From contig CAWHBU010000004.1 in assembly GCA_963827685.1 (NCBI GenBank), forward strand, positions 64,001 through 128,000: a DNA stretch of 64,000 bases, in the 5' to 3' direction. A program made the position numbers and the translations under genes. How positions within the stretch are numbered: the stretch's first letter is position 1; every line of letters begins with the position of its first letter. Source of the DNA: an uncultured delta proteobacterium (GTDB lineage Bacteria; Desulfobacterota; BSN033; UBA1163). The notes beneath the pieces are model-generated. The model ran no database searches and was not told the origin of the DNA. It saw nothing but the letters and a program-made list of their open reading frames with translations. Of the stretch, positions 1 through 64,000 are shown piece after piece.

Positions 1-2
1 TC

Positions 3-476
3 CTTCTCTTTATATTCTTTTTATCCCCGGCATCCTCTGCGGTGTCCGGTGATTATTATAAATGGAAAGATAAGGATGGGAACGTAGTTTTCTCTGACAT
101 CCCTCCCCCGCCCGGAGTAAACGCGGAGATGAAGGAGTTTAAACAAGATGCGACAGAAAGACCAAAGACAAAAGAATATCCCCAAAGGCCCTCCAATGAA
201 AGTGTTAAAGAGAAAAGGCCCTATGGGGATATCCATGTCATCATGTATATGACATCGTGGTGTCCCTATTGTGCCAAGGCGAGAAATTATCTGCGTTCTC
301 TGAACGTTAACTTGATCGAATACAATATCGAACAAGACAGAAGTAGAAGGGAGGAAATGCTGAGCAAGAGCGGTGGCTCTATGGGTGTTCCCGTCATCGA
401 TATTGAGGGGATTATCCTCCGAGGATACAACCCTGATACCCTTCAGGGAGCCATCGAGAGAAGAAGAAATTTATAA
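3..476 (+). CDS. Secreted DUF4124 + glutaredoxin/NrdH-like protein (5' end outside window)
   Basis: Frame is open to the window edge and reads as a signal peptide (LLFIFFLSPASSA). YKWKDKDGNVVFSDIPP is DUF4124-like; WCPYC and GVPVI are glutaredoxin motifs. Confidence 0.8.
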   Translation, partial: LLFIFFLSPASSAVSGDYYKWKDKDGNVVFSDIPPPPGVNAEMKEFKQDATERPKTKEYPQRPSNESVKEKRPYGDIHVIMYMTSWCPYCAKARNYLRSLNVNLIEYNIEQDRSRREEMLSKSGGSMGVPVIDIEGIILRGYNPDTLQGAIERRRNL

Positions 477-574
477 ATTTGCTTAAATTCTATCAGACAA
501 GTCCATCATTATAACCTGATAACCTGTCAAACTCGCCTACGACTACGCTGCGAATCATTAACCCCTTAATTTTC

Positions 575-1327
575 TTGAAAAAAATCGGGACTCGTGTTAG
601 TTTTGTTTTGACTATGAATGAAACGATGATTGAGACGTACCAGGTTTCTAAGACTTATCCGAGTCAGATCTCCGCTCTTTCGGATATCACCATGGAGATC
701 TTATCAGGAGAATTCACATTCATTGCGGGTCCCAGCGGTTCTGGGAAAAGCACCCTTCTTCGCATCCTGTTCTGTGCAGAAAGACCCACGAGTGGGGAGG
801 TCGTCGTTCATGGGACGCATATCACCCAACCTGGTTTCAAAAAAATCTATCAATTGAGAAGGATGATGGGAATCGTTTCGCAAGATTTTAAATTATTAAA
901 AGACCGGACCGTAAACGAAAATGTCGCCCTCGCTCTGGAAGCAACCGGTCACACCCGGAAGGAGGCAAAAAGTAGAGCCTCGGATATGTTGAGGCGAGTT
1001 GGGCTTGAAGAGAGAGAAGGAGATTCCATCCTTGCCCTCTCAGCGGGAGAACAACAGCGGGTGGCTATCGCCCGGGCTCTGGTCAATTCACCGCCCTTAA
1101 TTCTCGCCGATGAACCCACAGGGAATTTGGATGCCAAGACGACCCTTGATATCATGGCGATCTTTACCGATCTGCACCAAAAGGGAACGACGATCGTGTT
1201 TGCTACTCAATTTACAGGACTCGTTAAACGTTTTCCTTATCGTGTCATTCAGATTTTGAATGGGCAGATCTCGAATGGAAGAAAGGTGGACATCGATAAG
1301 GGTCGAGAGGTCAAGGCAGGGGAATGA
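575..1327 (+). CDS. ftsE: Cell division ABC ATPase FtsE (true start probably ATG 614 or 626)
   Basis: [28 protein letters not shown]; directly upstream of ftsX-envC. Confidence 0.85.
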
Positions 1328-2223
1328 TGTTTTTTCTCAAGTATGTGGCGAGGCGGACTTTTCAAAACATGATGGGAAACTTATTCCCAAATCTCATCAC
1401 GATCGGCATCATCGTCATCTCAATGCTGATCTTTTCGACCTTCACTTTGCTCGCCTTCAACCTGACCAACTTCCTCAAGATTTGGGAGGACAAAATTGAG
1501 GTCATCGCCTACTTGAAGCGAGGAACCCCTTCCAGTGAAGTGGAACCTCTCTTAAACAAGACTCGGCTCCTTGAAGGGGTGGAGATTGTAAGATATGTCT
1601 CCCCTTACGATGCGATGACCTTTGTGGAGACGAAATTGGGCGGGCAAAAAAACCTTCTCGAAGGGATTGAACCAGCCCTTCTTCCGCCTTCCTTCGAAAT
1701 TCAATTAAAGAAGGATTATCGGAATTCCACAAGGATTAAAGAGGTGGTCACCCATTTGAAAGAAATTCCGCAATTTGAAGAAATTCAATACGGACAAGAG
1801 TGGGTGGAGACATTTTCTGTGCTCGTCCATATCCTGCGCCTCACCCAATGGATACTGGGAGGGCTTCTCCTCATCGCGATCGTATTCATCACTTCCAATA
1901 CCCTCCAATTAACCATCTCCTCCCGTCGGGAGGAGATCGAAGTGATGTACTGGGTGGGGGCAAGCCCTGCTTTCATCCGGGTCCCCTTCTACGTGGAAGG
2001 ACTCATTCAAGGTCTCCTCGGAGGAGGATTGGCGATTCTTTTTCTCTTCTTGTTGCATCAAGGGCTTTTTCTCTACATTCCCCCGTCCATGCAAGCGTGG
2101 TTGGCAAAGATCCCCGTCCTTTTTTTGCCACCGGAGACCATTGCCTGGATATTATTAGGAGGAATGGTACTTGGTTTTTTTGGGAGCATCGTCGCTTCGA
2201 TGAGGGTTCTAAAATATAGATGA
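1324..2223 (+). CDS. ftsX: Cell division permease FtsX
   Basis: 4 TM with periplasmic loop; SNTLQLTISSRREEIEVM..VGA...IRVPFYVEG motif. Confidence 0.9.
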   Translation: MMFFLKYVARRTFQNMMGNLFPNLITIGIIVISMLIFSTFTLLAFNLTNFLKIWEDKIEVIAYLKRGTPSSEVEPLLNKTRLLEGVEIVRYVSPYDAMTFVETKLGGQKNLLEGIEPALLPPSFEIQLKKDYRNSTRIKEVVTHLKEIPQFEEIQYGQEWVETFSVLVHILRLTQWILGGLLLIAIVFITSNTLQLTISSRREEIEVMYWVGASPAFIRVPFYVEGLIQGLLGGGLAILFLFLLHQGLFLYIPPSMQAWLAKIPVLFLPPETIAWILLGGMVLGFFGSIVASMRVLKYR

Positions 2224-3428
2224 AAGGGTTTTTGAGTAAGAGAGGGATAGGGATTGGAGGTTTTCTGATAGGATGGATGATCTCCTTCGGGACGCTTTGG
2301 GCCGTCCCCGCCGATCAGATTGATAAGGACATCACCCAAAAAAAGAAGGACCTCAAAGACATTAAAAAAGAAATCAACTTAACCAAGGAGAAGGAAAAAA
2401 AGGCTCGGGGAAAAGAATCTTCCATCCTTGGAACCCTCCATCTCCTGGAAGTTGAGCTTTATCGAAAGGAGAAAGAATTAGGACAGATGGAGACGCAGTT
2501 GACCCAAACCCAGGAAAAGCTCCGCCAGACAAGATACCAGATCGTCGTGCTCAGCGAAGGGATGGAGCATTCCAAAGAGGAGCTCTTCGCCAGGCTGATC
2601 GCCCTGTATAAGATGGGAAGGGTTCCTGTGGAGGGTCTCCTTCTCACGTCACAATCTTACCCCGATCTATTGAGGCTTGATAAATATTTAAGGGTCATTA
2701 TTGATTACGATGCTCGCCTGGTCGAGACCTACCGTTATCAAGTCGTTTTGAAAGAACGATACCAGGAGGAGTTGATTCAGGATCAGTTCCAATGGCAGCG
2801 AAATATTTCTGAGATAGAGAAGAAGAAAAAGGAGATCACGAAGGTCAGTGGGAAGAAACGGGCACTCCTCAAGTCCATCCAGGATCAAAAGGTAGTCTAC
2901 CAGAAGGTCCTGTTGGAATTAGAAGAGCGAGCCAAGGGACTTCAAACGCTCGTGGCTAAACTGGAACGGGAGAAGAGTCTTCTGACCTACGGGAAATTGA
3001 AATACGAAACCCTCAAGGGAAAGTTGACCCCACCCGTCCAGGGGAAAGTGCTCAGTTTGTTTAAAGAGAAGGGGCAGAATGGGATTGAAATCAAAGCCCC
3101 GATGGGAGCCCAGATTCGAGCGGTCCTCTCTGGGAAAGTTCTCTATGCCGATTGGTTCAAGGGATTTGGAAATATTGTGATTATCGATCACGGGGATCAT
3201 ACCTTCACTGTTTCCGGTTACTGTTCTGAGTTATTGAAGAAACCTGGAGATGCTGTTTCCGAGGGCGAAGCGATCGCCCTGGTAGGAAGCGCGGGATCAT
3301 TGAAGGGTCCTTGTCTCTATTTTGAAATTCGCCATCACGGCAAACCTCAGGATCCTATGGAATGGCTCTCTCACTTAGATCGAATCGTTTCCCTTCCCGA
3401 GGAGCATCGCAAAGGGTTGAAAGGATGA
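2220..3428 (+). CDS. envC: Murein hydrolase activator EnvC (coiled coil + degenerate M23)
   Basis: Long coiled coil; C-terminal LytM-like domain (GFGNIVIIDHG, LYFEIR) lacking Zn ligands; context. Confidence 0.85.
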   Translation: MKGFLSKRGIGIGGFLIGWMISFGTLWAVPADQIDKDITQKKKDLKDIKKEINLTKEKEKKARGKESSILGTLHLLEVELYRKEKELGQMETQLTQTQEKLRQTRYQIVVLSEGMEHSKEELFARLIALYKMGRVPVEGLLLTSQSYPDLLRLDKYLRVIIDYDARLVETYRYQVVLKERYQEELIQDQFQWQRNISEIEKKKKEITKVSGKKRALLKSIQDQKVVYQKVLLELEERAKGLQTLVAKLEREKSLLTYGKLKYETLKGKLTPPVQGKVLSLFKEKGQNGIEIKAPMGAQIRAVLSGKVLYADWFKGFGNIVIIDHGDHTFTVSGYCSELLKKPGDAVSEGEAIALVGSAGSLKGPCLYFEIRHHGKPQDPMEWLSHLDRIVSLPEEHRKGLKG

Positions 3429-3556
3429 TAAAGAGGTCTCTCAAAAACCGCTCAATCTTGGGAGCCCTCGAATATTTGCAGTCTGTGTAATCGTTTCTCA
3501 ATTTAGGGTATTAGAGATTTTTGGAAATTTTCAGAAATCTCCTAAAGGAGGATGAT

Positions 3557-4891
3557 ATGTCTCAGTGGAAAAGAATAGGAAATCTTAGAATCGTTTTGAT
3601 GATCCTTGCGGTCTTCCTCATCGGAGTCCTGATCGGGTCGGGCCAATCTCAAAGGGTTTCAGCCCTTCCCGATAGTACGTACGAAGATCTGAAGGTTTTT
3701 GCGGATGTCCTGGGTCTCATTCAGAAGGATTACGTGGAGGAGACCAAATCAAAGGACCTGATTTATGGTGCGATCAAAGGGATGCTGGAGACCTTAGACC
3801 CCCATTCCGGCTTCATGCCGCCTGATATGTATAAAGAAATGCAGGACGAGACAAAAGGCCGGTTTGAAGGATTGGGAATCGAGATCACCGTTAAAGATGG
3901 CATTCTCACCGTGGTCTCTCCCATCGAAGATACGCCCGCGTACAAGGCTGGAGTTCTGGCTGGGGATCAGATTATTAAGATCGAGGGAGAGTCGACCAAA
4001 AATTTCACCCTGATGGATAGTGTGAAACGATTGCGAGGCCCCAAGGGGACCAAAGTGACGATCACCATCATGCGGGAGGGCCTCACCAAACCTAAAGATT
4101 TCACGTTGGTCCGGGATGTCATCCCCGTCCGAAGTGTTCGCCACGAATTGTTGGAGAAGAATTACGGGTATATCCGCCTCTCCCAATTTCAAGAAAAGAC
4201 GGATGGTGACTTTGAGAAGGCGATGAAGGCATTGGAGCAAGAGAGCAATGGAGCCCTGAAAGGGTTGGTCCTCGATCTTCGGAATAACCCGGGAGGCCTT
4301 TTGGATTCAGCCGCTCAAATAGCAAATCGATTCATCGACTCGGGGCTGATTGTTTCGGTAGAGGGGAGGAGAGAGGATCAGAACAGAAAATATTATGCTC
4401 ACCCTGATGGGAATGTTAGTCATTATCCACTGGTCGTCTTGGTCAACGGCGGGAGCGCCAGTGGTGCGGAGATCGTGGCAGGTGCCATTCAGGATTACGG
4501 TCGTGGCATCATCGTCGGAACTCAGACGTTTGGAAAGGGATCGGTTCAAACGATCATCCCATTGAAGGATGGATCGGGTTTGAGGTTGACCACTGCAAGA
4601 TACTTTACCCCCAGTGGTCGTTCCATTCAGGCCAAAGGAATTGTGCCTGATATCATTGTCAAACCTTCGCGGGCTGAGGAGGAGAAGGAGGTCGTTATCC
4701 CCAAACTCCCTGCAGAAAGGGATTTGGAGAGACATCTGATGGATATGGAGAAGGGGGTGCCCAAGGAGAAAGAAAAATCAAAGAAGGAAGAGGTGAAGGA
4801 GAAAAAACCAGTCGATCATCAACTGGAGCGAGCCCTTGAGCTTCTAAAAAGTTGGGAAATTTTTAAAAATATAGCCAAAGGAGATAAATAG
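3557..4891 (+). CDS. ctpA: C-terminal processing protease, S41 family
   Basis: LDPHS, PDZ, DLRNNPGG, SASGAEIVAGA, GKGSVQ; RBS AGGAGG before ATG 3557. Confidence 0.92.
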   Translation: MSQWKRIGNLRIVLMILAVFLIGVLIGSGQSQRVSALPDSTYEDLKVFADVLGLIQKDYVEETKSKDLIYGAIKGMLETLDPHSGFMPPDMYKEMQDETKGRFEGLGIEITVKDGILTVVSPIEDTPAYKAGVLAGDQIIKIEGESTKNFTLMDSVKRLRGPKGTKVTITIMREGLTKPKDFTLVRDVIPVRSVRHELLEKNYGYIRLSQFQEKTDGDFEKAMKALEQESNGALKGLVLDLRNNPGGLLDSAAQIANRFIDSGLIVSVEGRREDQNRKYYAHPDGNVSHYPLVVLVNGGSASGAEIVAGAIQDYGRGIIVGTQTFGKGSVQTIIPLKDGSGLRLTTARYFTPSGRSIQAKGIVPDIIVKPSRAEEEKEVVIPKLPAERDLERHLMDMEKGVPKEKEKSKKEEVKEKKPVDHQLERALELLKSWEIFKNIAKGDK

Positions 4892-4962
4892 TTCAGAGTT
4901 CGGAGAAAAAAAGAACTCAAAAGCAAGAATTAAAAACTCGTTCGAAGGTTTTACAGGGTTCA

Positions 4963-6099
4963 ATGGCTAAACCACCACGCAGGCGAGGAAGACGGAGGAG
5001 GTGGATGGGTTATTTCTTCTCTTTCTTTCTCGGTGTGCTTCTGACATTTGGCGGATACGTCTATCTGACACGAGAAAAAGCTCTCTCTCCAGAGGATTTT
5101 TATAAGAACGTTTTTTTGGTCGACCAAATTATTCAAAGCCAGCTCTACGAGATCGGCCTTCAAAAAAAGAATATCCTTCTTCATCAGTCCTTATCAAAAA
5201 AAGAAGGAGACCTGACCTGGAAACAATCTTCTTTGAAGATCCAGGTTCTCCCCCCCCTTGCTTTCTCTCTAATTGAAGAAAATTTTAGGAGAAGCCTCTC
5301 TGCCCTTGGGAAACCCGTTTCGATCCAGTCCTCCCCAAAATCAGAATCCCTCTATTTGGAGGTTAAGGTTCTGAATCGAATCACCCATCAACTTACCTTT
5401 GTCTCCTCTATCCCATTCGCTCTGAAAACGGCTCTTCGCCCGAGGATTGCTATTGTGATTGACGACCTAGGGGGTGAAAACAAAATTTCTCAAGAACTCC
5501 TTCGTTGGGATCTCCCCATCACCTTTTCCATTCTTCCTTTCACCCCGTATTCTAAGGTTCTTGCTGGAGAGGCTCACCGAAGGGGAAAGGACGTCATCCT
5601 CCATCTTCCCATGGAGCCTCACGGCTATCCGCAGACCCGTCCGGGTGAGGGAGTTCTCCTTGAAGAGATGGATGAGGCGAGGTTACTTCGCCAACTCTCT
5701 AAAGATATTGAGGCGGTCCCTTACATCAAAGGAGTCAGCAGTCATATGGGGTCTCGATTGATGGAAGATCCCGAGAAGATCAAGATCGTCTTTTTAGAAT
5801 TGAAAAGGCGAGGACTCTTCTTTTTGGACAGTCGGACCACTCCTCAAACCGTTGGTCTCCAGGTTGCCGAATCCGTGGGCTTGAAGGCCATGGAAAGGAG
5901 CATTTTCATCGACAATTCATCGAATGAAGAAGATATCAAAAGGCAACTGGAACGGCTGATCCGCCTCTCTCTTTCCACAGGCAAAGCGATCGGGATTGGC
6001 CACCCTCATCCCTCCACGATTAAATACCTCAAAGAGATGATTCCTAAAATGAAGGAGAAGGGAATCGATATCGTCCCACTCTCTGCGGTGATGGAATAG
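4963..6099 (+). CDS. Divergent polysaccharide deacetylase family protein
   Basis: IAIVIDDLG, LHLPMEP, HMGS, FLDSRT, AIGIGHP; usual neighbour of envC-ctpA. Confidence 0.9.
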   Translation: MAKPPRRRGRRRRWMGYFFSFFLGVLLTFGGYVYLTREKALSPEDFYKNVFLVDQIIQSQLYEIGLQKKNILLHQSLSKKEGDLTWKQSSLKIQVLPPLAFSLIEENFRRSLSALGKPVSIQSSPKSESLYLEVKVLNRITHQLTFVSSIPFALKTALRPRIAIVIDDLGGENKISQELLRWDLPITFSILPFTPYSKVLAGEAHRRGKDVILHLPMEPHGYPQTRPGEGVLLEEMDEARLLRQLSKDIEAVPYIKGVSSHMGSRLMEDPEKIKIVFLELKRRGLFFLDSRTTPQTVGLQVAESVGLKAMERSIFIDNSSNEEDIKRQLERLIRLSLSTGKAIGIGHPHPSTIKYLKEMIPKMKEKGIDIVPLSAVME

Positions 6100-6232
6100 T
6101 TAATAAACAAGCTCCAAACACCCATCACCAAATAATCATCAAAATTTCAATGACCGAAATTCTTAAAATCGGACTGATGGATACTTTTGTGAACTGGTGA
6201 TTGGGATTTTTGGAACGATTTGAAATCTGCAA

Positions 6233-6400
6233 TCAGCTGTAGATCTTCAGAATTTCATCTCGAGGAAGAGGTTTAAGCTCTTTACGAGCTTTTTGATCTA
6301 TTCTCAAAACCCTCGCAGGCCCTTTCTTCACCTTACCGATGACTCGGAAGGGAATAGAATTTCTTCTGAAGGCTTTTTGAATTGGAAAGGATCTTTGGAG
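6233..6400 (-). pseudogene. C-terminal remnant resembling an AIR-synthase/HypE-like protein
   Basis: Manual translation: ...IQKAFRRNSIPFRVIGKVKKGPARVLRID...LKPLPRDEILKIYS*. No start; abuts the next gene. Confidence 0.45.
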
Positions 6401-6404
6401 GAGT

Positions 6405-6608
6405 TCAGGGTTTAATAATCACTTTGATCTGGGAAGCATTTTTGTCAATCTTTGTGCCCACCGAGGAGGAACAATAGGCACAGAGGTATTCATATTCCTC
6501 CCCTTCGGGTAAGACCAAAAGCAATCTCTTCCTTACGGGCACCGCTGCCTTACACCTGGGACAGTAAAGGGAGGTTGCTTCGAACTGTTCGAAACTGGGT
6601 TTCTGCAT
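6405..6608 (-). CDS. Small Zn-ribbon-like conserved hypothetical protein
   Basis: LYCPRC...LLLVLPEG..YEYLCAYC; ATG 6608. Confidence 0.75.
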   Translation of the reverse strand: MQKPSFEQFEATSLYCPRCKAAVPVRKRLLLVLPEGEEYEYLCAYCSSSVGTKIDKNASQIKVIIKP

Positions 6609-6882
6609 ACCAATAATTATAAAAAAAGATGAGTCAGTAAACAACCATTTTTCGTCCTATTTGTGATTCCCCTGGGAGACCCGATAGAAATGTACCATCC
6701 TCACATCTGAGGGCCTCTTTGATGAAGAATGATTTTTTGATTTCTCCCTCCAGGATTAAAAATAGTCTGAGCCATATCAAAAGCCCTCGTGTTTGCATTT
6801 CTATTGACTAAAAAGCTGTTATGGGAAAGTGGTTAAAATTCCATTGGAACATGAATTTGGAAGATGATATAAAGAATAAGCA

Positions 6883-7431
6883 ATGAGGGGAAAAGCCTTT
6901 CTTCGCTGTCTTTCTTTGATCCTCATCCTCCTTTTCAGCCTTTTTTTCACAGCGGAAGGAGGAGAGGATAATCTCTTTTCAAAAATAAGGATCAATCCGA
7001 TTAAGGGCGATAAGAAGGCTCCGGATTTTTCTTTGAAAGACTTGAATGGTAAAAAGGTTGAAATAAAACAATTCAAAGGGAAGATTATCTTTCTCAATTT
7101 TTGGGCCACTTGGTGTGGTCCCTGCAAAGAGGAGATACCCAGCCTGGAGGTTCTGCACCAGCAGTTTCAAGAGAAAAATTTTGTCTTACTAACGATTTCT
7201 GTTGACTACGAAGGTTTGAAGCCTGTTCAGGATTTTATTAGCAAACATCATTACACCTTCCCTGTTTTACTCGATCCCAACTGCGAGGTCCTTGACCTTT
7301 TTGAAGTAAAAGGAATTCCAACGACCTTCGTCATCGACAAAAGGGGAAGAATGATCGGGAGGGCTATCGGTCCCAGGAATTGGAAAAGTCCAGAGGTTTT
7401 CTCTCTTATAAATCTCCTGATCGAAAAATAA
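6883..7431 (+). CDS. TlpA/ResA-like thiol-disulfide oxidoreductase
   Basis: APDFSL, LNFWATWCGPC, GIPTTFVID; N-terminal membrane anchor. Confidence 0.92.
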   Translation: MRGKAFLRCLSLILILLFSLFFTAEGGEDNLFSKIRINPIKGDKKAPDFSLKDLNGKKVEIKQFKGKIIFLNFWATWCGPCKEEIPSLEVLHQQFQEKNFVLLTISVDYEGLKPVQDFISKHHYTFPVLLDPNCEVLDLFEVKGIPTTFVIDKRGRMIGRAIGPRNWKSPEVFSLINLLIEK

Positions 7432-7754
7432 GGGGAAGAAATAATGAAGAGGATGCCTCCGTTACGGGTGCGAGAGGTTGGTCCCCGCCACGGATAACTG
7501 AGAAGGTGTGAAAAAATTGTCTCGAGTTGAGAGGGCGGGTAGGGATATCGAAAGAGTTTTATAGCGATACCTCTTTGCGTCAACGACTCACGATGAAAAA
7601 CTTCAATCATGCTTTTTACCTGCATAGCCTTAGTTACCTTTGCATCCAAACGACCGCTTTTGTAAAACTTTGAAAATATCCCTGCCCGCCCGGCAGTGCC
7701 AATTTTTTTACACCTTCCGAGGCATTACCAAATAAGGGTATAAGGATGGGACCT

Positions 7755-7769
7755 TGGCACAAGAATTGC
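7755..7769 (+). promoter_or_regulatory. Sigma54 -24/-12 promoter
   Basis: TGGCAC-AAGAA-TTGC, exact consensus and spacing, in a long intergenic region. Confidence 0.7.
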
Positions 7770-7874
7770 TGAATAAAATATAGAACTTTAGTAAAATCGT
7801 TTATTTTTGAATTGTGATATTCCCACAGCTTAGTTTATAGGGAAGAGTATAAGTCCATAATTTCAAGTACTAAG

Positions 7875-7972
7875 AAAAAGCTCTTGGCCAGGGACCTAAC
7901 TGAACTTAGGTCCCAGAACTGCTAAAACCTTCACCCCCCTTAAGGTTTAGCCAATAGGTCAAGAGCTTTTTT
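7875..7972 (+). ncRNA. Candidate structured RNA (three-way junction ending in a U-tract)
   Basis: Outer stem AAAAAGCTCTTGGCC/GGTCAAGAGCTTTTT with one G-U encloses hairpins GGGACCTAA/TTAGGTCCC and GCTAAAACCTT/AAGGTTTAGC; the second has a C-rich loop. Confidence 0.55.
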
Positions 7973-8254
7973 GTTTCAAATTTCAACACAATAGGGTCCA
8001 AAAATATACATGGTTGTAACTAATTTAAATTAAAAAAGTTTTGTAAATACAGTTCAAAATCATAGGTTTTAGCTGTAAGAATTAATTAACATTAAAAACC
8101 TACGGTTGTTTTCTATTTAAAATAAGGAGTTCATAGTATTTACTTATGTGTGTATTTTTATTAGTCTTTAAGAATATGATATTTTTCTTTCATGTTCTTG
8201 TTCAGAAATAATTCCATTGGGAATTGATTAATTTTTCAGAAGGAAGGTGACGAA

Positions 8255-9559
8255 ATGGGGTTAAGGTCATTTGGCTTGGCTAAAGCGATATTCTTCCTTT
8301 CTTTGATCTTCATGTCGATGCCTTGTTCCTCATCCGCCCAGTCAGAAAGACCACGGTTGAATGTTGATCGATTGATTGAAGAGGCACTCCAGAACAATCC
8401 AGAGATTTCAGCGGCAAAGATAAAATGGGAGGTCTTTAAAGAAAAAATACCTCAGGCCTATGCCTTGGAAGATCCAATGTTCGGTTTTGGAATCGTTAGC
8501 CTTCCTACTAATTTCAGTTTTAAAGATGAAGACATGACGATGAAGGAATTTTCCATCTCTCAGAGGTTTCCTTTTCCCGGAAAGAGACCCTTGATGAAGG
8601 AGATGGCATCCAGGGAGGCAGAAGCTGTTTCCGCAGAGATTCAAGGGAAGATACATCAGATTATTAAGGATGTGAAGACAGCTTACTACGATCTCTCTCA
8701 TAACTACCGAACAACAGAAGTCACCCAAAGGAACAAAAGGATTCTGGAAGATTTTGCCAAGATCGCTGAAACGCGCTATGCCGTTGGGGAGGGGATACAA
8801 CAGGATGTGTTTAAGGCCCATGTGGAGGTCTCTAAAATGGTGGATGAACTCATTATGTTGAGTCAACGGAAAAAAGCGCTCGAAGCAAAACTGAATGCTT
8901 TGCTGAATCGACCTCCAGAAACGCCTATGGATGAACCTGAAGACGTGGTTTTCAGAAAATTTCCTTTCACCATTGAAGAGCTCCAGAAGATGGCCTTAGA
9001 AATGAACCCTGCTCTGAAGGGAATGAAAAAGATGATCGAAGCCAAGGGAAAAGCCTATGCCCTTGCCAAGAGAGAGTATTACCCTGACTTTAATTTCAAA
9101 TTTGCCTATGGTCAGAGGGATAACGGGCCGGACATGAGACGCCGTGATATGCTCACAGGGATGGTAGAGATGAACATTCCCATCTTCTATAAGTCGAAGC
9201 AAGATCGAAAAGTGGCAGAGACAAAGGCTGAGATCCTGGCCACAGAGGCCCAATACCGGGCGATGAAGAATGAGGTCCTTTTCATGATTACTGATATGGC
9301 TTCTATGATCCAGCGCGGGGAAAGACAAATAGAACTCTACAAAACAGGAATCATTCCCCAGGCGAGCCTTCAAATCAATTCAGCCATGAGTTCCTATCGA
9401 GTGAATAAGGCTGATTTTATGACTCTATTGGATAGCCAAATGACGCTCTACAAATACGAGCTGGAGTATCATCAGGCGTTGACCGAGCATGAAAAGAATG
9501 CCGCCAACTTGGGGGCGACTGTTGGGAAACGGTTCTTGGAAGGGGGGGAAGGAAAGTGA
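8255..9559 (+). CDS. TolC-family outer membrane factor (CusC-like)
   Basis: Signal peptide, ALQNNPEI, SQRFPFPGKR, YYPDF repeats; precedes MFP and RND. Confidence 0.88.
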   Translation: MGLRSFGLAKAIFFLSLIFMSMPCSSSAQSERPRLNVDRLIEEALQNNPEISAAKIKWEVFKEKIPQAYALEDPMFGFGIVSLPTNFSFKDEDMTMKEFSISQRFPFPGKRPLMKEMASREAEAVSAEIQGKIHQIIKDVKTAYYDLSHNYRTTEVTQRNKRILEDFAKIAETRYAVGEGIQQDVFKAHVEVSKMVDELIMLSQRKKALEAKLNALLNRPPETPMDEPEDVVFRKFPFTIEELQKMALEMNPALKGMKKMIEAKGKAYALAKREYYPDFNFKFAYGQRDNGPDMRRRDMLTGMVEMNIPIFYKSKQDRKVAETKAEILATEAQYRAMKNEVLFMITDMASMIQRGERQIELYKTGIIPQASLQINSAMSSYRVNKADFMTLLDSQMTLYKYELEYHQALTEHEKNAANLGATVGKRFLEGGEGK

Positions 9560-10773
9560 AAAGATCGATTTGGATCGTCCTTTTTTGGGTCCTGCCTTGG
9601 CTGGTTTTAGGATGTGGAAGAGGGAAAGAGACCACCACACATCGGGGACATAAAGAGGAAGTGAAGCAGGAGGCGAAAAAAGCGGATGATATGGAGATGA
9701 AGAACCTGACCATGGAGTCCATCCAGAAGGAAGGAAAGATGGAGGAGGTGGCTCCTGGGACAGTTCAAATCTCTCCTGAACGACAACAGCTCATCGGTGT
9801 CAGAATCGGAGTCGTAGAGATGAGATCTCTTGAGAAGGTGATCCGGACCGTAGGCAGGGTGGACTATGACGAAAAGAGGATCGTTACGGTCTCACCCAAA
9901 ATCGGGGGTTGGATTGAAGACCTTTATGTCGATTTCACAGGCAGATTTGTCAAACAGGGAGATGCTCTTCTAACCATCTACAGCCCGGAATTAGTGTCCA
10001 CTCAAGAGGAATATCTTATCGCTCTTCGAGCAAAGAAAGATTTGGCAAAGAGTCCGTTTCCAGACGTGGCCGGCAGCGGAGACTCTCTTGCAGAATCTGC
10101 CAAGCGCCGCCTGAAACTCTGGGACATCAGTGATGATCAGATCAAAACCCTGGAAGAGAGTGGTCAGGCCAAAAAGACGCTCACTCTCTATTCGCCTTTT
10201 AGCGGATTCGTTCTGGAAAAATCAGCCTATAAAGGGATGAATGTTATGCCAGGGATCGCCTTGTATAAACTGGCTGACCTCTCGGTTGTCTGGCTCTATG
10301 CGGATATCTATGAATATGAACTTCCTTCCATCCGACTGGGGCAGCAAGCTTCCATTCAACTATCATATATCCCTGGAGAGACATTTACTGGAAGAGCAAT
10401 CTATATCTATCCTTCTCTCAATCCGGAGACTCGAACAGCAAAGGTGAGGTTCGAGATCCCAAATGCTCATGAAAGGCTGAAACCGGAGATGTACGCCAAT
10501 GTGGAGATTAAGGTTCCCTTAGGGCAGAAGTTAGCCGTGCCAGAAGGAGCAATCATTGATACGGGTGTCCGTCAGGTGGCGATCCTTGATAAAGGCAACG
10601 GTTATTTCGAACCGAGAGAGGTAAAGGTTGGGTCCAAGGTAGAAGGCTATTATGAGGTCATCAAAGGGCTCAAGGCTGGAGAACGGGTGGTGACGAGCGC
10701 TAATTTCCTCATCGACTCCGAATCGAAGTTAAAAGAAGCCGTGGGTGGTATGGCAGGTATGCCCGGAATGTAG
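9556..10773 (+). CDS. cusB: Heavy-metal efflux RND periplasmic adaptor (CusB-like)
   Basis: Lipoprotein signal, IYSPELVSTQEEY, LKPEMYA, ANFLIDSES, Met-rich ends. Confidence 0.88.
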   Translation: MKRSIWIVLFWVLPWLVLGCGRGKETTTHRGHKEEVKQEAKKADDMEMKNLTMESIQKEGKMEEVAPGTVQISPERQQLIGVRIGVVEMRSLEKVIRTVGRVDYDEKRIVTVSPKIGGWIEDLYVDFTGRFVKQGDALLTIYSPELVSTQEEYLIALRAKKDLAKSPFPDVAGSGDSLAESAKRRLKLWDISDDQIKTLEESGQAKKTLTLYSPFSGFVLEKSAYKGMNVMPGIALYKLADLSVVWLYADIYEYELPSIRLGQQASIQLSYIPGETFTGRAIYIYPSLNPETRTAKVRFEIPNAHERLKPEMYANVEIKVPLGQKLAVPEGAIIDTGVRQVAILDKGNGYFEPREVKVGSKVEGYYEVIKGLKAGERVVTSANFLIDSESKLKEAVGGMAGMPGM

Positions 10774-10803
10774 CATGCAGGACATGGAAAATAAGAATTG
10801 CAG

Positions 10804-10852
10804 CCCCCTCACCCCGCCCTCTCCCCGTGGGGAAGAGGGAAAGGGTGAGGGG
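10804..10852. repeat. REP-like palindrome (CCCCTCACCC...CCCTCTCCCC...GGGTGAGGGG family)
   Basis: Imperfect inverted repeat; related copies at 14240-14279, 46053-46175 and 50196-50233. Confidence 0.7.
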
Positions 10853-10866
10853 ATGCGGGGGTTTCA

Positions 10867-13800
10867 ATGATCAATAAACTGATCGAGCTTTGCGCCCATA
10901 ACAAGTTCTTGGTATTTCTTTTGATAGGAATGGCATTGTTATGGGGATTGTGGTCCATCAAGAATATTAAGCTTGATGGAATTCCCGACCTTTCGGATAC
11001 TCAGGTGATCGTCTTTTCGCGGTGGGACCGCAGCCCGGATATCATGGAGGACCAGGTGACGTACCCGATCATCTCGGCTCTTCTGGGTGTGCCGAAGGTG
11101 AAAGACATTCGGGGTTTCTCCGATTTTGGCTTCTCCTATGTCTATATCATCTTCGAGGATGGAACGGATATCTACTGGGCCCGCTCGCGGACACTTGAGT
11201 ATTTGAGCAACATCCTGCCTCGCCTCCCGCAGGGGGTCAACGTTGAGCTGGCTCGCGACGAAACAGCCATTGGATGGGTGTTCCAGTATGCCCTCGTTGA
11301 CAAGACAGGAAAGAATGATCTCTCCCAGCTACGTTCTTTTCAAGATTGGCATCTTCGGTATGCGTTGCAGGCGGTGCCGGGAGTGGCCGAGGTAGCACCC
11401 ATCGGCGGGTTTGTCAAGCAATATCAAGTGAATGTGGACCCCAATAAACTGGTGGCTTACAACATTTCCATTGATCGAGTGATCGAAGCAGTGCGGGCAG
11501 GGAATAATGATGTTGGCGGGAGATTGGTCGAATTCTCCGGACTCGAATATATGGTTCGAGGCATTGGTTATATTAAGAAAGTCTCTGATGTGGAGAACAT
11601 CGTGGTGGGTACCAGCAAGATCGGTGGCACTCCGATTCTGGTCAAGGATCTCGGCATGGTTACATTAGGCCCTGATATGCGACGGGGCATTGCTGAACTT
11701 AATGGTGAGGGAGAGGTCGTCGGCGGCATCGTCATCATGCGTTTCGGAGAGAATGCTCTGAAGGTGATCGAACGGGTCCGCACAAAACTTGAAGAGATAA
11801 AGCCTTCACTTCCCCCCGGGGTTGAGATCGTCACTACCTATGATCGCGGCGAGTTGATCGACCGTGCCATTGCGACTCTCAAAGATACGCTGCTTGAAGA
11901 ACTCGTCATTGTCAGCATTGTGATCATGATCTTCCTCTGGCACATCCCGTCTGCCATCGTTCCCATGATTACGATCCCTATCACCATCATCCTCTCATTC
12001 ATCCCGATGTATCTTATGGACCTGACCGCCAACATCATGAGCCTCGGCGGAATTGCTATTGCCATCGGCGCCATGGTGGACGCAGCCATCGTCGTGGTAG
12101 AACAGACGCATAAAAAACTGGAACATTGGGATGCGGTAGGAAGGCCGGGCAATTATAAGGACGTAGTGATCAGCGCCGTGAAGGAAGTGGGTGGACCGAG
12201 CTTTTTCGCTCTTCTGGTCATCGCTGTTTCATTTATGCCTGTCTTTACGTTAGCCGGCATGGAGGGTCGTCTCTTCAAGCCTCTGGCTTTTACAAAAAAT
12301 TTTTCCATGGCCATCGCCGCTGTTCTGGCCATCACACTTGATCCTGCCATCCGTTTGCTCTTTACCCACATGGATCCCTACCAGTTTCGACCCAAATTCC
12401 TGTGCCGGATTGTCAATGCATTGCTGGTCGGGAAGATCCACAGCGAGGAAACCCATCCCATCAGCCGGCCGTTGATGAAGGTCTACCTCCCGCTCTGTGA
12501 ATTTGTGCTGAGACACAAATGGGCCACTTTGATGGTGGCAGCCCTTGTTGTTTTTGGAACGGTCCCTATTTTCGAAAAGCTCGGATCCGAGTTTATGCCG
12601 CCTCTTTTTGAAGGCGATCTGCTCTATATGCCGATGGCCTTGCCCGGTATCTCTGTTACGGAAGCACAAAAGTTACTCCAGGTTCAGGATAAGGTATTGA
12701 AGAGCTTTCCCGAAGTCGATCTGGTCTTCGGTAAAGCGGGACGCGCAGAAACAGCGACCGATCCGGCTCCCTTTTCGATGATGGAGACGGTGATCCTTCT
12801 CAAGCCTGAGTCGGAATGGCCAGTGAAAGCTCGATGGTATTCTTCGTGGGCACCGGAATGGCTGAGAAAAATCCTTGGCAGGTTCTGGCGAGATCGTAGA
12901 ACTCCTGACGAATTGATTTATGGTCCGGGGGGACTCGACGAAAAGATGCGATTTCCTGGGGTCTCCAACAGCTGGACCTATCCTATCAAAGCCCGCATTG
13001 ACATGCTTTCGACGGGTGTGAGAACGCCGATCGGAATCAAAATCATGGGGGCGGACCTGGAAAAGGTTCAGCAGTTGGGTGAGCACATTGAGATGCTATT
13101 GAAGGATGTGCCAGGCACAAAAAGCGTTTTTGCTGAACGTACGGCCGGCGGGTACTTTCTTGACTTTACGCTTAAACGCCCGGAACTGGCTCGCTATGGT
13201 CTAACCATAGATCAAGCCAACAGCATCGTGATGTCGGCGATAGGGGGCGAAAACGTTACGACTACCATCGAGGGCAGGGAACGGTATCCGGTCAACGTCC
13301 GGTATTTCAGGGGTTTTCGGGATGATATAGAAAAACTCAAGAGGGTTCTTGTCCCTGTCCGGCCGGGCGGTCCAAGTCCAGCAGGAGGCATGGGTGGGGG
13401 AATGGGCGGATCAGGAGGAACAGTAGGCATACGGGTAGCCCATGTGCCCATTACGGAGATAGCTGAAATCTCAATGAAGACAGGCCCTGGCATGATCCGC
13501 GACGAAAACGGGCGGCTTTCCGGTTACGTTTACGTTGATCTTGACACCTCCAAACGCGATATTGGCAGCTACGTGGCAGATGCGAAGAAGCTCATCAAGG
13601 CGAATTTACAGCTTCCGGCGGGATACCAGTTGATCTGGAGCGGCCAGTTCGAGTTCATGGAGCGTGTCAAGGAACGTCTCTTTGTGGTCGTGCCTATCAC
13701 TATTTTCCTGATTTTTCTGCTCCTCTATTTCAACACCCGGTCGATTACCAAGGCGATCATCATCTTCCTCGCTGTTCCCTTCTCGGCAGTCGGCGCGATC

Positions 13801-14220
13801 TGGTTTCTCTACTGGCTCGGGTACAACACGAGTATCGCGGTCTGGGTGGGTTTGATCGCTTTAATGGGTGTCGATGCGGAAACCGGTATGTTCATGCTTC
13901 TCTACCTTGATCTGGCCTATCATGAGGCCCAGGCAAAAGGGAGGATGAGGAATTGGAATGATCTCCGGGAGGCGATTGTGGAAGGTGCGGTGAAGCGACT
14001 TCGGCCTAAGGTGATGACGGTGGGCGTGATGTTTATGGGCCTCGTTCCCATCATGTGGTCAGTGGGCAGCGGCGCTGACACCATGAAGCGGATTGCCGCC
14101 CCGATGATCGGTGGCATCTTCACATCGTTCATTATGGAATTGGGTGTTTATCCTGCAATCTACGCCATATGGAAATGGAACTTTGGGCTGAAGAAGCAAT
14201 TGAGTTCCAGCCAAGCATAA
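10867..14220 (+). CDS. cusA: CusA/CzcA heavy-metal efflux RND permease
   Basis: IPDLSDTQVIV, GSEFMPPL, RIDMLSTG, MKRIAAPMIGG. Confidence 0.95.
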   Translation: MINKLIELCAHNKFLVFLLIGMALLWGLWSIKNIKLDGIPDLSDTQVIVFSRWDRSPDIMEDQVTYPIISALLGVPKVKDIRGFSDFGFSYVYIIFEDGTDIYWARSRTLEYLSNILPRLPQGVNVELARDETAIGWVFQYALVDKTGKNDLSQLRSFQDWHLRYALQAVPGVAEVAPIGGFVKQYQVNVDPNKLVAYNISIDRVIEAVRAGNNDVGGRLVEFSGLEYMVRGIGYIKKVSDVENIVVGTSKIGGTPILVKDLGMVTLGPDMRRGIAELNGEGEVVGGIVIMRFGENALKVIERVRTKLEEIKPSLPPGVEIVTTYDRGELIDRAIATLKDTLLEELVIVSIVIMIFLWHIPSAIVPMITIPITIILSFIPMYLMDLTANIMSLGGIAIAIGAMVDAAIVVVEQTHKKLEHWDAVGRPGNYKDVVISAVKEVGGPSFFALLVIAVSFMPVFTLAGMEGRLFKPLAFTKNFSMAIAAVLAITLDPAIRLLFTHMDPYQFRPKFLCRIVNALLVGKIHSEETHPISRPLMKVYLPLCEFVLRHKWATLMVAALVVFGTVPIFEKLGSEFMPPLFEGDLLYMPMALPGISVTEAQKLLQVQDKVLKSFPEVDLVFGKAGRAETATDPAPFSMMETVILLKPESEWPVKARWYSSWAPEWLRKILGRFWRDRRTPDELIYGPGGLDEKMRFPGVSNSWTYPIKARIDMLSTGVRTPIGIKIMGADLEKVQQLGEHIEMLLKDVPGTKSVFAERTAGGYFLDFTLKRPELARYGLTIDQANSIVMSAIGGENVTTTIEGRERYPVNVRYFRGFRDDIEKLKRVLVPVRPGGPSPAGGMGGGMGGSGGTVGIRVAHVPITEIAEISMKTGPGMIRDENGRLSGYVYVDLDTSKRDIGSYVADAKKLIKANLQLPAGYQLIWSGQFEFMERVKERLFVVVPITIFLIFLLLYFNTRSITKAIIIFLAVPFSAVGAIWFLYWLGYNTSIAVWVGLIALMGVDAETGMFMLLYLDLAYHEAQAKGRMRNWNDLREAIVEGAVKRLRPKVMTVGVMFMGLVPIMWSVGSGADTMKRIAAPMIGGIFTSFIMELGVYPAIYAIWKWNFGLKKQLSSSQA

Positions 14221-14289
14221 AATGAATGTGTTCAAACAGCCCCCTCTCTCCCATGCGGGAGGGGGTGGGGGTGAGGGGGACTTCGACCT

Positions 14290-15576
14290 GTGGTAGAATT
14301 TATCCACCCAGCCTTTTTGTTGATCGGGATCTTTGTACTGGCAAGGGCATCAACCTTCTTGGCCAAGCGATTTGGCATATCCGCTTTGACGATTCAACTT
14401 TCGATTGGGATTCTTCTCGGCCCCTCCCTACTCAATCTTTTGGGAGCTCCGATCATCCTAGGCACCTGGGGGAGCCCATCCCCCAATCCAATCCTCGCCA
14501 TTTTAAAAATTCTTGCGGAGATTGGACTCATTCAGTTGATGTTTCTTGCAAGTCTGGAGGTGGATTGGCAGGAGCTGAAGAAATTATTAAAATCCTCTTT
14601 TTCCGTGGGTGCTTTGGGATTTGGTTTGACTGCGCTGAGTGTTGCGACCCTCACGCGGCTGTTTGTGGATCGCTGGGCAGAAGCCCTGGGGATGAGTGCG
14701 ATCGTGTCAGCCTCCAGCTTTGGAATTTCAATTTATTGCTTGAGCGAGATGAAGGTCCTTGGTTCCCGGGTTGGTGTCACGGTATCAGGAGCAGCCGTCT
14801 TGAGTGGTTTGTTGACGATTCTGTTAATGATTGCAAGCCAAGCCACCAACTACGGAATGGCGTACGGTGTGTTGAGAATGGTGGTCGCTGTTTCCTGGTT
14901 TTTCGGGAAGCTCATCATGTTTCTTGCAATCGCCTACTTTTTGACCTCTCGATTCTTGAAACTATCTTCGAAATCTGGTTTTCAAAAAAGGCCCAGACAA
15001 ATACTCATTGGATATCTTCTTCTGGTGGCTTCGTTGTATGCATGGGCGGCGATGCATTTTGGAAGTTTCGCTGCTGTAGGCGTTGCCTCTTTAGGAGGCG
15101 CGCTGCTCGGAATGTCAAACCGGGAGGCGAAAGAAAAAATTGCAAAAGGATTTGAATCCGTTTTGGCTTCGATCCCTGTGGGAATTCTATTCATAGTAAT
15201 CGGAATGGAGGTGAATCTCAAGGCTGCAGAAAGTTCCACCTTTTTTTTCGCTGTTTTGCTCGCGGCAGTCGTCGGTGCAAAGCTAATTGGATGCTGGATT
15301 GCTACAAATAAAGGATATGAATCATCGCGTGAGCGGGCCTTGATCATGTTTGGAGTCTTGGCTCAAGGCGAAATGGGGATCGTGGTCGCTGCCTACCTAT
15401 TTTCACGTGGGGTGTTGAATCCTGCACTCTTTAACGTAGCAGTTATAGCGGTGGTTTCGTTAACGATAGTCTCACCCGTCTTGATGAGGATTGCTTCCTC
15501 GGAATTCGGAGTTCAAACGACTTGTGTTCGAGGTGCTGGATCCGAAAGGTCTAATTCTTTTGGCCAAAATCCTTGA
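14290..15576 (+). CDS. Cation:proton antiporter (CPA2-like)
   Basis: Many TM segments; GILLGPS, LAEIG..LMFLA.LEVD, QGEMGIVVA. Confidence 0.75.
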   Translation: MVEFIHPAFLLIGIFVLARASTFLAKRFGISALTIQLSIGILLGPSLLNLLGAPIILGTWGSPSPNPILAILKILAEIGLIQLMFLASLEVDWQELKKLLKSSFSVGALGFGLTALSVATLTRLFVDRWAEALGMSAIVSASSFGISIYCLSEMKVLGSRVGVTVSGAAVLSGLLTILLMIASQATNYGMAYGVLRMVVAVSWFFGKLIMFLAIAYFLTSRFLKLSSKSGFQKRPRQILIGYLLLVASLYAWAAMHFGSFAAVGVASLGGALLGMSNREAKEKIAKGFESVLASIPVGILFIVIGMEVNLKAAESSTFFFAVLLAAVVGAKLIGCWIATNKGYESSRERALIMFGVLAQGEMGIVVAAYLFSRGVLNPALFNVAVIAVVSLTIVSPVLMRIASSEFGVQTTCVRGAGSERSNSFGQNP

Positions 15577-15620
15577 ATTACAGATATCAATGATCATATT
15601 AATATGATAGAGGCGCCTCT

Positions 15621-16193
15621 ATGAATTATAGTGTAGTTAAGAGGGAGGTGGTCGAGACGAAGAAGCTTATTATCCTGCTGATTTTATTCGTTTTTGTTGC
15701 GCCTGCCTATGCTGCCACGATTTACAAATGGGTGGATAAAGAAGGGGTTGCGAATTATTCGGATGATTACAGTAGAGTTCCTGCTCTCTATCGTGATCGG
15801 GTTCAAGCGCTGGAGTTTTTGACAGAAACGGGACCTCCTGTACAAACCCCGAAGACGACTCCAGGGAACAAAGAGGAAGTCAGGACGGATATTTATGGTC
15901 GAGATGAGACTTGGTGGAGGGAGAAAGTCCATCCGTGGAAGGAAGAGTTAAAAGAAGCCACTGGGAACTATGAGAACGCACAGAAAGAATATATGGAACA
16001 GGCAGAAGGATTGGGTGAGTTCAGATTTGGGAGGTTGAGCTTGACTCAATATCAAATGCTTTCTTATAGGCTAGAGGTTTTAAATAAGGAAATGGAGACG
16101 TATCAGGGGCAAATCACCGAGGCTAATGAGATGTTAAGCAGACTCTTCCAAGAAGCAAAAGAGACAAAGGCAGATCCTGCATGGCTTGAATAG
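15621..16193 (+). CDS. DUF4124-domain secreted protein
   Basis: Signal peptide + IYKWVDKEG...YSDD, coiled-coil tail. Confidence 0.7.
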   Translation: MNYSVVKREVVETKKLIILLILFVFVAPAYAATIYKWVDKEGVANYSDDYSRVPALYRDRVQALEFLTETGPPVQTPKTTPGNKEEVRTDIYGRDETWWREKVHPWKEELKEATGNYENAQKEYMEQAEGLGEFRFGRLSLTQYQMLSYRLEVLNKEMETYQGQITEANEMLSRLFQEAKETKADPAWLE

Positions 16194-16226
16194 GTTCGTT
16201 AAAATTCCTTGAAGGAGGTCTATGCG

Positions 16227-16706
16227 ATGAATAGAGTGATTTCGGTTATTGGTGTATTTGTTTTTTGTTTGTTTATATTTGTATCGGCCCCTGTGGCTCA
16301 GCATTCACACGGAGGAATGTCCATGGGCACGCCAATGAAGATGGATACCAGGGAGGTTCTTGTTGAGGGAGTGAAGGTCACCTTTCAGATTATGGCCAAT
16401 GATGAGCATAAGAAAATGCTTAAAGACATGAAGATGAAAGAGGGTATCGAGCCTGGAACGACTCATAACATCACGGTGACGCTGAAAGATGAAAAGACTC
16501 AAAAAGAGATGGCCAATGCTCAGATCAGCATGAAAGTGGTTGATCCCAAAGGGAAAGATCAGATCAAACCCCTTAAATACGATGGTGAGATGAAAAGCTA
16601 TGATGCCTTTTTCGACCTTCCGGACAAGGGAAAGTATCAGGTCATGATTCTCTTTAAAATAGGGGATCAAAAAAAGACGGCCGGGATATATTATGAGATG
16701 AAATAA
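16227..16706 (+). CDS. Periplasmic His/Met-rich protein, probable copper chaperone-like
   Basis: Signal peptide, QHSHGGMSMGTPMKM, Ig-like C-terminus; immediately before copA. Confidence 0.6.
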   Translation: MNRVISVIGVFVFCLFIFVSAPVAQHSHGGMSMGTPMKMDTREVLVEGVKVTFQIMANDEHKKMLKDMKMKEGIEPGTTHNITVTLKDEKTQKEMANAQISMKVVDPKGKDQIKPLKYDGEMKSYDAFFDLPDKGKYQVMILFKIGDQKKTAGIYYEMK

Positions 16707-16850
16707 CCAAATTCCAAGCACCAAGCATCAAGCACCAAATAAATTCCAATGACCAATATCCAAACTTTATATTTTTGTTGTCTGTTTTGGGTCATTGGGA
16801 TTTGATTATTGGATATTGTTTGGAATTTGTGATTTGGTTATTGGAATTTA
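16706..16850. repeat. Heptamer-periodic palindromic intergenic repeat (representative)
   Basis: (CCAAGCA/CCAAATT)n arm and (TTGGAAT/TTGGGAT)n arm; similar elements at 6105, 45150, 45960 and 55408. Confidence 0.75.
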
Positions 16851-16884
16851 ATTCAATGAGTTCATATTGAGGTAAGGGTTATTC

Positions 16885-19353
16885 ATGGAATCTAAGGATC
16901 AAGCGAAAGAGTTAGAGCGAATAGACCTTTCCATCACAGGAATGTCCTGTGCCAGTTGTGCGTTAAAGATTGAAAAAGGGTTGGCCGGCCTTGAAGGAGT
17001 TTCGAAAGCGACGGTCAACTTTGCCGCGGAGAAAGCCACGGTTGTCTTCCATCCTGCCCAAACGGATGTTTCCCACTTCATCGACAAGGTGAAGGACTTG
17101 GGCTATGGGGCAAAGATGGAGAAGGTTGTTCTCCCCATCCAGGGAATGACCTGTGCCTCCTGTGTGAATAAAGTGGAGAAGGCTCTCAACTCTGTTAAAG
17201 GCGTGGTTCACGCAGACGTTAACTTCGCCACAGAAAGGGCATCGGTTGAATATATTCCTGAAGAGGTATCGATCAGGGATCTGAAGAAGGTTGTTGAAGA
17301 AGCGGGTTATCATGTTCTCGAGGTGAAAGAGGAAGATATCGTTGAGAAGGAAAGGCTTGCCAGAGAGGCAGAACTCTACCGATTAAAATTGAAATTCATC
17401 TTAGGGGCGATCTTCCTCGCTCCTATCTTACTCCTCATGTACGGGGCTTCTTTTTTTGAGAAATGGATGGGATTGTCGAAGGAAGGCAATTTCTTCCTTC
17501 AATTTCTACTGGCGACTCCTGTTCAATTCTGGATAGGTTGGCAGTTTTATGTTGGGTTCTGGAAGGCGACGAAACATAGGACCAGCGATATGAACACATT
17601 GATCGCTGTCGGGACCTCTGCGGCTTATCTCTATAGTCTTATCGTGACTTTTGTCCCTCACCTGATCATGGTCAAAGGCCTGATGGTGGATGTCTATTTT
17701 GATACCTCTGCAGCGATTGTTGTCCTTATCCTCCTCGGAAGATTCTTAGAGGCGAGGGCAAAAGGAAAAACTTCAGAGGCGATTAAAAAGCTGATTGGTC
17801 TTCAACCCAAGACGGCCAGGGTCCTCCGAAACGGAAACGAAGTGGATATCCCGGTTGAAGAAGTTGCCTTAGGAGATATGATCATAGTCCGTCCGGGTGA
17901 AAAAATTCCGGTGGATGGAATCATCAGAGAGGGTTACTCCTCTGTGGATGAATCGATGGTGACAGGGGAATCCTTACCCGTTGAAAAGAAAGCCGGGGAT
18001 ACTGCCATTGGCGCAACGATAAATAAGACTGGGACATTTAAATTTGAGGCGACCAAGGTTGGAAAGGATACGGTTCTTGCTCAGATCGTTCGGCTGGTTC
18101 AAGAAGCCCAGGGGTCGAAGCCCCCGATTGCCCGGATGGTTGATGTGATTGCAAGCTATTTTGTTCCTGTTGTCATCTCCATAGCGATCGTCACATTTAT
18201 CGTCTGGTATCTCTTGGGTCCTCATCCAGCACTGACCTATGCCTTTCTCAACTTCGTGGCAGTGCTGATCATTGCCTGCCCTTGCGCCTTGGGATTGGCA
18301 ACCCCCACCTCCATCATGGTGGGAACAGGGAAGGGTGCAGAAAATGGAATTCTGATTCGAGGGGCAGAGGCTCTGGAGACAGCGCATCAATTGAATACCA
18401 TTGTCTTGGATAAGACTGGAACATTGACCAAAGGAGAGCCTTCTGTAACAGATATCATTGAGTCTGAGAAGTTTACTAAGAAAGAAATCTTGACATTCGC
18501 TGCCTCAGCTGAAAGGGGATCGGAACATCCTTTGGGCGAGGCGATTGTGAGAAAGGCAAGAGAGGAGGATTTAAATCTTCTGGATCCGAGAGACTTTCAG
18601 GCCATTGCAGGTCATGGGATTGAGGCGACGGTCGATTCAAAAAGAGTCCTCCTTGGAAATTTGAGACTGATGGAAGAAAAAAAGGTAAGTTTAAATGGGT
18701 TATTGAATAGAGCAGAACAGCTTTCCAATGAAGGAAAGACCTCTATGTTTTTGGCTGTCGAGGGGGAAATAGCCGGGATCATTGCTGTGGCAGATACATT
18801 GAAAGAGAATTCGAGGAAGGCTGTAGAGGCTTTTCACCAGATGGGATTGGAAGTAGTGATGCTTACCGGAGATAACCAACGAACCGCCAAAGCCATTGCA
18901 AATCAGATTGGAGTTGACCGAGTCCTGGCAGAAGTTCTTCCTGAGATGAAGGCAGAAGAGGTGAGGCGGCTTCAGTCGGAAGGGAAAAGGGTCGGGATGG
19001 TGGGAGATGGTATCAATGATGCCCCTGCCTTGGCTCAGGCCGATGTGGGAATTGCGATTGGAACAGGGACCGATGTGGCGATGGAGTCCTCGGACATCAC
19101 TTTAATTGGTGGGGATTTAAGAGGAATCGTGACGGCCATTGCATTAAGCAAGGCGACCATTCGGAATATCAGGCAGAATCTCTTTTGGGCTTTTGCTTAC
19201 AATACGATTCTCATTCCTGTCGCCGCAGGAGTTCTTTTTCCATTTTTCGGTATCCTTCTCAATCCCATCTTTGCCGCAGGGGCCATGGCAATTTCATCGG
19301 TCACGGTGGTTTCAAATGCACTAAGACTTCGGAGGTTCAAACCGCCAATGTAA
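16885..19353 (+). CDS. copA: Cu(I)-translocating P1B-type ATPase
   Basis: Two GMxCASC domains, TGES, CPC, DKTGT, SEHP, GDGIND, YN..IP. Confidence 0.96.
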
Positions 19354-19448
19354 TTACCGAATTAAGGAATTGCGAATTAAGAAGTTAGAAATTCCTCAAT
19401 CCCTAAATTCCTTAATTCCCAAATTTGGGAGATAGAAAGGAGAATTCT

Positions 19449-20426
19449 ATGACAAACTTTTTTGCTGATAATTCCCTATCCATCGGCAATACACCGATGG
19501 TTCGAATCAATAGGATGGCTCAAGGACTCAAAGCCACAATTCTTGCCAAGATCGAAGGTCGAAATCCTGCCTATTCGGTCAAGTGCCGGATAGGAGCGAA
19601 TATGATCTGGACAGCAGAAAAGCAGGGACTGCTCAAACCCGGGATGGAGATCATTGAACCGACAAGCGGCAATACAGGCATCGCATTAGCGTATGTGGCA
19701 GCTGCAAGAGGGTACAAACTGAATGTCACCATGCCTGAGACCATGTCGATGGAAAGACGGAAGGTGCTTGCCATTCTCGGTGCAAACATCATCCTGACTC
19801 CAGGAACCAAAGGGATGAAAGGGGCAATCGAAGAGGCCGAGCGAATTTTGGCTTCGAGTCCCAATTACTATATGCCCCAGCAGTTTAAGAATCCTGCCAA
19901 TCCGGAAATTCACTTCAAGACCACGGGTCCGGAGATCTGGGAGCAGACGAATGGTGGGATAGATGTGCTTGTTTCGGGAGTGGGCACAGGGGGAACCATC
20001 ACAGGGGTGTCACGATACATTAAGAGAGAAAAGAAGAAGAAAATGATTAGCGTTGCGGTTGAACCGGTGGAGAGCCCTGTGATTACGCAACGCCTTGCCG
20101 GGGAAGAGCTCAAGCCTGGACCTCACAAGATTCAGGGAATTGGTGCCGGATTCATTCCAGACACTCTGGATTTGACTATGGTGGATCGCGTGGAGCAGGT
20201 TACAAGCGAAGAGGCGATCGAGTATGCAAGGCGGCTTTCCCGTGAGGAAGGCATCCTTTCGGGTGTCAGTTGTGGTGCAGCGATTGCCGTTGCTCTGAGG
20301 CTTGCCAGGATGGAGGAATTCAAAGGGAAAACTATCGTGACGATTCTTCCTGATTCGGGCGAACGTTATCTCAGCGGGCCGCTCTTCGAAGGAGTTTTCG
20401 ACGAGGCCGGTCTTCCAAGGATATAA
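19449..20426 (+). CDS. cysK: Cysteine synthase A
   Basis: SVKCRIG (PLP Lys), [27 protein letters not shown]. Confidence 0.95.
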
Positions 20427-20490
20427 TGCAAAAATTCGGCATGCCTTGATCTTAGGGACTGCAAATTTGATTTAAAAAGGAGAGCCTGCC

Positions 20491-20891
20491 ATGAAAAAGG
20501 TTAAGAAATATGCTTTCACTGCGGTCTTAAACATATCTTATGAAGAGGCAGTCTCCAAGATCACGGACGCCTTAAAGGAAGAGGGCTTCGGGGTTCTCAC
20601 GGAGATCGATGTGAAGGCGACCTTAAAAAAGAAATTGGGCCTGGATTTCAGGAAATATGTGATCCTTGGGGCCTGTAACCCACCCTACGCCCATCGAACC
20701 CTACAGGTCGATCTTGACGTGGGGCTCTTCTTCCGTGCAATGTGATTGTCTACGAAACGGATGACAAAAAGGCGTATATTTCGGCTATCAATCCAGTATC
20801 TGCTTTGGAGGTTATTAAAAACGAAGAACTGAGAAAGATTGCCGAGGAAGTTTCTGAAAAGTTGAAAAGAGTTGTCGAAAAAGTCTCTTAA
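20491..20891 (+). pseudogene. DUF302 protein with a 1-nt frameshift near 20726
   Basis: FGVLTEID..ILGACNP, then continues in another frame as LPCNVIVYETDDKKAYISAINP...KVS* (TAA 20889-20891). Confidence 0.85.
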
Positions 20892-20984
20892 AGATCGGTA
20901 GATGTAAGACCTCAAAAATATAATAGCGGGGCCTTCAGTTAAAAGTCTAATCATGCTGATCGCAATTTGTGTGGAGGGTCTACA

Positions 20985-21407
20985 ATGTTGAAAATGCTCA
21001 CAATCGCTCTGATGCTACTTTATTTCTCTTCAAATCTGGCAATGGCCAATGAAGGGCATCCAAAAACCTTGGCACAGGTGACGGATCCGAAAGCATTCAA
21101 ACTTCTAAAGGAAAAGTCCATTGACCCCAAAACGGGATTACCGAAGACCCTGGATCCAGATCTTTTTAAGGGAAAGGCTAAGAAGGCTTATCAAATTGCA
21201 AAAGAAATACCCGAGATTCTAGCCAAAATGCCATGTTTTTGCGAATGTGAAGTCTACGGTCACGAAAATCTCTTGGATTGTTTCATTGATAATCACGGCG
21301 CAGGATGAATGATCTGCCAGGAGGAGGTCCTCTTGACGAAAAGACTTTTTGATCAAAAGATGCCAATTGAGAAGATCAAGGAAGAAATTATAAAGAAGTT
21401 TAAATAA
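20985..21407 (+). CDS. PCYCGC-motif protein, predicted selenoprotein (UGA 21306-21308 = Sec, UxxC)
   Basis: MPCFCEC..GHENLLDCF..HGAG-UGA-MICQEEVLL...KKFK*; SECIS-like hairpin 21318-21335. Confidence 0.8.
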
Positions 21408-21454
21408 CTTTAACTGGAGTGGATGCTTGATTCGGACGAAAGGGGGATATCGTA

Positions 21455-22552
21455 ATGATTTATAGGAAGAGGCTCATTTCAAAAAGATTGTCAATTTTAA
21501 TTCTTTTTTTCGTCGTCAGTATTTTCGGCGCAGAACAAGTTTTCTCTGCTGTATTGACCGAGGAGGAAAGAAATAATATCGCGGTTTATGAGAAGGTGGC
21601 AGACGGGGTCGTTAATGTCACCAGTACAGCCATCCAGATGGATTTTTTCTTCAACGCCTACCCAGCCCAGGGATCCGGGTCGGGCTCTATCATTAATACG
21701 AAAGGCTATATCTTGACCAACCATCACGTTGTGGCCGATGCGCAAAAATTAGAGGTGACGTTAGCGGATGGGTCGAAGTGGCCCGCCAAATTGGTAGGGT
21801 CAGATCCAGATAACGACCTCGCAGTGATTAAGATTGACGCCCCTAAGGAGAAGTTAAAGGTCATTTCCATGGGAGATTCAAAGAATTTAAGGATCGGCCA
21901 GAAAGTCCTGGCTATCGGGAATCCTTTTGGCCTGCAAAGGACGTTGACCACAGGAATTATCAGTTCCCTTGGCCGGACCATCCGGTCTGAAGTGGGCACG
22001 TTAATCGAAGACGTGATTCAGACCGATGCCGCCATTAACCCAGGAAACTCCGGAGGTCCCCTCCTCAACTCCGATGGAGAAATCATCGGAATCAATAGTG
22101 CCATTCTCAGCCCATCCGGCGGAAGCGTGGGGATTGGTTTTGCCATTCCCGTTAATACAGCAAAACGAGTGGTTCCAGACCTCCTTTCAAAAGGCTATGT
22201 AACCTATCCCTGGATCGGTGCGAACATTCAATCGCTCATCCCTGAGATGGCGAAATCTCTTAAACTTAGAATACAACGAGGAGCGATGATTACGGAAGTG
22301 GTAAAGGCTGGCCCTGCTGATAAGGCAGGTCTGAAAGGGGGCAATCAGAAGATTCAAGTTGGTAATATGATTGTGTTCGTGGGTGGAGATATCGTGGTGA
22401 AGGCGGACCAACATGATGTGAAAACAAATGATGAGTTGATCCATTATATTCGTGAGAAGAAACCGGGGGATACCATTCTCCTTAAAGTCTATCGAAAAGG
22501 AGATCTTATTGATGTGAGGGTGACTCTCGGCGAAAGACCGAGGAAGAGGTAA
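21455..22552 (+). CDS. HtrA/DegP-like trypsin protease with one PDZ domain
   Basis: TNHHV, DLAVIK, QTDAAINPGNSGGPL, PDZ. Confidence 0.93.
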   Translation: MIYRKRLISKRLSILILFFVVSIFGAEQVFSAVLTEEERNNIAVYEKVADGVVNVTSTAIQMDFFFNAYPAQGSGSGSIINTKGYILTNHHVVADAQKLEVTLADGSKWPAKLVGSDPDNDLAVIKIDAPKEKLKVISMGDSKNLRIGQKVLAIGNPFGLQRTLTTGIISSLGRTIRSEVGTLIEDVIQTDAAINPGNSGGPLLNSDGEIIGINSAILSPSGGSVGIGFAIPVNTAKRVVPDLLSKGYVTYPWIGANIQSLIPEMAKSLKLRIQRGAMITEVVKAGPADKAGLKGGNQKIQVGNMIVFVGGDIVVKADQHDVKTNDELIHYIREKKPGDTILLKVYRKGDLIDVRVTLGERPRKR

Positions 22553-22556
22553 TCAA

Positions 22557-22826
22557 ATGGGAATATTATGGGCTCAGTGGGGTTGGCGTGATTATGGCAT
22601 GGGGCCAGGCATGATGTGGGGATGGTGGGGAATGGGATGGATCTTTATGATCATTTTCTGGGGACTTATCGCCCTGGGTTTGGTCTTTCTCATTCGATGG
22701 CTCGTTGGGATGACGAAAGCCAACAAATCGGAGGAATCTGCTCTCGATATCCTGAAGAAACGCTACGCCCTTGGAGAGATCAATAAAGAAGAATTTGAAC
22801 AGAAGAAAAAAGATCTCCTGCAGTAA
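22557..22826 (+). CDS. SHOCT-domain membrane protein
   Basis: GMGPGMMWG, one TM, ALDILKKRYA.GEI.KEEFE. Confidence 0.88.
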   Translation: MGILWAQWGWRDYGMGPGMMWGWWGMGWIFMIIFWGLIALGLVFLIRWLVGMTKANKSEESALDILKKRYALGEINKEEFEQKKKDLLQ

Positions 22827-22842
22827 TCTTTATGAAGTGACT

Positions 22843-23396
22843 CATTGAATTTTATAAAAAATACCTGTTGAATACCGCCCAGCTCTGCTGGGCGGATGAA
22901 AACAGGTTCGCGAAGCGATAAGACATGGTATAAGTACTGCATGAGCTCGATAAAAAGAACAAGCCATGCGGTCTACGATTTGAAATATCATATGGTATGG
23001 GTTCCCAAATATCGGAAGATGATATTGGGAGGTGAGTTGGCAAAAAGGCTTAAGATGAGTTTTGAGCAAATATCGGAGAGGTACGAGTTTGAGATAGATA
23101 CGATGGAGGTAAAGGATGATCATGTTCATTTATTTTTGTCTGCCCCTCCTCGGTATTGTCCGGCAGAGATTGTGCAGATCATAAAGAGTATCTCGGCGAA
23201 AATGGTGTTCAAGCAGTTTCCAGAGGTGAAGAAAGAGCTTTGGGGTGGAGAGTTTTGGAGTGATGGGTATTTTGTTCGGTCTGTTGGAGACAAAGTTACC
23301 TCTGAAGTCATACGTCGCTATATAAAGTATCAGCAACAGGAGCAATTAAGTTTTGAATTTTAATGCCCCGCAGCTCTGCTGCGGGGTTCTTTACTG
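22843..23396 (+). mobile_element. IS200/IS605-family element (tnpA only); ends approximate
   Basis: Sub-terminal hairpins CCGCCCAGC-TCT-GCTGGGCGG (22875-22895) and CCCCGCAGC-TCT-GCTGCGGGG (23366-23386) flank tnpA. Confidence 0.88.
22941..23363 (+). CDS. tnpA: IS200 Y1 (HUH) transposase
   Basis: YHMVWVPKYR, DHVHL, LWGGEFWSDGY, YIKYQ. Confidence 0.93.
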   Translation: MSSIKRTSHAVYDLKYHMVWVPKYRKMILGGELAKRLKMSFEQISERYEFEIDTMEVKDDHVHLFLSAPPRYCPAEIVQIIKSISAKMVFKQFPEVKKELWGGEFWSDGYFVRSVGDKVTSEVIRRYIKYQQQEQLSFEF

Positions 23397-23419
23397 AATG
23401 GTGCTTGACTCTTTAATGA

Positions 23420-23560
23420 TCATTCAACAATTCTAACGCAGTTCTGGCTTCCAAATTCATTCGGGACACAGCCGGCGCAGGAAGGATCATTTTCCCAGTC
23501 GCCATCTTTGAGAAACCGATATTCATATCTTCCTGGCTTCAAAGGGAGAGTTGTTCTCCA
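23420..23560 (-). pseudogene. C-terminal remnant of a CBM48/isoamylase early-set (glycogen-binding) protein
   Basis: Manual translation WRTTLPLKPGRYEYRFLKDGDWENDPSCAGCVPNEFGSQNCVRIVE*; no start. Confidence 0.75.
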
Positions 23561-23561
23561 T

Positions 23562-23714
23562 CTACTTTCCCTTCACATGGCACTGGGTGCACATCGTCGG
23601 GCCGGCAGGTTTGTTGGCTTTCTTTAGCTCATCATGGCAACCCTTGCAGGTAATATGAAAAGCATCGTTGACTGAGGGCGTATTCCCCTCCGCACCGGCC
23701 TTGTGACACTGTGA
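23562..23714 (-). pseudogene. C-terminal remnant of a cytochrome c3-family multiheme protein
   Basis: [29 protein letters not shown]; in-frame stop upstream at 23724-23726. Confidence 0.78.
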
Positions 23715-23764
23715 ATTTTTGAATTAAGAGAAATAGTCTTCTTAAAAATATTTTGAAAAAACAC

Positions 23765-23793
23765 TTGATATTTTTTGAAGATTATATTAAATT
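23765..23793 (+). promoter_or_regulatory. Candidate sigma70 promoter for the leader-met operon
   Basis: TTGATA-N17-TAAATT in AT-rich DNA. Confidence 0.4.
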
Positions 23794-23841
23794 TGGTTTA
23801 AGTCAATTTTTGTAACAGTATGAGGAGCACTTTTGAGCCAT

Positions 23842-23943
23842 ATGGAAACGAGAGGGATTCCAGAAGTTTTTCCAAAAGAATCTATGATGATGTGCATGAT
23901 GGCCATGTGTTATCATAATGGTAGGGGAGGCCCGTCCATGTAA
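23842..23943 (+). CDS. Met/Cys-rich leader peptide 1 (33 aa)
   Basis: METRGIPEVFPKESMMMCMMAMCYHNGRGGPSM*; followed by an intrinsic terminator; upstream of metY. Confidence 0.8.
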   Translation: METRGIPEVFPKESMMMCMMAMCYHNGRGGPSM

Positions 23944-23973
23944 CGTCATCGGGATATTTTTCTAACGCCAGGC

Positions 23974-24015
23974 AACCCACTACCCAAAGAAATGGTCAGT
24001 GGGTTTTTTATTTTT
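23974..24015 (+). terminator. Attenuator terminator 1
   Basis: AACCCACT-ACC..GGT-C-AGTGGGTT hairpin + T-tract. Confidence 0.85.
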
Positions 24016-24064
24016 GTAATCATTTAACCAAGTAACTAAAAACTAAAGAGCGTAATTAAGCCAT

Positions 24065-24175
24065 ATGAAAACGATAATAACTCCAGGGAACTTTTTAAAA
24101 AAACTTAACCGATCTATGATAATGTGTTGCATGACCATGTGTTGTCTGCTTGGTATGGGAGGTCCGCCTATGTAA
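24065..24175 (+). CDS. Met/Cys-rich leader peptide 2 (36 aa)
   Basis: MKTIITPGNFLKKLNRSMIMCCMTMCCLLGMGGPPM*; paralogous to leader 1. Confidence 0.8.
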   Translation: MKTIITPGNFLKKLNRSMIMCCMTMCCLLGMGGPPM

Positions 24176-24207
24176 ACATCATTATAGTAGCGTTTGTATT
24201 GTCGGAT

Positions 24208-24249
24208 AACCCACTACCAAGAGAAATGGTTAGTGGGTTTTTTGTTTTT
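24208..24249 (+). terminator. Attenuator terminator 2
   Basis: AACCCACTA-CCA..TGG-T-TAGTGGGTT hairpin + T-tract, near-copy of terminator 1. Confidence 0.85.
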
Positions 24250-24251
24250 AA

Positions 24252-25652
<1,401 letters not shown>

Positions 25653-25658
25653 ACAGAG

Positions 25659-26918
25659 ATGTCAGTGTTAAGTTCATTGTCTAATAAAATGGATAGGGTT
25701 ACAGGGGCATCTAATGAGAATGCCGGTGTTCCGGGACAGGATTTGAAGACAAGGGCGAGTAATAGCGTGGGTCTTGTGCAAACAAAGTATTTTCATTTTG
25801 CACTTCCGCCCAATGAACTCATCCTGGAGGGTGGTGAAAAGCTCGGTCCAATTACGGTCGCTTATGAGACCTACGGCAAACTGAATGATCAGCGATCCAA
25901 CGGCGTTCTCATTCTTCATGCCCTCTCAGGCGATGCCCATGCTGCGGGTTTTCATAGAAGAGAAGAAAATCCAGGGTGGTGGGATAATATGATCGGGCCG
26001 GGCCGGGCCTTTGATACGAATAAATATTTCATTATTTGTTCAAACGTTCTCGGAGGTTGCAGGGGAACCACCGGTCCATCTTCCATCAACCCCAAGACAG
26101 GGAAAAAATATGGTCTCGATTTTCCAATCATTAGTATTTCAGACATGGTCAATGTGCAAAAGCACTTGATTGATCATTTGAAGATCGACCGGCTGCTTTC
26201 AGTGGCAGGCGGTTCAATGGGTGGCATGCAAGCCTTAGAGTGGCTGACTGCTCATCCAGAACGGCTGAAGAGTGCGATCGTTATTGCAACGGCGGCAAAG
26301 CATTCACCGCAGCAGATTGCATTTCACGAAGTCGGAAGGCAAGCGATTATGGCTGATCCTCACTGGAAGGAGGGTCATTATTACGGTGGGCTTCCTCCCG
26401 CAAAAGGGCTTTCCGTCGCCCGTATGATCGGTCATATCACCTATATGAGCGAAATCTCAATGGCGGAGAAATTCGGAAGGCGTTTGAGTCACAACGGGAA
26501 ACCCCATAAACTTAGCATCGGTTTTAAAGTAGAGGAATACCTGCACAACCGGGGGGATCATTTTGTGAAAAGGTTTGATGCCAATTCTTATCTCTATATC
26601 ACGAAGGCCATAGACTCTTTCGATGTTTCACGGGGCAAAGAACTCTATGAAGTATTCAAGGGGAATAAAGCTAAAGTCCTTGTTCTGGGATTTAAGTCGG
26701 ATTGGCTCTACCCGGCTTCTCAATCAAAGGAAATTGTAAAGGCTTGCAAGTTGACAGGGGTGGATACGACCTATTGTGAGATCGATTCAACTTATGGACA
26801 CGATGCCTTTCTCCTTGAGGTTGAGGAGGAGACACATCTCATTAAACATTTTCTACACAAGGTATCTTTTGAACAAGGGGTAATAGATGAATATGAGGTA
26901 AGGGAATATGCAATCTGA
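25659..26918 (+). CDS. metX: Homoserine O-acetyltransferase
   Basis: [28 protein letters not shown]. Confidence 0.95.
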
Positions 26919-27510
26919 ACCTCCTTCGTTAGAACACAGGGCCATCCTTAATTGGGTCAGGCGAGGCTCTTCCGTGCTCGATCTCGGTTGCGGCGACGGG
27001 GTATTATTGGATCTCCTTGTCCGAGAGAAGAGTGTCAGGGCCCAAGGCATTGAGATTGATGAACAGGCCATCTATCAATGTGTTGCCAAAGGACTAAGCG
27101 TATTCCATGAAGACATCGATCATGGCTTATCCGACTACTCAGATCAGTCTTTTGATTATGTGGTACTCAATCAGAGCTTCCAGCAGGTGAAAAATCCTGA
27201 CATTGTATTGAAGGAAGCCTTAAGAGTAGGCAGAGAAGTCATCGTCGGTTTCCCTAATTTTGCCCATTTCCTGGCTCGTTTGCAGATATTCTTTAAGGGC
27301 AAAACGCCAGTGACACCTTCCCTGCCATACGAATGGCATGATACCCCTAATCTCCATTTTTTAAGTATTTCAGACTTTACCGCGTATTGCCATCGGAGAA
27401 ACATTAAAATAGAGAAGGAGTCTTTTATTGGAAGAAATAGAAGAGTGAGGATATTCCCAAATCTTTTTGCGTTGGCAGGAATCTTTCTCATTTCAAATGG
27501 ATCCACCTAA
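26908..27510 (+). CDS. metW: Methionine biosynthesis protein MetW
   Basis: [27 protein letters not shown]; follows metX. Confidence 0.92.
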
Positions 27511-27570
27511 GATTGCAGCCCACGCCCATTTAATCTTAAAATAGAATAACCTTATCATAGTGACAGCCGT

Positions 27571-28587
27571 GTGCCGATGAAAGAACAGTTCTATATCCAA
27601 TGGCATATTACCAACCTTTGCAATCTTCGTTGCCAGCACTGCTATCAAGACGATTTCTCAAAGAGGAACGATCTGGATTGGGCAGGGCTTAAGAAGGTAT
27701 GTGATAACCTCCTCAACACAATGAGGGATTGGGATAAAACAGCCTGTATTCATCTCACGGGCGGCGAGCCTTTATTAAAACCCGAGCTATTTCCCCTCCT
27801 CAATCATTTAGACCAGCATTCAATGGTTGAAGAGTTGGGGATCATCACCAATGGTCTTCCCATTGATCGAGAGACGATGAAGAGGTTATCTGGGTTTTCA
27901 AAATTAAGGAAAATAAAGATTTCTCTGGATGGAGGGAATGCAGAGACGAATGATTCCATTCGTCAAAAGGGAACTTTCGATAAGGTAATGAAAAATATTC
28001 CCTTGATCAAAAGGGAAGAAAGATTTGAGATCATTTTAATGCTCACTGCTATGAAAAGAAATTTTAGGAGCCTTCTATCTCTCTTCAAGCTCTGTCAGGA
28101 TTTAGGCATTGATGGATTGATCATCGAACGGTTCATTCCTTTAAGCAGAGGAAGAGAAAGCTTGGATGAAGTGCTAAGTAAGGAAGAATGGAAAGAAATG
28201 ATAGGAATGCTTTCAGATTTTATCTCAACCCAAGAAGAGGATTCCTTTTTTCCTTACCAAGCCTTTCAGATCGGTTTCAGTGGAGAGGAGGCGGAACTAT
28301 TGGGTGCTCCTTGTGTCATTGGAGTGGATGGTCTTTGCATCATGCCTGAGGGAAGTGTTTTTCCCTGCCGAAGATTTCCCATTTCAATAGGAAACCTTTT
28401 GGAAACCCCCTTAAAACAGATATGGGAAGAATCAGAACTTTTAGAGAAATTGAGAAGGAAAGGGAACCTCAAAGGGAAATGCGGAAGCTGTGAGATAAGA
28501 GACTGCCGAGGTTGCCGAAGCCTGGCACTCGCTTTGACAGGTGACTTTCTGGAAGAAGACCCACACTGTTCGTATCAGGACGTTTAG
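27571..28587 (+). CDS. Radical SAM protein with SPASM domain
   Basis: CNLRCQHC, TGGEP, C-terminal C..PC...CGSC...CRGC...DPHC. Confidence 0.88.
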   Translation: MPMKEQFYIQWHITNLCNLRCQHCYQDDFSKRNDLDWAGLKKVCDNLLNTMRDWDKTACIHLTGGEPLLKPELFPLLNHLDQHSMVEELGIITNGLPIDRETMKRLSGFSKLRKIKISLDGGNAETNDSIRQKGTFDKVMKNIPLIKREERFEIILMLTAMKRNFRSLLSLFKLCQDLGIDGLIIERFIPLSRGRESLDEVLSKEEWKEMIGMLSDFISTQEEDSFFPYQAFQIGFSGEEAELLGAPCVIGVDGLCIMPEGSVFPCRRFPISIGNLLETPLKQIWEESELLEKLRRKGNLKGKCGSCEIRDCRGCRSLALALTGDFLEEDPHCSYQDV

Positions 28588-28624
28588 CATAAGCTGTGGC
28601 AAAAGATTATCGGTTGAGTGGTAC

Positions 28625-28654
28625 AAAAAAGGTAGGGTCGTTTCCGACCCTACC
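28625..28654 (-). terminator. Intrinsic terminator between convergent genes
   Basis: GGTAGGGTCG-TTTC-CGACCCTACC with an A-run on + (U-tract on -). Confidence 0.8.
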
Positions 28655-28730
28655 CCTGGTATCTGATTCTAATTTCGACTTCAGTTAAAACTTAAGAATC
28701 TCCAGGCTGTTATTACTCTCGACACTTAGT

Positions 28731-30050
28731 CTATAGTGCATCCAGTGTTCCGTCGTTTTTGTACCTGGCAACCAATATATCCTTGTTTTTCCCCGATTGG
28801 GCATACCCCACGACTATGATCTTACCGTCTGGTTGGGTGGTGACTGCAAAGCCCCAATTATTGCTATCGGGTGGGCAGTTCGAAAGAACAAGGCCCTCCT
28901 TCCCAAAGCTGCTATCCATCGTTCCATCGCTGTTGCACCTTGCAATATATGCCTCCTTTTTTGGACCGGATAAACTATTACCCACAATCACGATCTTTCC
29001 GTCCGGCAGAAGGGCTACCGCCTGACCCCAGTTGCCCTTTTTGGCCATGCTTTGGTACGAAGCAATGCCACCCATTCCAAAGGTCGTGTCAGGTTTTCCA
29101 TTGGCATTATATCTCAATAGTAAAATGTTCGTGTTTTCTCCAAGGCGGGTATTCCCAGCCACGATGATCTTCCCATCGGGTTGAATCGCTATGGAACGGC
29201 CCCAATCGCGTCCTCCTGGTGGGCAGCTAGAGGGTGCAACGCCCCCTTCACCAAAGCCCTTATCTAGTGATCCATCGGCGTTATATCTCACGGTCAATAC
29301 ATCGCATTTTTTTGTTGTATAACTCACCCCTACCATCACAATTCTACCATCAGGCTGGATGGCGACAGCACGACCCCAGACATTCGCATCGGATAAACCT
29401 TTATAAGTGACAACACCTCCTTTTCCAAAGGAGCTATCCAATGACCCATCACTGTTATACCTCAGAATCATTGGTTCATAGTTTTTGCCATTATGGGTCG
29501 AGCCTACCACTACGATCCTTGCATCGGATTGAAGCATGACTCCGAAACTCAGATCTTTGTTTTCCTTTGTCTGGCTTCTATAAGTGGTGACGCCACCTTT
29601 CCCAAAAGTGCTATCAAGTGATCCATCGCTATTGCATCTCAGAACCAATACTTCCCTGCTTTTGTCATAATAGGAATCACCCACCACAACGATCTTTCCA
29701 TCTGGTTGGAGGGCAACCCCAGAACCGTAATGATTGCCCTTTCTTTTTTCTCCATAAATGAAAACACCGCCCACCCCAAAGGCATTGTCTCTTGTTCCGT
29801 CGCTGTTAAATCTCAATACCAGTGTTCGGTGTTTTTTGCCGTTATAGCTTACACCCATCACCACAATCTTTCCATCTGGCTGGATGGCGACGGCACGACC
29901 CCACTCACTATTCTGGGGTGTAGATTTGTAAAGGATAAAACCCTCCGGTGGATTGAAGCCGGAGCCAGAAGAGTCTCCGGGAGTTGCAAGGCCAATGAGA
30001 AGCAATAAACCAACAAAATATGCGATTGACACAAAAATGGCTTTAAGCAT
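28731..30050 (-). CDS. Secreted delta-60 repeat (beta-propeller) protein
   Basis: Repeats of AIQPDGKIVVVG...LRYNSDGSLDxxFGxGG. Confidence 0.88.
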   Translation of the reverse strand: MLKAIFVSIAYFVGLLLLIGLATPGDSSGSGFNPPEGFILYKSTPQNSEWGRAVAIQPDGKIVVMGVSYNGKKHRTLVLRFNSDGTRDNAFGVGGVFIYGEKRKGNHYGSGVALQPDGKIVVVGDSYYDKSREVLVLRCNSDGSLDSTFGKGGVTTYRSQTKENKDLSFGVMLQSDARIVVVGSTHNGKNYEPMILRYNSDGSLDSSFGKGGVVTYKGLSDANVWGRAVAIQPDGRIVMVGVSYTTKKCDVLTVRYNADGSLDKGFGEGGVAPSSCPPGGRDWGRSIAIQPDGKIIVAGNTRLGENTNILLLRYNANGKPDTTFGMGGIASYQSMAKKGNWGQAVALLPDGKIVIVGNSLSGPKKEAYIARCNSDGTMDSSFGKEGLVLSNCPPDSNNWGFAVTTQPDGKIIVVGYAQSGKNKDILVARYKNDGTLDAL

Positions 30051-30524
30051 ATCGCCCTCCTTTCTTCCCTTCAGTATTTCCAGTAATGTTCCTCCACTTT
30101 CGCACGAAACCCTCTGCGGCTTCAGGAGGAGTGCCTAATAGCTCTGCTCATGGGCTTTGAGTTTTCCACAACCAATGCCGAGTCTGCAAAGGGTCCTTCT
30201 TATTCCGTTGAAGTTCTTTTCGTAAATATCCGCTTCTGACACGTTATTTCTCTTTCTTCGCCTACATCTAATTCACCCTTACCACAAACTTATTTACCAG
30301 GTCAAACAAAATTTCCATTTTTTTCCTGTTGTAAGTGCTCCGCAAATTTCACCTGTCCAAGGTTGGCCGATTTAAGATTTAGATAAGATTACGAGTTAAA
30401 ACGTTCATGAATTAGCCGATATGGGTCGATGATGATTCCCTCTTACAATCTCTTGAAAGACCATAGTTTCAAAACATCGGTTTAATGCTCACTCCGATTC
30501 AAAATACCGTATTTTTCGAAGTAG

Positions 30525-30544
30525 AATGGGGTGTTTACCCCATT
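30525..30544. promoter_or_regulatory. Palindromic operator candidate upstream of mtrA
   Basis: AATGGGGT-GTTT-ACCCCATT, perfect 8-bp inverted repeat. Confidence 0.45.
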
Positions 30545-30673
30545 TACTTTCCAGTCCTTTCTTATAATTTAGGAGGCAAGGCACATTCTTGATCGAAAAT
30601 CATTAGTAAAAAGGGCAGATTATGTAAGATTCAGCAGTCTTAGCAAGAATGGGGAAAAAGGGGAGGTGGAGTT

Positions 30674-31612
30674 ATGAAGAGAGGAGGTTTAGTTTCTTTA
30701 TTTATTTTTTTATTTGTCTCAGCTTTAGTCTTTTTCACTCACAATAGTGTCAAGGGGGATTCAGAGTTTGTTGGTTCTGAAGTTTGCAAAGATTGCCATG
30801 AGGCCCAATATAACAAGTTTATAGGATCCATCCATGGGAAAAAGGCAATTCCAGGCAATCCTGCTAACAGGGATGGGTGCGAATCATGCCACGGCCCCGG
30901 CGCCCAGCATGTTGAAAAAGGCGGGGGAAGAGGTGTTGCCATCTTTGCGTTTAGCAAAAAGGAAAGTTCTACTGCCAGGGATTCGAAATGTCTCGCATGC
31001 CATGAAGATATGAGAGGCGTGCAAAACTGGAATCTTAGCAAGCACAAATCTTTTCTCGTCACCTGCCACGACTGCCATTCCATTCACTCACCCATGCAGA
31101 AAAAAGATCTTCTCAAATCTCCAGAACCTGATCTCTGCTTTGGGTGCCATAGGAACATCAGAGCCCAATTCAACAAACAGTCACATCATCCAGTAAAAGA
31201 GGCATTTGTCGGTCGGCAGGCGCTAAAATGCTCAAGTTGCCACAACCCGATGGGTACTTTTGACATCAAAACGATGATCAAGGCCGATTCGGTAAATGAT
31301 CTCTGTTATAAATGCCATGCCGAAAAGAGAGGACCCTTTGCATTTGAGCATATGCCTGTTCCAGAGAACTGCCTAAACTGCCACGAAGTTCATGGGAGTA
31401 ATCATAGCAGGCTTCTGACCAGGAGGGTGCCTCTCCTTTGTCAAAGCTGCCATGATACGGTAGGAGGAAGGCATAATACCGACCCCTATACCAATCTTCA
31501 CTCTTTCTCGGGTACTGCTACAGCCGGGAAAAATAGATTTTTCGGCAGGTCTTGTCTGAACTGCCATGGGAATATTCATGGAAGCAGCCTTTCTGAATTC
31601 TTTGTGCGATAG
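30674..31612 (+). CDS. mtrA: DmsE/MtrA/PioA-family decaheme cytochrome c
   Basis: Signal peptide; 10 CxxCH motifs counted; CHAEKRGPFAFEH, CLNCHGNIHGS. Confidence 0.92.
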   Translation: MKRGGLVSLFIFLFVSALVFFTHNSVKGDSEFVGSEVCKDCHEAQYNKFIGSIHGKKAIPGNPANRDGCESCHGPGAQHVEKGGGRGVAIFAFSKKESSTARDSKCLACHEDMRGVQNWNLSKHKSFLVTCHDCHSIHSPMQKKDLLKSPEPDLCFGCHRNIRAQFNKQSHHPVKEAFVGRQALKCSSCHNPMGTFDIKTMIKADSVNDLCYKCHAEKRGPFAFEHMPVPENCLNCHEVHGSNHSRLLTRRVPLLCQSCHDTVGGRHNTDPYTNLHSFSGTATAGKNRFFGRSCLNCHGNIHGSSLSEFFVR

Positions 31613-31623
31613 GGGGTGAGACA

Positions 31624-33633
31624 ATGAAAGCGAAAATTATAATATTTGCACTGACTATAGGCCTCGTACCATTTTCCAGTGCCTTTTCTCAGAATAAGAC
31701 AATAGAGGGCGAGGTTTCCTTAGAAGGAATATTTGTGGATGTGGACGCGAAAGAAGGCGGTAAAGCAAAGTTCACCGAATACAGAGACCTTAGGGAAGAT
31801 GGCGGCTTTTATGGAAGGGCAAGGCTGAATCTTGATACCGATAATTATTTCCTGAACTTCAACGCGGGCGATTTGGCCTACGACACCCAATATTATAAGA
31901 TAGAGGGTGGCATGTGGGGGAAATTCAAGTTTGATCTTTTTTATGACGAAATACCCCATAATATTACCTTTGATGCCAGAACCCCTTTTATCGGGGCAGG
32001 GCACGATCTCTTAGTCGGTGCTCCCAATCCGAATTTCCCTGCATGGAACACATTTGACTATTCCATCCTAAGGCATCAATACGGAACCGGCTTCAAAGTC
32101 GACGCGATTCGCCCGTTCTTTCTCGATGTCTCATTTCAAAGGGAAAACAGGGATGGAATCAAGCCTGTAGGCGCGGCAGAAACAACTCCAGGAGGCAGAG
32201 CCTTTGAGCTTCCAGAACCTGTTGACTACGTAACAAACAATCTGAAAGTTTCAGCAGGATATGCTCAAAAACCTCTGTTCTTGTCGTTGAATTATATCCA
32301 CAGCGATTTTAACAACAGCAACGCTTCCCTGACTCTACCCTCCAACTTCAGCGCCCCCAATGCTTTCTCCCTTCCTCCTGATAATACCTATGATAAGGGA
32401 GCTTTTAAGGGTGCGGTCAATCTCCCCTTCAATAGCAGATTTAGTACGAACATGGGATTTTCAAGGGGGACATCGGACACATCCATTGTCTCTCTTATTT
32501 CTTCAGGTTATACGGGAAAAGTCGATAATGTAAATTATGACTTTGCACTCACTTCAAATCCTATGCGTTTTCTCGACGCAAAAGTGTACTATAAGTATTA
32601 CAAGAGGTTTAACAAATCTGATGATCCTACCGGCGTTGTGAATATCTTCTTAAATTACAACGTTGCTACTTACGGAGGAGAACTTGGTTTGAGGCTCCCC
32701 GAACATTTTTACCTCTCCGGCGGCTATAAATATGTCAAGACAGAGAGAAATAGGGAGGGAGTAACGGACCCGGCAGAGATTCTACCCTTCAACATGGACA
32801 ACATCTTTTTTGCGAATTTAAAATGGAGCGGGGTCGATTTTCTGGAGGCAAGGGTAGGATATGAGAAATTAGATAGAGACGCCCGATACCGAACCGTTGA
32901 AAGCGCTGTTAACCCAGCCCGAATATTTGCTTATGCAGCACAGAATAGAGATACTGTTAAGGCCATTCTCGATATCTTCCCTTTGGAAAATCTGAATTTG
33001 GGCCTTGAGTACAGGTATGCAAACACAGATTATTCGGACACGATATTTGGATTGACAGGCAACAAAAGGAATGAGTTCGAGGCCAGTGCCGATTATAGCA
33101 TAGGGAAAATTGCTAAAGTATATGCCTATGGCGATGTGGGACGGACTAAATTCAACCAATTACAATTTGAGGGCACGACTCTTCTCCCTTGGCAAGCGGA
33201 TCAATGGGATAAGACCTGGGGGTACGGCTTAGGGGCTGAAGTCTATGTTATCCCTAAGAAACTGACATTGATATTTCAACATGATTATCTGAAATCGAAT
33301 GGGTCCGTTGACTTCGCTCTTAATAATGGATTGTTTATTGCCGCGACTGGACTTGGTCCCGGAGCCGGGGCGAACAATGATAATATTGATATCGGCAGAT
33401 GGGACGATTACACACTCTATTCCCTTAGCATTAAAGGAGTTTACAATTTCACAAAATCCCTTGCAGCCATGATAGGCTATGCTTATCAGAGATTTTGGTA
33501 CAGTGATGCCCAGTTAAACAACTATATCTTTGCCCCCACAGGTGGTACGAACGCTGCCTTTCTCACCGGGGCTTACAAGGACCAGACATACAAGGCGAAC
33601 TTGGTTTTTGGAGGTATGACCTACAAGTTTTAG
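31624..33633 (+). CDS. mtrB: MtrB/PioB-family outer membrane beta-barrel
   Basis: AKFTEYRD, ELPEPVDY, LPPDN, C-terminal YKF; follows the decaheme cytochrome. Confidence 0.88.
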   Translation: MKAKIIIFALTIGLVPFSSAFSQNKTIEGEVSLEGIFVDVDAKEGGKAKFTEYRDLREDGGFYGRARLNLDTDNYFLNFNAGDLAYDTQYYKIEGGMWGKFKFDLFYDEIPHNITFDARTPFIGAGHDLLVGAPNPNFPAWNTFDYSILRHQYGTGFKVDAIRPFFLDVSFQRENRDGIKPVGAAETTPGGRAFELPEPVDYVTNNLKVSAGYAQKPLFLSLNYIHSDFNNSNASLTLPSNFSAPNAFSLPPDNTYDKGAFKGAVNLPFNSRFSTNMGFSRGTSDTSIVSLISSGYTGKVDNVNYDFALTSNPMRFLDAKVYYKYYKRFNKSDDPTGVVNIFLNYNVATYGGELGLRLPEHFYLSGGYKYVKTERNREGVTDPAEILPFNMDNIFFANLKWSGVDFLEARVGYEKLDRDARYRTVESAVNPARIFAYAAQNRDTVKAILDIFPLENLNLGLEYRYANTDYSDTIFGLTGNKRNEFEASADYSIGKIAKVYAYGDVGRTKFNQLQFEGTTLLPWQADQWDKTWGYGLGAEVYVIPKKLTLIFQHDYLKSNGSVDFALNNGLFIAATGLGPGAGANNDNIDIGRWDDYTLYSLSIKGVYNFTKSLAAMIGYAYQRFWYSDAQLNNYIFAPTGGTNAAFLTGAYKDQTYKANLVFGGMTYKF

Positions 33634-33810
33634 CTAAATTTCTCTTTTCTTTTTCGGGTCTCTTCTTGATGCGCCTTAAACAATACGGGGTCGGTCACGA
33701 CCCCATACTGTTCTTTTGCTTTCTCAACGGAGACAAAACCATTCCTCACATCCTTCAGGACTTTCTCCATGGGCCTCTTTAAGGGGTCTCCGTATTTCCC
33801 TTCCGCACCT
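33630..33810 (-). pseudogene. Hydantoinase B/oxoprolinase C-terminal remnant
   Basis: G.YGDPLKRP.EKVLKDVRNGFVSVEKAKEQYGVV. Confidence 0.65.
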
Positions 33811-33902
33811 GCAATCTCATGGAGACTATAGTTTAAAAACATTGTTTAAGTCGTTCATTTATGCTAACATCTCAAACTAAATTCCAAGGAGGTGTGCCTT
33901 TT

Positions 33903-34139
33903 ATGGATATTCGGGAGATTTTGAAAAAAATTGAAAACACCGAGACCTCTAAAGTGAACAAAGTAGCGGTGGCTTACTCCGGAGGTTTGGATTCTTCTCT
34001 CGCCATTGAATTGCTCAGAAGAAAATATAATGCCAAGAAGATCCTTCCCATCACGATTGATGTTGGGCAGGGAGAAGAAGAAGTTCTCGAGAGCAAGAGG
34101 AAAGCCAAGGCTCTCAAAATCAAACCTCTCTTCTTCTGA
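33903..34139 (+). pseudogene. argG: Truncated argininosuccinate synthase (N-terminus only)
   Basis: VAVAYSGGLDSS...TIDVGQ; ends 8 bp before the inverted repeat of the RAYT element. Confidence 0.8.
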
Positions 34140-34147
34140 TTCGAAAA

Positions 34148-35090
34148 GGGGTCAGGTCTTTTATTTTGGTATTATGGTATTGTACTTATCTCTTTCCCTT
34201 TAAAAGGTTGCTTATCGTCGAATAATGCATGCCCAAATAGCGGGCAATTTCAACCTGCAGATAGCCATACTTAACGAGAGCCTCGGCAATCTTCTTATCA
34301 CGCTTCGATTTGTCCATTATTATACCCTCTTGGAAGATTTGATCAAGGGACGGTCTGTTCACATAGCGTTGGCTTTTCGGAATCTCGGGCACGTCTTTAT
34401 GCTTTTTTAGGTGATCAATGAGACTGTCCACAAATTCATCATCACCCAGTATCGTCTGCCCCTTAACCTCTGCCCAGAGTGATGTTTTCTCCATTCCCCC
34501 TTGAACAAACTGCCGGTATTCCTTCTCCGCTTTGGCTCTCTTGCCGCTCAATTGGCCCAGTATCCAATCGGCTGTCAGGCTGGGATGAGGTTTTCCCCTC
34601 CCTACCGTACCACGATAGCTAGACCACTGCCAGTCTTCCGGCCGCTCGACCATCCCGGCACGGACAGGGTTTAAGACGACATATCGACAGACTTCAAGCA
34701 AATGAGCTTCCTTCTGGATAAGGATGGCCTTGTATCTCCCCTGGAAGAGGTGACCGATCCTTCGGTGTCGCTTGTTAAAAAGTTGGGTGTAGACGCCGTT
34801 TAACTGTCGCATACCTATAGAGAGATTGCCGTCGGGGGTCTCGATGAGGAGGTGATAGTGGTTGCCCATGAGGCAGTAGGCATGGCAGAACCAGTTATAT
34901 CGGTGATTGACATGCTGCAGGGTGTTCAGGAAATTCTTGCAGTCTTGGTCGTCTTTATAAACAGCTTTCTTTTCATTTCCCCGGCTGGTGATATGATAGA
35001 CCGCTCCAGGATATTCTATGCGCAGAGGGCGAGTCATAGAGAAACCATATCATAGCTTTGTGAATATATCAAGATAAAAGACCTGACCCC
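34148..35090 (-). mobile_element. RAYT-like tyrosine transposase element bounded by 17-bp inverted repeats
   Basis: GGGGTCAGGTCTTTTAT (34148-34164) / ATAAAAGACCTGACCCC (35074-35090). Confidence 0.85.
34186..35037 (-). CDS. REP-associated (Y1/HUH) tyrosine transposase with C-terminal HTH
   Basis: MTRPLRIEYPGAVYHITSRGN, YCLMGNHYHLL, GHLFQGRY, YVVLNPVRAG, WSSY. Confidence 0.92.
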   Translation of the reverse strand: MTRPLRIEYPGAVYHITSRGNEKKAVYKDDQDCKNFLNTLQHVNHRYNWFCHAYCLMGNHYHLLIETPDGNLSIGMRQLNGVYTQLFNKRHRRIGHLFQGRYKAILIQKEAHLLEVCRYVVLNPVRAGMVERPEDWQWSSYRGTVGRGKPHPSLTADWILGQLSGKRAKAEKEYRQFVQGGMEKTSLWAEVKGQTILGDDEFVDSLIDHLKKHKDVPEIPKSQRYVNRPSLDQIFQEGIIMDKSKRDKKIAEALVKYGYLQVEIARYLGMHYSTISNLLKGKR

Positions 35091-35117
35091 CTTGAGCTGC
35101 TCTTTTTCTACAGCCTC

Positions 35118-35186
35118 AACGCCCGGGATAACCGGCTGGTAAAGGCCTGCGGCTTTTACCAGTCCGAGTTCATCCCATTGTTAGCT
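35118..35186 (-). mobile_element. Integron attC site (distal), R' cut by an IS end
   Basis: Minus strand AGCTAAC-AATGGGATGAAC-CGGACTGGTAAAAG..CTTTACCAGCCG-GTTATCCC-GGGC-GTT|GAGGCTGTAGAAAAAG. Confidence 0.75.
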
Positions 35187-35470
35187 GTCGGGCTTTTTTC
35201 TCTATCTTCTACAACACCTACTATCCATCGTAGTAGCGAATCATAGGTTCTTACCTCGACCTTGTGTCCCATAAAACGATTCCAGGCGGATTTAAATTTT
35301 TCACGTCTGGAATCATTAGAGAACTCTATCTCTCGTCCAATGAGAATAAATCCTTTGGGTTCCCTAAAATCTTTCAATTTTAGTGTATCACGCAAATATG
35401 CTTGGGCAGATGCACAGTAATCTATATATTCAATGGTTTGGCATATAGCCTTATTCGCGACAGATCCGAA
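35156..35470 (-). pseudogene. Shedu (DUF4263)-like nuclease, C-terminal fragment
   Basis: AICQTIEY...KGFILIGR...VRTYDSLL resemble the DUF4263 QxxxY/IGR/TYD motifs; N-terminus missing. Confidence 0.6.
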
Positions 35471-35590
35471 GTATAAAATATTAGGGAATTGTTTACTTGA
35501 CAAACCAAGCCATCCTGCATGATAAGATCATTGTGTCTAACCCAACTTTTTGATATATTCTCTAACACCAAAAGCCATACAATCAGGAGG

Positions 35591-35917
35591 ATGAAAATGA
35601 CTACATTCACTATCAGAACATTTGACCGTGAATTGGCGCAAGAAATACTAAAACTGAAAATAAACGATGGAATCATTAGACCAGGTGTAGAGAAAGCCGA
35701 AGGCTCCCCATACATCATAATAATACAATATATCGGACTCGCGGCCTCTTTAATCACTTTCGCCACCTTCCTTTTTAATTTGATAAAATCGAAACAGAAG
35801 GGCTCCCAAGAAAAGACCAAAACAATAATTTGTACCCAAAAAAATACGGTGGATCTCAGAGAACTCACTGCAAGTTACGAGGAATCGATCTACATAGAGA
35901 TCCAAGAAAAAGATTGA
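35591..35917 (+). CDS. Hypothetical single-TM protein
   Basis: AGGAGG RBS (start ATG 35591 or 35597); one hydrophobic segment. Confidence 0.55.
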   Translation: MKMTTFTIRTFDRELAQEILKLKINDGIIRPGVEKAEGSPYIIIIQYIGLAASLITFATFLFNLIKSKQKGSQEKTKTIICTQKNTVDLRELTASYEESIYIEIQEKD

Positions 35918-35976
35918 AATAGACATTACTGTAGTAGTAATAATCAACCATTCATCAAAATCAGAAAGATAATATT

Positions 35977-36591
35977 TCATTCTTGTTCCTTTACTGCTCT
36001 GATCTCCGCGAGTACGCTACCATCGAATATGAAGCGAATCGCGTCCCATTCCTTGAAATCCGGATACTGATACCCGTAATACGCATACTCCCCACCCGAC
36101 TCGTCACGAAATTTAGGGTTCGGGTACTTCTTAATAATTTCCTGTCTCGTGGTCTTATTTGGTTTTATCCATAAGAATGATTCCAAAATAACCCACTTAC
36201 GCTTAGCCCTTGATCTGGCAATCGCCTCTTGTTCAGCACGAGCTTTGTCACGATTTTCAGCCCTCTCCAATGCCTGCCGAAATGTCCACAAAGTGTCCGG
36301 CGATTCAGGAAAACGAATCTGTGCGGTATATTCCTCTGCCCACTCAGGATACCAAACCCAAACTTTAACATCCGGTTTCAATAGGATACAACGACCCTGT
36401 TCTATCATTTTATTCACTGCTACGGAATCTCTTTGTGAAAAACACGTCGCCATTTCCTCAAAGTCTAATAAGAGAGCACAAGCGGGATACCCCGCTTTCG
36501 TATAGGCCAAGAAAGCAGCATTCGCCGATTGGACGGTTAACAAGGCTATCAATATGATTCCTAATATTACGATAAGTTTCTTCTGCCCCAT
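35977..36591 (-). CDS. Hypothetical secreted protein
   Basis: GGAGG RBS, signal peptide ending ANA, 204 aa. Confidence 0.65.
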   Translation of the reverse strand: MGQKKLIVILGIILIALLTVQSANAAFLAYTKAGYPACALLLDFEEMATCFSQRDSVAVNKMIEQGRCILLKPDVKVWVWYPEWAEEYTAQIRFPESPDTLWTFRQALERAENRDKARAEQEAIARSRAKRKWVILESFLWIKPNKTTRQEIIKKYPNPKFRDESGGEYAYYGYQYPDFKEWDAIRFIFDGSVLAEIRAVKEQE

Positions 36592-36600
36592 ATAAACCTC

Positions 36601-36735
36601 CTATCCTTTAGTCTTTTTCCTTATCCTCTTTGCCCTATCCGGTTTGATCTGTATAAAGGCGGCAAGCGCCTCCCCCGGCTTTAAAGGGTAGAGCGAAACG
36701 GGCCTGGCGTATTTTCTCTTAGGTTTTACCTTCAT
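36601..36735 (-). CDS. Small basic hypothetical protein (44 aa), not in the ORF track
   Basis: MKVKPKRKYARPVSLYPLKPGEALAAFIQIKPDRAKRIRKKTKG*; fills the gap between co-oriented genes. Confidence 0.55.
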   Translation of the reverse strand: MKVKPKRKYARPVSLYPLKPGEALAAFIQIKPDRAKRIRKKTKG

Positions 36736-36748
36736 TTCTTGAAGTCCT

Positions 36749-37106
36749 TTATGACAATCCTAATTGTTGTTTCGCTAAATCAAACAATACCTGTTTTAAT
36801 AAATCGAATACGAATACATTCGATCCCAATTTACTGAAAATAATTTCCTTTGCTTTTTCCCATCGACTTTTATCTCTTGCAGCATCTAAGAAATCATGAC
36901 CATTCCAAGTTAGTCCAGATATAGTCAAAATAATCCCTCTAAAGTGTTTTACATCAATAAAACCGGCTTCATATAGTAATTTTAAATGGTAGTGTATCTG
37001 CTCAATGGAATGGTTAGCCGAAAGGGTCTTTACATCTATTTCTGTTGGTTTATCTGATTCTTCAATCTTTAACAGGATGGTACGAACTAAGTCTAGGCCG
37101 GATAAA
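36749..37106 (-). pseudogene. DUF2513 (YjcQ-like) protein, start replaced by a MITE
   Basis: LDLVRTILLKIEE...YHLKLLYEAGFI...LTWNGHDFLDAARD..W. Confidence 0.75.
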
Positions 37107-37234
37107 GGGTCAGGTCTTGCAATCATACATTTCCATACACGCTCCACCCTTTCTATTGCCCGACTCATAGTAGCATAGTGGAAACCCAGATGTCCGGTAA
37201 TGTCCTTCAATGTGCTATTGCAAGACCTGACCCC
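37107..37234. mobile_element. Miniature RAYT-derived element (MITE-like)
   Basis: Perfect 17-bp IR GGGTCAGGTCTTGCAAT/ATTGCAAGACCTGACCC; interior HLGFHYATMSR resembles the RAYT C-terminus YLGMHYSTIS. Confidence 0.8.
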
Positions 37235-37264
37235 AACAACTTACCAACAACTTAGTTCCTTATC

Positions 37265-37322
37265 ACCGGACGGCAAGGCTCAGCGGACGCCATTGGCGGT
37301 CCGCTGGAGCCGTTTGTTCGAT
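37265..37322 (-). mobile_element. Integron attC site (R' degenerate, GTC)
   Basis: Minus strand ATCGAAC-AAACGGCTCCAGCGGACCGCCA-A-TGGCGTCCGCTGAGCC-TTGCC-GTCCGGT, just after the stop of 37332. Confidence 0.75.
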
Positions 37323-37331
37323 GCTCAGGAG

Positions 37332-37832
37332 TCATCCTCCGCTCAGTGCTTCTGCTGAAGCACGACAAAGATCGTCAAGAATGACGCGCGCCGCTCCAAG
37401 TATTTCTGCGTCCCGAGGGCCCTCACGAGTCTTGAATCCATGTGCCCTCTTGTTTCGAATCCTTTTTAGGATTTCCCCTAGGGCGAGGATTGACTTTCTT
37501 GGATTTGTTTCTCGACACGCATTTATGGTTCGGACTGCTGAAGCTGCTGCTTCAGGATCAAGGCGTTCCTGTGGGTCGCTGAGGACGGTTTCAAGTGGCG
37601 GGTCCAAGTCCAGGAGCTGCTGAACAGGCGGACGTAGGAGGAGAGCTTTGATCTTAACCTCAGGAATTGCCTGGATCAGGTTCGTCATCCGCTTGTACTC
37701 GCTTGAGCCCGGCATGATGTTTGCCATCTTAAGAAGGGTGACCCAGAGCACATCGACCGCTTCGTAATCGGATAGGTGCACGGCGGCTTTGATGTCTGTT
37801 AATGCGCTGGTGATTCGCGCTTTCATGTCCAT
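37332..37832 (-). CDS. Cassette-borne HEPN-like protein
   Basis: RIRNKRAHG (R-x4-H HEPN motif) near the C-terminus; followed by attC. Confidence 0.6.
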   Translation of the reverse strand: MDMKARITSALTDIKAAVHLSDYEAVDVLWVTLLKMANIMPGSSEYKRMTNLIQAIPEVKIKALLLRPPVQQLLDLDPPLETVLSDPQERLDPEAAASAVRTINACRETNPRKSILALGEILKRIRNKRAHGFKTREGPRDAEILGAARVILDDLCRASAEALSGG

Positions 37833-37846
37833 TTCCAGCATCGCAC

Positions 37847-38251
37847 GAGCCTGCAGAAAAAGTCACTTTTTTAAAAAGTGCTTCTTCTGCTGGATCAAAA
37901 ATAGGAAATGATCATTTTCTCTCATCGAGACTTCTGTGATTCGTGACACAATTTCTTATTTTGATGATCTTTAATAGGATGACGGGACCGTAGGCCGGCG
38001 ATCGCATCTCATCGTTTCGGTACCGGGTATCAAAAATGGACAGGTCTATCTCGTTGTCAATGAGGTAATCAAGGCTATATTCAAACGCCCCGGGCAGTAT
38101 CTGTTTATCAAAGTGTATCGGGATGAACTTCCCCTGGGAATAATCATATTCTTTATATCTCGCCATCCAGCCCTCCTAAGCGGTCCCCGCTCTCTTTTCT
38201 GTTACTGATATGGCGATATTATCATGCTTCCAGGACTTTTTCTACAGCCTC
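37847..38251 (-). mobile_element. Internally deleted IS1182-like element inserted in attC
   Basis: IRs GAGCCTGCAGAAAAAGTC / GACTTTTTCTACAGCCTC; transposase N-terminal stub 37912-38166 (MARYKEYDYSQ...RYRNDE..PAY.P..LLKII). Confidence 0.75.
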
Positions 38252-38311
38252 AACATCACGGCTCACCGGGAGCCGGATTTATCGGCGATCCGGTGCACCT
38301 ACTGGTTCGCA
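38252..38311 (-). mobile_element. Integron attC site, R' interrupted by the IS
   Basis: Minus strand TGCGAAC-CAGTAGGTGCACCGGATCGCCG..CGGCTCCCGGTGAGCCGTGAT-GTT|IS. Confidence 0.78.
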
Positions 38312-38323
38312 GATTCGTGTACC

Positions 38324-39025
38324 TCATTTGGTGCTACCTGGCTGATTCTTCTGAAGTGTCTTCTCTTGGGCTACCTGGATTATTTTTTGCATTTTTACAT
38401 CCTTCTCGTGCCGTTCTATGTACCATTCCTCAAAAAGTGTCTCGATTAGCCAAATGAGCAAGGCAGCCTCTTCCGGATCCACGTCGATGATTAGATTAAC
38501 GTCCTTCTCCATGTGGGCACCAATGTTCCCGACGTGTCGCACAGCATCGGTGGCTTGCCAAGTCTTGGCATCTACCTTTCCTTCTAGTTCTGCGATTTCG
38601 TCAATGAGCTTGGCCTTCTTAATGCCCCAGAAATCCCGGATTATGCCTTGCAGGCATCGTCGACACAATGTTGCAGATGCCTTGGCACTCTTGTGCTTGA
38701 TGAGGCATGCTTCCTGATAGTCATCCCGTAACTGCTGCGGAATGTAGTCAGGAAATGGCTTTGCGTTGGATTCTGGGACAAGAAACCATTCATGGAGCTG
38801 TTTACCAGTCGCTTGTTTCTTTGGGTCCCATACCCAAATCCGTGATGCAATGCTGATCTTCCGACACTCGGGATTGGGGCAAATCTTGAACTGGATATTC
38901 CCGTAGACTGAGCCGTGATCTTCTGACAGGTACACATTGTCTGTCAGAAACCTAATATCCGAGTCCTGAAGGGTGCACGCCCGATTGCAGTAGGGACATG
39001 TCCACAAGATGCCTTTATTCGTCAT
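38324..39025 (-). CDS. DUF4145 domain protein (cassette gene; true start ATG 39025)
   Basis: CPYC..CPNPEC, DYQEAC...ASATLCRRCLQ, VRHVGNIGAH; GAGGAG RBS. The ORF-track extension runs through attC. Confidence 0.85.
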   Translation of the reverse strand: MTNKGILWTCPYCNRACTLQDSDIRFLTDNVYLSEDHGSVYGNIQFKICPNPECRKISIASRIWVWDPKKQATGKQLHEWFLVPESNAKPFPDYIPQQLRDDYQEACLIKHKSAKASATLCRRCLQGIIRDFWGIKKAKLIDEIAELEGKVDAKTWQATDAVRHVGNIGAHMEKDVNLIIDVDPEEAALLIWLIETLFEEWYIERHEKDVKMQKIIQVAQEKTLQKNQPGSTK

Positions 39026-39037
39026 TGTTCTCTCCTC

Positions 39038-39107
39038 TGCGAACGCCTCCGAATGAGCCGCGCGCGTGTGGATGTCATCGTGCGCCGGCTCTATTCGGTT
39101 GTTAGCC
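39038..39107 (-). mobile_element. Integron attC site (intact)
   Basis: Minus strand GGCTAAC-AACCGAATAGAGCCG...CGGCTCATTCGGAGGC-GTTCGCA. Confidence 0.82.
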
Positions 39108-39119
39108 GTTGTCAACTCA

Positions 39120-39911
39120 TCATACGGATGTCCACGGCAGCTTGCTCATCGCGAGAAAGGACACGACATCGTTCGCCGGAATTGCGTCGCCAATGACAAC
39201 CTGCGTCATCGATCGGAAGTATTTGAGGACATCCGCAACCAATTGAGATTCGACAAATGTCTTGGTGTTCCCTTGTCCGTCAGTCGCAGTGAACACGATA
39301 CCGGACTGGTTGCCCGCAAGAGCGTCTATGGCGCTCTGAAGAAATGGGGTGATCGGAGCGTGTTTTGTTACTACAACACCGCGGACCGACGATTCGCCCC
39401 AACAAAACACAGGACCGCCTGAGTTGCCGGGATTGAGCGCAGCATTGAGGACCACACGCTGCTGAGCGGCACCACCGGCTTTCAGCACACGTGCCTCGAA
39501 ACCTGCCACGTAGCCGACAATCATCAGAGGGGCCGGGCCGTTGTACGCGAGCGGAAATCCGAGAGCGTAGACCTGAGTACCAACGGACACAGGGGTGGGA
39601 TCGATTTTGAGGGGAGTTGCGGAAACTGACGACTGCAACTCCAGAGCTGCCAAATCCAGCACACCATCCACTGCCACGATCTTGGCCACTGAATGGGTTG
39701 AGCCGTCAGGGAACTGCACGACAATCGCATTCGGAGCGCCGTTGCGTATAACATGCTCGTTCGTCACCAGCATCCGATTGGCAACTAGCCAGCCTGAACC
39801 TTTACTGCCCGTCGATTGCACAATGACCATCGCCACACAGTCGATAGGCTGCTGCGTGTAAGCGGGCGCTGAACCGTGCATCCACTGAGTCGCTATCGGA
39901 ACGTTGGTCAT
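39120..39911 (-). CDS. Stand-alone trypsin-like serine protease (cassette gene)
   Basis: VTNEHV, DLAAL, NPGNSGGP; no signal peptide or PDZ; cassette starts at GTTGGCC (39949-39943). Confidence 0.85.
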   Translation of the reverse strand: MTNVPIATQWMHGSAPAYTQQPIDCVAMVIVQSTGSKGSGWLVANRMLVTNEHVIRNGAPNAIVVQFPDGSTHSVAKIVAVDGVLDLAALELQSSVSATPLKIDPTPVSVGTQVYALGFPLAYNGPAPLMIVGYVAGFEARVLKAGGAAQQRVVLNAALNPGNSGGPVFCWGESSVRGVVVTKHAPITPFLQSAIDALAGNQSGIVFTATDGQGNTKTFVESQLVADVLKYFRSMTQVVIGDAIPANDVVSFLAMSKLPWTSV

Positions 39912-40266
39912 ATCGCCATCCTCGACTGCTCTTCGCCCCTCCGGCCAACAATTAATAGACGAAGTTCCGATTTGTTTCCAATCGGTCCTCCTAAGTCCAC
40001 CTTATTACCACTTTTTACGCATGGTGTCTATAAATTTATTAATTCTATTTCACAAATTGCTCTTGGAGGATTTGTTCTTATCCAACGTCCACTATAACTT
40101 GATCTTGTCTTGCGAGTATCCGTTTGAAAATGATATATATGAGTACGCGCCGTACAATGAACTATGGACGATGAACAATGAACAAAAAAAATAAGATACG
40201 GTTCATCGTTTATCGTTCATCGTTAACTTTGCCGTAAGACGGATTTATTTTCTAACTAATGGGAAC

Positions 40267-41478
40267 ATGAAATCCAAACGGGTTGTCATTACGGGATTGG
40301 GGATCTTCTGTTCGACCGGAAAGAATGTAGAGGAGTTTTGTCGCTCTTTAAAAGAGGGAAAAACGGGCATTGGATCGATCACTCTTTTTGACACTTCTAA
40401 ATATCCATGTAAAATCGGAGCGGAGATCAGAGATTATCGGTCAGAGGAATTCTTTAAGAAGAAAGAGCTGAAGAAGCTTTCGAGGGCAGACCAGTTTGGT
40501 CTCATCGCTTCTGAGGAGGCAGTGAGGGCCTCCGGGATTCATTCTTATCCTTCTGAAGAAGTGGGGGTCTGTCTCGGTGCAGGTGCCGGAGGAATGTTCG
40601 AGGCAGAGACCTATCACCGGGAAATCCTTGTCAAAGGAAGGTCCAAACCCTCTCTCATCTGGCCGTTCATACCAAGTTATACAACCGATCGTGTTGCGGA
40701 AAGATTCGAATTTTCAGGTCCGAAATTCACCGTCACGACGGCGTGCAGTTCATCGGCGACAGCCATTGGTTATGGAGCGGATCTCATCCGAAGCGGGAAA
40801 TCCAAAGCCGTTCTCTGCGGAGGGAGTGACGCACTGAGCGAACTCACATTTGGTGGGTTCAATTCTTTGAAGGCCACGGATCCTTCTCCCTGTAAGCCTT
40901 TCGATCGAAAGAGAGCCGGGATGTCTTTGGGCGAAGGAGCGGGCATCATCATTTTGGAGGATTTCGATGAAGCCATAAAAAGAGGCGCGAGGGTTTATGC
41001 TGAATTTTTAGGATATGGAATCGGAGGAGAGGCTTATCACATCACTGCCCCTGAACCATCTGGGATGAGGGAGGCTCGCATTATAAGGGAAGCCATGGAA
41101 GAGGGTGGGATACTTCCTACTGAGGTGGATTATATCAATGCCCATGGAACCGGCACACCGCTTAACGATAAAGTGGAAACGCTTTCCATAAAAAATGTTT
41201 TTGGTGAAAGGGCTTACTCGATTCCCGTCAGTTCCATAAAATCATCGGTAGGTCATTGTTTGGGTTCAGCAGGAGCCATCGAAGCGATTGCCTCGGTCCT
41301 CTCGATAATCCATCAATTCATTCCTCCTACCCTCAACCACCAAGTGGGAGATGCCGATTGTGATCTCGATTATGTTCCTGGGAAATCTCGTGAAGCAGAG
41401 GTGAGAGCTGTCCTCTCCAACTCCTTTGCCTTTGGCGGCAACTGCACCAGCCTGGTTTTTGGGAAATATTTTTTGTAG
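40267..41478 (+). CDS. fabF: Beta-ketoacyl-ACP synthase II family
   Basis: TACSSS, PFD..R.G..LGEGAG, NAHGTGT, KS.VGH.LG, SNSFAFGG. Confidence 0.88.
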   Translation: MKSKRVVITGLGIFCSTGKNVEEFCRSLKEGKTGIGSITLFDTSKYPCKIGAEIRDYRSEEFFKKKELKKLSRADQFGLIASEEAVRASGIHSYPSEEVGVCLGAGAGGMFEAETYHREILVKGRSKPSLIWPFIPSYTTDRVAERFEFSGPKFTVTTACSSSATAIGYGADLIRSGKSKAVLCGGSDALSELTFGGFNSLKATDPSPCKPFDRKRAGMSLGEGAGIIILEDFDEAIKRGARVYAEFLGYGIGGEAYHITAPEPSGMREARIIREAMEEGGILPTEVDYINAHGTGTPLNDKVETLSIKNVFGERAYSIPVSSIKSSVGHCLGSAGAIEAIASVLSIIHQFIPPTLNHQVGDADCDLDYVPGKSREAEVRAVLSNSFAFGGNCTSLVFGKYFL

Positions 41479-41576
41479 CGCCCTCATTTACTGGGGGCGA
41501 ATGTCGTCGGCAATACCTGCCTGCCGGCGGGCAGGAATGCCGACGCTACCTTTTTAATGATTAATCGGAGATCAAT

Positions 41577-42794
41577 ATGGACGGAGAAAAAATTCAATAT
41601 AGCAAAGACGGAAAGCTCATTGTTCCTGATGAACCGATCATTCCCTATATCGAAGGGGACGGGGTCGGGCCGGATATCTGGAGAGCATCCGTTAGGGTTT
41701 TCGATGGCGCCGTGAAGAAATGCTACGGAGTCAAGAGAAAGGTGCATTGGCTCGAAGTCTATGCGGGAGAAAAGGCATTTCAATTGAAAAAGGATTGGGC
41801 TCCCGAGGAAACGATCGAGGCGATTCGACAATACAAAATCGGCATTAAAGGTCCTTTGACAACCCCTGTAGGCGGAGGGATTCGAAGCATCAATGTATTA
41901 CTCCGGCAACAACTCGATCTCTATGCGTGCATTCGACCTGTGAAGTATCTTCCAGGCACACCGAGTCCATTAAAGCACCCGGAAAAAGTGGACATGGTTG
42001 TCTTTCGGGAGAACACGGAGGATGTCTACGCAGGGATAGAGTGGAAAGAAGGATCAGAGGAAGTATTGCGACTGAGGATGTTTCTTGAGAGAGAGATGGG
42101 GAAAAAGATTCGGGAGGATTCCGGGATCGGAATTAAGCCCATCAGTCGTTTTGGAACAAAACGCCTGGTTCGGATGGCCATTCAATATGCACTTGCTCAT
42201 GGCCGGAAGAGTGTCACATTGGTTCATAAAGGAAACATTATGAAGTTCACCGAGGGGGCGTTTCGTGATTGGGGATATGAGGTGGCCAAGGAAGAATTCG
42301 GCGATCGCATTCTATTGGAAAGTGAAATGGAGAAACGGGGAATAAAAAAAGTTCCCTCTGGGAAGATCGTAGTCAAGGATCGGATTGCCGATGCCATGTT
42401 TCAGCAAATTCTCTTAAGGCCTGAAGACTACGATGTGCTCGCTATGCCCAACCTTAACGGAGATTACATGTCCGATGCCTTAGCCGCCCAAGTGGGAGGC
42501 TTGGGCATGGCGCCTGGAGCAAACATTGGAGATCAGGCCGCTGTCTTTGAGGCCACCCATGGAACAGCGCCTAAGTATGCGAATAAAGATATGGTCAATC
42601 CTGGGTCTCTGATTCTCTCTGGAGCCATGATGTTCGACTATCTGGGCTGGAATGAGGCGGGGAAGAGGATCAAGAAATCTCTGGAAAAGGCGATTTCAAA
42701 GAAAACCGTCACGTATGATCTTGCTCGTCAGATGAAAGGCGCAAGGAAGCTTAAATGCTCTAAATTCGCCTCTGCGATCATTGAAAACCTTTGA
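41577..42794 (+). CDS. icd: NADP-dependent isocitrate dehydrogenase
   Basis: [43 protein letters not shown]. Confidence 0.96.
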
Positions 42795-42895
42795 CAACCT
42801 TTCCGTTTTTAAATTATCATTAATAAATAAAAGGAGATTAATAGACAAATTATTCTTGCCCTCACTTTCTTCAAGCAAAAATGGGGGTTTTGATC

Positions 42896-43210
42896 ATGAC
42901 AGAGACAAAGAAAAAGAAGGAAACACCGGAAATAGATATTTATGAGGCCTGGTGCAAGGCGTGCGGGATTTGTGTGGCTTTCTGCCCGACAGGCGTTTTG
43001 GCCAAAGACGAAGCAGGTCATCCCTATGTGAAGGACATCGAGAAGTGTATTAACTGCGGATGGTGCGAGATCCGATGTCCGGACTTTGCCATTACTGTAG
43101 AAACAAAAACCAAGGGAAAAAAGAGGGTTAAAGTAAAAGGTGGAGAAGAAGAGCCAAAACCGAAGGAAGAAGAAGTCTCACCTGAAAGAATTGTTGCTCC
43201 AAGGCAATGA
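42896..43210 (+). CDS. korD: 2-oxoglutarate:ferredoxin oxidoreductase delta subunit (2x4Fe-4S)
   Basis: CKACGICVAFCP and CINCGWCEIRCPDFAI. Confidence 0.85.
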   Translation: MTETKKKKETPEIDIYEAWCKACGICVAFCPTGVLAKDEAGHPYVKDIEKCINCGWCEIRCPDFAITVETKTKGKKRVKVKGGEEEPKPKEEEVSPERIVAPRQ

Positions 43211-44309
43211 GGCCGTGGTGGAGGGAGCCCTCCAGGCAGGCTGTCGTTTCTTTGCGGGCTATCCGATTACTCCGGCCACGGAGATTTCTGAAATCTTATC
43301 CATAAAACTTCCTCAAGTAGATGGGACCTTCATCCAGATGGAAGATGAGATTGCGAGCTTGGGTGCGGTGATCGGCGCTTCTCTTGCAGGGGTGAAGTCC
43401 ATGACGGCAACCAGCGGCCCGGGATTTTCTTTGATGCAAGAGAACCTGGGCTTTGCCATCATCGCTGAAGTTCCCTGTGTCATCGTCAATGTCATGAGAG
43501 GAGGGCCCAGCACGGGACTTCCGACCTTTCCCTCTCAGAGTGATGTGATGCAGGCAAGATGGGGGACCCATGGAGATCACCCTGCCGTTGTGCTTTCTGC
43601 CTCAACGGTTCGTGAATGTTACGAAATGACGATCAAGTCCTTCAACCTTTCTGAAAAATTCCGAACGCCCGTTGTCCTTCTGATTGATGAAGTGGTCGCC
43701 CATATGCGGGAGAAGATGGTCCTTTCGGATGGAGAAGAAATAGAAATATATAATCGGGTCAAACCCACCGTTCCACCGGAATGGTACATCCCTTATGAAG
43801 ATACACCCGGCGGCGTCCCAGCTATGGCCAATTTTGGAGAGGGTTATCGATATCACGTCACAGGGCTCACTCATGATGTGAGAGGTTTTCCCACATCGAG
43901 ACCCGACGAGACCGGCCCCTTTATCGCCAGACTCCACCGGAAGATCAGTCAGCATTTTTCAGAGATTCAGATGGCTGAATCTTTTCAAACAGAAGATGCT
44001 GAGATCACGATCGTCGCCTATGGCTGTGTCGCCCGATCCGCCAAGAGAGCCGTGATTGAAGCGAGGGAGAAGGGGATCAAGGTAGGACTTCTGAAACTGC
44101 TGACCCTCTGGCCCTTTGCGCGATCTGCGGTGGAGAAAGTCCTTCAGACCTCGAAAATCCTGCTTGTCCCTGAGATGAATATGGGTCAGATCTCACGGGA
44201 GGTAAAACGGGTCAACCGAGGGGCCGCCAAGGTCTTCACCCTTAACAAAGTAGATGGAACGATCATCACCCCGGCAGAGATATTGAATCGAATCACGGAG
44301 GTTTCCTGA
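43140..44309 (+). CDS. korA: 2-oxoacid:ferredoxin oxidoreductase alpha subunit (start uncertain)
   Basis: GYPITPATE, QMEDEIAS, ATSGPGFSLM, RGGPSTG; follows icd. Confidence 0.9.
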   Translation: MEKKSQNRRKKKSHLKELLLQGNEAVVEGALQAGCRFFAGYPITPATEISEILSIKLPQVDGTFIQMEDEIASLGAVIGASLAGVKSMTATSGPGFSLMQENLGFAIIAEVPCVIVNVMRGGPSTGLPTFPSQSDVMQARWGTHGDHPAVVLSASTVRECYEMTIKSFNLSEKFRTPVVLLIDEVVAHMREKMVLSDGEEIEIYNRVKPTVPPEWYIPYEDTPGGVPAMANFGEGYRYHVTGLTHDVRGFPTSRPDETGPFIARLHRKISQHFSEIQMAESFQTEDAEITIVAYGCVARSAKRAVIEAREKGIKVGLLKLLTLWPFARSAVEKVLQTSKILLVPEMNMGQISREVKRVNRGAAKVFTLNKVDGTIITPAEILNRITEVS

Positions 44310-45148
44310 TGGGAGAGGTCACCAAGCTCATCCACAAATATCTTCGACATGACAAGAAATTTCCGCATGTCTGGTGTCCGGGCTGCGGGATCGGAATCAT
44401 GCTTGGCGCCCTCATCCGGGCAATCGATCGGATCGGTTTTGAAAAGGATGAGATCGTTTTAGTTTCAGGCATCGGATGTTCAGGAAGACTTCCCGTCTAC
44501 GTGGATTTTAATACGTTACATACCACTCATGGCCGTGCTCTCACTTTCGCAACGGGAGTAAAGCTGGCAAAGCCCAGCCTGAAAGTGATTGTGATCATGG
44601 GCGATGGCGATGCGGTGGCGATCGGTGGAAATCATTTCATTCATACGGCCCGAAGGAATATCGATGTCACCTCCATCATTCTCAACAACAGTATCTACGG
44701 GATGACCGGCGGGCAATACTCTCCCACCACCCCTTACGGAATGAAATCCTCAACCACCGTTTATTCCAATATCGAACAAGACTTCAAAATCTCAGAGTTA
44801 GCCGTCACAGCGGGAGCGGTCTTTGTGGGGAGGGGGACCGTCTATCAGGCTCGACTTTTAGACAGCTTGATCGAGAAGGCGATTTTGAAACCGGGTTTTT
44901 CCGTGGTGGAAGTGATCGCTCACTGCCACACCCAATACGGAAGGCAGAACCGTCTGGGGACAGCTGTCGAAATGATGGAGTGGCAACGAGATCATGCCGT
45001 CACCGTAGAGAAGGCAGCCACCATGAAATCCGAGGAGTTGCAAGATAGGATCGTGATTGGAGTGTTGGTGGATAAGGAGCTTCCGGTTTATCAGGACGAG
45101 TACGAGAAGATACGGGAACGAGCTAAAGGAACAGCGGTACAAAAATAG
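44309..45148 (+). CDS. korB: 2-oxoacid:ferredoxin oxidoreductase beta subunit
   Basis: WCPGCG, SGIGCS, GDGD, YGMTGGQYSPT. Confidence 0.92.
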   Translation: MGEVTKLIHKYLRHDKKFPHVWCPGCGIGIMLGALIRAIDRIGFEKDEIVLVSGIGCSGRLPVYVDFNTLHTTHGRALTFATGVKLAKPSLKVIVIMGDGDAVAIGGNHFIHTARRNIDVTSIILNNSIYGMTGGQYSPTTPYGMKSSTTVYSNIEQDFKISELAVTAGAVFVGRGTVYQARLLDSLIEKAILKPGFSVVEVIAHCHTQYGRQNRLGTAVEMMEWQRDHAVTVEKAATMKSEELQDRIVIGVLVDKELPVYQDEYEKIRERAKGTAVQK

Positions 45149-45344
45149 TAAATGCCAAGCTCCAAGCACCAAATAACAAATAAATTCAAAATTCCAAATT
45201 CAAAACAAAAACCTGTTTTGGTCATTGGAGATTGATATTTCGAAATTGTTTGGAATTTGGGTTTTGTGATTTGGGATTTGGATCTCACCCACGGAAGTGC
45301 AGGCTGACCAAGCCTGACAGAATTTTTTTAGGAGAGAAAAAAAG

Positions 45345-45947
45345 ATGGGGTATCGGTATGAGATCCGTCTGAGCGGTTCCGGAGGTCAGGGATTGATTCT
45401 GATGGGGATCATCTTAGCCGAAGCGATTGGAATTCATGACGGGAAATATGTTGCACAGACTCAGAGCTATGGGCCGGAGGCGAGAGGGGGATCCAGCAAA
45501 TCGGAAATCATCGTCAGCGATGGAGAGATCGATTACCCCAAAGCCATGAGCGTTGATCTCCTCTTGGCGATGAACCAAAAATCTTGCGACGAGTTTTACC
45601 CAGATCTCAAGCCGGATGGTTTGCTCATTGTGGATTCCACGTTCGTCACCCAGGTTCCCACTCCGAGGGCCTTTCAGATCCCCTTTACGCGTATTGCCAG
45701 GGAAAAGTTCAAAAGGGAGGTTGTCGCAAACATCATCGCCCTGGGAGCCCTGTCTCAATTAACTCCCGTCGTCTCTGCAAAAGCCATTGAATCTGCTGTC
45801 ATGGCACGGGTGCCCAAGGGCACAGAGAAATTGAACCGCGATGCTTTGAGGGCGGGGGTGAGTGCTGCCAAAAAGGCGAAGGAGGCATGGATGAAATCAG
45901 AAGTGCCTCTAGAGGTTCCCAAGGAAGACCTTCTGGATTCCTACTAA
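45345..45947 (+). CDS. korC: 2-oxoacid:ferredoxin oxidoreductase gamma subunit
   Basis: GSGGQG, QSYGPEARGG. Confidence 0.92.
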   Translation: MGYRYEIRLSGSGGQGLILMGIILAEAIGIHDGKYVAQTQSYGPEARGGSSKSEIIVSDGEIDYPKAMSVDLLLAMNQKSCDEFYPDLKPDGLLIVDSTFVTQVPTPRAFQIPFTRIAREKFKREVVANIIALGALSQLTPVVSAKAIESAVMARVPKGTEKLNRDALRAGVSAAKKAKEAWMKSEVPLEVPKEDLLDSY

Positions 45948-46295
45948 CCCCTAAAGGGGAATTTCAAATGGCAAATTTGAAAGTTCAAATAAATTATTAT
46001 TATTTTCAAGGCCAATTAGCCACCTACTAACCATGAAAGTTACCAGGCATCATCCTCCCCCTTGACGGGGGAGGATTGAGGTGGGGGTGGGCAAGAGATG
46101 TTCCCCCTCACCCTTCCTCTCTCCCCTGCCTTCGCCGAAGCGGCTTCGCGCAGGCAGGCGCCAAGGGGAGAGGGGAATAATTGGGGCCTTTCCCATATAA
46201 ATCCAAATGACTAAAGTTAAATTTGGAATTTGACATTTAGACTTCTAGATTTCAGTTGGCATTTGGGTTTTGAAATTTGACATTAACTTTTGGCA

Positions 46296-46913
46296 ATGAA
46301 AAGAAACTCTCTTGTCTATTCCGTGACCAAAAGCTTAGCCCAAATAGTCTTTTCCCTTTTTTACCGGATCGAGACCGAGTGGAAAACGGCTCTTCCTGAT
46401 CAGGGACCGGTGATCATTCTTCCCAAGCATCAATACTGGACGGATATTCCGATCATCAGTCTCGCCTTCAAGCCGCTGCTCTACTTTGTGGCCAAGAAGG
46501 AACTCTTCAAATTCCCATTGATTCGAGATTACCTCTCCCTTTTGGGCGGCCTCCCTGTGGACCGGAAACAATCCATTCGGACCTTAGACTCTTTCAAAAC
46601 GCTTGTCTCTTTGTTGAGAGCCGGTGAGAAGGTCGTCATCTTTCCGGAAGGAACCTACTTTCGAAATGAAGTAGGTTCAGGGAAAAGTCGGCTCCTTCAG
46701 ATGATTTTAAGGTTCCAATCGGAACTGGGATATCTCATTCCCTTCATTCCTGTAGGTATTCGATACGGAGAGAGAGCGGGATGGAGAAGGAGGGTGGAGG
46801 TGTACATTGGTTCTCCTCTCTTTGTAGAGAGGGATTCTGATGCCGCTCCCCTGACCCATCGAGCAATCGAAGAGATCAGTCGTTTATGTCGATTGCCGCT
46901 ATGTTCACAGTGA
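46296..46913 (+). CDS. Lysophospholipid acyltransferase (PlsC family)
   Basis: KHQYWTD, FVAKKELF, IFPEGT. Confidence 0.88.
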   Translation: MKRNSLVYSVTKSLAQIVFSLFYRIETEWKTALPDQGPVIILPKHQYWTDIPIISLAFKPLLYFVAKKELFKFPLIRDYLSLLGGLPVDRKQSIRTLDSFKTLVSLLRAGEKVVIFPEGTYFRNEVGSGKSRLLQMILRFQSELGYLIPFIPVGIRYGERAGWRRRVEVYIGSPLFVERDSDAAPLTHRAIEEISRLCRLPLCSQ

Positions 46914-47019
46914 ATTGCGGATTGCAGATTGCGGAATTCGGAATAAAAATTTAAAAATCTTTCGGTTCATTGATTCCGCACTCCGCATTCCGAAATCCGA
47001 ATTTGAAAAGGAGGTTATT

Positions 47020-47214
47020 ATGCCAAGACGAGAAAGGGATCGGGAACTGGCGAGGAGAAGAAAGCGGAGCAAGGAAAGAAGACGGCTCAAGGCCAAAGGA
47101 CTTTTGAAGCCGCCTGTTGGTGCTGTAAAAGAGGGTGAGAAGAAGAAGCCGGAGAAGAGACCGGCAAAAGAGACGCCGCAAGAGGTTGTAGAAAAACCTT
47201 CTACGGAGAGCTGA
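47020..47214 (+). CDS. Small basic conserved hypothetical protein
   Basis: AGGAGG RBS; MPRRERDRELARRRKRSKERRRLK. Confidence 0.7.
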   Translation: MPRRERDRELARRRKRSKERRRLKAKGLLKPPVGAVKEGEKKKPEKRPAKETPQEVVEKPSTES

Positions 47215-47255
47215 TCTTTTGTTGGAGTTTTTTCAACGATGCGGTGGATGTTCTT

Positions 47256-48104
47256 TTAGAGGTTTCGATAGACAAGGTTATCAATCAGTCTTGTCTTGCC
47301 CAGATAAGCGGCTAAAGCAACGACCACATCCCCTTCTATCCTGTCCACATCCTGTAAAGTGTGGGCGTCACAGACTTGGACATAATCAATTTTGACCAAG
47401 GGTTCAGACTGAAGGATTCCTTTCACCTCCTGAAGGATTCGATCTGCCTTTCTCTCTCCCTTTTGGAGGAGTCCTTTTGCCTTTTGCAGTGAACGATAAA
47501 GAGACAGTGCGGCTTTCCTCTCCTCGGGCAGGAGGTATGTGTTTCGAGAACTCATGGCCAAACCGTCCGCCTCCCGAACGGTCGGCAGTCCCACCACCTC
47601 CACACTCATATGAAGATCTCTGGCCATCTGTTGAATCGTGACCAGTTGTTGATAATCCTTCTCCCCAAAGATCGCCACATGAGGCATCACGATTTCGAAA
47701 AGCATCGTGACGACTGTGGTGACCCCCTGGAAGTGGGTCGGTCTGGACCTTCCGCAGAGGTTCTGAGTCACCTTTTCCACGCGAACGATCGTCTGATGAT
47801 TTGGGGGATACATCTCACTTGCCTCTGGAGCGAAAAGGACATCGACCCCCACTTCCTCCACCATCTTTCTGTCCCTTTCAAAATCTCTTGGGTAACTTTT
47901 GAAGTCTTCGCTCGGGCCAAATTGGGTAGGATTGACAAAAAGGCTGATGATGAGAAGATCTCCCCGTCTTCGGCCCTCCCGTATGAGGCTGAGATGGCCC
48001 TCGTGCAAAAAACCCATCGTGGGAACAAAGGCGATGGTCTTCCCAGCCCGTCTGGCTTGGGAAGAAAATTCTTTCATCTCTTCGATCGTCTTGATCACTT
48101 CCAT
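47256..48104 (-). CDS. panC: Pantoate-beta-alanine ligase
   Basis: VPTMGFLHEGH, FVNPTQF, RPTHFQGV, GEKDYQQ, AMSSRN, RLIDN. Confidence 0.96.
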   Translation of the reverse strand: MEVIKTIEEMKEFSSQARRAGKTIAFVPTMGFLHEGHLSLIREGRRRGDLLIISLFVNPTQFGPSEDFKSYPRDFERDRKMVEEVGVDVLFAPEASEMYPPNHQTIVRVEKVTQNLCGRSRPTHFQGVTTVVTMLFEIVMPHVAIFGEKDYQQLVTIQQMARDLHMSVEVVGLPTVREADGLAMSSRNTYLLPEERKAALSLYRSLQKAKGLLQKGERKADRILQEVKGILQSEPLVKIDYVQVCDAHTLQDVDRIEGDVVVALAAYLGKTRLIDNLVYRNL

Positions 48105-48191
48105 TTTTTTCAGACCGCGACGTATTATTTAGAGAGCCCTGAAAAACGACTAGAGGCTCTCTTCAGAGATTTCTGGCCTTCTTCCGAAATC

Positions 48192-48827
48192 TCATTTAGA
48201 CCTCATCGGGATGAAATACCATGTCCCCTTCTTCATCTGTTTGATCTCTCGAAGCAATTGGTCGAGATCTTCTTTTCGGTTTACGAAATCAATCTCGCTC
48301 GTATCGACAACTAAAAGTGGACTTTGATCATAGTGAAAGAAATAATAGTTGTAAGCTTCAATCAATGTCTTAAGATACTCTGAATTAATCGCTTTTTCAT
48401 AAGAGACACTCCTCGATTTGATCCGATGAAGTAATGCCTCGGGTTTAGCCTGCAAGAAGATGACCAGGTCTGGGGAAGAGATCTGTCCGTTGAGGAGGTG
48501 AAAGACCTGTTCGTAAAGGGCGAGCTCATGGTCATCTAAATTAATGGAGGCGAATATTCGGTCTTTATCAAAGAGGTAATCACAAAGGGTGATTTGGTTG
48601 AACAGATCGAGTTGGGCAATTTCCTTCTGCTGTTGGAAACGATTCAGTAAAAAGAAGATCTGGGTTTGAAAGGCGTATTTTCTACGATCCTCATAAAAAT
48701 GAGAGAGAAAAGGGTTCTCCTCCGCCTTTTCTAAAATACATCGGGCATTAAACTCCTTTGCCAAAAGTTTTGCCAGACTTGTTTTCCCTACACCGATCGG
48801 ACCTTCTATGACGATGTATCGGAACAT
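48192..48827 (-). CDS. Deoxynucleoside kinase
   Basis: IEGPIGVGKT, ENPFL..FY, FLLNRFQQ. Confidence 0.9.
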   Translation of the reverse strand: MFRYIVIEGPIGVGKTSLAKLLAKEFNARCILEKAEENPFLSHFYEDRRKYAFQTQIFFLLNRFQQQKEIAQLDLFNQITLCDYLFDKDRIFASINLDDHELALYEQVFHLLNGQISSPDLVIFLQAKPEALLHRIKSRSVSYEKAINSEYLKTLIEAYNYYFFHYDQSPLLVVDTSEIDFVNRKEDLDQLLREIKQMKKGTWYFIPMRSK

Positions 48828-49184
48828 GATGCCCTGCCGCTCCTGATGTTCCCTAACACAACCCGATTGGTTTGTCGAGATTTTATTAGTTTAACCTTAA
48901 TGTTGCATTGAAAAGGCGGTTGGGTGACCTTCCAAACCCTTACAAAACGGTTCTTTACCATTTTTTATGGGTAACATGCTATACCACCTAAGGTGGCTTC
49001 TGTAATGTGCTTGGAGACATAGTAGCAAAATGCTAAAAGGTTCCGCTGTAAAGCTTTGGCGATAAATCGCCCGGAGATGTAGTTGTTTTTTTATTTTTTT
49101 GCCGGCCCAGCACACCCAACCGCCTTTGGAAACGTTTTTTATGCAACTGGAAGGTTAATACTTCCAGTCTTTCCTACTCTCTTC

Positions 49185-50051
49185 TCAGTCGTGCTCCCGA
49201 GGAGGATGTGACTCAAAGCTGTCCTTTTGTTGTTTCAGCTTATCTCCTAACTCTTTGGACCTTTGCGTCGCCGCGACTACCGCATCGATCAAGATTTTCC
49301 GCAAGCCTCCTTCTTCAAGTTTATAAAGCCCAGCAGCGGTGGTTCCGCCGGGAGAAGTCACCTTTTCACGGAGGAGGGCAGGATGTTCTCCCGTATCGGA
49401 AAGGAGTTTCACAGAGCCCGTCACCGTTTGAGTGACCAGCGTGAGGGCTTGAGCCCGGGTCAATCCCAGATGGACGCCCGCATCGGTTAAGGCTTCAATG
49501 ATCAAAAAGACATAAGCCGGACCGCTTCCGCTTAAGCCGGTGACTGTGTCCATCAGAGGTTCATGGATAATAATCGATCTCCCGACACAATCGAAGATGG
49601 CTTTGGCTAATTTGAGATCCTTCTCGGTGGCAAGATTTCCGGGGGCGATGGCAGAAGCGCCTTCTTGGACAAGGACGTTGATATTGGGCATAGCCCTGAT
49701 CAACCGAAGTTGTTTGCGAGCATACGTTTCGATCGCATAGAGAGGGACTCCCGCAGCGATCGAGATGAGGAGCTTGGAGGGATCTAAAGCATCTGCCATT
49801 TCTTCGATGACCTCCTTCATCGATTGTGGTTTGACGCAAAGGAGGAGGGGATCGCATTGGGAAGAGAGATGGTTGTTGTCAGAAGCCTTCTTGATCCCGT
49901 ACCTTTTTTGAATCAATTGGAGCCTCTTCCCATCCGGATCGAAGGCCATGATCTGCTCAGGAGCTGTAAATTTGGCTTTTAGCAGACCAGCGATTAAAGC
50001 CTCAGCCATGTTGCCTGTTCCAATAAAACCGATCGCTTTCCTTTTTTTCAT
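49185..50051 (-). CDS. proC: Pyrroline-5-carboxylate reductase
   Basis: GTGNMA, VKPQ, RAMPN, SGSGPAY, VTSPGGTT. Confidence 0.96.
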   Translation of the reverse strand: MKKRKAIGFIGTGNMAEALIAGLLKAKFTAPEQIMAFDPDGKRLQLIQKRYGIKKASDNNHLSSQCDPLLLCVKPQSMKEVIEEMADALDPSKLLISIAAGVPLYAIETYARKQLRLIRAMPNINVLVQEGASAIAPGNLATEKDLKLAKAIFDCVGRSIIIHEPLMDTVTGLSGSGPAYVFLIIEALTDAGVHLGLTRAQALTLVTQTVTGSVKLLSDTGEHPALLREKVTSPGGTTAAGLYKLEEGGLRKILIDAVVAATQRSKELGDKLKQQKDSFESHPPREHD

Positions 50052-50278
50052 ATTAAACTCCTCAAAATGTATTGAATTCTTTTTATCATACCCCCCCTTT
50101 TTTTTCTATTAAAATTTTACACAAATCCTTTCGGTTATTGTAAAATGGGTGTGGTGCGGCGGCGAGTAAGGAGCGAGACTTCGGCACGCCGCAAAAATCC
50201 CCTCCCTTTATTAAAGGGGGAAACGGGGGGATTGAAAATGATGAATTCTCCTGACGCAACGGAAAGGTGGTTTTTGCT

Positions 50279-52597
50279 ATGGAACAGAATATTGATGTTG
50301 AGGCATTGAAACAAAGGGTGACCGAGCTGGAGAAAAGGGTAAAAGAGTATGAGCGAAGAGAGGCAAAGCAGGGTCTCCAAGAGGTGACCAAACGTCTTGA
50401 GAAGATTGCCGAGATGGGTGACGACGGTATTATCGTCTTCGACGAGGATTATAAGATTGGGTTCGCCAACCCCATTGCTTCCGAACTGACCGGATATCCG
50501 AAAGGGAAATTGGTGGGGATGGATTTCCGGCGTCTCTTGGGTGAAGGGGATATCGGTTATCTTGGTCAGATGCACTCTCAGGTGGGGGCGGATGAAAGCA
50601 AACGAGTCTGTACAGAGATGGAGGTCTTAACGGAGAAAGGTCTGAAACGGGATGCCGAGGTCTGCATCACAATTGCGAAGAAGGAGAAGGGTGGTGTCCA
50701 GACCTATGCGTATTTAAGGGATATCACAGAGAGGAAGAGGATGGAGAGGGAGATCCGGGAGGCCACGAAACGCTTTGAAAAGATCGCTGAGATGGGAGAA
50801 GATGGGATCATTGTTTTCGATGAAAATTCCCGGATCGAATTTGCCAATCAAATGGCCTCTGAGATTATGGGTTTTCCGAAAGACCGGATCCTCGGTCGAG
50901 AATTTTTCTCCCTCATCGGTAAACGGGACGAAGAGTTTTTAGAAGAGATGGTCATGCGGGGAGAAGGCTTGGGTCAGAAGGTCTGTACGGAGATGTCCCT
51001 TCACACTCCGCAAGACAAGATCAAAGAGACAGAAGTCTGCATCGCCCCGACACAATCAGAGGATGGCCGGATCAGGACCTATGCCTACATACGGGACATC
51101 ACGGAAAGAAAAAAGTTTGAGAAAGATTTAAGGGAATCAGAGGAGAAATACCGGAACCTCTTCGAAAGGGTTCGGCATGGACTCTACATCAGCAGCAAAG
51201 AAGGACATTTTCTCGACTGTAATCAAGCCATGTGGGGGTTGCTGGGATACCAAGATAAAGAGGAGTTCTTGAAGATCGACATCGTCAAAGATCTCTATGT
51301 GAACCCCGAAGATCGGAAAACTTTTATGGCGCTCGTTGAAAAATTAGGATTTGTTAAAGATTTTGAAGTGGAGTTTAAGAAGAAAAATGGCGAGAGGATC
51401 ACGGTCCTTCTCACTGCCACTGCAAAAAGGGATGAAAAGGGAACGATCATTGGATATGAAGGCCTCAATATCGACATCACCGACCGGAAGAAAATGGAAA
51501 GGGAGTTGAAAGAGGCGAACGACTTTCTAATGGACCTGATCGAGAGCTCTGTGGATGGCATCGTTGTCACCAACATGAAGGGAGATATCCTCATCTTCAA
51601 TAGAGGGGCGGAAAATATCCTTGGTTACAACCGGGAGGAAGTGGTGGGAAAAATGAATATTCGAAACATCTATCCGCCCGGCGTCGCCAGAGAGGTGATG
51701 GAAAAACTGAAGAGTCCTGATTTTGGAGGAGTGGGAAAGTTGACCTCCTTCCCTATTTTCCACCAGAGAAAAGACGGAGAACTGATCGAAGGAGATCTTT
51801 CAGCGTCTGTCATCTATGATGAGAAAGGGCATGAGATCGCCAGCATTGGCATCTTCAAGGACCTCAGGGAGAGATTGGGGATAGAGAGAGAACTCCAGAA
51901 GATGCAGGAGGCTCTTCTTCAATCTGAAAAGTTGGCTGCCATGGGAAGGCTCACCTCTCAGATCGCTCATGAATTGAACAACCCCATCTACGGTATTATG
52001 AACACCCTGGAGCTTCTCAAGACGGAAATCCCTCCGGAGAGTAAGAGAAGGAGAATTTTAGAATTATCCCTCTCAGAAATTCAGAGGCTCTCTGAGATGC
52101 TCCGGAACATGCTTAGTTTTTCAAAACCTGAAGAAGAAAAGCGAAGGCCCGTCAAAATAGATGGGCTCATTGAGGGAATCCTGTTGGTAATGGAAAAACA
52201 GATGAAAGAATCGAATATTCAGGTGGAGGTATCCTTTGATCCTGACATTCCAGAAATCATGGCCTCCACCAACCAAATGAGACAGGTATTGCTGAACATC
52301 TTCAAAAATGCCAAGGAGGCCATGCCAAAGGGAGGCACCCTCTTCGTCAGAACGAGCAAAGAGGATAATAGGGTCTTGGTTCATATTCAGGATACAGGAA
52401 TAGGAATCGCAGAGGAGATTAAGGATAAGATCTTCGAGGCCTTTTTTACAACCAAACAGAAGGTGAAGGGAGTTGGGTTGGGACTTTCGGTCTGTTACGG
52501 AATTATAAAAGATCATGGTGGGGAGATCACGGTAGAGAGCGAAGAGGGGAAAGGCACCACCTTCAGCATTCGTTTACCTATTGAGAGTCGAAATTAA
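50279..52597 (+). CDS. Cytoplasmic multi-PAS sensor histidine kinase
   Basis: Four PAS/PAC units (DITERK), AHELNNP, GVGLGL. Confidence 0.92.
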   Translation: MEQNIDVEALKQRVTELEKRVKEYERREAKQGLQEVTKRLEKIAEMGDDGIIVFDEDYKIGFANPIASELTGYPKGKLVGMDFRRLLGEGDIGYLGQMHSQVGADESKRVCTEMEVLTEKGLKRDAEVCITIAKKEKGGVQTYAYLRDITERKRMEREIREATKRFEKIAEMGEDGIIVFDENSRIEFANQMASEIMGFPKDRILGREFFSLIGKRDEEFLEEMVMRGEGLGQKVCTEMSLHTPQDKIKETEVCIAPTQSEDGRIRTYAYIRDITERKKFEKDLRESEEKYRNLFERVRHGLYISSKEGHFLDCNQAMWGLLGYQDKEEFLKIDIVKDLYVNPEDRKTFMALVEKLGFVKDFEVEFKKKNGERITVLLTATAKRDEKGTIIGYEGLNIDITDRKKMERELKEANDFLMDLIESSVDGIVVTNMKGDILIFNRGAENILGYNREEVVGKMNIRNIYPPGVAREVMEKLKSPDFGGVGKLTSFPIFHQRKDGELIEGDLSASVIYDEKGHEIASIGIFKDLRERLGIERELQKMQEALLQSEKLAAMGRLTSQIAHELNNPIYGIMNTLELLKTEIPPESKRRRILELSLSEIQRLSEMLRNMLSFSKPEEEKRRPVKIDGLIEGILLVMEKQMKESNIQVEVSFDPDIPEIMASTNQMRQVLLNIFKNAKEAMPKGGTLFVRTSKEDNRVLVHIQDTGIGIAEEIKDKIFEAFFTTKQKVKGVGLGLSVCYGIIKDHGGEITVESEEGKGTTFSIRLPIESRN

Positions 52598-53071
52598 GAC
52601 ACAAAAAACGAGTGAAAAATATCGGCACAGTGAATTGGAAGTTTATTCTCACTTTGATAATCTTCAACAAAAATCTGAATTCGGAAACTCCGCCATCACG
52701 TGTTGGAAAGGTTTAAGATTCACGGAGACCTGATTCAATTCTAATATGTTTTTGTCGATCGGACTCCCGCAAAATTATCTTCTGAATCCGTTTGCATACA
52801 AAACACATTGGCCACCTTTCCTCCGTTTTTCATAAATCGGATGGTGGAGAGGAGATCGTTGAATCAAGGTTTCTTTTGCCATGAGTGGGTCGAAATCTTT
52901 TGGTTAATATTGAGGAAAGTAAAAATTATGCCTTAAGGGGTTTTAAAATAATTGGATAATTGTTATATTATGGAAGAAAGGGATTGACTACAATGCTCAT
53001 CATATAGGGGAGAAGAAAACCCCAAAGCAGTTTGGCCCTGATAATCTCTTGGGCCGTCGGGAATATGAATT

Positions 53072-55030
53072 GTGTTTTACTCCACTCGATCTAAACTCAT
53101 CCTCAGTTTTCTTGGCATTTCCTTCCTTGTGTGTGGAGTCGCTCTTCTAGTGGGAGGGCAACTCCTTTACAAAGCGGTGCTCAACGAGGCAACGAATCGG
53201 GTCCGGTTGGATCTCAATGCCGCACGGGAAATCTATCTCTCGCGTATCAAAGGGGTAAAAGTCGCTCTCAACATTACCACCTTAGGGCCGGTATTCCGAT
53301 CAGCCCTTGAAAGACGGGATGCTCAGAGAATTATTCCTTTGTTGACAAATATCGCTCAGCAAACCGAATTGGATTTCGCAGGGATTGTTACGAAAGAAGG
53401 AAAAGCGCTATGCCGTATCGGACCCAATTCCATACCAAAAGGAAATAGTCCTACAAATCCAATTGCCAATTTAGCGCTCCAACAACAGATTGCTGTCTCA
53501 GGAACAGTCATTTTGAGCAACAAGTTTCTATTCTATGAGAATCCCGAACTCGCTGATCGAGCCGGAATCAAATTACTTCCCACAAAGAGAGCCACGCCAC
53601 GGCCCGAGACAGAGGAACTCTCGGGGATGGCTCTTGCGGCCGCTGTTCCGATCTTCGAAGCTGGAAATTTTCTTGGTGTTCTCTACGGAGGCGTGCTCCT
53701 CAACCGAAGTCAAGAGATTGTGGACCGAGTGCGGGACACTGTTTTTCAACACGAGATCTACAAGGGCCAGAGTATAGGCACAGCCACTATCTTTTTTAAG
53801 GATATTCGTATCTCCACAAATGTTCTTTCACCCGATGGAAGTCGAGCGATTGGAACAGTGGCCTCGGAGGAAGTCACAAAACGTGTCTTGACAGAGGGGA
53901 AAAAGTGGACAGATCGTGCCTTCGTTGTCAATGATTGGTTTATCACAGCCTATGAGCCCATCGAAGACATCTTTGGCCAAAGGGTTGGAATGCTTTATGT
54001 CGGAGTGTTGGAAGCAAAGTATGCGGATGTCCGCTGGAAGGCCCTCTCTCTTTTTATAATGATCACCGTAGCAGGAATGGTCTTAGCCATTGGCTTGGGA
54101 TATATTATTGCCAGCAAGATGAGTCGGCCAGTGAAACAGCTCATCGAGGCAAGCAATCAAGTTTCACAGGGCAACCTCTCTCCAGAGATCGGACCGATCT
54201 CAAAAAGTGAGCTGGGTGTTCTCCAGAAAACGTTCAAACAAATGTTGACTTCCCTCCAGGAAAGGGATAAACGTCAAAGGGTGGAAAGCGAGATAAAACT
54301 CCTGCAATCAGAAAAACAGGCGAGCATTGGCAAGCTTGCGGGCGGGGTGGCACACGAGATCAACAATCCTCTGACCGGGATATTTACCTTCACCCACATG
54401 TTGCTTCGCCGAAAGGACATTCCAGAGGATGTTCGCGCAGACCTCGAAACGATCGGCCAGGAGACGGAACGGGTTCGAAAAATTGTCAAAGGGCTGCTCG
54501 ATTTCTCACGTCAGACAGAACTCGACCGTGAGCCGACAGACGTCAATCGCCTTATCCGTTTCACCCTCTCCCTTGTCGAAAACCAGGCCCTCATCAAAGG
54601 CGTAAGCTTAAATTTTGAGCCAGGGGAAGGGCTTCCGATGATTACTTTAGACAGAAATCAGATGCAAAGTGTTTTACTCAATATCATTATCAATGCCCTG
54701 GATGCCACAGACCCGGGCGGAAGTATCACCGTCGCAAGTGGTATCGGCGTATCCACTAGCCATCCTGGTCAAAATGGTATTGAAATTTTATGTACGGATA
54801 CAGGTTGTGGTATTCCTCCTGAGAACCTTAATAAGCTTTTCGATCCTTTCTTTACAACCAAAGACGTTGGACATGGTACGGGTTTAGGGCTATCGGTGTC
54901 GTATGGTATCGTTGAACGCCATGGAGGGACCATGTGGGTTCAGAGTAAGGTTGGCAAAGGGAGCACCTTTAAGGTCTGGCTACCCATAGAGGAGCAAAGG
55001 GTAGGGGATGAAAATATTAGTGGTGGATGA
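53072..55030 (+). CDS. Cache-HAMP membrane histidine kinase
   Basis: 2 TM, ATIF..RISTNV..RAIGT cache motif, AHEINNP, GTGLGL. Confidence 0.92.
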   Translation: MFYSTRSKLILSFLGISFLVCGVALLVGGQLLYKAVLNEATNRVRLDLNAAREIYLSRIKGVKVALNITTLGPVFRSALERRDAQRIIPLLTNIAQQTELDFAGIVTKEGKALCRIGPNSIPKGNSPTNPIANLALQQQIAVSGTVILSNKFLFYENPELADRAGIKLLPTKRATPRPETEELSGMALAAAVPIFEAGNFLGVLYGGVLLNRSQEIVDRVRDTVFQHEIYKGQSIGTATIFFKDIRISTNVLSPDGSRAIGTVASEEVTKRVLTEGKKWTDRAFVVNDWFITAYEPIEDIFGQRVGMLYVGVLEAKYADVRWKALSLFIMITVAGMVLAIGLGYIIASKMSRPVKQLIEASNQVSQGNLSPEIGPISKSELGVLQKTFKQMLTSLQERDKRQRVESEIKLLQSEKQASIGKLAGGVAHEINNPLTGIFTFTHMLLRRKDIPEDVRADLETIGQETERVRKIVKGLLDFSRQTELDREPTDVNRLIRFTLSLVENQALIKGVSLNFEPGEGLPMITLDRNQMQSVLLNIIINALDATDPGGSITVASGIGVSTSHPGQNGIEILCTDTGCGIPPENLNKLFDPFFTTKDVGHGTGLGLSVSYGIVERHGGTMWVQSKVGKGSTFKVWLPIEEQRVGDENISGG

Positions 55031-55400
55031 TGATGCCATTGTGATCAAAAGTTGCCGGCGCATCCTCGAAGCAGAAGGATTCGAAGTCACCACGGTCCCC
55101 AGCGCAGACGAGGCACTGGAGAGAATTAAAGTTTACGACTTTGATCTTGTGCTCATGGATGTGAAGATGCCTAAACACGATGGAATCTTCCTCATGCGAG
55201 AAATTAAAAAAAATTGGCCGGACATCCCGATCATCGTGATGAGCGGTTACCCCACTCCAGAGACCATTGCCGATGTGCTGAAATTAGGGGCCGCCCAGTT
55301 TATTCCAAAACCTTTTAAACCTGACGAATTTATGAAATCCATTCGGCAGGTCATTCATAAGATGTCGCATAAGAGATCTTTTCCCACAGGAGCTGGGTGA
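55008..55400 (+). CDS. Single-domain response regulator
   Basis: ILVVDDD, MDVKMP, SGY, KPF. Confidence 0.92.
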   Translation: MKILVVDDDAIVIKSCRRILEAEGFEVTTVPSADEALERIKVYDFDLVLMDVKMPKHDGIFLMREIKKNWPDIPIIVMSGYPTPETIADVLKLGAAQFIPKPFKPDEFMKSIRQVIHKMSHKRSFPTGAG

Positions 55401-55598
55401 AAAGCTAAAAATCCAAATTTCAAAATCCCTGCCTGCGCTGAGGTTTCGGCAGGTAGACAAATGTCAAATGAATGTCAAAGACCAAACGCAAAAAGAATTT
55501 TTTGATTTCGAACTATTAATATTTTGAATTTATCCATTGGGATTTCATTTGATCTTTGAAATTTGACATTAATCTATTTCATGCGAAGGGGGAACACC

Positions 55599-56861
55599 AT
55601 GGCTGAGAAGATGCTGGTTATCGATGACGAAGAGATTGTACTGAAATCGTGCCGAAAAATATTTGAGGCGGAAGGTTTCGAAGTGGTAACAACTGCCAAT
55701 CCTCAAGAAGGTCTCAAACTTGTCTCCGAAAAATCCTTCGACGTGATTCTCTGTGACTGGATGATGCCGGGTTTTGACGGGATGGATGTGGTGGAGGAGA
55801 TTGACAAGCGTTCACCGAATTCAACCGTGGTTATGATCAGTGGTTACCCTTCTGTTGGGCGGGCGACCGAAGCGATGAAGCGAGGAGCGATGGATTATGT
55901 GGCCAAACCCTTCCGGCCAGAGGAGATCATCGAGGTTGTTAAAAAGGCAGTGAGACGCAAGGTCACTGAAGAGAAAAAAGCCATCGGACGATTTGAGAGC
56001 TTTATGAAGTCCTGGCAATTTCCGGTGCCGGCATTAGAGGATAGGGCGCCTAAGACAATCGCCGAGACGGTCGCTCAAACCGTGGGGGTAGCGAAGGCGA
56101 CCTCACCCTGGTTCACTGTATTTGTACTAGGAATTCTGGCTGGGGCTTATATTGGTTTTGGAGGTTTACTTTCAACAACCGTGACCTTTGATATGGCCGC
56201 CAAATGGGGCATCGGCTTCACAAAAATCCTAGGAGGAGCTGCTTTTAGCGTAGGCCTGATGCTTGTGGTCATTGCGGGGGCGGAGTTATTCACCGGCAAC
56301 AACTTGATGGTTTCAAGTGTCATGATGAAAGAGATCAGTTTCAGCACCATGTTAAAGAGATGGGGAGTTGTTTTTCTCGCCAATTTCATCGGATCGATTA
56401 TCATTGCGTTGGTATTTTACTTTTCCGGGCTCTGGAAGACCGGCGACGGGGCGCTGGGCGCGGCTGCGGTTAAGACTGCTTATAACAAAGTCGCCCTGAG
56501 CTTCGGCGAGGCGCTATGGCGTGGGATTGGCTGCAACTGGCTGGTCTGTCTGGCCGTCTGGATGGCTCTTGCGGCTCGCCAAATTATAGGGAAGATATTC
56601 GCCATCTTCTTTCCGATCATGGCCTTTGTTGCCATCGGGTTTGAGCACAGTGTTGCCAATATGTACTTCATCCCAACGGGAATATTGCTGATGAACGGAG
56701 CTGGATTCAGCAGCGTTCCAGGGGTCGATCCGAATATCCTCTGTTGGATCAATTTCTTGTGGAGGAACTTGCTCCCTGTAACAATAGGAAACATCATCGG
56801 TGGCGCGGTATTTGTGGGAATGAGTTATTGGGGAGCCTACCTCAGACCGAAGACCGATTAA
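55599..56861 (+). CDS. Receiver domain fused to a formate/nitrite transporter (FNT)
   Basis: N-terminal IDDE..CDWMMP..KPF; C-terminal GAELFTGN, CNWLVCLA, GFEHSVANM, GNIIGG. Confidence 0.9.
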   Translation: MAEKMLVIDDEEIVLKSCRKIFEAEGFEVVTTANPQEGLKLVSEKSFDVILCDWMMPGFDGMDVVEEIDKRSPNSTVVMISGYPSVGRATEAMKRGAMDYVAKPFRPEEIIEVVKKAVRRKVTEEKKAIGRFESFMKSWQFPVPALEDRAPKTIAETVAQTVGVAKATSPWFTVFVLGILAGAYIGFGGLLSTTVTFDMAAKWGIGFTKILGGAAFSVGLMLVVIAGAELFTGNNLMVSSVMMKEISFSTMLKRWGVVFLANFIGSIIIALVFYFSGLWKTGDGALGAAAVKTAYNKVALSFGEALWRGIGCNWLVCLAVWMALAARQIIGKIFAIFFPIMAFVAIGFEHSVANMYFIPTGILLMNGAGFSSVPGVDPNILCWINFLWRNLLPVTIGNIIGGAVFVGMSYWGAYLRPKTD

Positions 56862-57098
56862 AGCAACTGTCAACTAAAATACGCTTTCTACCTCCGGGCA
56901 TCATTCGGCAGTAGACCGATGATGCCCTTTTCTTCCTTCATCCTTGTACCACCTTCCATTTTTGCTAAGGGCATAGTAAAATTAATTAATAAAATCAAAT
57001 AATTATAATAAAAAAATTTAGGGCAAGAAATTTTTATTGACAAATTATAAATTCTATAGTAATTGAAAAAATGGTAAATTCTATAAAAGGAGAAAATT

Positions 57099-57671
57099 AT
57101 GGAAATTCTAACTGTATCACAGGCAAGTAAGTATTGTAAGGTCTCATCCAAAACAATCATCAACTGGATCGATGCGGGCTATATCAAGGCTTATAAAACC
57201 GTAGGGGGACATCGCAGGATTAAAAAAGAGGATCTGGATCAGTTTCTTAAAGAGAAGGGAATGCCTCTTCCAGAAGAGGCAAAAACAGAGGAGAGGAAAA
57301 AAATTCTTGTCGTGGATGATGACAAGATCATCGTGGAGACGATTGTGCAGGCCCTTGAGGAGGATGAGTACGGATATGAGATGATCTCCGCTTCAGACGG
57401 CTTTGAGGCAGGCCTTCAAGTTAACCATTTTAAACCGGACCTCTTGATCCTGGATATCATGATGCCCGACATCAATGGATATGAAGTCTGTCAAAAGATC
57501 AAATCCAGTCCCGAAACGAAGGACACTAAAATCATTGTGCTCTCAGCCTATCTCGATGACGATGCCTTCAATCAGATGAAAGGATACGGTGCAGATGCAT
57601 GCTTCTCGAAACCCCTTCCTTTAGAACAATTAAAATTCGAGGTAGCCAAACTATTGGGTTTGAAAAAGTGA
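57099..57671 (+). CDS. Excisionase-type HTH + receiver response regulator
   Basis: TIINWID.G.IKAYKT.GGHRRI; VVDDD, LDIMMP. Confidence 0.88.
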   Translation: MEILTVSQASKYCKVSSKTIINWIDAGYIKAYKTVGGHRRIKKEDLDQFLKEKGMPLPEEAKTEERKKILVVDDDKIIVETIVQALEEDEYGYEMISASDGFEAGLQVNHFKPDLLILDIMMPDINGYEVCQKIKSSPETKDTKIIVLSAYLDDDAFNQMKGYGADACFSKPLPLEQLKFEVAKLLGLKK

Positions 57672-57721
57672 AAGGTTTTGGAATACTACCAAAGTTATTT
57701 TAAACTAAAGAGGAGAGGACA

Positions 57722-58603
57722 ATGAGTTTACAAGAAAATTTAAAAAATAAGAGATTTATAGTGACTTCAGAGATTCAACCCCCTATCGGCACTGGTATCC
57801 AAGACCTTATCCGGAATGTGGAGCGAATTCGAGGGAGAGTGGATGCCCTGACCGTCCCTGAACTGAAGATAGAGGGTTTGGTGACTGATACGATGGGAAC
57901 CTGCCGGGCCCTAAAGGACCAAAAATTCGACCCGATCCTTCAGACCACCTGTCGGGAGAAAAATAGGCTTGATATCCAAGAACATCTCCTACGGGCCTCG
58001 GAATCTGGAGTAGAGAATATTCTCACCTTCACAGAAGATTATCGTATCACCGGAGATAGCCTCCAGGAGATTATGTTCTTCCATGTGGATTCGGGGAAGC
58101 TTTTTTCCGTTATCGAAAGCCTTCGTGAAGGTCAGGATATTTCCGGCAAAGAAATCCGGGTCAAACCCAAATTCTTTGTGGGATCAGGGATTGATTCGAA
58201 TTGGGGAAAGAAAGTGCCTGATCTGGAGTTAAAAGAGATGGAGGAATTGGCTGGTTTAGGGACTCAGTATTTTCTCACCACTCCAATCTTTGATCTTGAT
58301 TCCTTCCATGAGTTCATGAAAAAGGTGGGACCGATAAAAATACCGGTGGTCGCGGAAATCATTTTGGTGAGATCAGCAGAGATGGGTCTCTTTCTCAACA
58401 AACATGTCAAGCCAGGGATGGTTCCCAACCATATCATTGAAAAGTTAGCCAAGGCTCCAGATAAAGAGAAAGCGAGCATTGAGATTGTCAGTGATCTGGT
58501 GAAAGGGCTGAGGGACCTTTGCCAAGGGGTCCATTTTATTCCGATCGGAGCAGAAGATCGAATTTCAAAATATCTCGATGCAGCCAAGATTTCATCAATT
58601 TAG
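57722..58603 (+). CDS. Methylenetetrahydrofolate reductase-like (MetF family, divergent)
   Basis: FIVTSEIQPP, QTTCREKNR, GVENIL, CQGVHF. Confidence 0.75.
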   Translation: MSLQENLKNKRFIVTSEIQPPIGTGIQDLIRNVERIRGRVDALTVPELKIEGLVTDTMGTCRALKDQKFDPILQTTCREKNRLDIQEHLLRASESGVENILTFTEDYRITGDSLQEIMFFHVDSGKLFSVIESLREGQDISGKEIRVKPKFFVGSGIDSNWGKKVPDLELKEMEELAGLGTQYFLTTPIFDLDSFHEFMKKVGPIKIPVVAEIILVRSAEMGLFLNKHVKPGMVPNHIIEKLAKAPDKEKASIEIVSDLVKGLRDLCQGVHFIPIGAEDRISKYLDAAKISSI

Positions 58604-58693
58604 AATTTGGAAATTAAGGGATTTAGGGATTGTTCAATTCACAATTCCTCAATTCGAGAATTTTGCGGTTTAATTTTGAAAGGATTCACTGTT

Positions 58694-61600
58694 ATGAGTC
58701 CAAATGAAAATCGGAAGATTGGTGCGGCGTTAGTCGTGGGGGGAGGAATCGCCGGGATTCAAGCCGCCCTTGATTTGGCTAATTCAGGAATCAAAGTTTA
58801 TCTCTTAGAACACTCCCCAGCCATTGGTGGGAAAATGGCTCAACTCGATAAAACCTTCCCCACCAATGACTGCGCTATGTGTATTGTTTCTCCAAAGTTG
58901 GTGGAGGCAGGAAGACATCTCAACATCGAAATCATTACCAACTCAGAACTTGTCTCTTTGGAAGGTGAGGCTGGGCATTTCAAAGCAAATATTCGGAAAC
59001 ATCCCCGCTACGTCGATATGAGTAAATGCACGAGTTGTAATGATTGTACAGAGGTCTGTCCTATTCTCCTGCCGAATGAATTTAATGAGGGATTGGATCA
59101 GAGAAAGGCTATTTATCGGCCTTATCCTCAGGCTGTTCCCAACACCTTTCTGGTCACTAAAAGAGGAACCAGTCCTTGCAAAAACACCTGCCCCGCCGAG
59201 ACGAGCGCACAAGGCTACATAGCTCTGATCCAGGCAGGCCGGTATAAAGAAGCCCTCGATGTGGTCAAAGAATATAATCCGTTTCCTGCCTCGGTAGGGC
59301 GTGTTTGTAATCACCCTTGTGAAGAGAAATGTAATCGAGGAAAGCTTGACAGCCCTGTTGCCATCTGCAGCCTGAAGCGTTTTGTAGCGGATTGGGTGTA
59401 TGAGCATCGTGATCAGTTAGAGAAGCAAATCACACCTCACGCTTCACGCCTGACGCTTGACGCTCCTAAAGAAGAACCAGTGCGGCCAAAAGCCAAAGTA
59501 GCAATTGTTGGGGCAGGCCCAGCAGGACTGAGCTGTGCCCATCAATTATCCCGCATGGGATATCAAACCACGATCTTTGAAGCCCTCCCCGTAGCAGGTG
59601 GAATGATGAGGGTAGGGATTCCCTCTTATCGTTTGCCCAGGGATGTGCTCCAGAGGGAAATTGATGAGATCTTGAATCACCCACTCGTTGCGTTGAAGCT
59701 CAATACCCCGATTCGAAATATCAACAGCCTCTTCGATGCTGGTTATTCTGCTGTCTTTTTGGCCATGGGTGCCCATGAGCCCCAGAAATTGGGCATTCCA
59801 GGGGAAGATGCCTTAGGGGTCCACTACGGGGTCCCTTTTCTCCAGGCTGTGAGCTTAGCTGAAAGACACGGAGTGATGGAGGGGTTTGAAGATCGTTTCC
59901 TGATCGCTTTTGGAATCCCCATCGCACCCAAAGTGGGAGAAAAGACCATCGTCATTGGAGGTGGAAATGTCGCCATTGATGCGGCCCGTACAGCCCTGAG
60001 GTTGGGCGCTAAAGGGGTCAGTATTCTCTATCGTCGATCTCGGGACGAGATGCCTGCCAATTCATGGGAGATTGAAGAGGCTGAGAGAGAAGGAATTGAA
60101 ATCCAAATCCTTACTTCGCCAGTCGAGGTGTTAGTGAAGGACGGCAGGGTTTCAGGTGTTCGATGTATCAAGATGGAGCTTGGTGAACCCGATGCCTCAG
60201 GACGAAGGAGGCCCATCCCCATCAAAGGCTCTGAGTTTATCGTGCCTGGAGATACCATGATTGCTTCGGTTGCACAGGCCCCGGAAATCTCCTTCCTCGA
60301 CGAATCCCATGGCCTTGAAGTGACCCCCAAGGGGACATTTGCCGTAGATCCACTTACCTTGACCACGAACCGACCGGGAGTCTTCGCGGGAGGCGATGTG
60401 GCAAGGGGTCCTTGGATACTGATCCAAGCCATTGCCGATGGCCGAAGAGGAGCGCTTTCCATTGATCGATATCTTAGAGGCGTTGATCTCCTCACCCCAA
60501 GAGAGCAGATTCCCCTTCCAGTAGTTGACCTATCTAAAGAAGAAATCAATCAGATGGTAGAAGAAGGGAAAGTAGACCTCACGCTAAGGACCGCAGTCCC
60601 CATGCTGCCAAAGGAAGACAGGATCAGAGATTTTCGAGAAGTGGAGTTGGTCCTCACCGAGGAACAGGCGAAGAAGGAAGCCGCGCGGTGTCTCGCCTGC
60701 GGCATCTGTTCAGAATGCCATCTCTGTGTCCAGGTTTGTAAAAGAGAAGCGATCGATCACCAACAGGCTGATCTGATGGAAGAATTAGGAGTAGGTTCTG
60801 TCATCCTCTCACCAGGTTATTCTCTCTACCGACCGGAACTTTCGCCCGAACTTGGCTATGGTCGTTATAACAATGTTGTGACGAGCATGGAATTTGAGAG
60901 GATGCTGAGCGCCTCGGGTCCCTGGGGAGGCCATGTCACTCGTCGATCGTCGGATCACCGAGAACCAAAGAAGATCGCATTTCTCCAATGCGTCGGATCG
61001 AGAGAGAAGGAGCGCGATTATTGCAGTTCGGTCTGCTGCATGTACGCTACTAAAGAGGCCATGCTCGCCATGGAGCATATCCCAGGAGTGGAGATTAAGA
61101 TCTTCCAAATGGATATGAGGGCATTTGGGAAAGGATTTGATGCTTACTTTGAAAGAGGGAAAGAAAAAGGAATTCAGTACATCCCTTGCCGCATTTCTGG
61201 ATTGGAAGAGGATCCTGAGACAAAGGACATTCTTATCCAATACGAAAGTTCCAATGGAAGTCATACCGTTAATAAAGAGGAGCGAGTTGACCTGGCGATA
61301 TTGAGCATTGGCATGGCAGCCCTTCCAGATGCTCAAATGTTGGCGAAGGCTTCAGGTATTGAACTCGATCCACATCAATTCTGCTTCACCCGAGACTTCC
61401 AACCCATTGAGACAAGCCGTTCCGGTGTTTACGCGTGCGGAGCTTTTACAGAGCCCAAAGATATTCCTGATAGTGTGATTCAAGCCAGTGGTGCAGCGGC
61501 CAAGGCCCTTTCTGTAATTGGAGAAGCCCGTGGGACGCTCGTTCGTAAGAAGGAATATCCTCCGGAAAGAGAGGTTCCCCCCGACGAAGAACCACGAATT

Positions 61601-63274
61601 GGAGCCTTTATTTGTAGTTGTGGAACAAATATCGCTGGAACTGTGGATGTCAAGGAAGTTGTTGAATTTACGAAATCCCTTCCGGGAGTTGTCCACGTTG
61701 AGAATACCATCTACACCTGTTCTGCAGACTCCTTAAAGTTGATCCAGGAGAGAGTGAAGGAACTCGGTCTGAATCGTGTTGTGGTGGCTTCCTGTACACC
61801 GAGGACGCATGAGCCGCTCTTTCGAGACACGATCCGTGAAGTCGGTCTTAATCCATACCTTTTTGAGATGGCAAATATCCGTGACCAATGCTCCTGGGTC
61901 CACATGAACCTTAAAGCAGAGGCGACTGAGAAGGCAAAGAACCTTGTCCGGATGGCCATTGCCTGCTCCAGGAATTTAGAGCCTCTCCATCAAGTCCCGC
62001 GTAGTTTAGTTCACAGCTGTCTCGTCGTGGGAGGTGGTTTGGCTGGGATGGTAGCAGCCCTGAGCATGGCAGAACAAGGGTATCAAGTCTTTCTAATTGA
62101 GAGAGAAAAGGAGTTGGGTGGAAGGCTTCGACAAATCTTTTACAGCGGAAATGGTGGAGACCCACAGACTTATTTGAGGGAATTGGTGAAGAGGGTCGAG
62201 AGCCATCCAAAGATTGAGGTTCTAAAAGGCTATCAGGTTGTGGAACATGAAGGAGCAGTAGGAAATTTTAAGACGAAGGTTGCCAACGGTTCCACTCAAA
62301 GAGTCTTAGACCATGGAACCACGATCATTGCCACGGGTGGAAAAGAGTATCGAGGCAAAGCTTATTCCTTAGGGGAAGATTCAAAGGTAATTACCCAGCA
62401 GGAATTTGAGAAACGTATCTCCCTTTCCGATCCCACGCTTTCAAAAGCCAAATCCATTGTGATGATTCAATGTGTAGGCCCGTGGGATGAAGATCCTGCT
62501 AAAATTTTCTACTGCAGCCGTATCTGTTGCAATGTGGCAGTTAAGAATGCAATCAGGATAAAGGAACTTTGTCCCGAAGCTTCAGTGACTATCCTTTATA
62601 AAGATATGAGAACCTATGGTTTCAAAGAAGCCTTCTATACTCAGGCGAGGGAGAAGGGGGTTCTATTCGTACGGTTTGATGAAAAGAAAAAACCCTCTGT
62701 TGCACTTGCCAATGGTCAGTTGTCTGTCCAAATAGAGGATCCTATGCTTCATCTTCCCCTCTCGCTCCATCCAGACCTTCTGGTTCTCTCTGAAGCAGTG
62801 GTTCCTAATGAAGGGAGCAAGGAACTGGCGAATCTCTTTAAGTTCCCCCTGACATTGGATGGGTTTTTCTTAGAGGCTCATGTCAAATTGAGGCCAGTCG
62901 ATTTTGCAACGGATGGTCTCTATCTCTGCGGAATGGCCCACTATCCGAAATCAATCAATGAAACCATTTCTCAAGCAGAAGCTGCCTCAGCCCGAGCTGC
63001 CACAATCCTTTCTCAAGAAGCACTCCAGGTCGGCGGAGTGGTAGCGGTCGTGGAGGGCGAGCGGTGTGCGGCCTGTTTGACCTGTGTGAGAGTGTGTCCC
63101 TATGAGGTACCGGTCATCAATGTGAAAGGCGAGGCAGAGATTGACCTGGCAAAGTGCAAAGGCTGTGGCAGTTGCGCGGCCGAGTGCCCGGCCAGGGCCA
63201 TTGAGCTGATGCACTTCAGGGATCTTCAATTGTGGGCCAAGTGCGAAGCCCTAATCATAGAGAGTAGAGCGTAG
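58694..63274 (+). CDS. hdrA: Large HdrA-like (HdrL-type) flavo-FeS protein with inserted GltD-like NAD(P)H domain
   Basis: GGGIAG, DKTFPTNDC, GRVCNHPCE, GAGPAG, GGGNVA, CSSVCC, ASCTPRTHE, ANIRDQCSWVH, terminal 2x4Fe-4S. Confidence 0.9.
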   Translation: MSPNENRKIGAALVVGGGIAGIQAALDLANSGIKVYLLEHSPAIGGKMAQLDKTFPTNDCAMCIVSPKLVEAGRHLNIEIITNSELVSLEGEAGHFKANIRKHPRYVDMSKCTSCNDCTEVCPILLPNEFNEGLDQRKAIYRPYPQAVPNTFLVTKRGTSPCKNTCPAETSAQGYIALIQAGRYKEALDVVKEYNPFPASVGRVCNHPCEEKCNRGKLDSPVAICSLKRFVADWVYEHRDQLEKQITPHASRLTLDAPKEEPVRPKAKVAIVGAGPAGLSCAHQLSRMGYQTTIFEALPVAGGMMRVGIPSYRLPRDVLQREIDEILNHPLVALKLNTPIRNINSLFDAGYSAVFLAMGAHEPQKLGIPGEDALGVHYGVPFLQAVSLAERHGVMEGFEDRFLIAFGIPIAPKVGEKTIVIGGGNVAIDAARTALRLGAKGVSILYRRSRDEMPANSWEIEEAEREGIEIQILTSPVEVLVKDGRVSGVRCIKMELGEPDASGRRRPIPIKGSEFIVPGDTMIASVAQAPEISFLDESHGLEVTPKGTFAVDPLTLTTNRPGVFAGGDVARGPWILIQAIADGRRGALSIDRYLRGVDLLTPREQIPLPVVDLSKEEINQMVEEGKVDLTLRTAVPMLPKEDRIRDFREVELVLTEEQAKKEAARCLACGICSECHLCVQVCKREAIDHQQADLMEELGVGSVILSPGYSLYRPELSPELGYGRYNNVVTSMEFERMLSASGPWGGHVTRRSSDHREPKKIAFLQCVGSREKERDYCSSVCCMYATKEAMLAMEHIPGVEIKIFQMDMRAFGKGFDAYFERGKEKGIQYIPCRISGLEEDPETKDILIQYESSNGSHTVNKEERVDLAILSIGMAALPDAQMLAKASGIELDPHQFCFTRDFQPIETSRSGVYACGAFTEPKDIPDSVIQASGAAAKALSVIGEARGTLVRKKEYPPEREVPPDEEPRIGAFICSCGTNIAGTVDVKEVVEFTKSLPGVVHVENTIYTCSADSLKLIQERVKELGLNRVVVASCTPRTHEPLFRDTIREVGLNPYLFEMANIRDQCSWVHMNLKAEATEKAKNLVRMAIACSRNLEPLHQVPRSLVHSCLVVGGGLAGMVAALSMAEQGYQVFLIEREKELGGRLRQIFYSGNGGDPQTYLRELVKRVESHPKIEVLKGYQVVEHEGAVGNFKTKVANGSTQRVLDHGTTIIATGGKEYRGKAYSLGEDSKVITQQEFEKRISLSDPTLSKAKSIVMIQCVGPWDEDPAKIFYCSRICCNVAVKNAIRIKELCPEASVTILYKDMRTYGFKEAFYTQAREKGVLFVRFDEKKKPSVALANGQLSVQIEDPMLHLPLSLHPDLLVLSEAVVPNEGSKELANLFKFPLTLDGFFLEAHVKLRPVDFATDGLYLCGMAHYPKSINETISQAEAASARAATILSQEALQVGGVVAVVEGERCAACLTCVRVCPYEVPVINVKGEAEIDLAKCKGCGSCAAECPARAIELMHFRDLQLWAKCEALIIESRA

Positions 63275-63337
63275 AAAGTGGAGAGTGGTTAAAACCATCT
63301 TCTACTTTCCACCTTCCACATTCCGAGAGGAGTTGTG

Positions 63338-63817
63338 ATGCCAGAGGCAGTTCAGAAAGAATCACAAATCACGAGTTACGAATCACCAATCACGCAGTTT
63401 GAGCCCGAGATCTTGGCCCTTTGTTGTGAGCATTGAGCTTATAGCGCCGCGGACCTGGCAGGTTCGATGAGGCTCAACTACCCTACGAATGTGAAGATAG
63501 TGAAGGTTCCCTGTACGGGGAGAGTAGATATTTTATTGATTCTTCATGCCTTTGAGTCGGGGGTGGATGGGGTTTACCTGGCGGGGTGTTTGGAAGGAGA
63601 GTGCCACTTCTTGAGAGGTAATCTCAGAGCCAAGAAGAGAGTTCAGTATGTGAAAGGTTTATTGGATGAGGTGGGATTAGGTAAGGATCGTATCGAGATG
63701 TACAACATGAGCTCGGCACAGGGTCAGCGCTTTGCCGAAGTAGCCCGTGAGATGACCGAGAAGGTAAGAGCTTTGGGGCCATCACCGGCCAAGAAGAACG
63801 TGAAGCGTGAATCGTGA
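63338..63817 (+). CDS. mvhD: MvhD/FlpD [2Fe-2S] subunit, selenoprotein (UGA 63434-63436)
   Basis: ATG 63338 with GAGGAG RBS; ILALCCEH-UGA-AYSAADLAG; PCTGR, GCLEGECH; hairpin GGACCT-GGC-AGGTTC downstream of the UGA. Confidence 0.9.
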
Positions 63818-63886
63818 TTGGTGAATCGTATAAAGAACCGAGTCACGAGTCACGAATCACCAATCACGTATTTTGGGAGGAAATCA

Positions 63887-64000
63887 ATGATCGTAGCGAA
63901 CCGGAAGTCATTGGAAGAGATTCTGAATATGCTCAAGCCCTACAAAAAGGTACTTCTATTGGGTTGTAATGAGTGTGTGACAGTGTGTGCTGCCGGAGGA
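63887..64000 (+). CDS. metV: MetV (MTHFR small subunit), runs off the window
   Basis: MIVANRKSLEEI...LLGCNECVTVCAAGG; GGGAGG RBS; after hdrA-mvhD. Confidence 0.8.
   Translation, partial: MIVANRKSLEEILNMLKPYKKVLLLGCNECVTVCAAGG

Follow-up and report, generated by a model that had tools for sequence, protein, structure and literature searches.

Methionine biosynthesis is, in textbook accounts, controlled by SAM riboswitches, T-boxes and the regulators MetJ, MetR and SahR. Attenuation by leader peptides has been described for Trp, His, Thr, Leu, Ile/Val and Phe and, more loosely, for Cys; the classical attenuators are those of the trp, his, thr, leu, ilv and pheA genes of Proteobacteria, with Rfam entries such as Leu_leader, His_leader and others. 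Leader ORFs with Cys codons are described from Actinobacteria, where conserved terminator hairpins are absent and involvement of Rho has been suggested (PMC1262725), the mycobacterial ones being leaderless (PMC1262725; bioRxiv 10.1101/834739). Three other reports indicate that the metXZ RNA element of β-proteobacteria consists of pseudoknotted conserved regions and contains no ORF (PMC4239095), that the thiSGHFE operon of Desulfovibrio is preceded by two THI-elements, each with a terminator (PMC545781), and that E. coli carries start-stop mini-ORFs, located out of frame inside protein genes, for which ribosome binding was experimentally shown (10.1101/520783). A Met-specific leader was not found in searches of Rfam, Pfam, NCBIfam and the full-text literature.

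Here we analyse a window of 64,000 nt from an uncultured delta proteobacterium, in which two leader units precede a metY-metX-metW operon. As judged from sequence, both units are very likely (with a probability of roughly 0.85) ribosome-mediated transcription attenuators that sense Met and, in this and some other lineages, Cys. Together with their relatives they form a widespread family of elements for the control of sulfur-amino-acid genes, apparently one without a previous description.

Two leader units upstream of metY-metX-metW

The two units are paralogous and lie between a promoter-like site and metY-metX-metW, each being made up of a 36-codon ORF with a cluster of Met and Cys codons, an antiterminator strand and an intrinsic terminator. 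A preliminary description of the locus had reported such a pair of leader ORFs and terminators, and every feature it gave proved to be in place. The only promoter-like site found on the plus strand upstream of both units by a consensus scan is TTGATA-17 nt-TAAATT (23765..23793, 9 of 12 matches, a consensus match only), and TTGACA is found at the corresponding place in single-unit relatives. Downstream, also on the plus strand, a Shine-Dalgarno site AGGAGG (24340..24345, 8 nt before the ATG at 24354) precedes metY (24354..25652), which encodes O-acetylhomoserine sulfhydrylase (homocysteine synthase; NCBIfam TIGR01326, 665 bits against a cut-off of 495). It is followed by metX (25659..26918, plus strand), encoding homoserine O-acetyltransferase (NCBIfam NF001209, 505 bits, cut-off 331), and metW (26908..27510, plus strand; NCBIfam TIGR02081, 242 bits, cut-off 189.5).

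Leader ORF 1, with the product MSHMETRGIPEVFPKESMMMCMMAMCYHNGRGGPSM (23833..23943, plus strand), has 36 codons when read from the TTG at 23833, as by the ORF finder, and 33 from the ATG at 23842; its peptide includes SMMMCMMAMC and ends in GRGGPSM. The TTG start is shared by a relative (G010), the ortholog of which is 95% identical at the DNA level. Leader ORF 2, with the product MKTIITPGNFLKKLNRSMIMCCMTMCCLLGMGGPPM (24065..24175, plus strand, 36 codons), includes SMIMCCMTMCC and ends in GMGGPPM. Unit 2 is the ortholog of the single unit in relatives, being 88% identical to the unit of G028, with which it is grouped in the tree. The Shine-Dalgarno sequences had been called weak or distant, which is correct for leader 2 only: here there is no good site (AAAGAG, 14 nt before the ATG), and this counts against the attenuator reading. 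Leader 1 has GAGGAG (23822..23827, plus strand), and since its ORF starts at the TTG 5 nt further on, its site is not weak.

The control codons fall within 9 to 10 codons in both units. Those of unit 1 are AUG AUG AUG UGC AUG AUG GCC AUG UGU (23884..23910, plus strand; six Met and two Cys), and those of unit 2 are AUG AUA AUG UGU UGC AUG ACC AUG UGU UGU (24116..24145, plus strand; four Met and four Cys). An ATG-NNN-ATG pattern is invariant in both family alignments (A2 and A3), corresponding to the AUGs at 23899-23901 and 23905-23907 in unit 1 and at 24131-24133 and 24137-24139 in unit 2, and it is kept also in matches found without that pattern (L244, L111, L088 and L167). In one relative (G030) both Cys codons are replaced by Arg codons, with the Met codons kept.

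Between the control codons and the stop, unit 1 carries the antiterminator strand UGGUAGGGG (23919..23927, including GGTAGGGG at 23920-23927) and unit 2 the strand CUUGGUAUGGG (24149..24159, including TGGTATGGG at 24151-24159), both on the plus strand. The partner in each unit is the terminator 5' arm AACCCACTACC (23974-23984 and 24208-24218), with duplex energies of -12.2 and -15.6 kcal/mol, respectively; GGUAGGGG is the antiterminator side and CCCACUACC the terminator-arm side of this alternative pairing. Terminator 1 (23974..24015, plus strand) consists of AACCCACUACC, a 9-nt loop, GGUCAGUGGGUU and T6-A-T5 (hairpin -13.2 kcal/mol), and terminator 2 (24208..24249, plus strand) of AACCCACUACC(A), a loop, GGUUAGUGGGUU and T6-G-T5 (hairpin -15.0 kcal/mol). 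A simple terminator scan missed both, owing to the 9-nt loop and the bulged stem.

Units 1 and 2 align at 81% mean column identity, and a DNA search of the 5.2-Mb genome recovers each with the other (E = 3.2e-15) but no third copy. When the whole genome was scanned for sORFs of 8-70 codons in which 8 residues include at least 4 Met, 48 were returned. A simple test for terminators picked out leader 2 from these, together with an unrelated sORF on another contig (C10); leader 1 was missed because of the bulge in the terminator 1 stem. Elsewhere in the genome, none of the 48 resembles a Met leader with this terminator.

Distribution, neighbouring genes and known RNA families

Searching with a covariance model (R1) identified the element in 15 of the 68 genomes of the class to which the window belongs, and MetY (E ≤ 1e-100) is also encoded in 15 of the 68. 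Element and metY occur together in all 14 genomes where both ends are readable, the two mismatches being caused by contig edges (in G005 metY starts 30 nt from the contig end, and in G009 the leader is at the contig end), and five genomes of the same genus that lack the leader also lack metY. The attenuation reading of the preliminary description is therefore supported as regards conservation in relatives, and none of the computational outcomes that had been named beforehand as speaking against it was observed. Tandem units are present only in this genome and in G010; the other 13 carriers in the class have one unit with both Met and Cys codons.

Another 70 or so copies came from pattern and covariance-model scans. 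The MAGs that carry them are labelled Syntrophales, Desulfobaccales, Acidobacteriota, Actinomycetota, Omnitrophota and Planctomycetia, and the copies lie upstream of metY, metX, HcyBio, cysK-like, cysE-like and sulfate-type transporter genes. The contexts include HcyBio (PF01837) with a NIL-ferredoxin, DUF3034-metY-metX, Porin_O_P with PBP_like_2 and a permease, SBP_bac_11, a PALP (cysK-like) gene, a Hexapep gene and a second Cys_Met_Meta_PP gene. In a phylum-wide sample of 151 genomes, only G201 matched beyond the genome of the window itself (E = 1.9e-8), and weak matches comparable to those of this sample are, by model search, bare terminators. A second copy in G006 has an XdhC-family gene about 400 nt downstream, with no clear link to sulfur metabolism.

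A search for RNA runs returned none from this organism. In a metatranscriptome (X1), 5% of the sampled words were present and the contigs were 85-95% alike (about 86%), so that they come from relatives and have no bearing on transcript starts, ends or regulation. One such contig reaches from the second terminator into metY; in another, 24022-24339 is missing, as would be the case in a single-unit relative.

The gene contexts bear on whether the sORFs could instead encode functional peptides rich in Met and Cys, for example metal-binding peptides or precursors for the radical SAM/SPASM enzyme encoded after metW (27571-28587). The Cys- and Met-rich composition and the presence of that enzyme gene would fit such a role, but each sORF is followed by its own terminator, the family loci have very different neighbour genes, the N-terminal regions are not conserved, and the three leader peptides searched have no Pfam or NCBIfam match, all of which leaves this explanation barely credible.

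Over 22500-25500, no riboswitch, T-box or leader family of Rfam matched at E ≤ 10, including SAM-I to SAM-VI, SAM/SAH, SAH and the Met T-box; the best match is RsaJ, which covers the terminator only (29 bits against a gathering score of 100). The SAM-I riboswitch (RF00162) is absent from the whole genome, while control genomes do match, and 20 bacterial metY loci without the leader gave no Rfam match at the gathering threshold. The absence of a riboswitch or T-box, as first noted from the letters of the locus, thus stands, as does the remark that no described tandem Met/Cys attenuator is known, insofar as full-text literature searches returned no such description.

Reading frame, alternative pairing and the end of the ORF

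All 48 distinct sequences keep the leader frame free of stops over 8 or more codons ahead of the conserved core, compared with 27 and 9 of the 48 for the other two frames (median open lengths of 29 codons against 9 and 2). In a scan permitting T-R-R after the ORF, every one of the 49 family members has a true stop there; TGG does not occur among them but occupies this position in 7 of 15 chance hits of the same scan; with the two units of the window added, the stops are TAA 17, TAG 17 and TGA 17. The ORF is under translation-type constraint: ORF, stop and Met codons behave like a translated frame, and chance ORFs are excluded. This bears on the possibility of a metabolite-binding riboswitch, for SAM or Met for instance, in which the ORF would be incidental. 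Strong sequence conservation across phyla and the position in the 5' leader of met genes, with a terminator-antiterminator expression platform, are what one would expect of a riboswitch. The leader frame alone is kept open, however, the stop alternates between TAA, TAG and TGA, the control region is made of AUG and UGY codons, no Rfam family matches and the consensus fold has no conserved multi-helix aptamer, and we consider a riboswitch extremely unlikely.

The N-terminal parts of the ORFs are unrelated and variable in length. The preliminary description had pointed to a shared G-x-G-G-P-x-M ending, and both leaders do carry it, but what is conserved in the family is not this peptide but the nucleotides G, GGGAGG, YYY, AUG and stop. 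The position ahead of GG is occupied by R, M, T, L, V or W. At the two positions that precede the final M, the second of which always has a YYY codon, P, S, L, F, T, A, V, M and R all occur, and the position labelled G50 is Gly, Glu or Asp, its codon always beginning with G. An arrest peptide of the TnaC or SpeFL type, where nascent peptide and free Met or SAM would stall the ribosome at the stop and so set termination, is suggested by an ORF that always ends in G-x-G-G-x-x-M-stop and by a conservation of this ending across phyla that is unusual among leader peptides. Such an explanation is nevertheless very unlikely, given that the conserved positions are nucleotides while the residues vary, that the frame of the ending differs in two members (L088 and L287), and that the N-terminal parts share neither sequence nor length.

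The terminator helix is 94.7% paired across the family, and in 8 of its 10 pairs both sides have changed. Among 35 representatives, the antiterminator strand pairs with its own terminator arm at a mean of -17.5 kcal/mol and with the arms of other lineages at -12.9 kcal/mol; the cognate energy was reached in 0 of 20,000 permutations, and shuffled antiterminator strands have a mean of -11.35 kcal/mol. The antiterminator thus co-varies with its own terminator, the alternative pairing being kept in lineages whose terminator sequences differ. The antiterminator pairing first noticed in the two units is upheld by these cognate energies, but not by a fixed-column test in the close family, where its pairing of 81.9% is matched by 56 of 500 column shuffles and changes on both sides occur in just 2 of 9 pairs. 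A candidate helix between the variable codon of ATG-NNN-ATG and the bases after GGGAGG showed no covariation by eye in A2 and was dropped.

Alternative folds were computed in two set-ups with ribosome positions imposed, one being the full-length minimum-energy (equilibrium) fold and the other a transcript cut before the terminator 3' arm. For the cut transcript of unit 1, seven antiterminator pairs are predicted with a ribosome on the Met codons, none without a ribosome and four with a ribosome at the stop. Across the family, at least 5 antiterminator pairs form in 47 and 45 of 54 cut transcripts with the ribosome on the invariant AUGs, and the antiterminator forms in 10 of 54 with the ribosome at the stop. 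In the full-length minimum-energy fold of unit 2, a ribosome on the codons at 24116-24128 makes the antiterminator replace the terminator. Full-length equilibrium folds with a stalled ribosome give the antiterminator in 22 of the 54 members and never in unit 1 of the window. The alternative structures proposed at the outset are thus predicted for cut transcripts (47 of 54 on stalling against 10 of 54 at the stop) but at equilibrium for 22 of 54 members only; to see the switch, folding has to stop at the decision point.

A 1:2 pairing is predicted for unit 1 of the window, which goes with the absence of antiterminator pairs from its cut transcript when no ribosome is placed. Across the family, the corresponding anti-antiterminator helix P1, between the Met codons and the post-stop strand, is 75.9% paired, and without a ribosome the antiterminator is already predicted in 37 of 54 cut transcripts, unit 2 among them. 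Judged by these folds, the classical four-region logic would not apply to most members.

The classical attenuation model also leaves GGGAGG-N7-AUG-stop unaccounted for. This motif, found on the plus strand at 23925..23943 in unit 1 (GGGAGG 23925-23930, 7 nt, AUG 23938-23940, UAA 23941-23943) and at 24157..24175 in unit 2 (GGGAGG 24157-24162, 7 nt, AUG 24170-24172, UAA 24173-24175), has the geometry of a Shine-Dalgarno site and a start codon with an immediate stop, placed inside the antiterminator. By the pattern scan, 48 of 49 members have the start-stop, and by the model search it is present at 17 of 19 places. A variant of the attenuation reading, which we put forward as possible though rather unlikely, would have the OFF state set by a ribosome docked on this motif: the anti-Shine-Dalgarno would hold GGAGG and so remove the 3' end of the antiterminator, read-through being the default without a ribosome. 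The docked ribosome would be either the terminating one or one initiating there with fMet-tRNA, in which case the element would also read the supply of initiator Met-tRNA.

Several observations are consistent with such docking. All 19 rows of A2 have an unchanged GGGAGG, and it is the nucleotides that are conserved, the first Gly codon always being GGA and the next GGN; the 7-nt spacing resembles that of metY itself (AGGAGG-8 nt-ATG); the last sense codon is ATG in 44 of the 49 members (GTG in 3, TTG in 1 and AGG in 1); and AUG-UGA is retained in L088 and L287 despite being out of the leader-ORF frame. The predicted presence of the antiterminator in 37 of 54 members without a ribosome and in 10 of 54 with one at the stop points the same way, and within genes of E. 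coli, start-stops that have Shine-Dalgarno-like sequences are known to be functional (10.1101/520783). There are, however, exceptions (AGG in L258, CUG-UGA in L297, no AUG-stop in L295, a stop shifted by two codons in L244 and a lost stop in unit 2 of G010). GUG would be equally permitted by G-U wobble pairing of the AUG with the upstream CAUG, pairing with the terminator CCC would in any case preserve GGG, and by a rough estimate, rather than a computation, GGAGG-N6-8-ATG-stop is expected by chance about 20 times per 5-Mb genome.

Taken together, these features could reflect a new attenuation logic, a speculative reading to which we give little weight. The antiterminator would be the default, and the sole OFF signal a ribosome on a Shine-Dalgarno-AUG-stop pad whose GGAGG lies in the antiterminator. 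Since either the arriving leader ribosome or one newly initiating with fMet-tRNA could fill the pad, the charging of both elongator and initiator Met-tRNA, and hence Met and one-carbon status, would be integrated by the element. The cassette would also have spread with metY between bacterial phyla.

Proposed mechanism and comparison with known systems

Under the preferred reading, ribosome-mediated attenuation, transcription would start near 23800 and meet two intrinsic terminators in series before metY-metX-metW, and in each unit a ribosome on the leader ORF would decide between two structures. With ample charged Met-tRNA and Cys-tRNA, the ribosome would reach the stop and cover GGGAGG-N7-AUG-stop, including the GGG that closes the antiterminator; the terminator hairpin would then form and transcription would end. 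With poor supply, the ribosome would be held at AUG or UGY codons at least 13 nt upstream, leaving the strand (U)UGGUA(G/U)GGG free to pair with the emerging terminator 5' arm CCCACUACC(A), and RNA polymerase would read through. From this arrangement we infer both the stalling at AUG and UGY codons under starvation, with its effect on read-through, and a multiplied response from two units in series. As tandem units occur only here and in G010, and single units carry both codon types, a Met gate and a Cys gate combined into an AND device can only be surmised. Met starvation also restricts initiation, and this could blunt an attenuator that relies on translation of its leader.

If this reading is correct, the Met gap in leader-peptide attenuation would be filled by a family of at least about 70 copies in uncultured anaerobes with labels of five or so phyla, and this family would offer a natural test case for attenuation by an amino acid without which translation itself does not start. 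The element would serve as a regulon marker for genes of sulfur-amino-acid supply, some of them without a known role (DUF3034 and porin or binding-protein transporters), and it would explain the control of an accessory metY-metX-metW cassette in genomes where the SAM-I riboswitch is not found. It would also raise the question of whether an in-frame Shine-Dalgarno-AUG-stop holds a ribosome on an RNA switch.

With classical attenuators the family shares a short ORF with a codon cluster for the regulated amino acid and an intrinsic terminator before the first structural gene, and also, in the proposed model, an antiterminator that uses the terminator 5' arm, the position of the ribosome deciding the outcome. 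It differs in that the control codons are AUG (and UGY), that the 3' part of the ORF is conserved across several phyla, that GGGAGG-N7-AUG-stop, which resembles a Shine-Dalgarno site, is invariant, and that here two units stand in series; most members, moreover, have no convincing 1:2 anti-antiterminator and are predicted to fold default-ON without a ribosome. In comparison with the Cys leaders of Actinobacteria, short upstream ORFs with runs of sulfur-amino-acid codons before genes of sulfur assimilation or cysteine metabolism are common to both. The actinobacterial runs are of Cys codons only, however, whereas in the present family the Met codons are invariant, the terminators are intrinsic and the ORFs are preceded by 5' leaders; no sequence similarity between the two is evident as far as they were compared.

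SAM and SAH riboswitches, Met T-boxes, MetJ, MetR, SahR and the metXZ element likewise control metY, metX or metW, several of them through a terminator-antiterminator platform. Their signal is SAM, SAH, uncharged tRNA or a protein, while translation of Met codons would be sensed here, and none of them matches at this locus; from the metXZ element the present one is set apart on the basis of the main-text description (PMC4239095). Start-stops of E. coli similarly combine a Shine-Dalgarno-like sequence with a start codon and an immediate stop, but the putative start-stop described here usually forms the in-frame end of a leader ORF within an antiterminator. The tandem arrangement itself resembles that of the THI-elements, in that two complete units of sensor and terminator stand in series before one operon; those are riboswitches, whereas the two units upstream of metY-metX-metW are putative leader-peptide attenuators that differ from each other in their content of Met and Cys codons.

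Leader units and their carriers

The region 23760-24360 of the window carries, in this order, a promoter-like site (TTGATA-17-TAAATT, 23765-23793, + strand, a match to the consensus), unit 1, unit 2 and the metY ribosome-binding site (AGGAGG, 24340-24345, +). In unit 1 the sORF spans 23833/23842-23943 and the terminator 23974-24015; in unit 2 they span 24065-24175 and 24208-24249, all on the + strand. The units are followed on the same strand by metY (24354-25652), metX (25659-26918) and metW (26908-27510), each above the cut-off of its subfamily or equivalog NCBIfam model. The leader peptides are MSHMETRGIPEVFPKESMMMCMMAMCYHNGRGGPSM (unit 1) and MKTIITPGNFLKKLNRSMIMCCMTMCCLLGMGGPPM (unit 2); leader 1 has a TTG start 5 nt past a good Shine-Dalgarno site, GAGGAG, and leader 2 has no recognisable Shine-Dalgarno site. 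Aligned, the units have a mean column identity of 81%, and a DNA search of the 5.2-Mb genome found no third copy. As a consensus scan found no + strand promoter-like site between them, the units are expected to act in series. The preliminary description saw no riboswitch or T-box here, and an Rfam scan of the locus agrees, giving no relevant family even at E <= 10.

As to the surroundings of the cassette, a transposase gene of the IS200/IS605 family (22896-23363, +), which scores 158 bits with NF033573 (cut-off 55), is located some 400 nt 5' of the promoter-like site; a 10-bp GC-rich hairpin (23365-23387) directly follows the transposase gene. Between this element and the leader are two apparent gene remnants (~23420-23542 and ~23562-23723, both on the - strand): one is a short ORF resembling, by eye, a carbohydrate-binding-module fragment, the other corresponds to the C terminus of a multihaem cytochrome c, retaining three CXXCH motifs but lacking a start codon, and has stops upstream. 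The radical SAM/SPASM gene directly after metW (27571-28587, +) reaches no NCBIfam cut-off, its highest-scoring model being AhbD-like (169 bits against 500). Sulfur-metabolism genes appear clustered in the region, since cysK (19425-20426, +; 450 bits with TIGR01139) and a homolog of CYCXC-family (seleno)proteins (20967-21308, +; 79 bits, slightly short of the cut-off of 90) are found 3-4 kb upstream.

The expected conservation in relatives was borne out. In a DNA search of 60 relatives the element is present in 12 genomes at E < 1e-8, always as a single unit immediately 5' of metY except in G010 (95% identical), the only relative with both units; the relatives' peptide consensus is ..SMMMCCMxMC(C)xxGxGGPPM*. 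A covariance model, R1, built from 19 sequences (alignment A2), matches 15 of the 68 genomes of the class, the same number as have MetY (E <= 1e-100), and the two occur together in 14, the two exceptions (G005 and G009) being contig-edge cases. Five same-genus genomes without the element are also without metY. The alternative route to homocysteine, HcyBio, occurs in 61 of the 68 genomes, including that of the window, and thus the leader-metY-metX-metW cassette seems to be an accessory module. The nearest public MetY loci are labelled Syntrophorhabdus, Syntrophorhabdaceae and Thermodesulfobacteriota MAGs. The MetY of the window is also 77-84% identical to that of many MAGs labelled as archaeal (loci L047-L118; Bathyarchaeia, Methanoperedens, Freyarchaeota and Nitrososphaerota), as close as many bacterial MetY, which points to frequent transfer of metY among anoxic-sediment organisms.

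Beyond the class, Met/Cys sORFs precede metY in 13 of 80 public loci, plus one more (L058) with a laxer filter; positive loci include Syntrophobacterales, Syntrophaceae, Desulfomonilia and Actinomycetota MAGs, and none of the archaeal metY loci among the 80. Twenty bacterial leader-less metY loci (L046, L049, L051, L056, L059, L069, L076 and 13 more) gave no Rfam match at gathering score within about 1.2 kb. A pattern scan from invariant columns, with one genome per species (ATG-N3-ATG-N12-G-N4-GGGAGG-N7-DTG-TRR), matched 92 stretches, with at least 43 family members among the 80 matches listed; two of 45 candidates were dropped, having a downstream T-run without matching context. A second scan, with the last sense codon free and a T6 run required, matched 64 stretches (49 family members and 15 chance matches). 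A pattern-free covariance-model search of 151 genomes, ordered around one Syntrophobacterales MAG, matched 22 genomes at 23 places, comprising 19 family members and four bare terminators. In two of these three large samples the pattern used for the search itself fixed part of the motif, and the sequences counted are related to one another, hence not independent. Carriers are labelled Syntrophaceae, Syntrophus, Smithella, Syntrophobacterales, Desulfobaccales, Omnitrophota, Planctomycetia, Acidobacteriota or Terriglobia (7 loci) and Actinomycetota (7 loci); MAG labels may be wrong, but every group at phylum level shows a sequence subtype of its own in several MAGs.

In a tree of the units (~150 columns, with low support at 8 of 16 inner branches, drawn open), unit 2 clusters with the relatives' single units (support 86/81 with G028), and unit 1, like its G010 ortholog, branches outside the rest of the Syntrophorhabdaceae units, suggesting that unit 1 is an extra, divergent copy.

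Coding constraint and the end of the leader ORF

The evidence here being computational throughout, translation of the leader is supported indirectly, by conservation of frame, stop and codons. In all 48 distinct sequences the leader frame 5' of the conserved core runs open for 8 codons or more, against 27/48 and 9/48 for the other frames (median open lengths 29, 9 and 2 codons). Although the pattern allowed T-R-R, the codon after the ORF is a true stop in 49/49 family members and TGG in none, against TGG in 7/15 chance matches. With the window units included, TAA, TAG and TGA are used 17 times each, and this even use implies that the stop is kept by function and not by sequence. Both AUG codons of ATG-NNN-ATG are invariant, GUG never being substituted, as is predicted by codon identity and not by base pairing. 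Cys codons switch between UGU and UGC; G030 has Arg codons in their place and retains the Met codons, and Acidobacteriota members mostly have Met codons only. Met therefore appears to be the universal signal and Cys a lineage-specific addition. Unit 1 is Met-richer (6 Met, 2 Cys) than unit 2 (4 and 4); the serial terminators should, on this model, multiply the response, and separate Met and Cys gates are a hypothesis.

The peptide ending G-x-G-G-P-x-M*, previously reported as common to both leaders, is indeed conserved, not as peptide but as RNA: its first G is a conserved nucleotide in a Gly, Glu or Asp codon, GGGAGG does not vary, even at the third base of GGA, and the codon preceding the last AUG is always YYY, able to pair with GGG (98.9% of cells), followed by AUG and the stop. 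The GGGAGG-7 nt-AUG geometry is that of the metY ribosome-binding site. Where the search left it free (49 members), the last sense codon is ATG in 44, GTG in 3, TTG in 1 and AGG in 1. An in-frame AUG-stop is present at 16 of the 19 covariance-model places; of these 19, L295 has no AUG-stop, L297 has CUG-UGA at this position, and in L287, as in L088, AUG-UGA is retained but in a different frame from the leader ORF. The stop comes two codons later in L244 and is lost in unit 2 of G010.

Alternative structures and ribosome position

The terminator is well supported, with 94.7% of cells paired and changes on both sides in 8 of 10 pairs. The antiterminator strand ends 3' in the GGG of GGGAGG, and its partner is the terminator 5' arm, beginning CCC. 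In the close family 81.9% of cells are paired, against 36-54% with the partner slid. The proposed covariation holds across lineages, where terminator sequences vary and the upstream strand tracks them (UUGGCAGGGG with CCCACUGCCAA, CCCACCUGGGUGUGGG with CCCGCAACCAGGUGG, GGCCCCUCUGGUUUGGG with CCCACUACCAGAGAGGGC): among 35 representatives, cognate duplexes average -17.5 kcal/mol against -12.9 for non-cognate ones and -11.35 for shuffled strands, and 0 of 20,000 permutations reached the cognate mean. However, fixed columns of the close family, which vary too little, behave much as shuffles (56/500 equal the observed pairing).

Ribosome position was simulated by masking covered bases (assumed footprint, A site -15 to +11). 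The proposed switch was only partly recovered in full-length equilibrium folds, where 22/54 members switch to the antiterminator at some stall position; unit 2 does so with a stall on the first five control codons, and unit 1 never. It was recovered, however, at the decision point, with the transcript truncated just 5' of the terminator 3' arm: at least 5 antiterminator pairs form in 47/54 and 45/54 members with the ribosome on the invariant AUGs and in 10/54 with it at the stop, and the antiterminator forms in 37/54 with no ribosome. These counts suggest that most members would be ON by default and that OFF would need a ribosome at the ORF end. Unit 1 and its G010 ortholog belong to a minority in which, by folding, a hairpin sequesters the antiterminator strand when untranslated; in unit 1 it pairs Met codons GAUGAUGU (23886-23893) with post-stop ACGUCAUC (23943-23950). 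In our reading, a ribosome on the start-stop pad, its anti-Shine-Dalgarno on GGAGG, would take the closing GGG from the antiterminator.

Downstream genes and known systems

Most copies precede metY. Others precede metX (L178, L195, L222, L280, L281, L288 and L295), HcyBio with NIL-ferredoxin (L182), Porin_O_P with PBP_like_2 and an ABC permease (L237), an SBP_bac_11 binding protein (L285), a PALP cysK-like gene (L297), a Hexapep gene (L284) or a second Cys_Met_Meta_PP gene (L278). Judged from these annotations, the common theme is the supply of homocysteine, methionine and cysteine, and probably also of sulfate, which argues for a sulfur-amino-acid signal independent of any single gene family. 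In three MAGs, two labelled Omnitrophota and one "bacterium", a DUF3034 gene stands between the leader and metY-metX (L197 5806-6669, L212 2584-3432 and L225 1033-1872; metY itself is seen in L212). Its products have a signal-peptide-like N-terminus, and a role in sulfur or methionine supply is predicted. On a different contig, G006 carries a further complete unit of leader and terminator (L136 1454-1573, G006:C89, the same as L231), about 400 nt upstream of an XdhC-family gene, not a met gene; candidate explanations are an orphan copy, a second strain in the bin and an unrecognised target.

Full-text searches, which covered few subscription journals and main texts only, found no Met-codon leader peptide, and an earlier description is possible. 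The comparative studies PMC545781 and PMC4239095 describe met regulators of other kinds, the latter including a metXZ RNA of beta-proteobacteria that is unrelated to the leader element. In Actinobacteria, PMC1262725 found no RNA element for methionine genes, and Cys-run leaders without terminators. Ribosome-binding start-stops, for their part, are known in E. coli (10.1101/520783).
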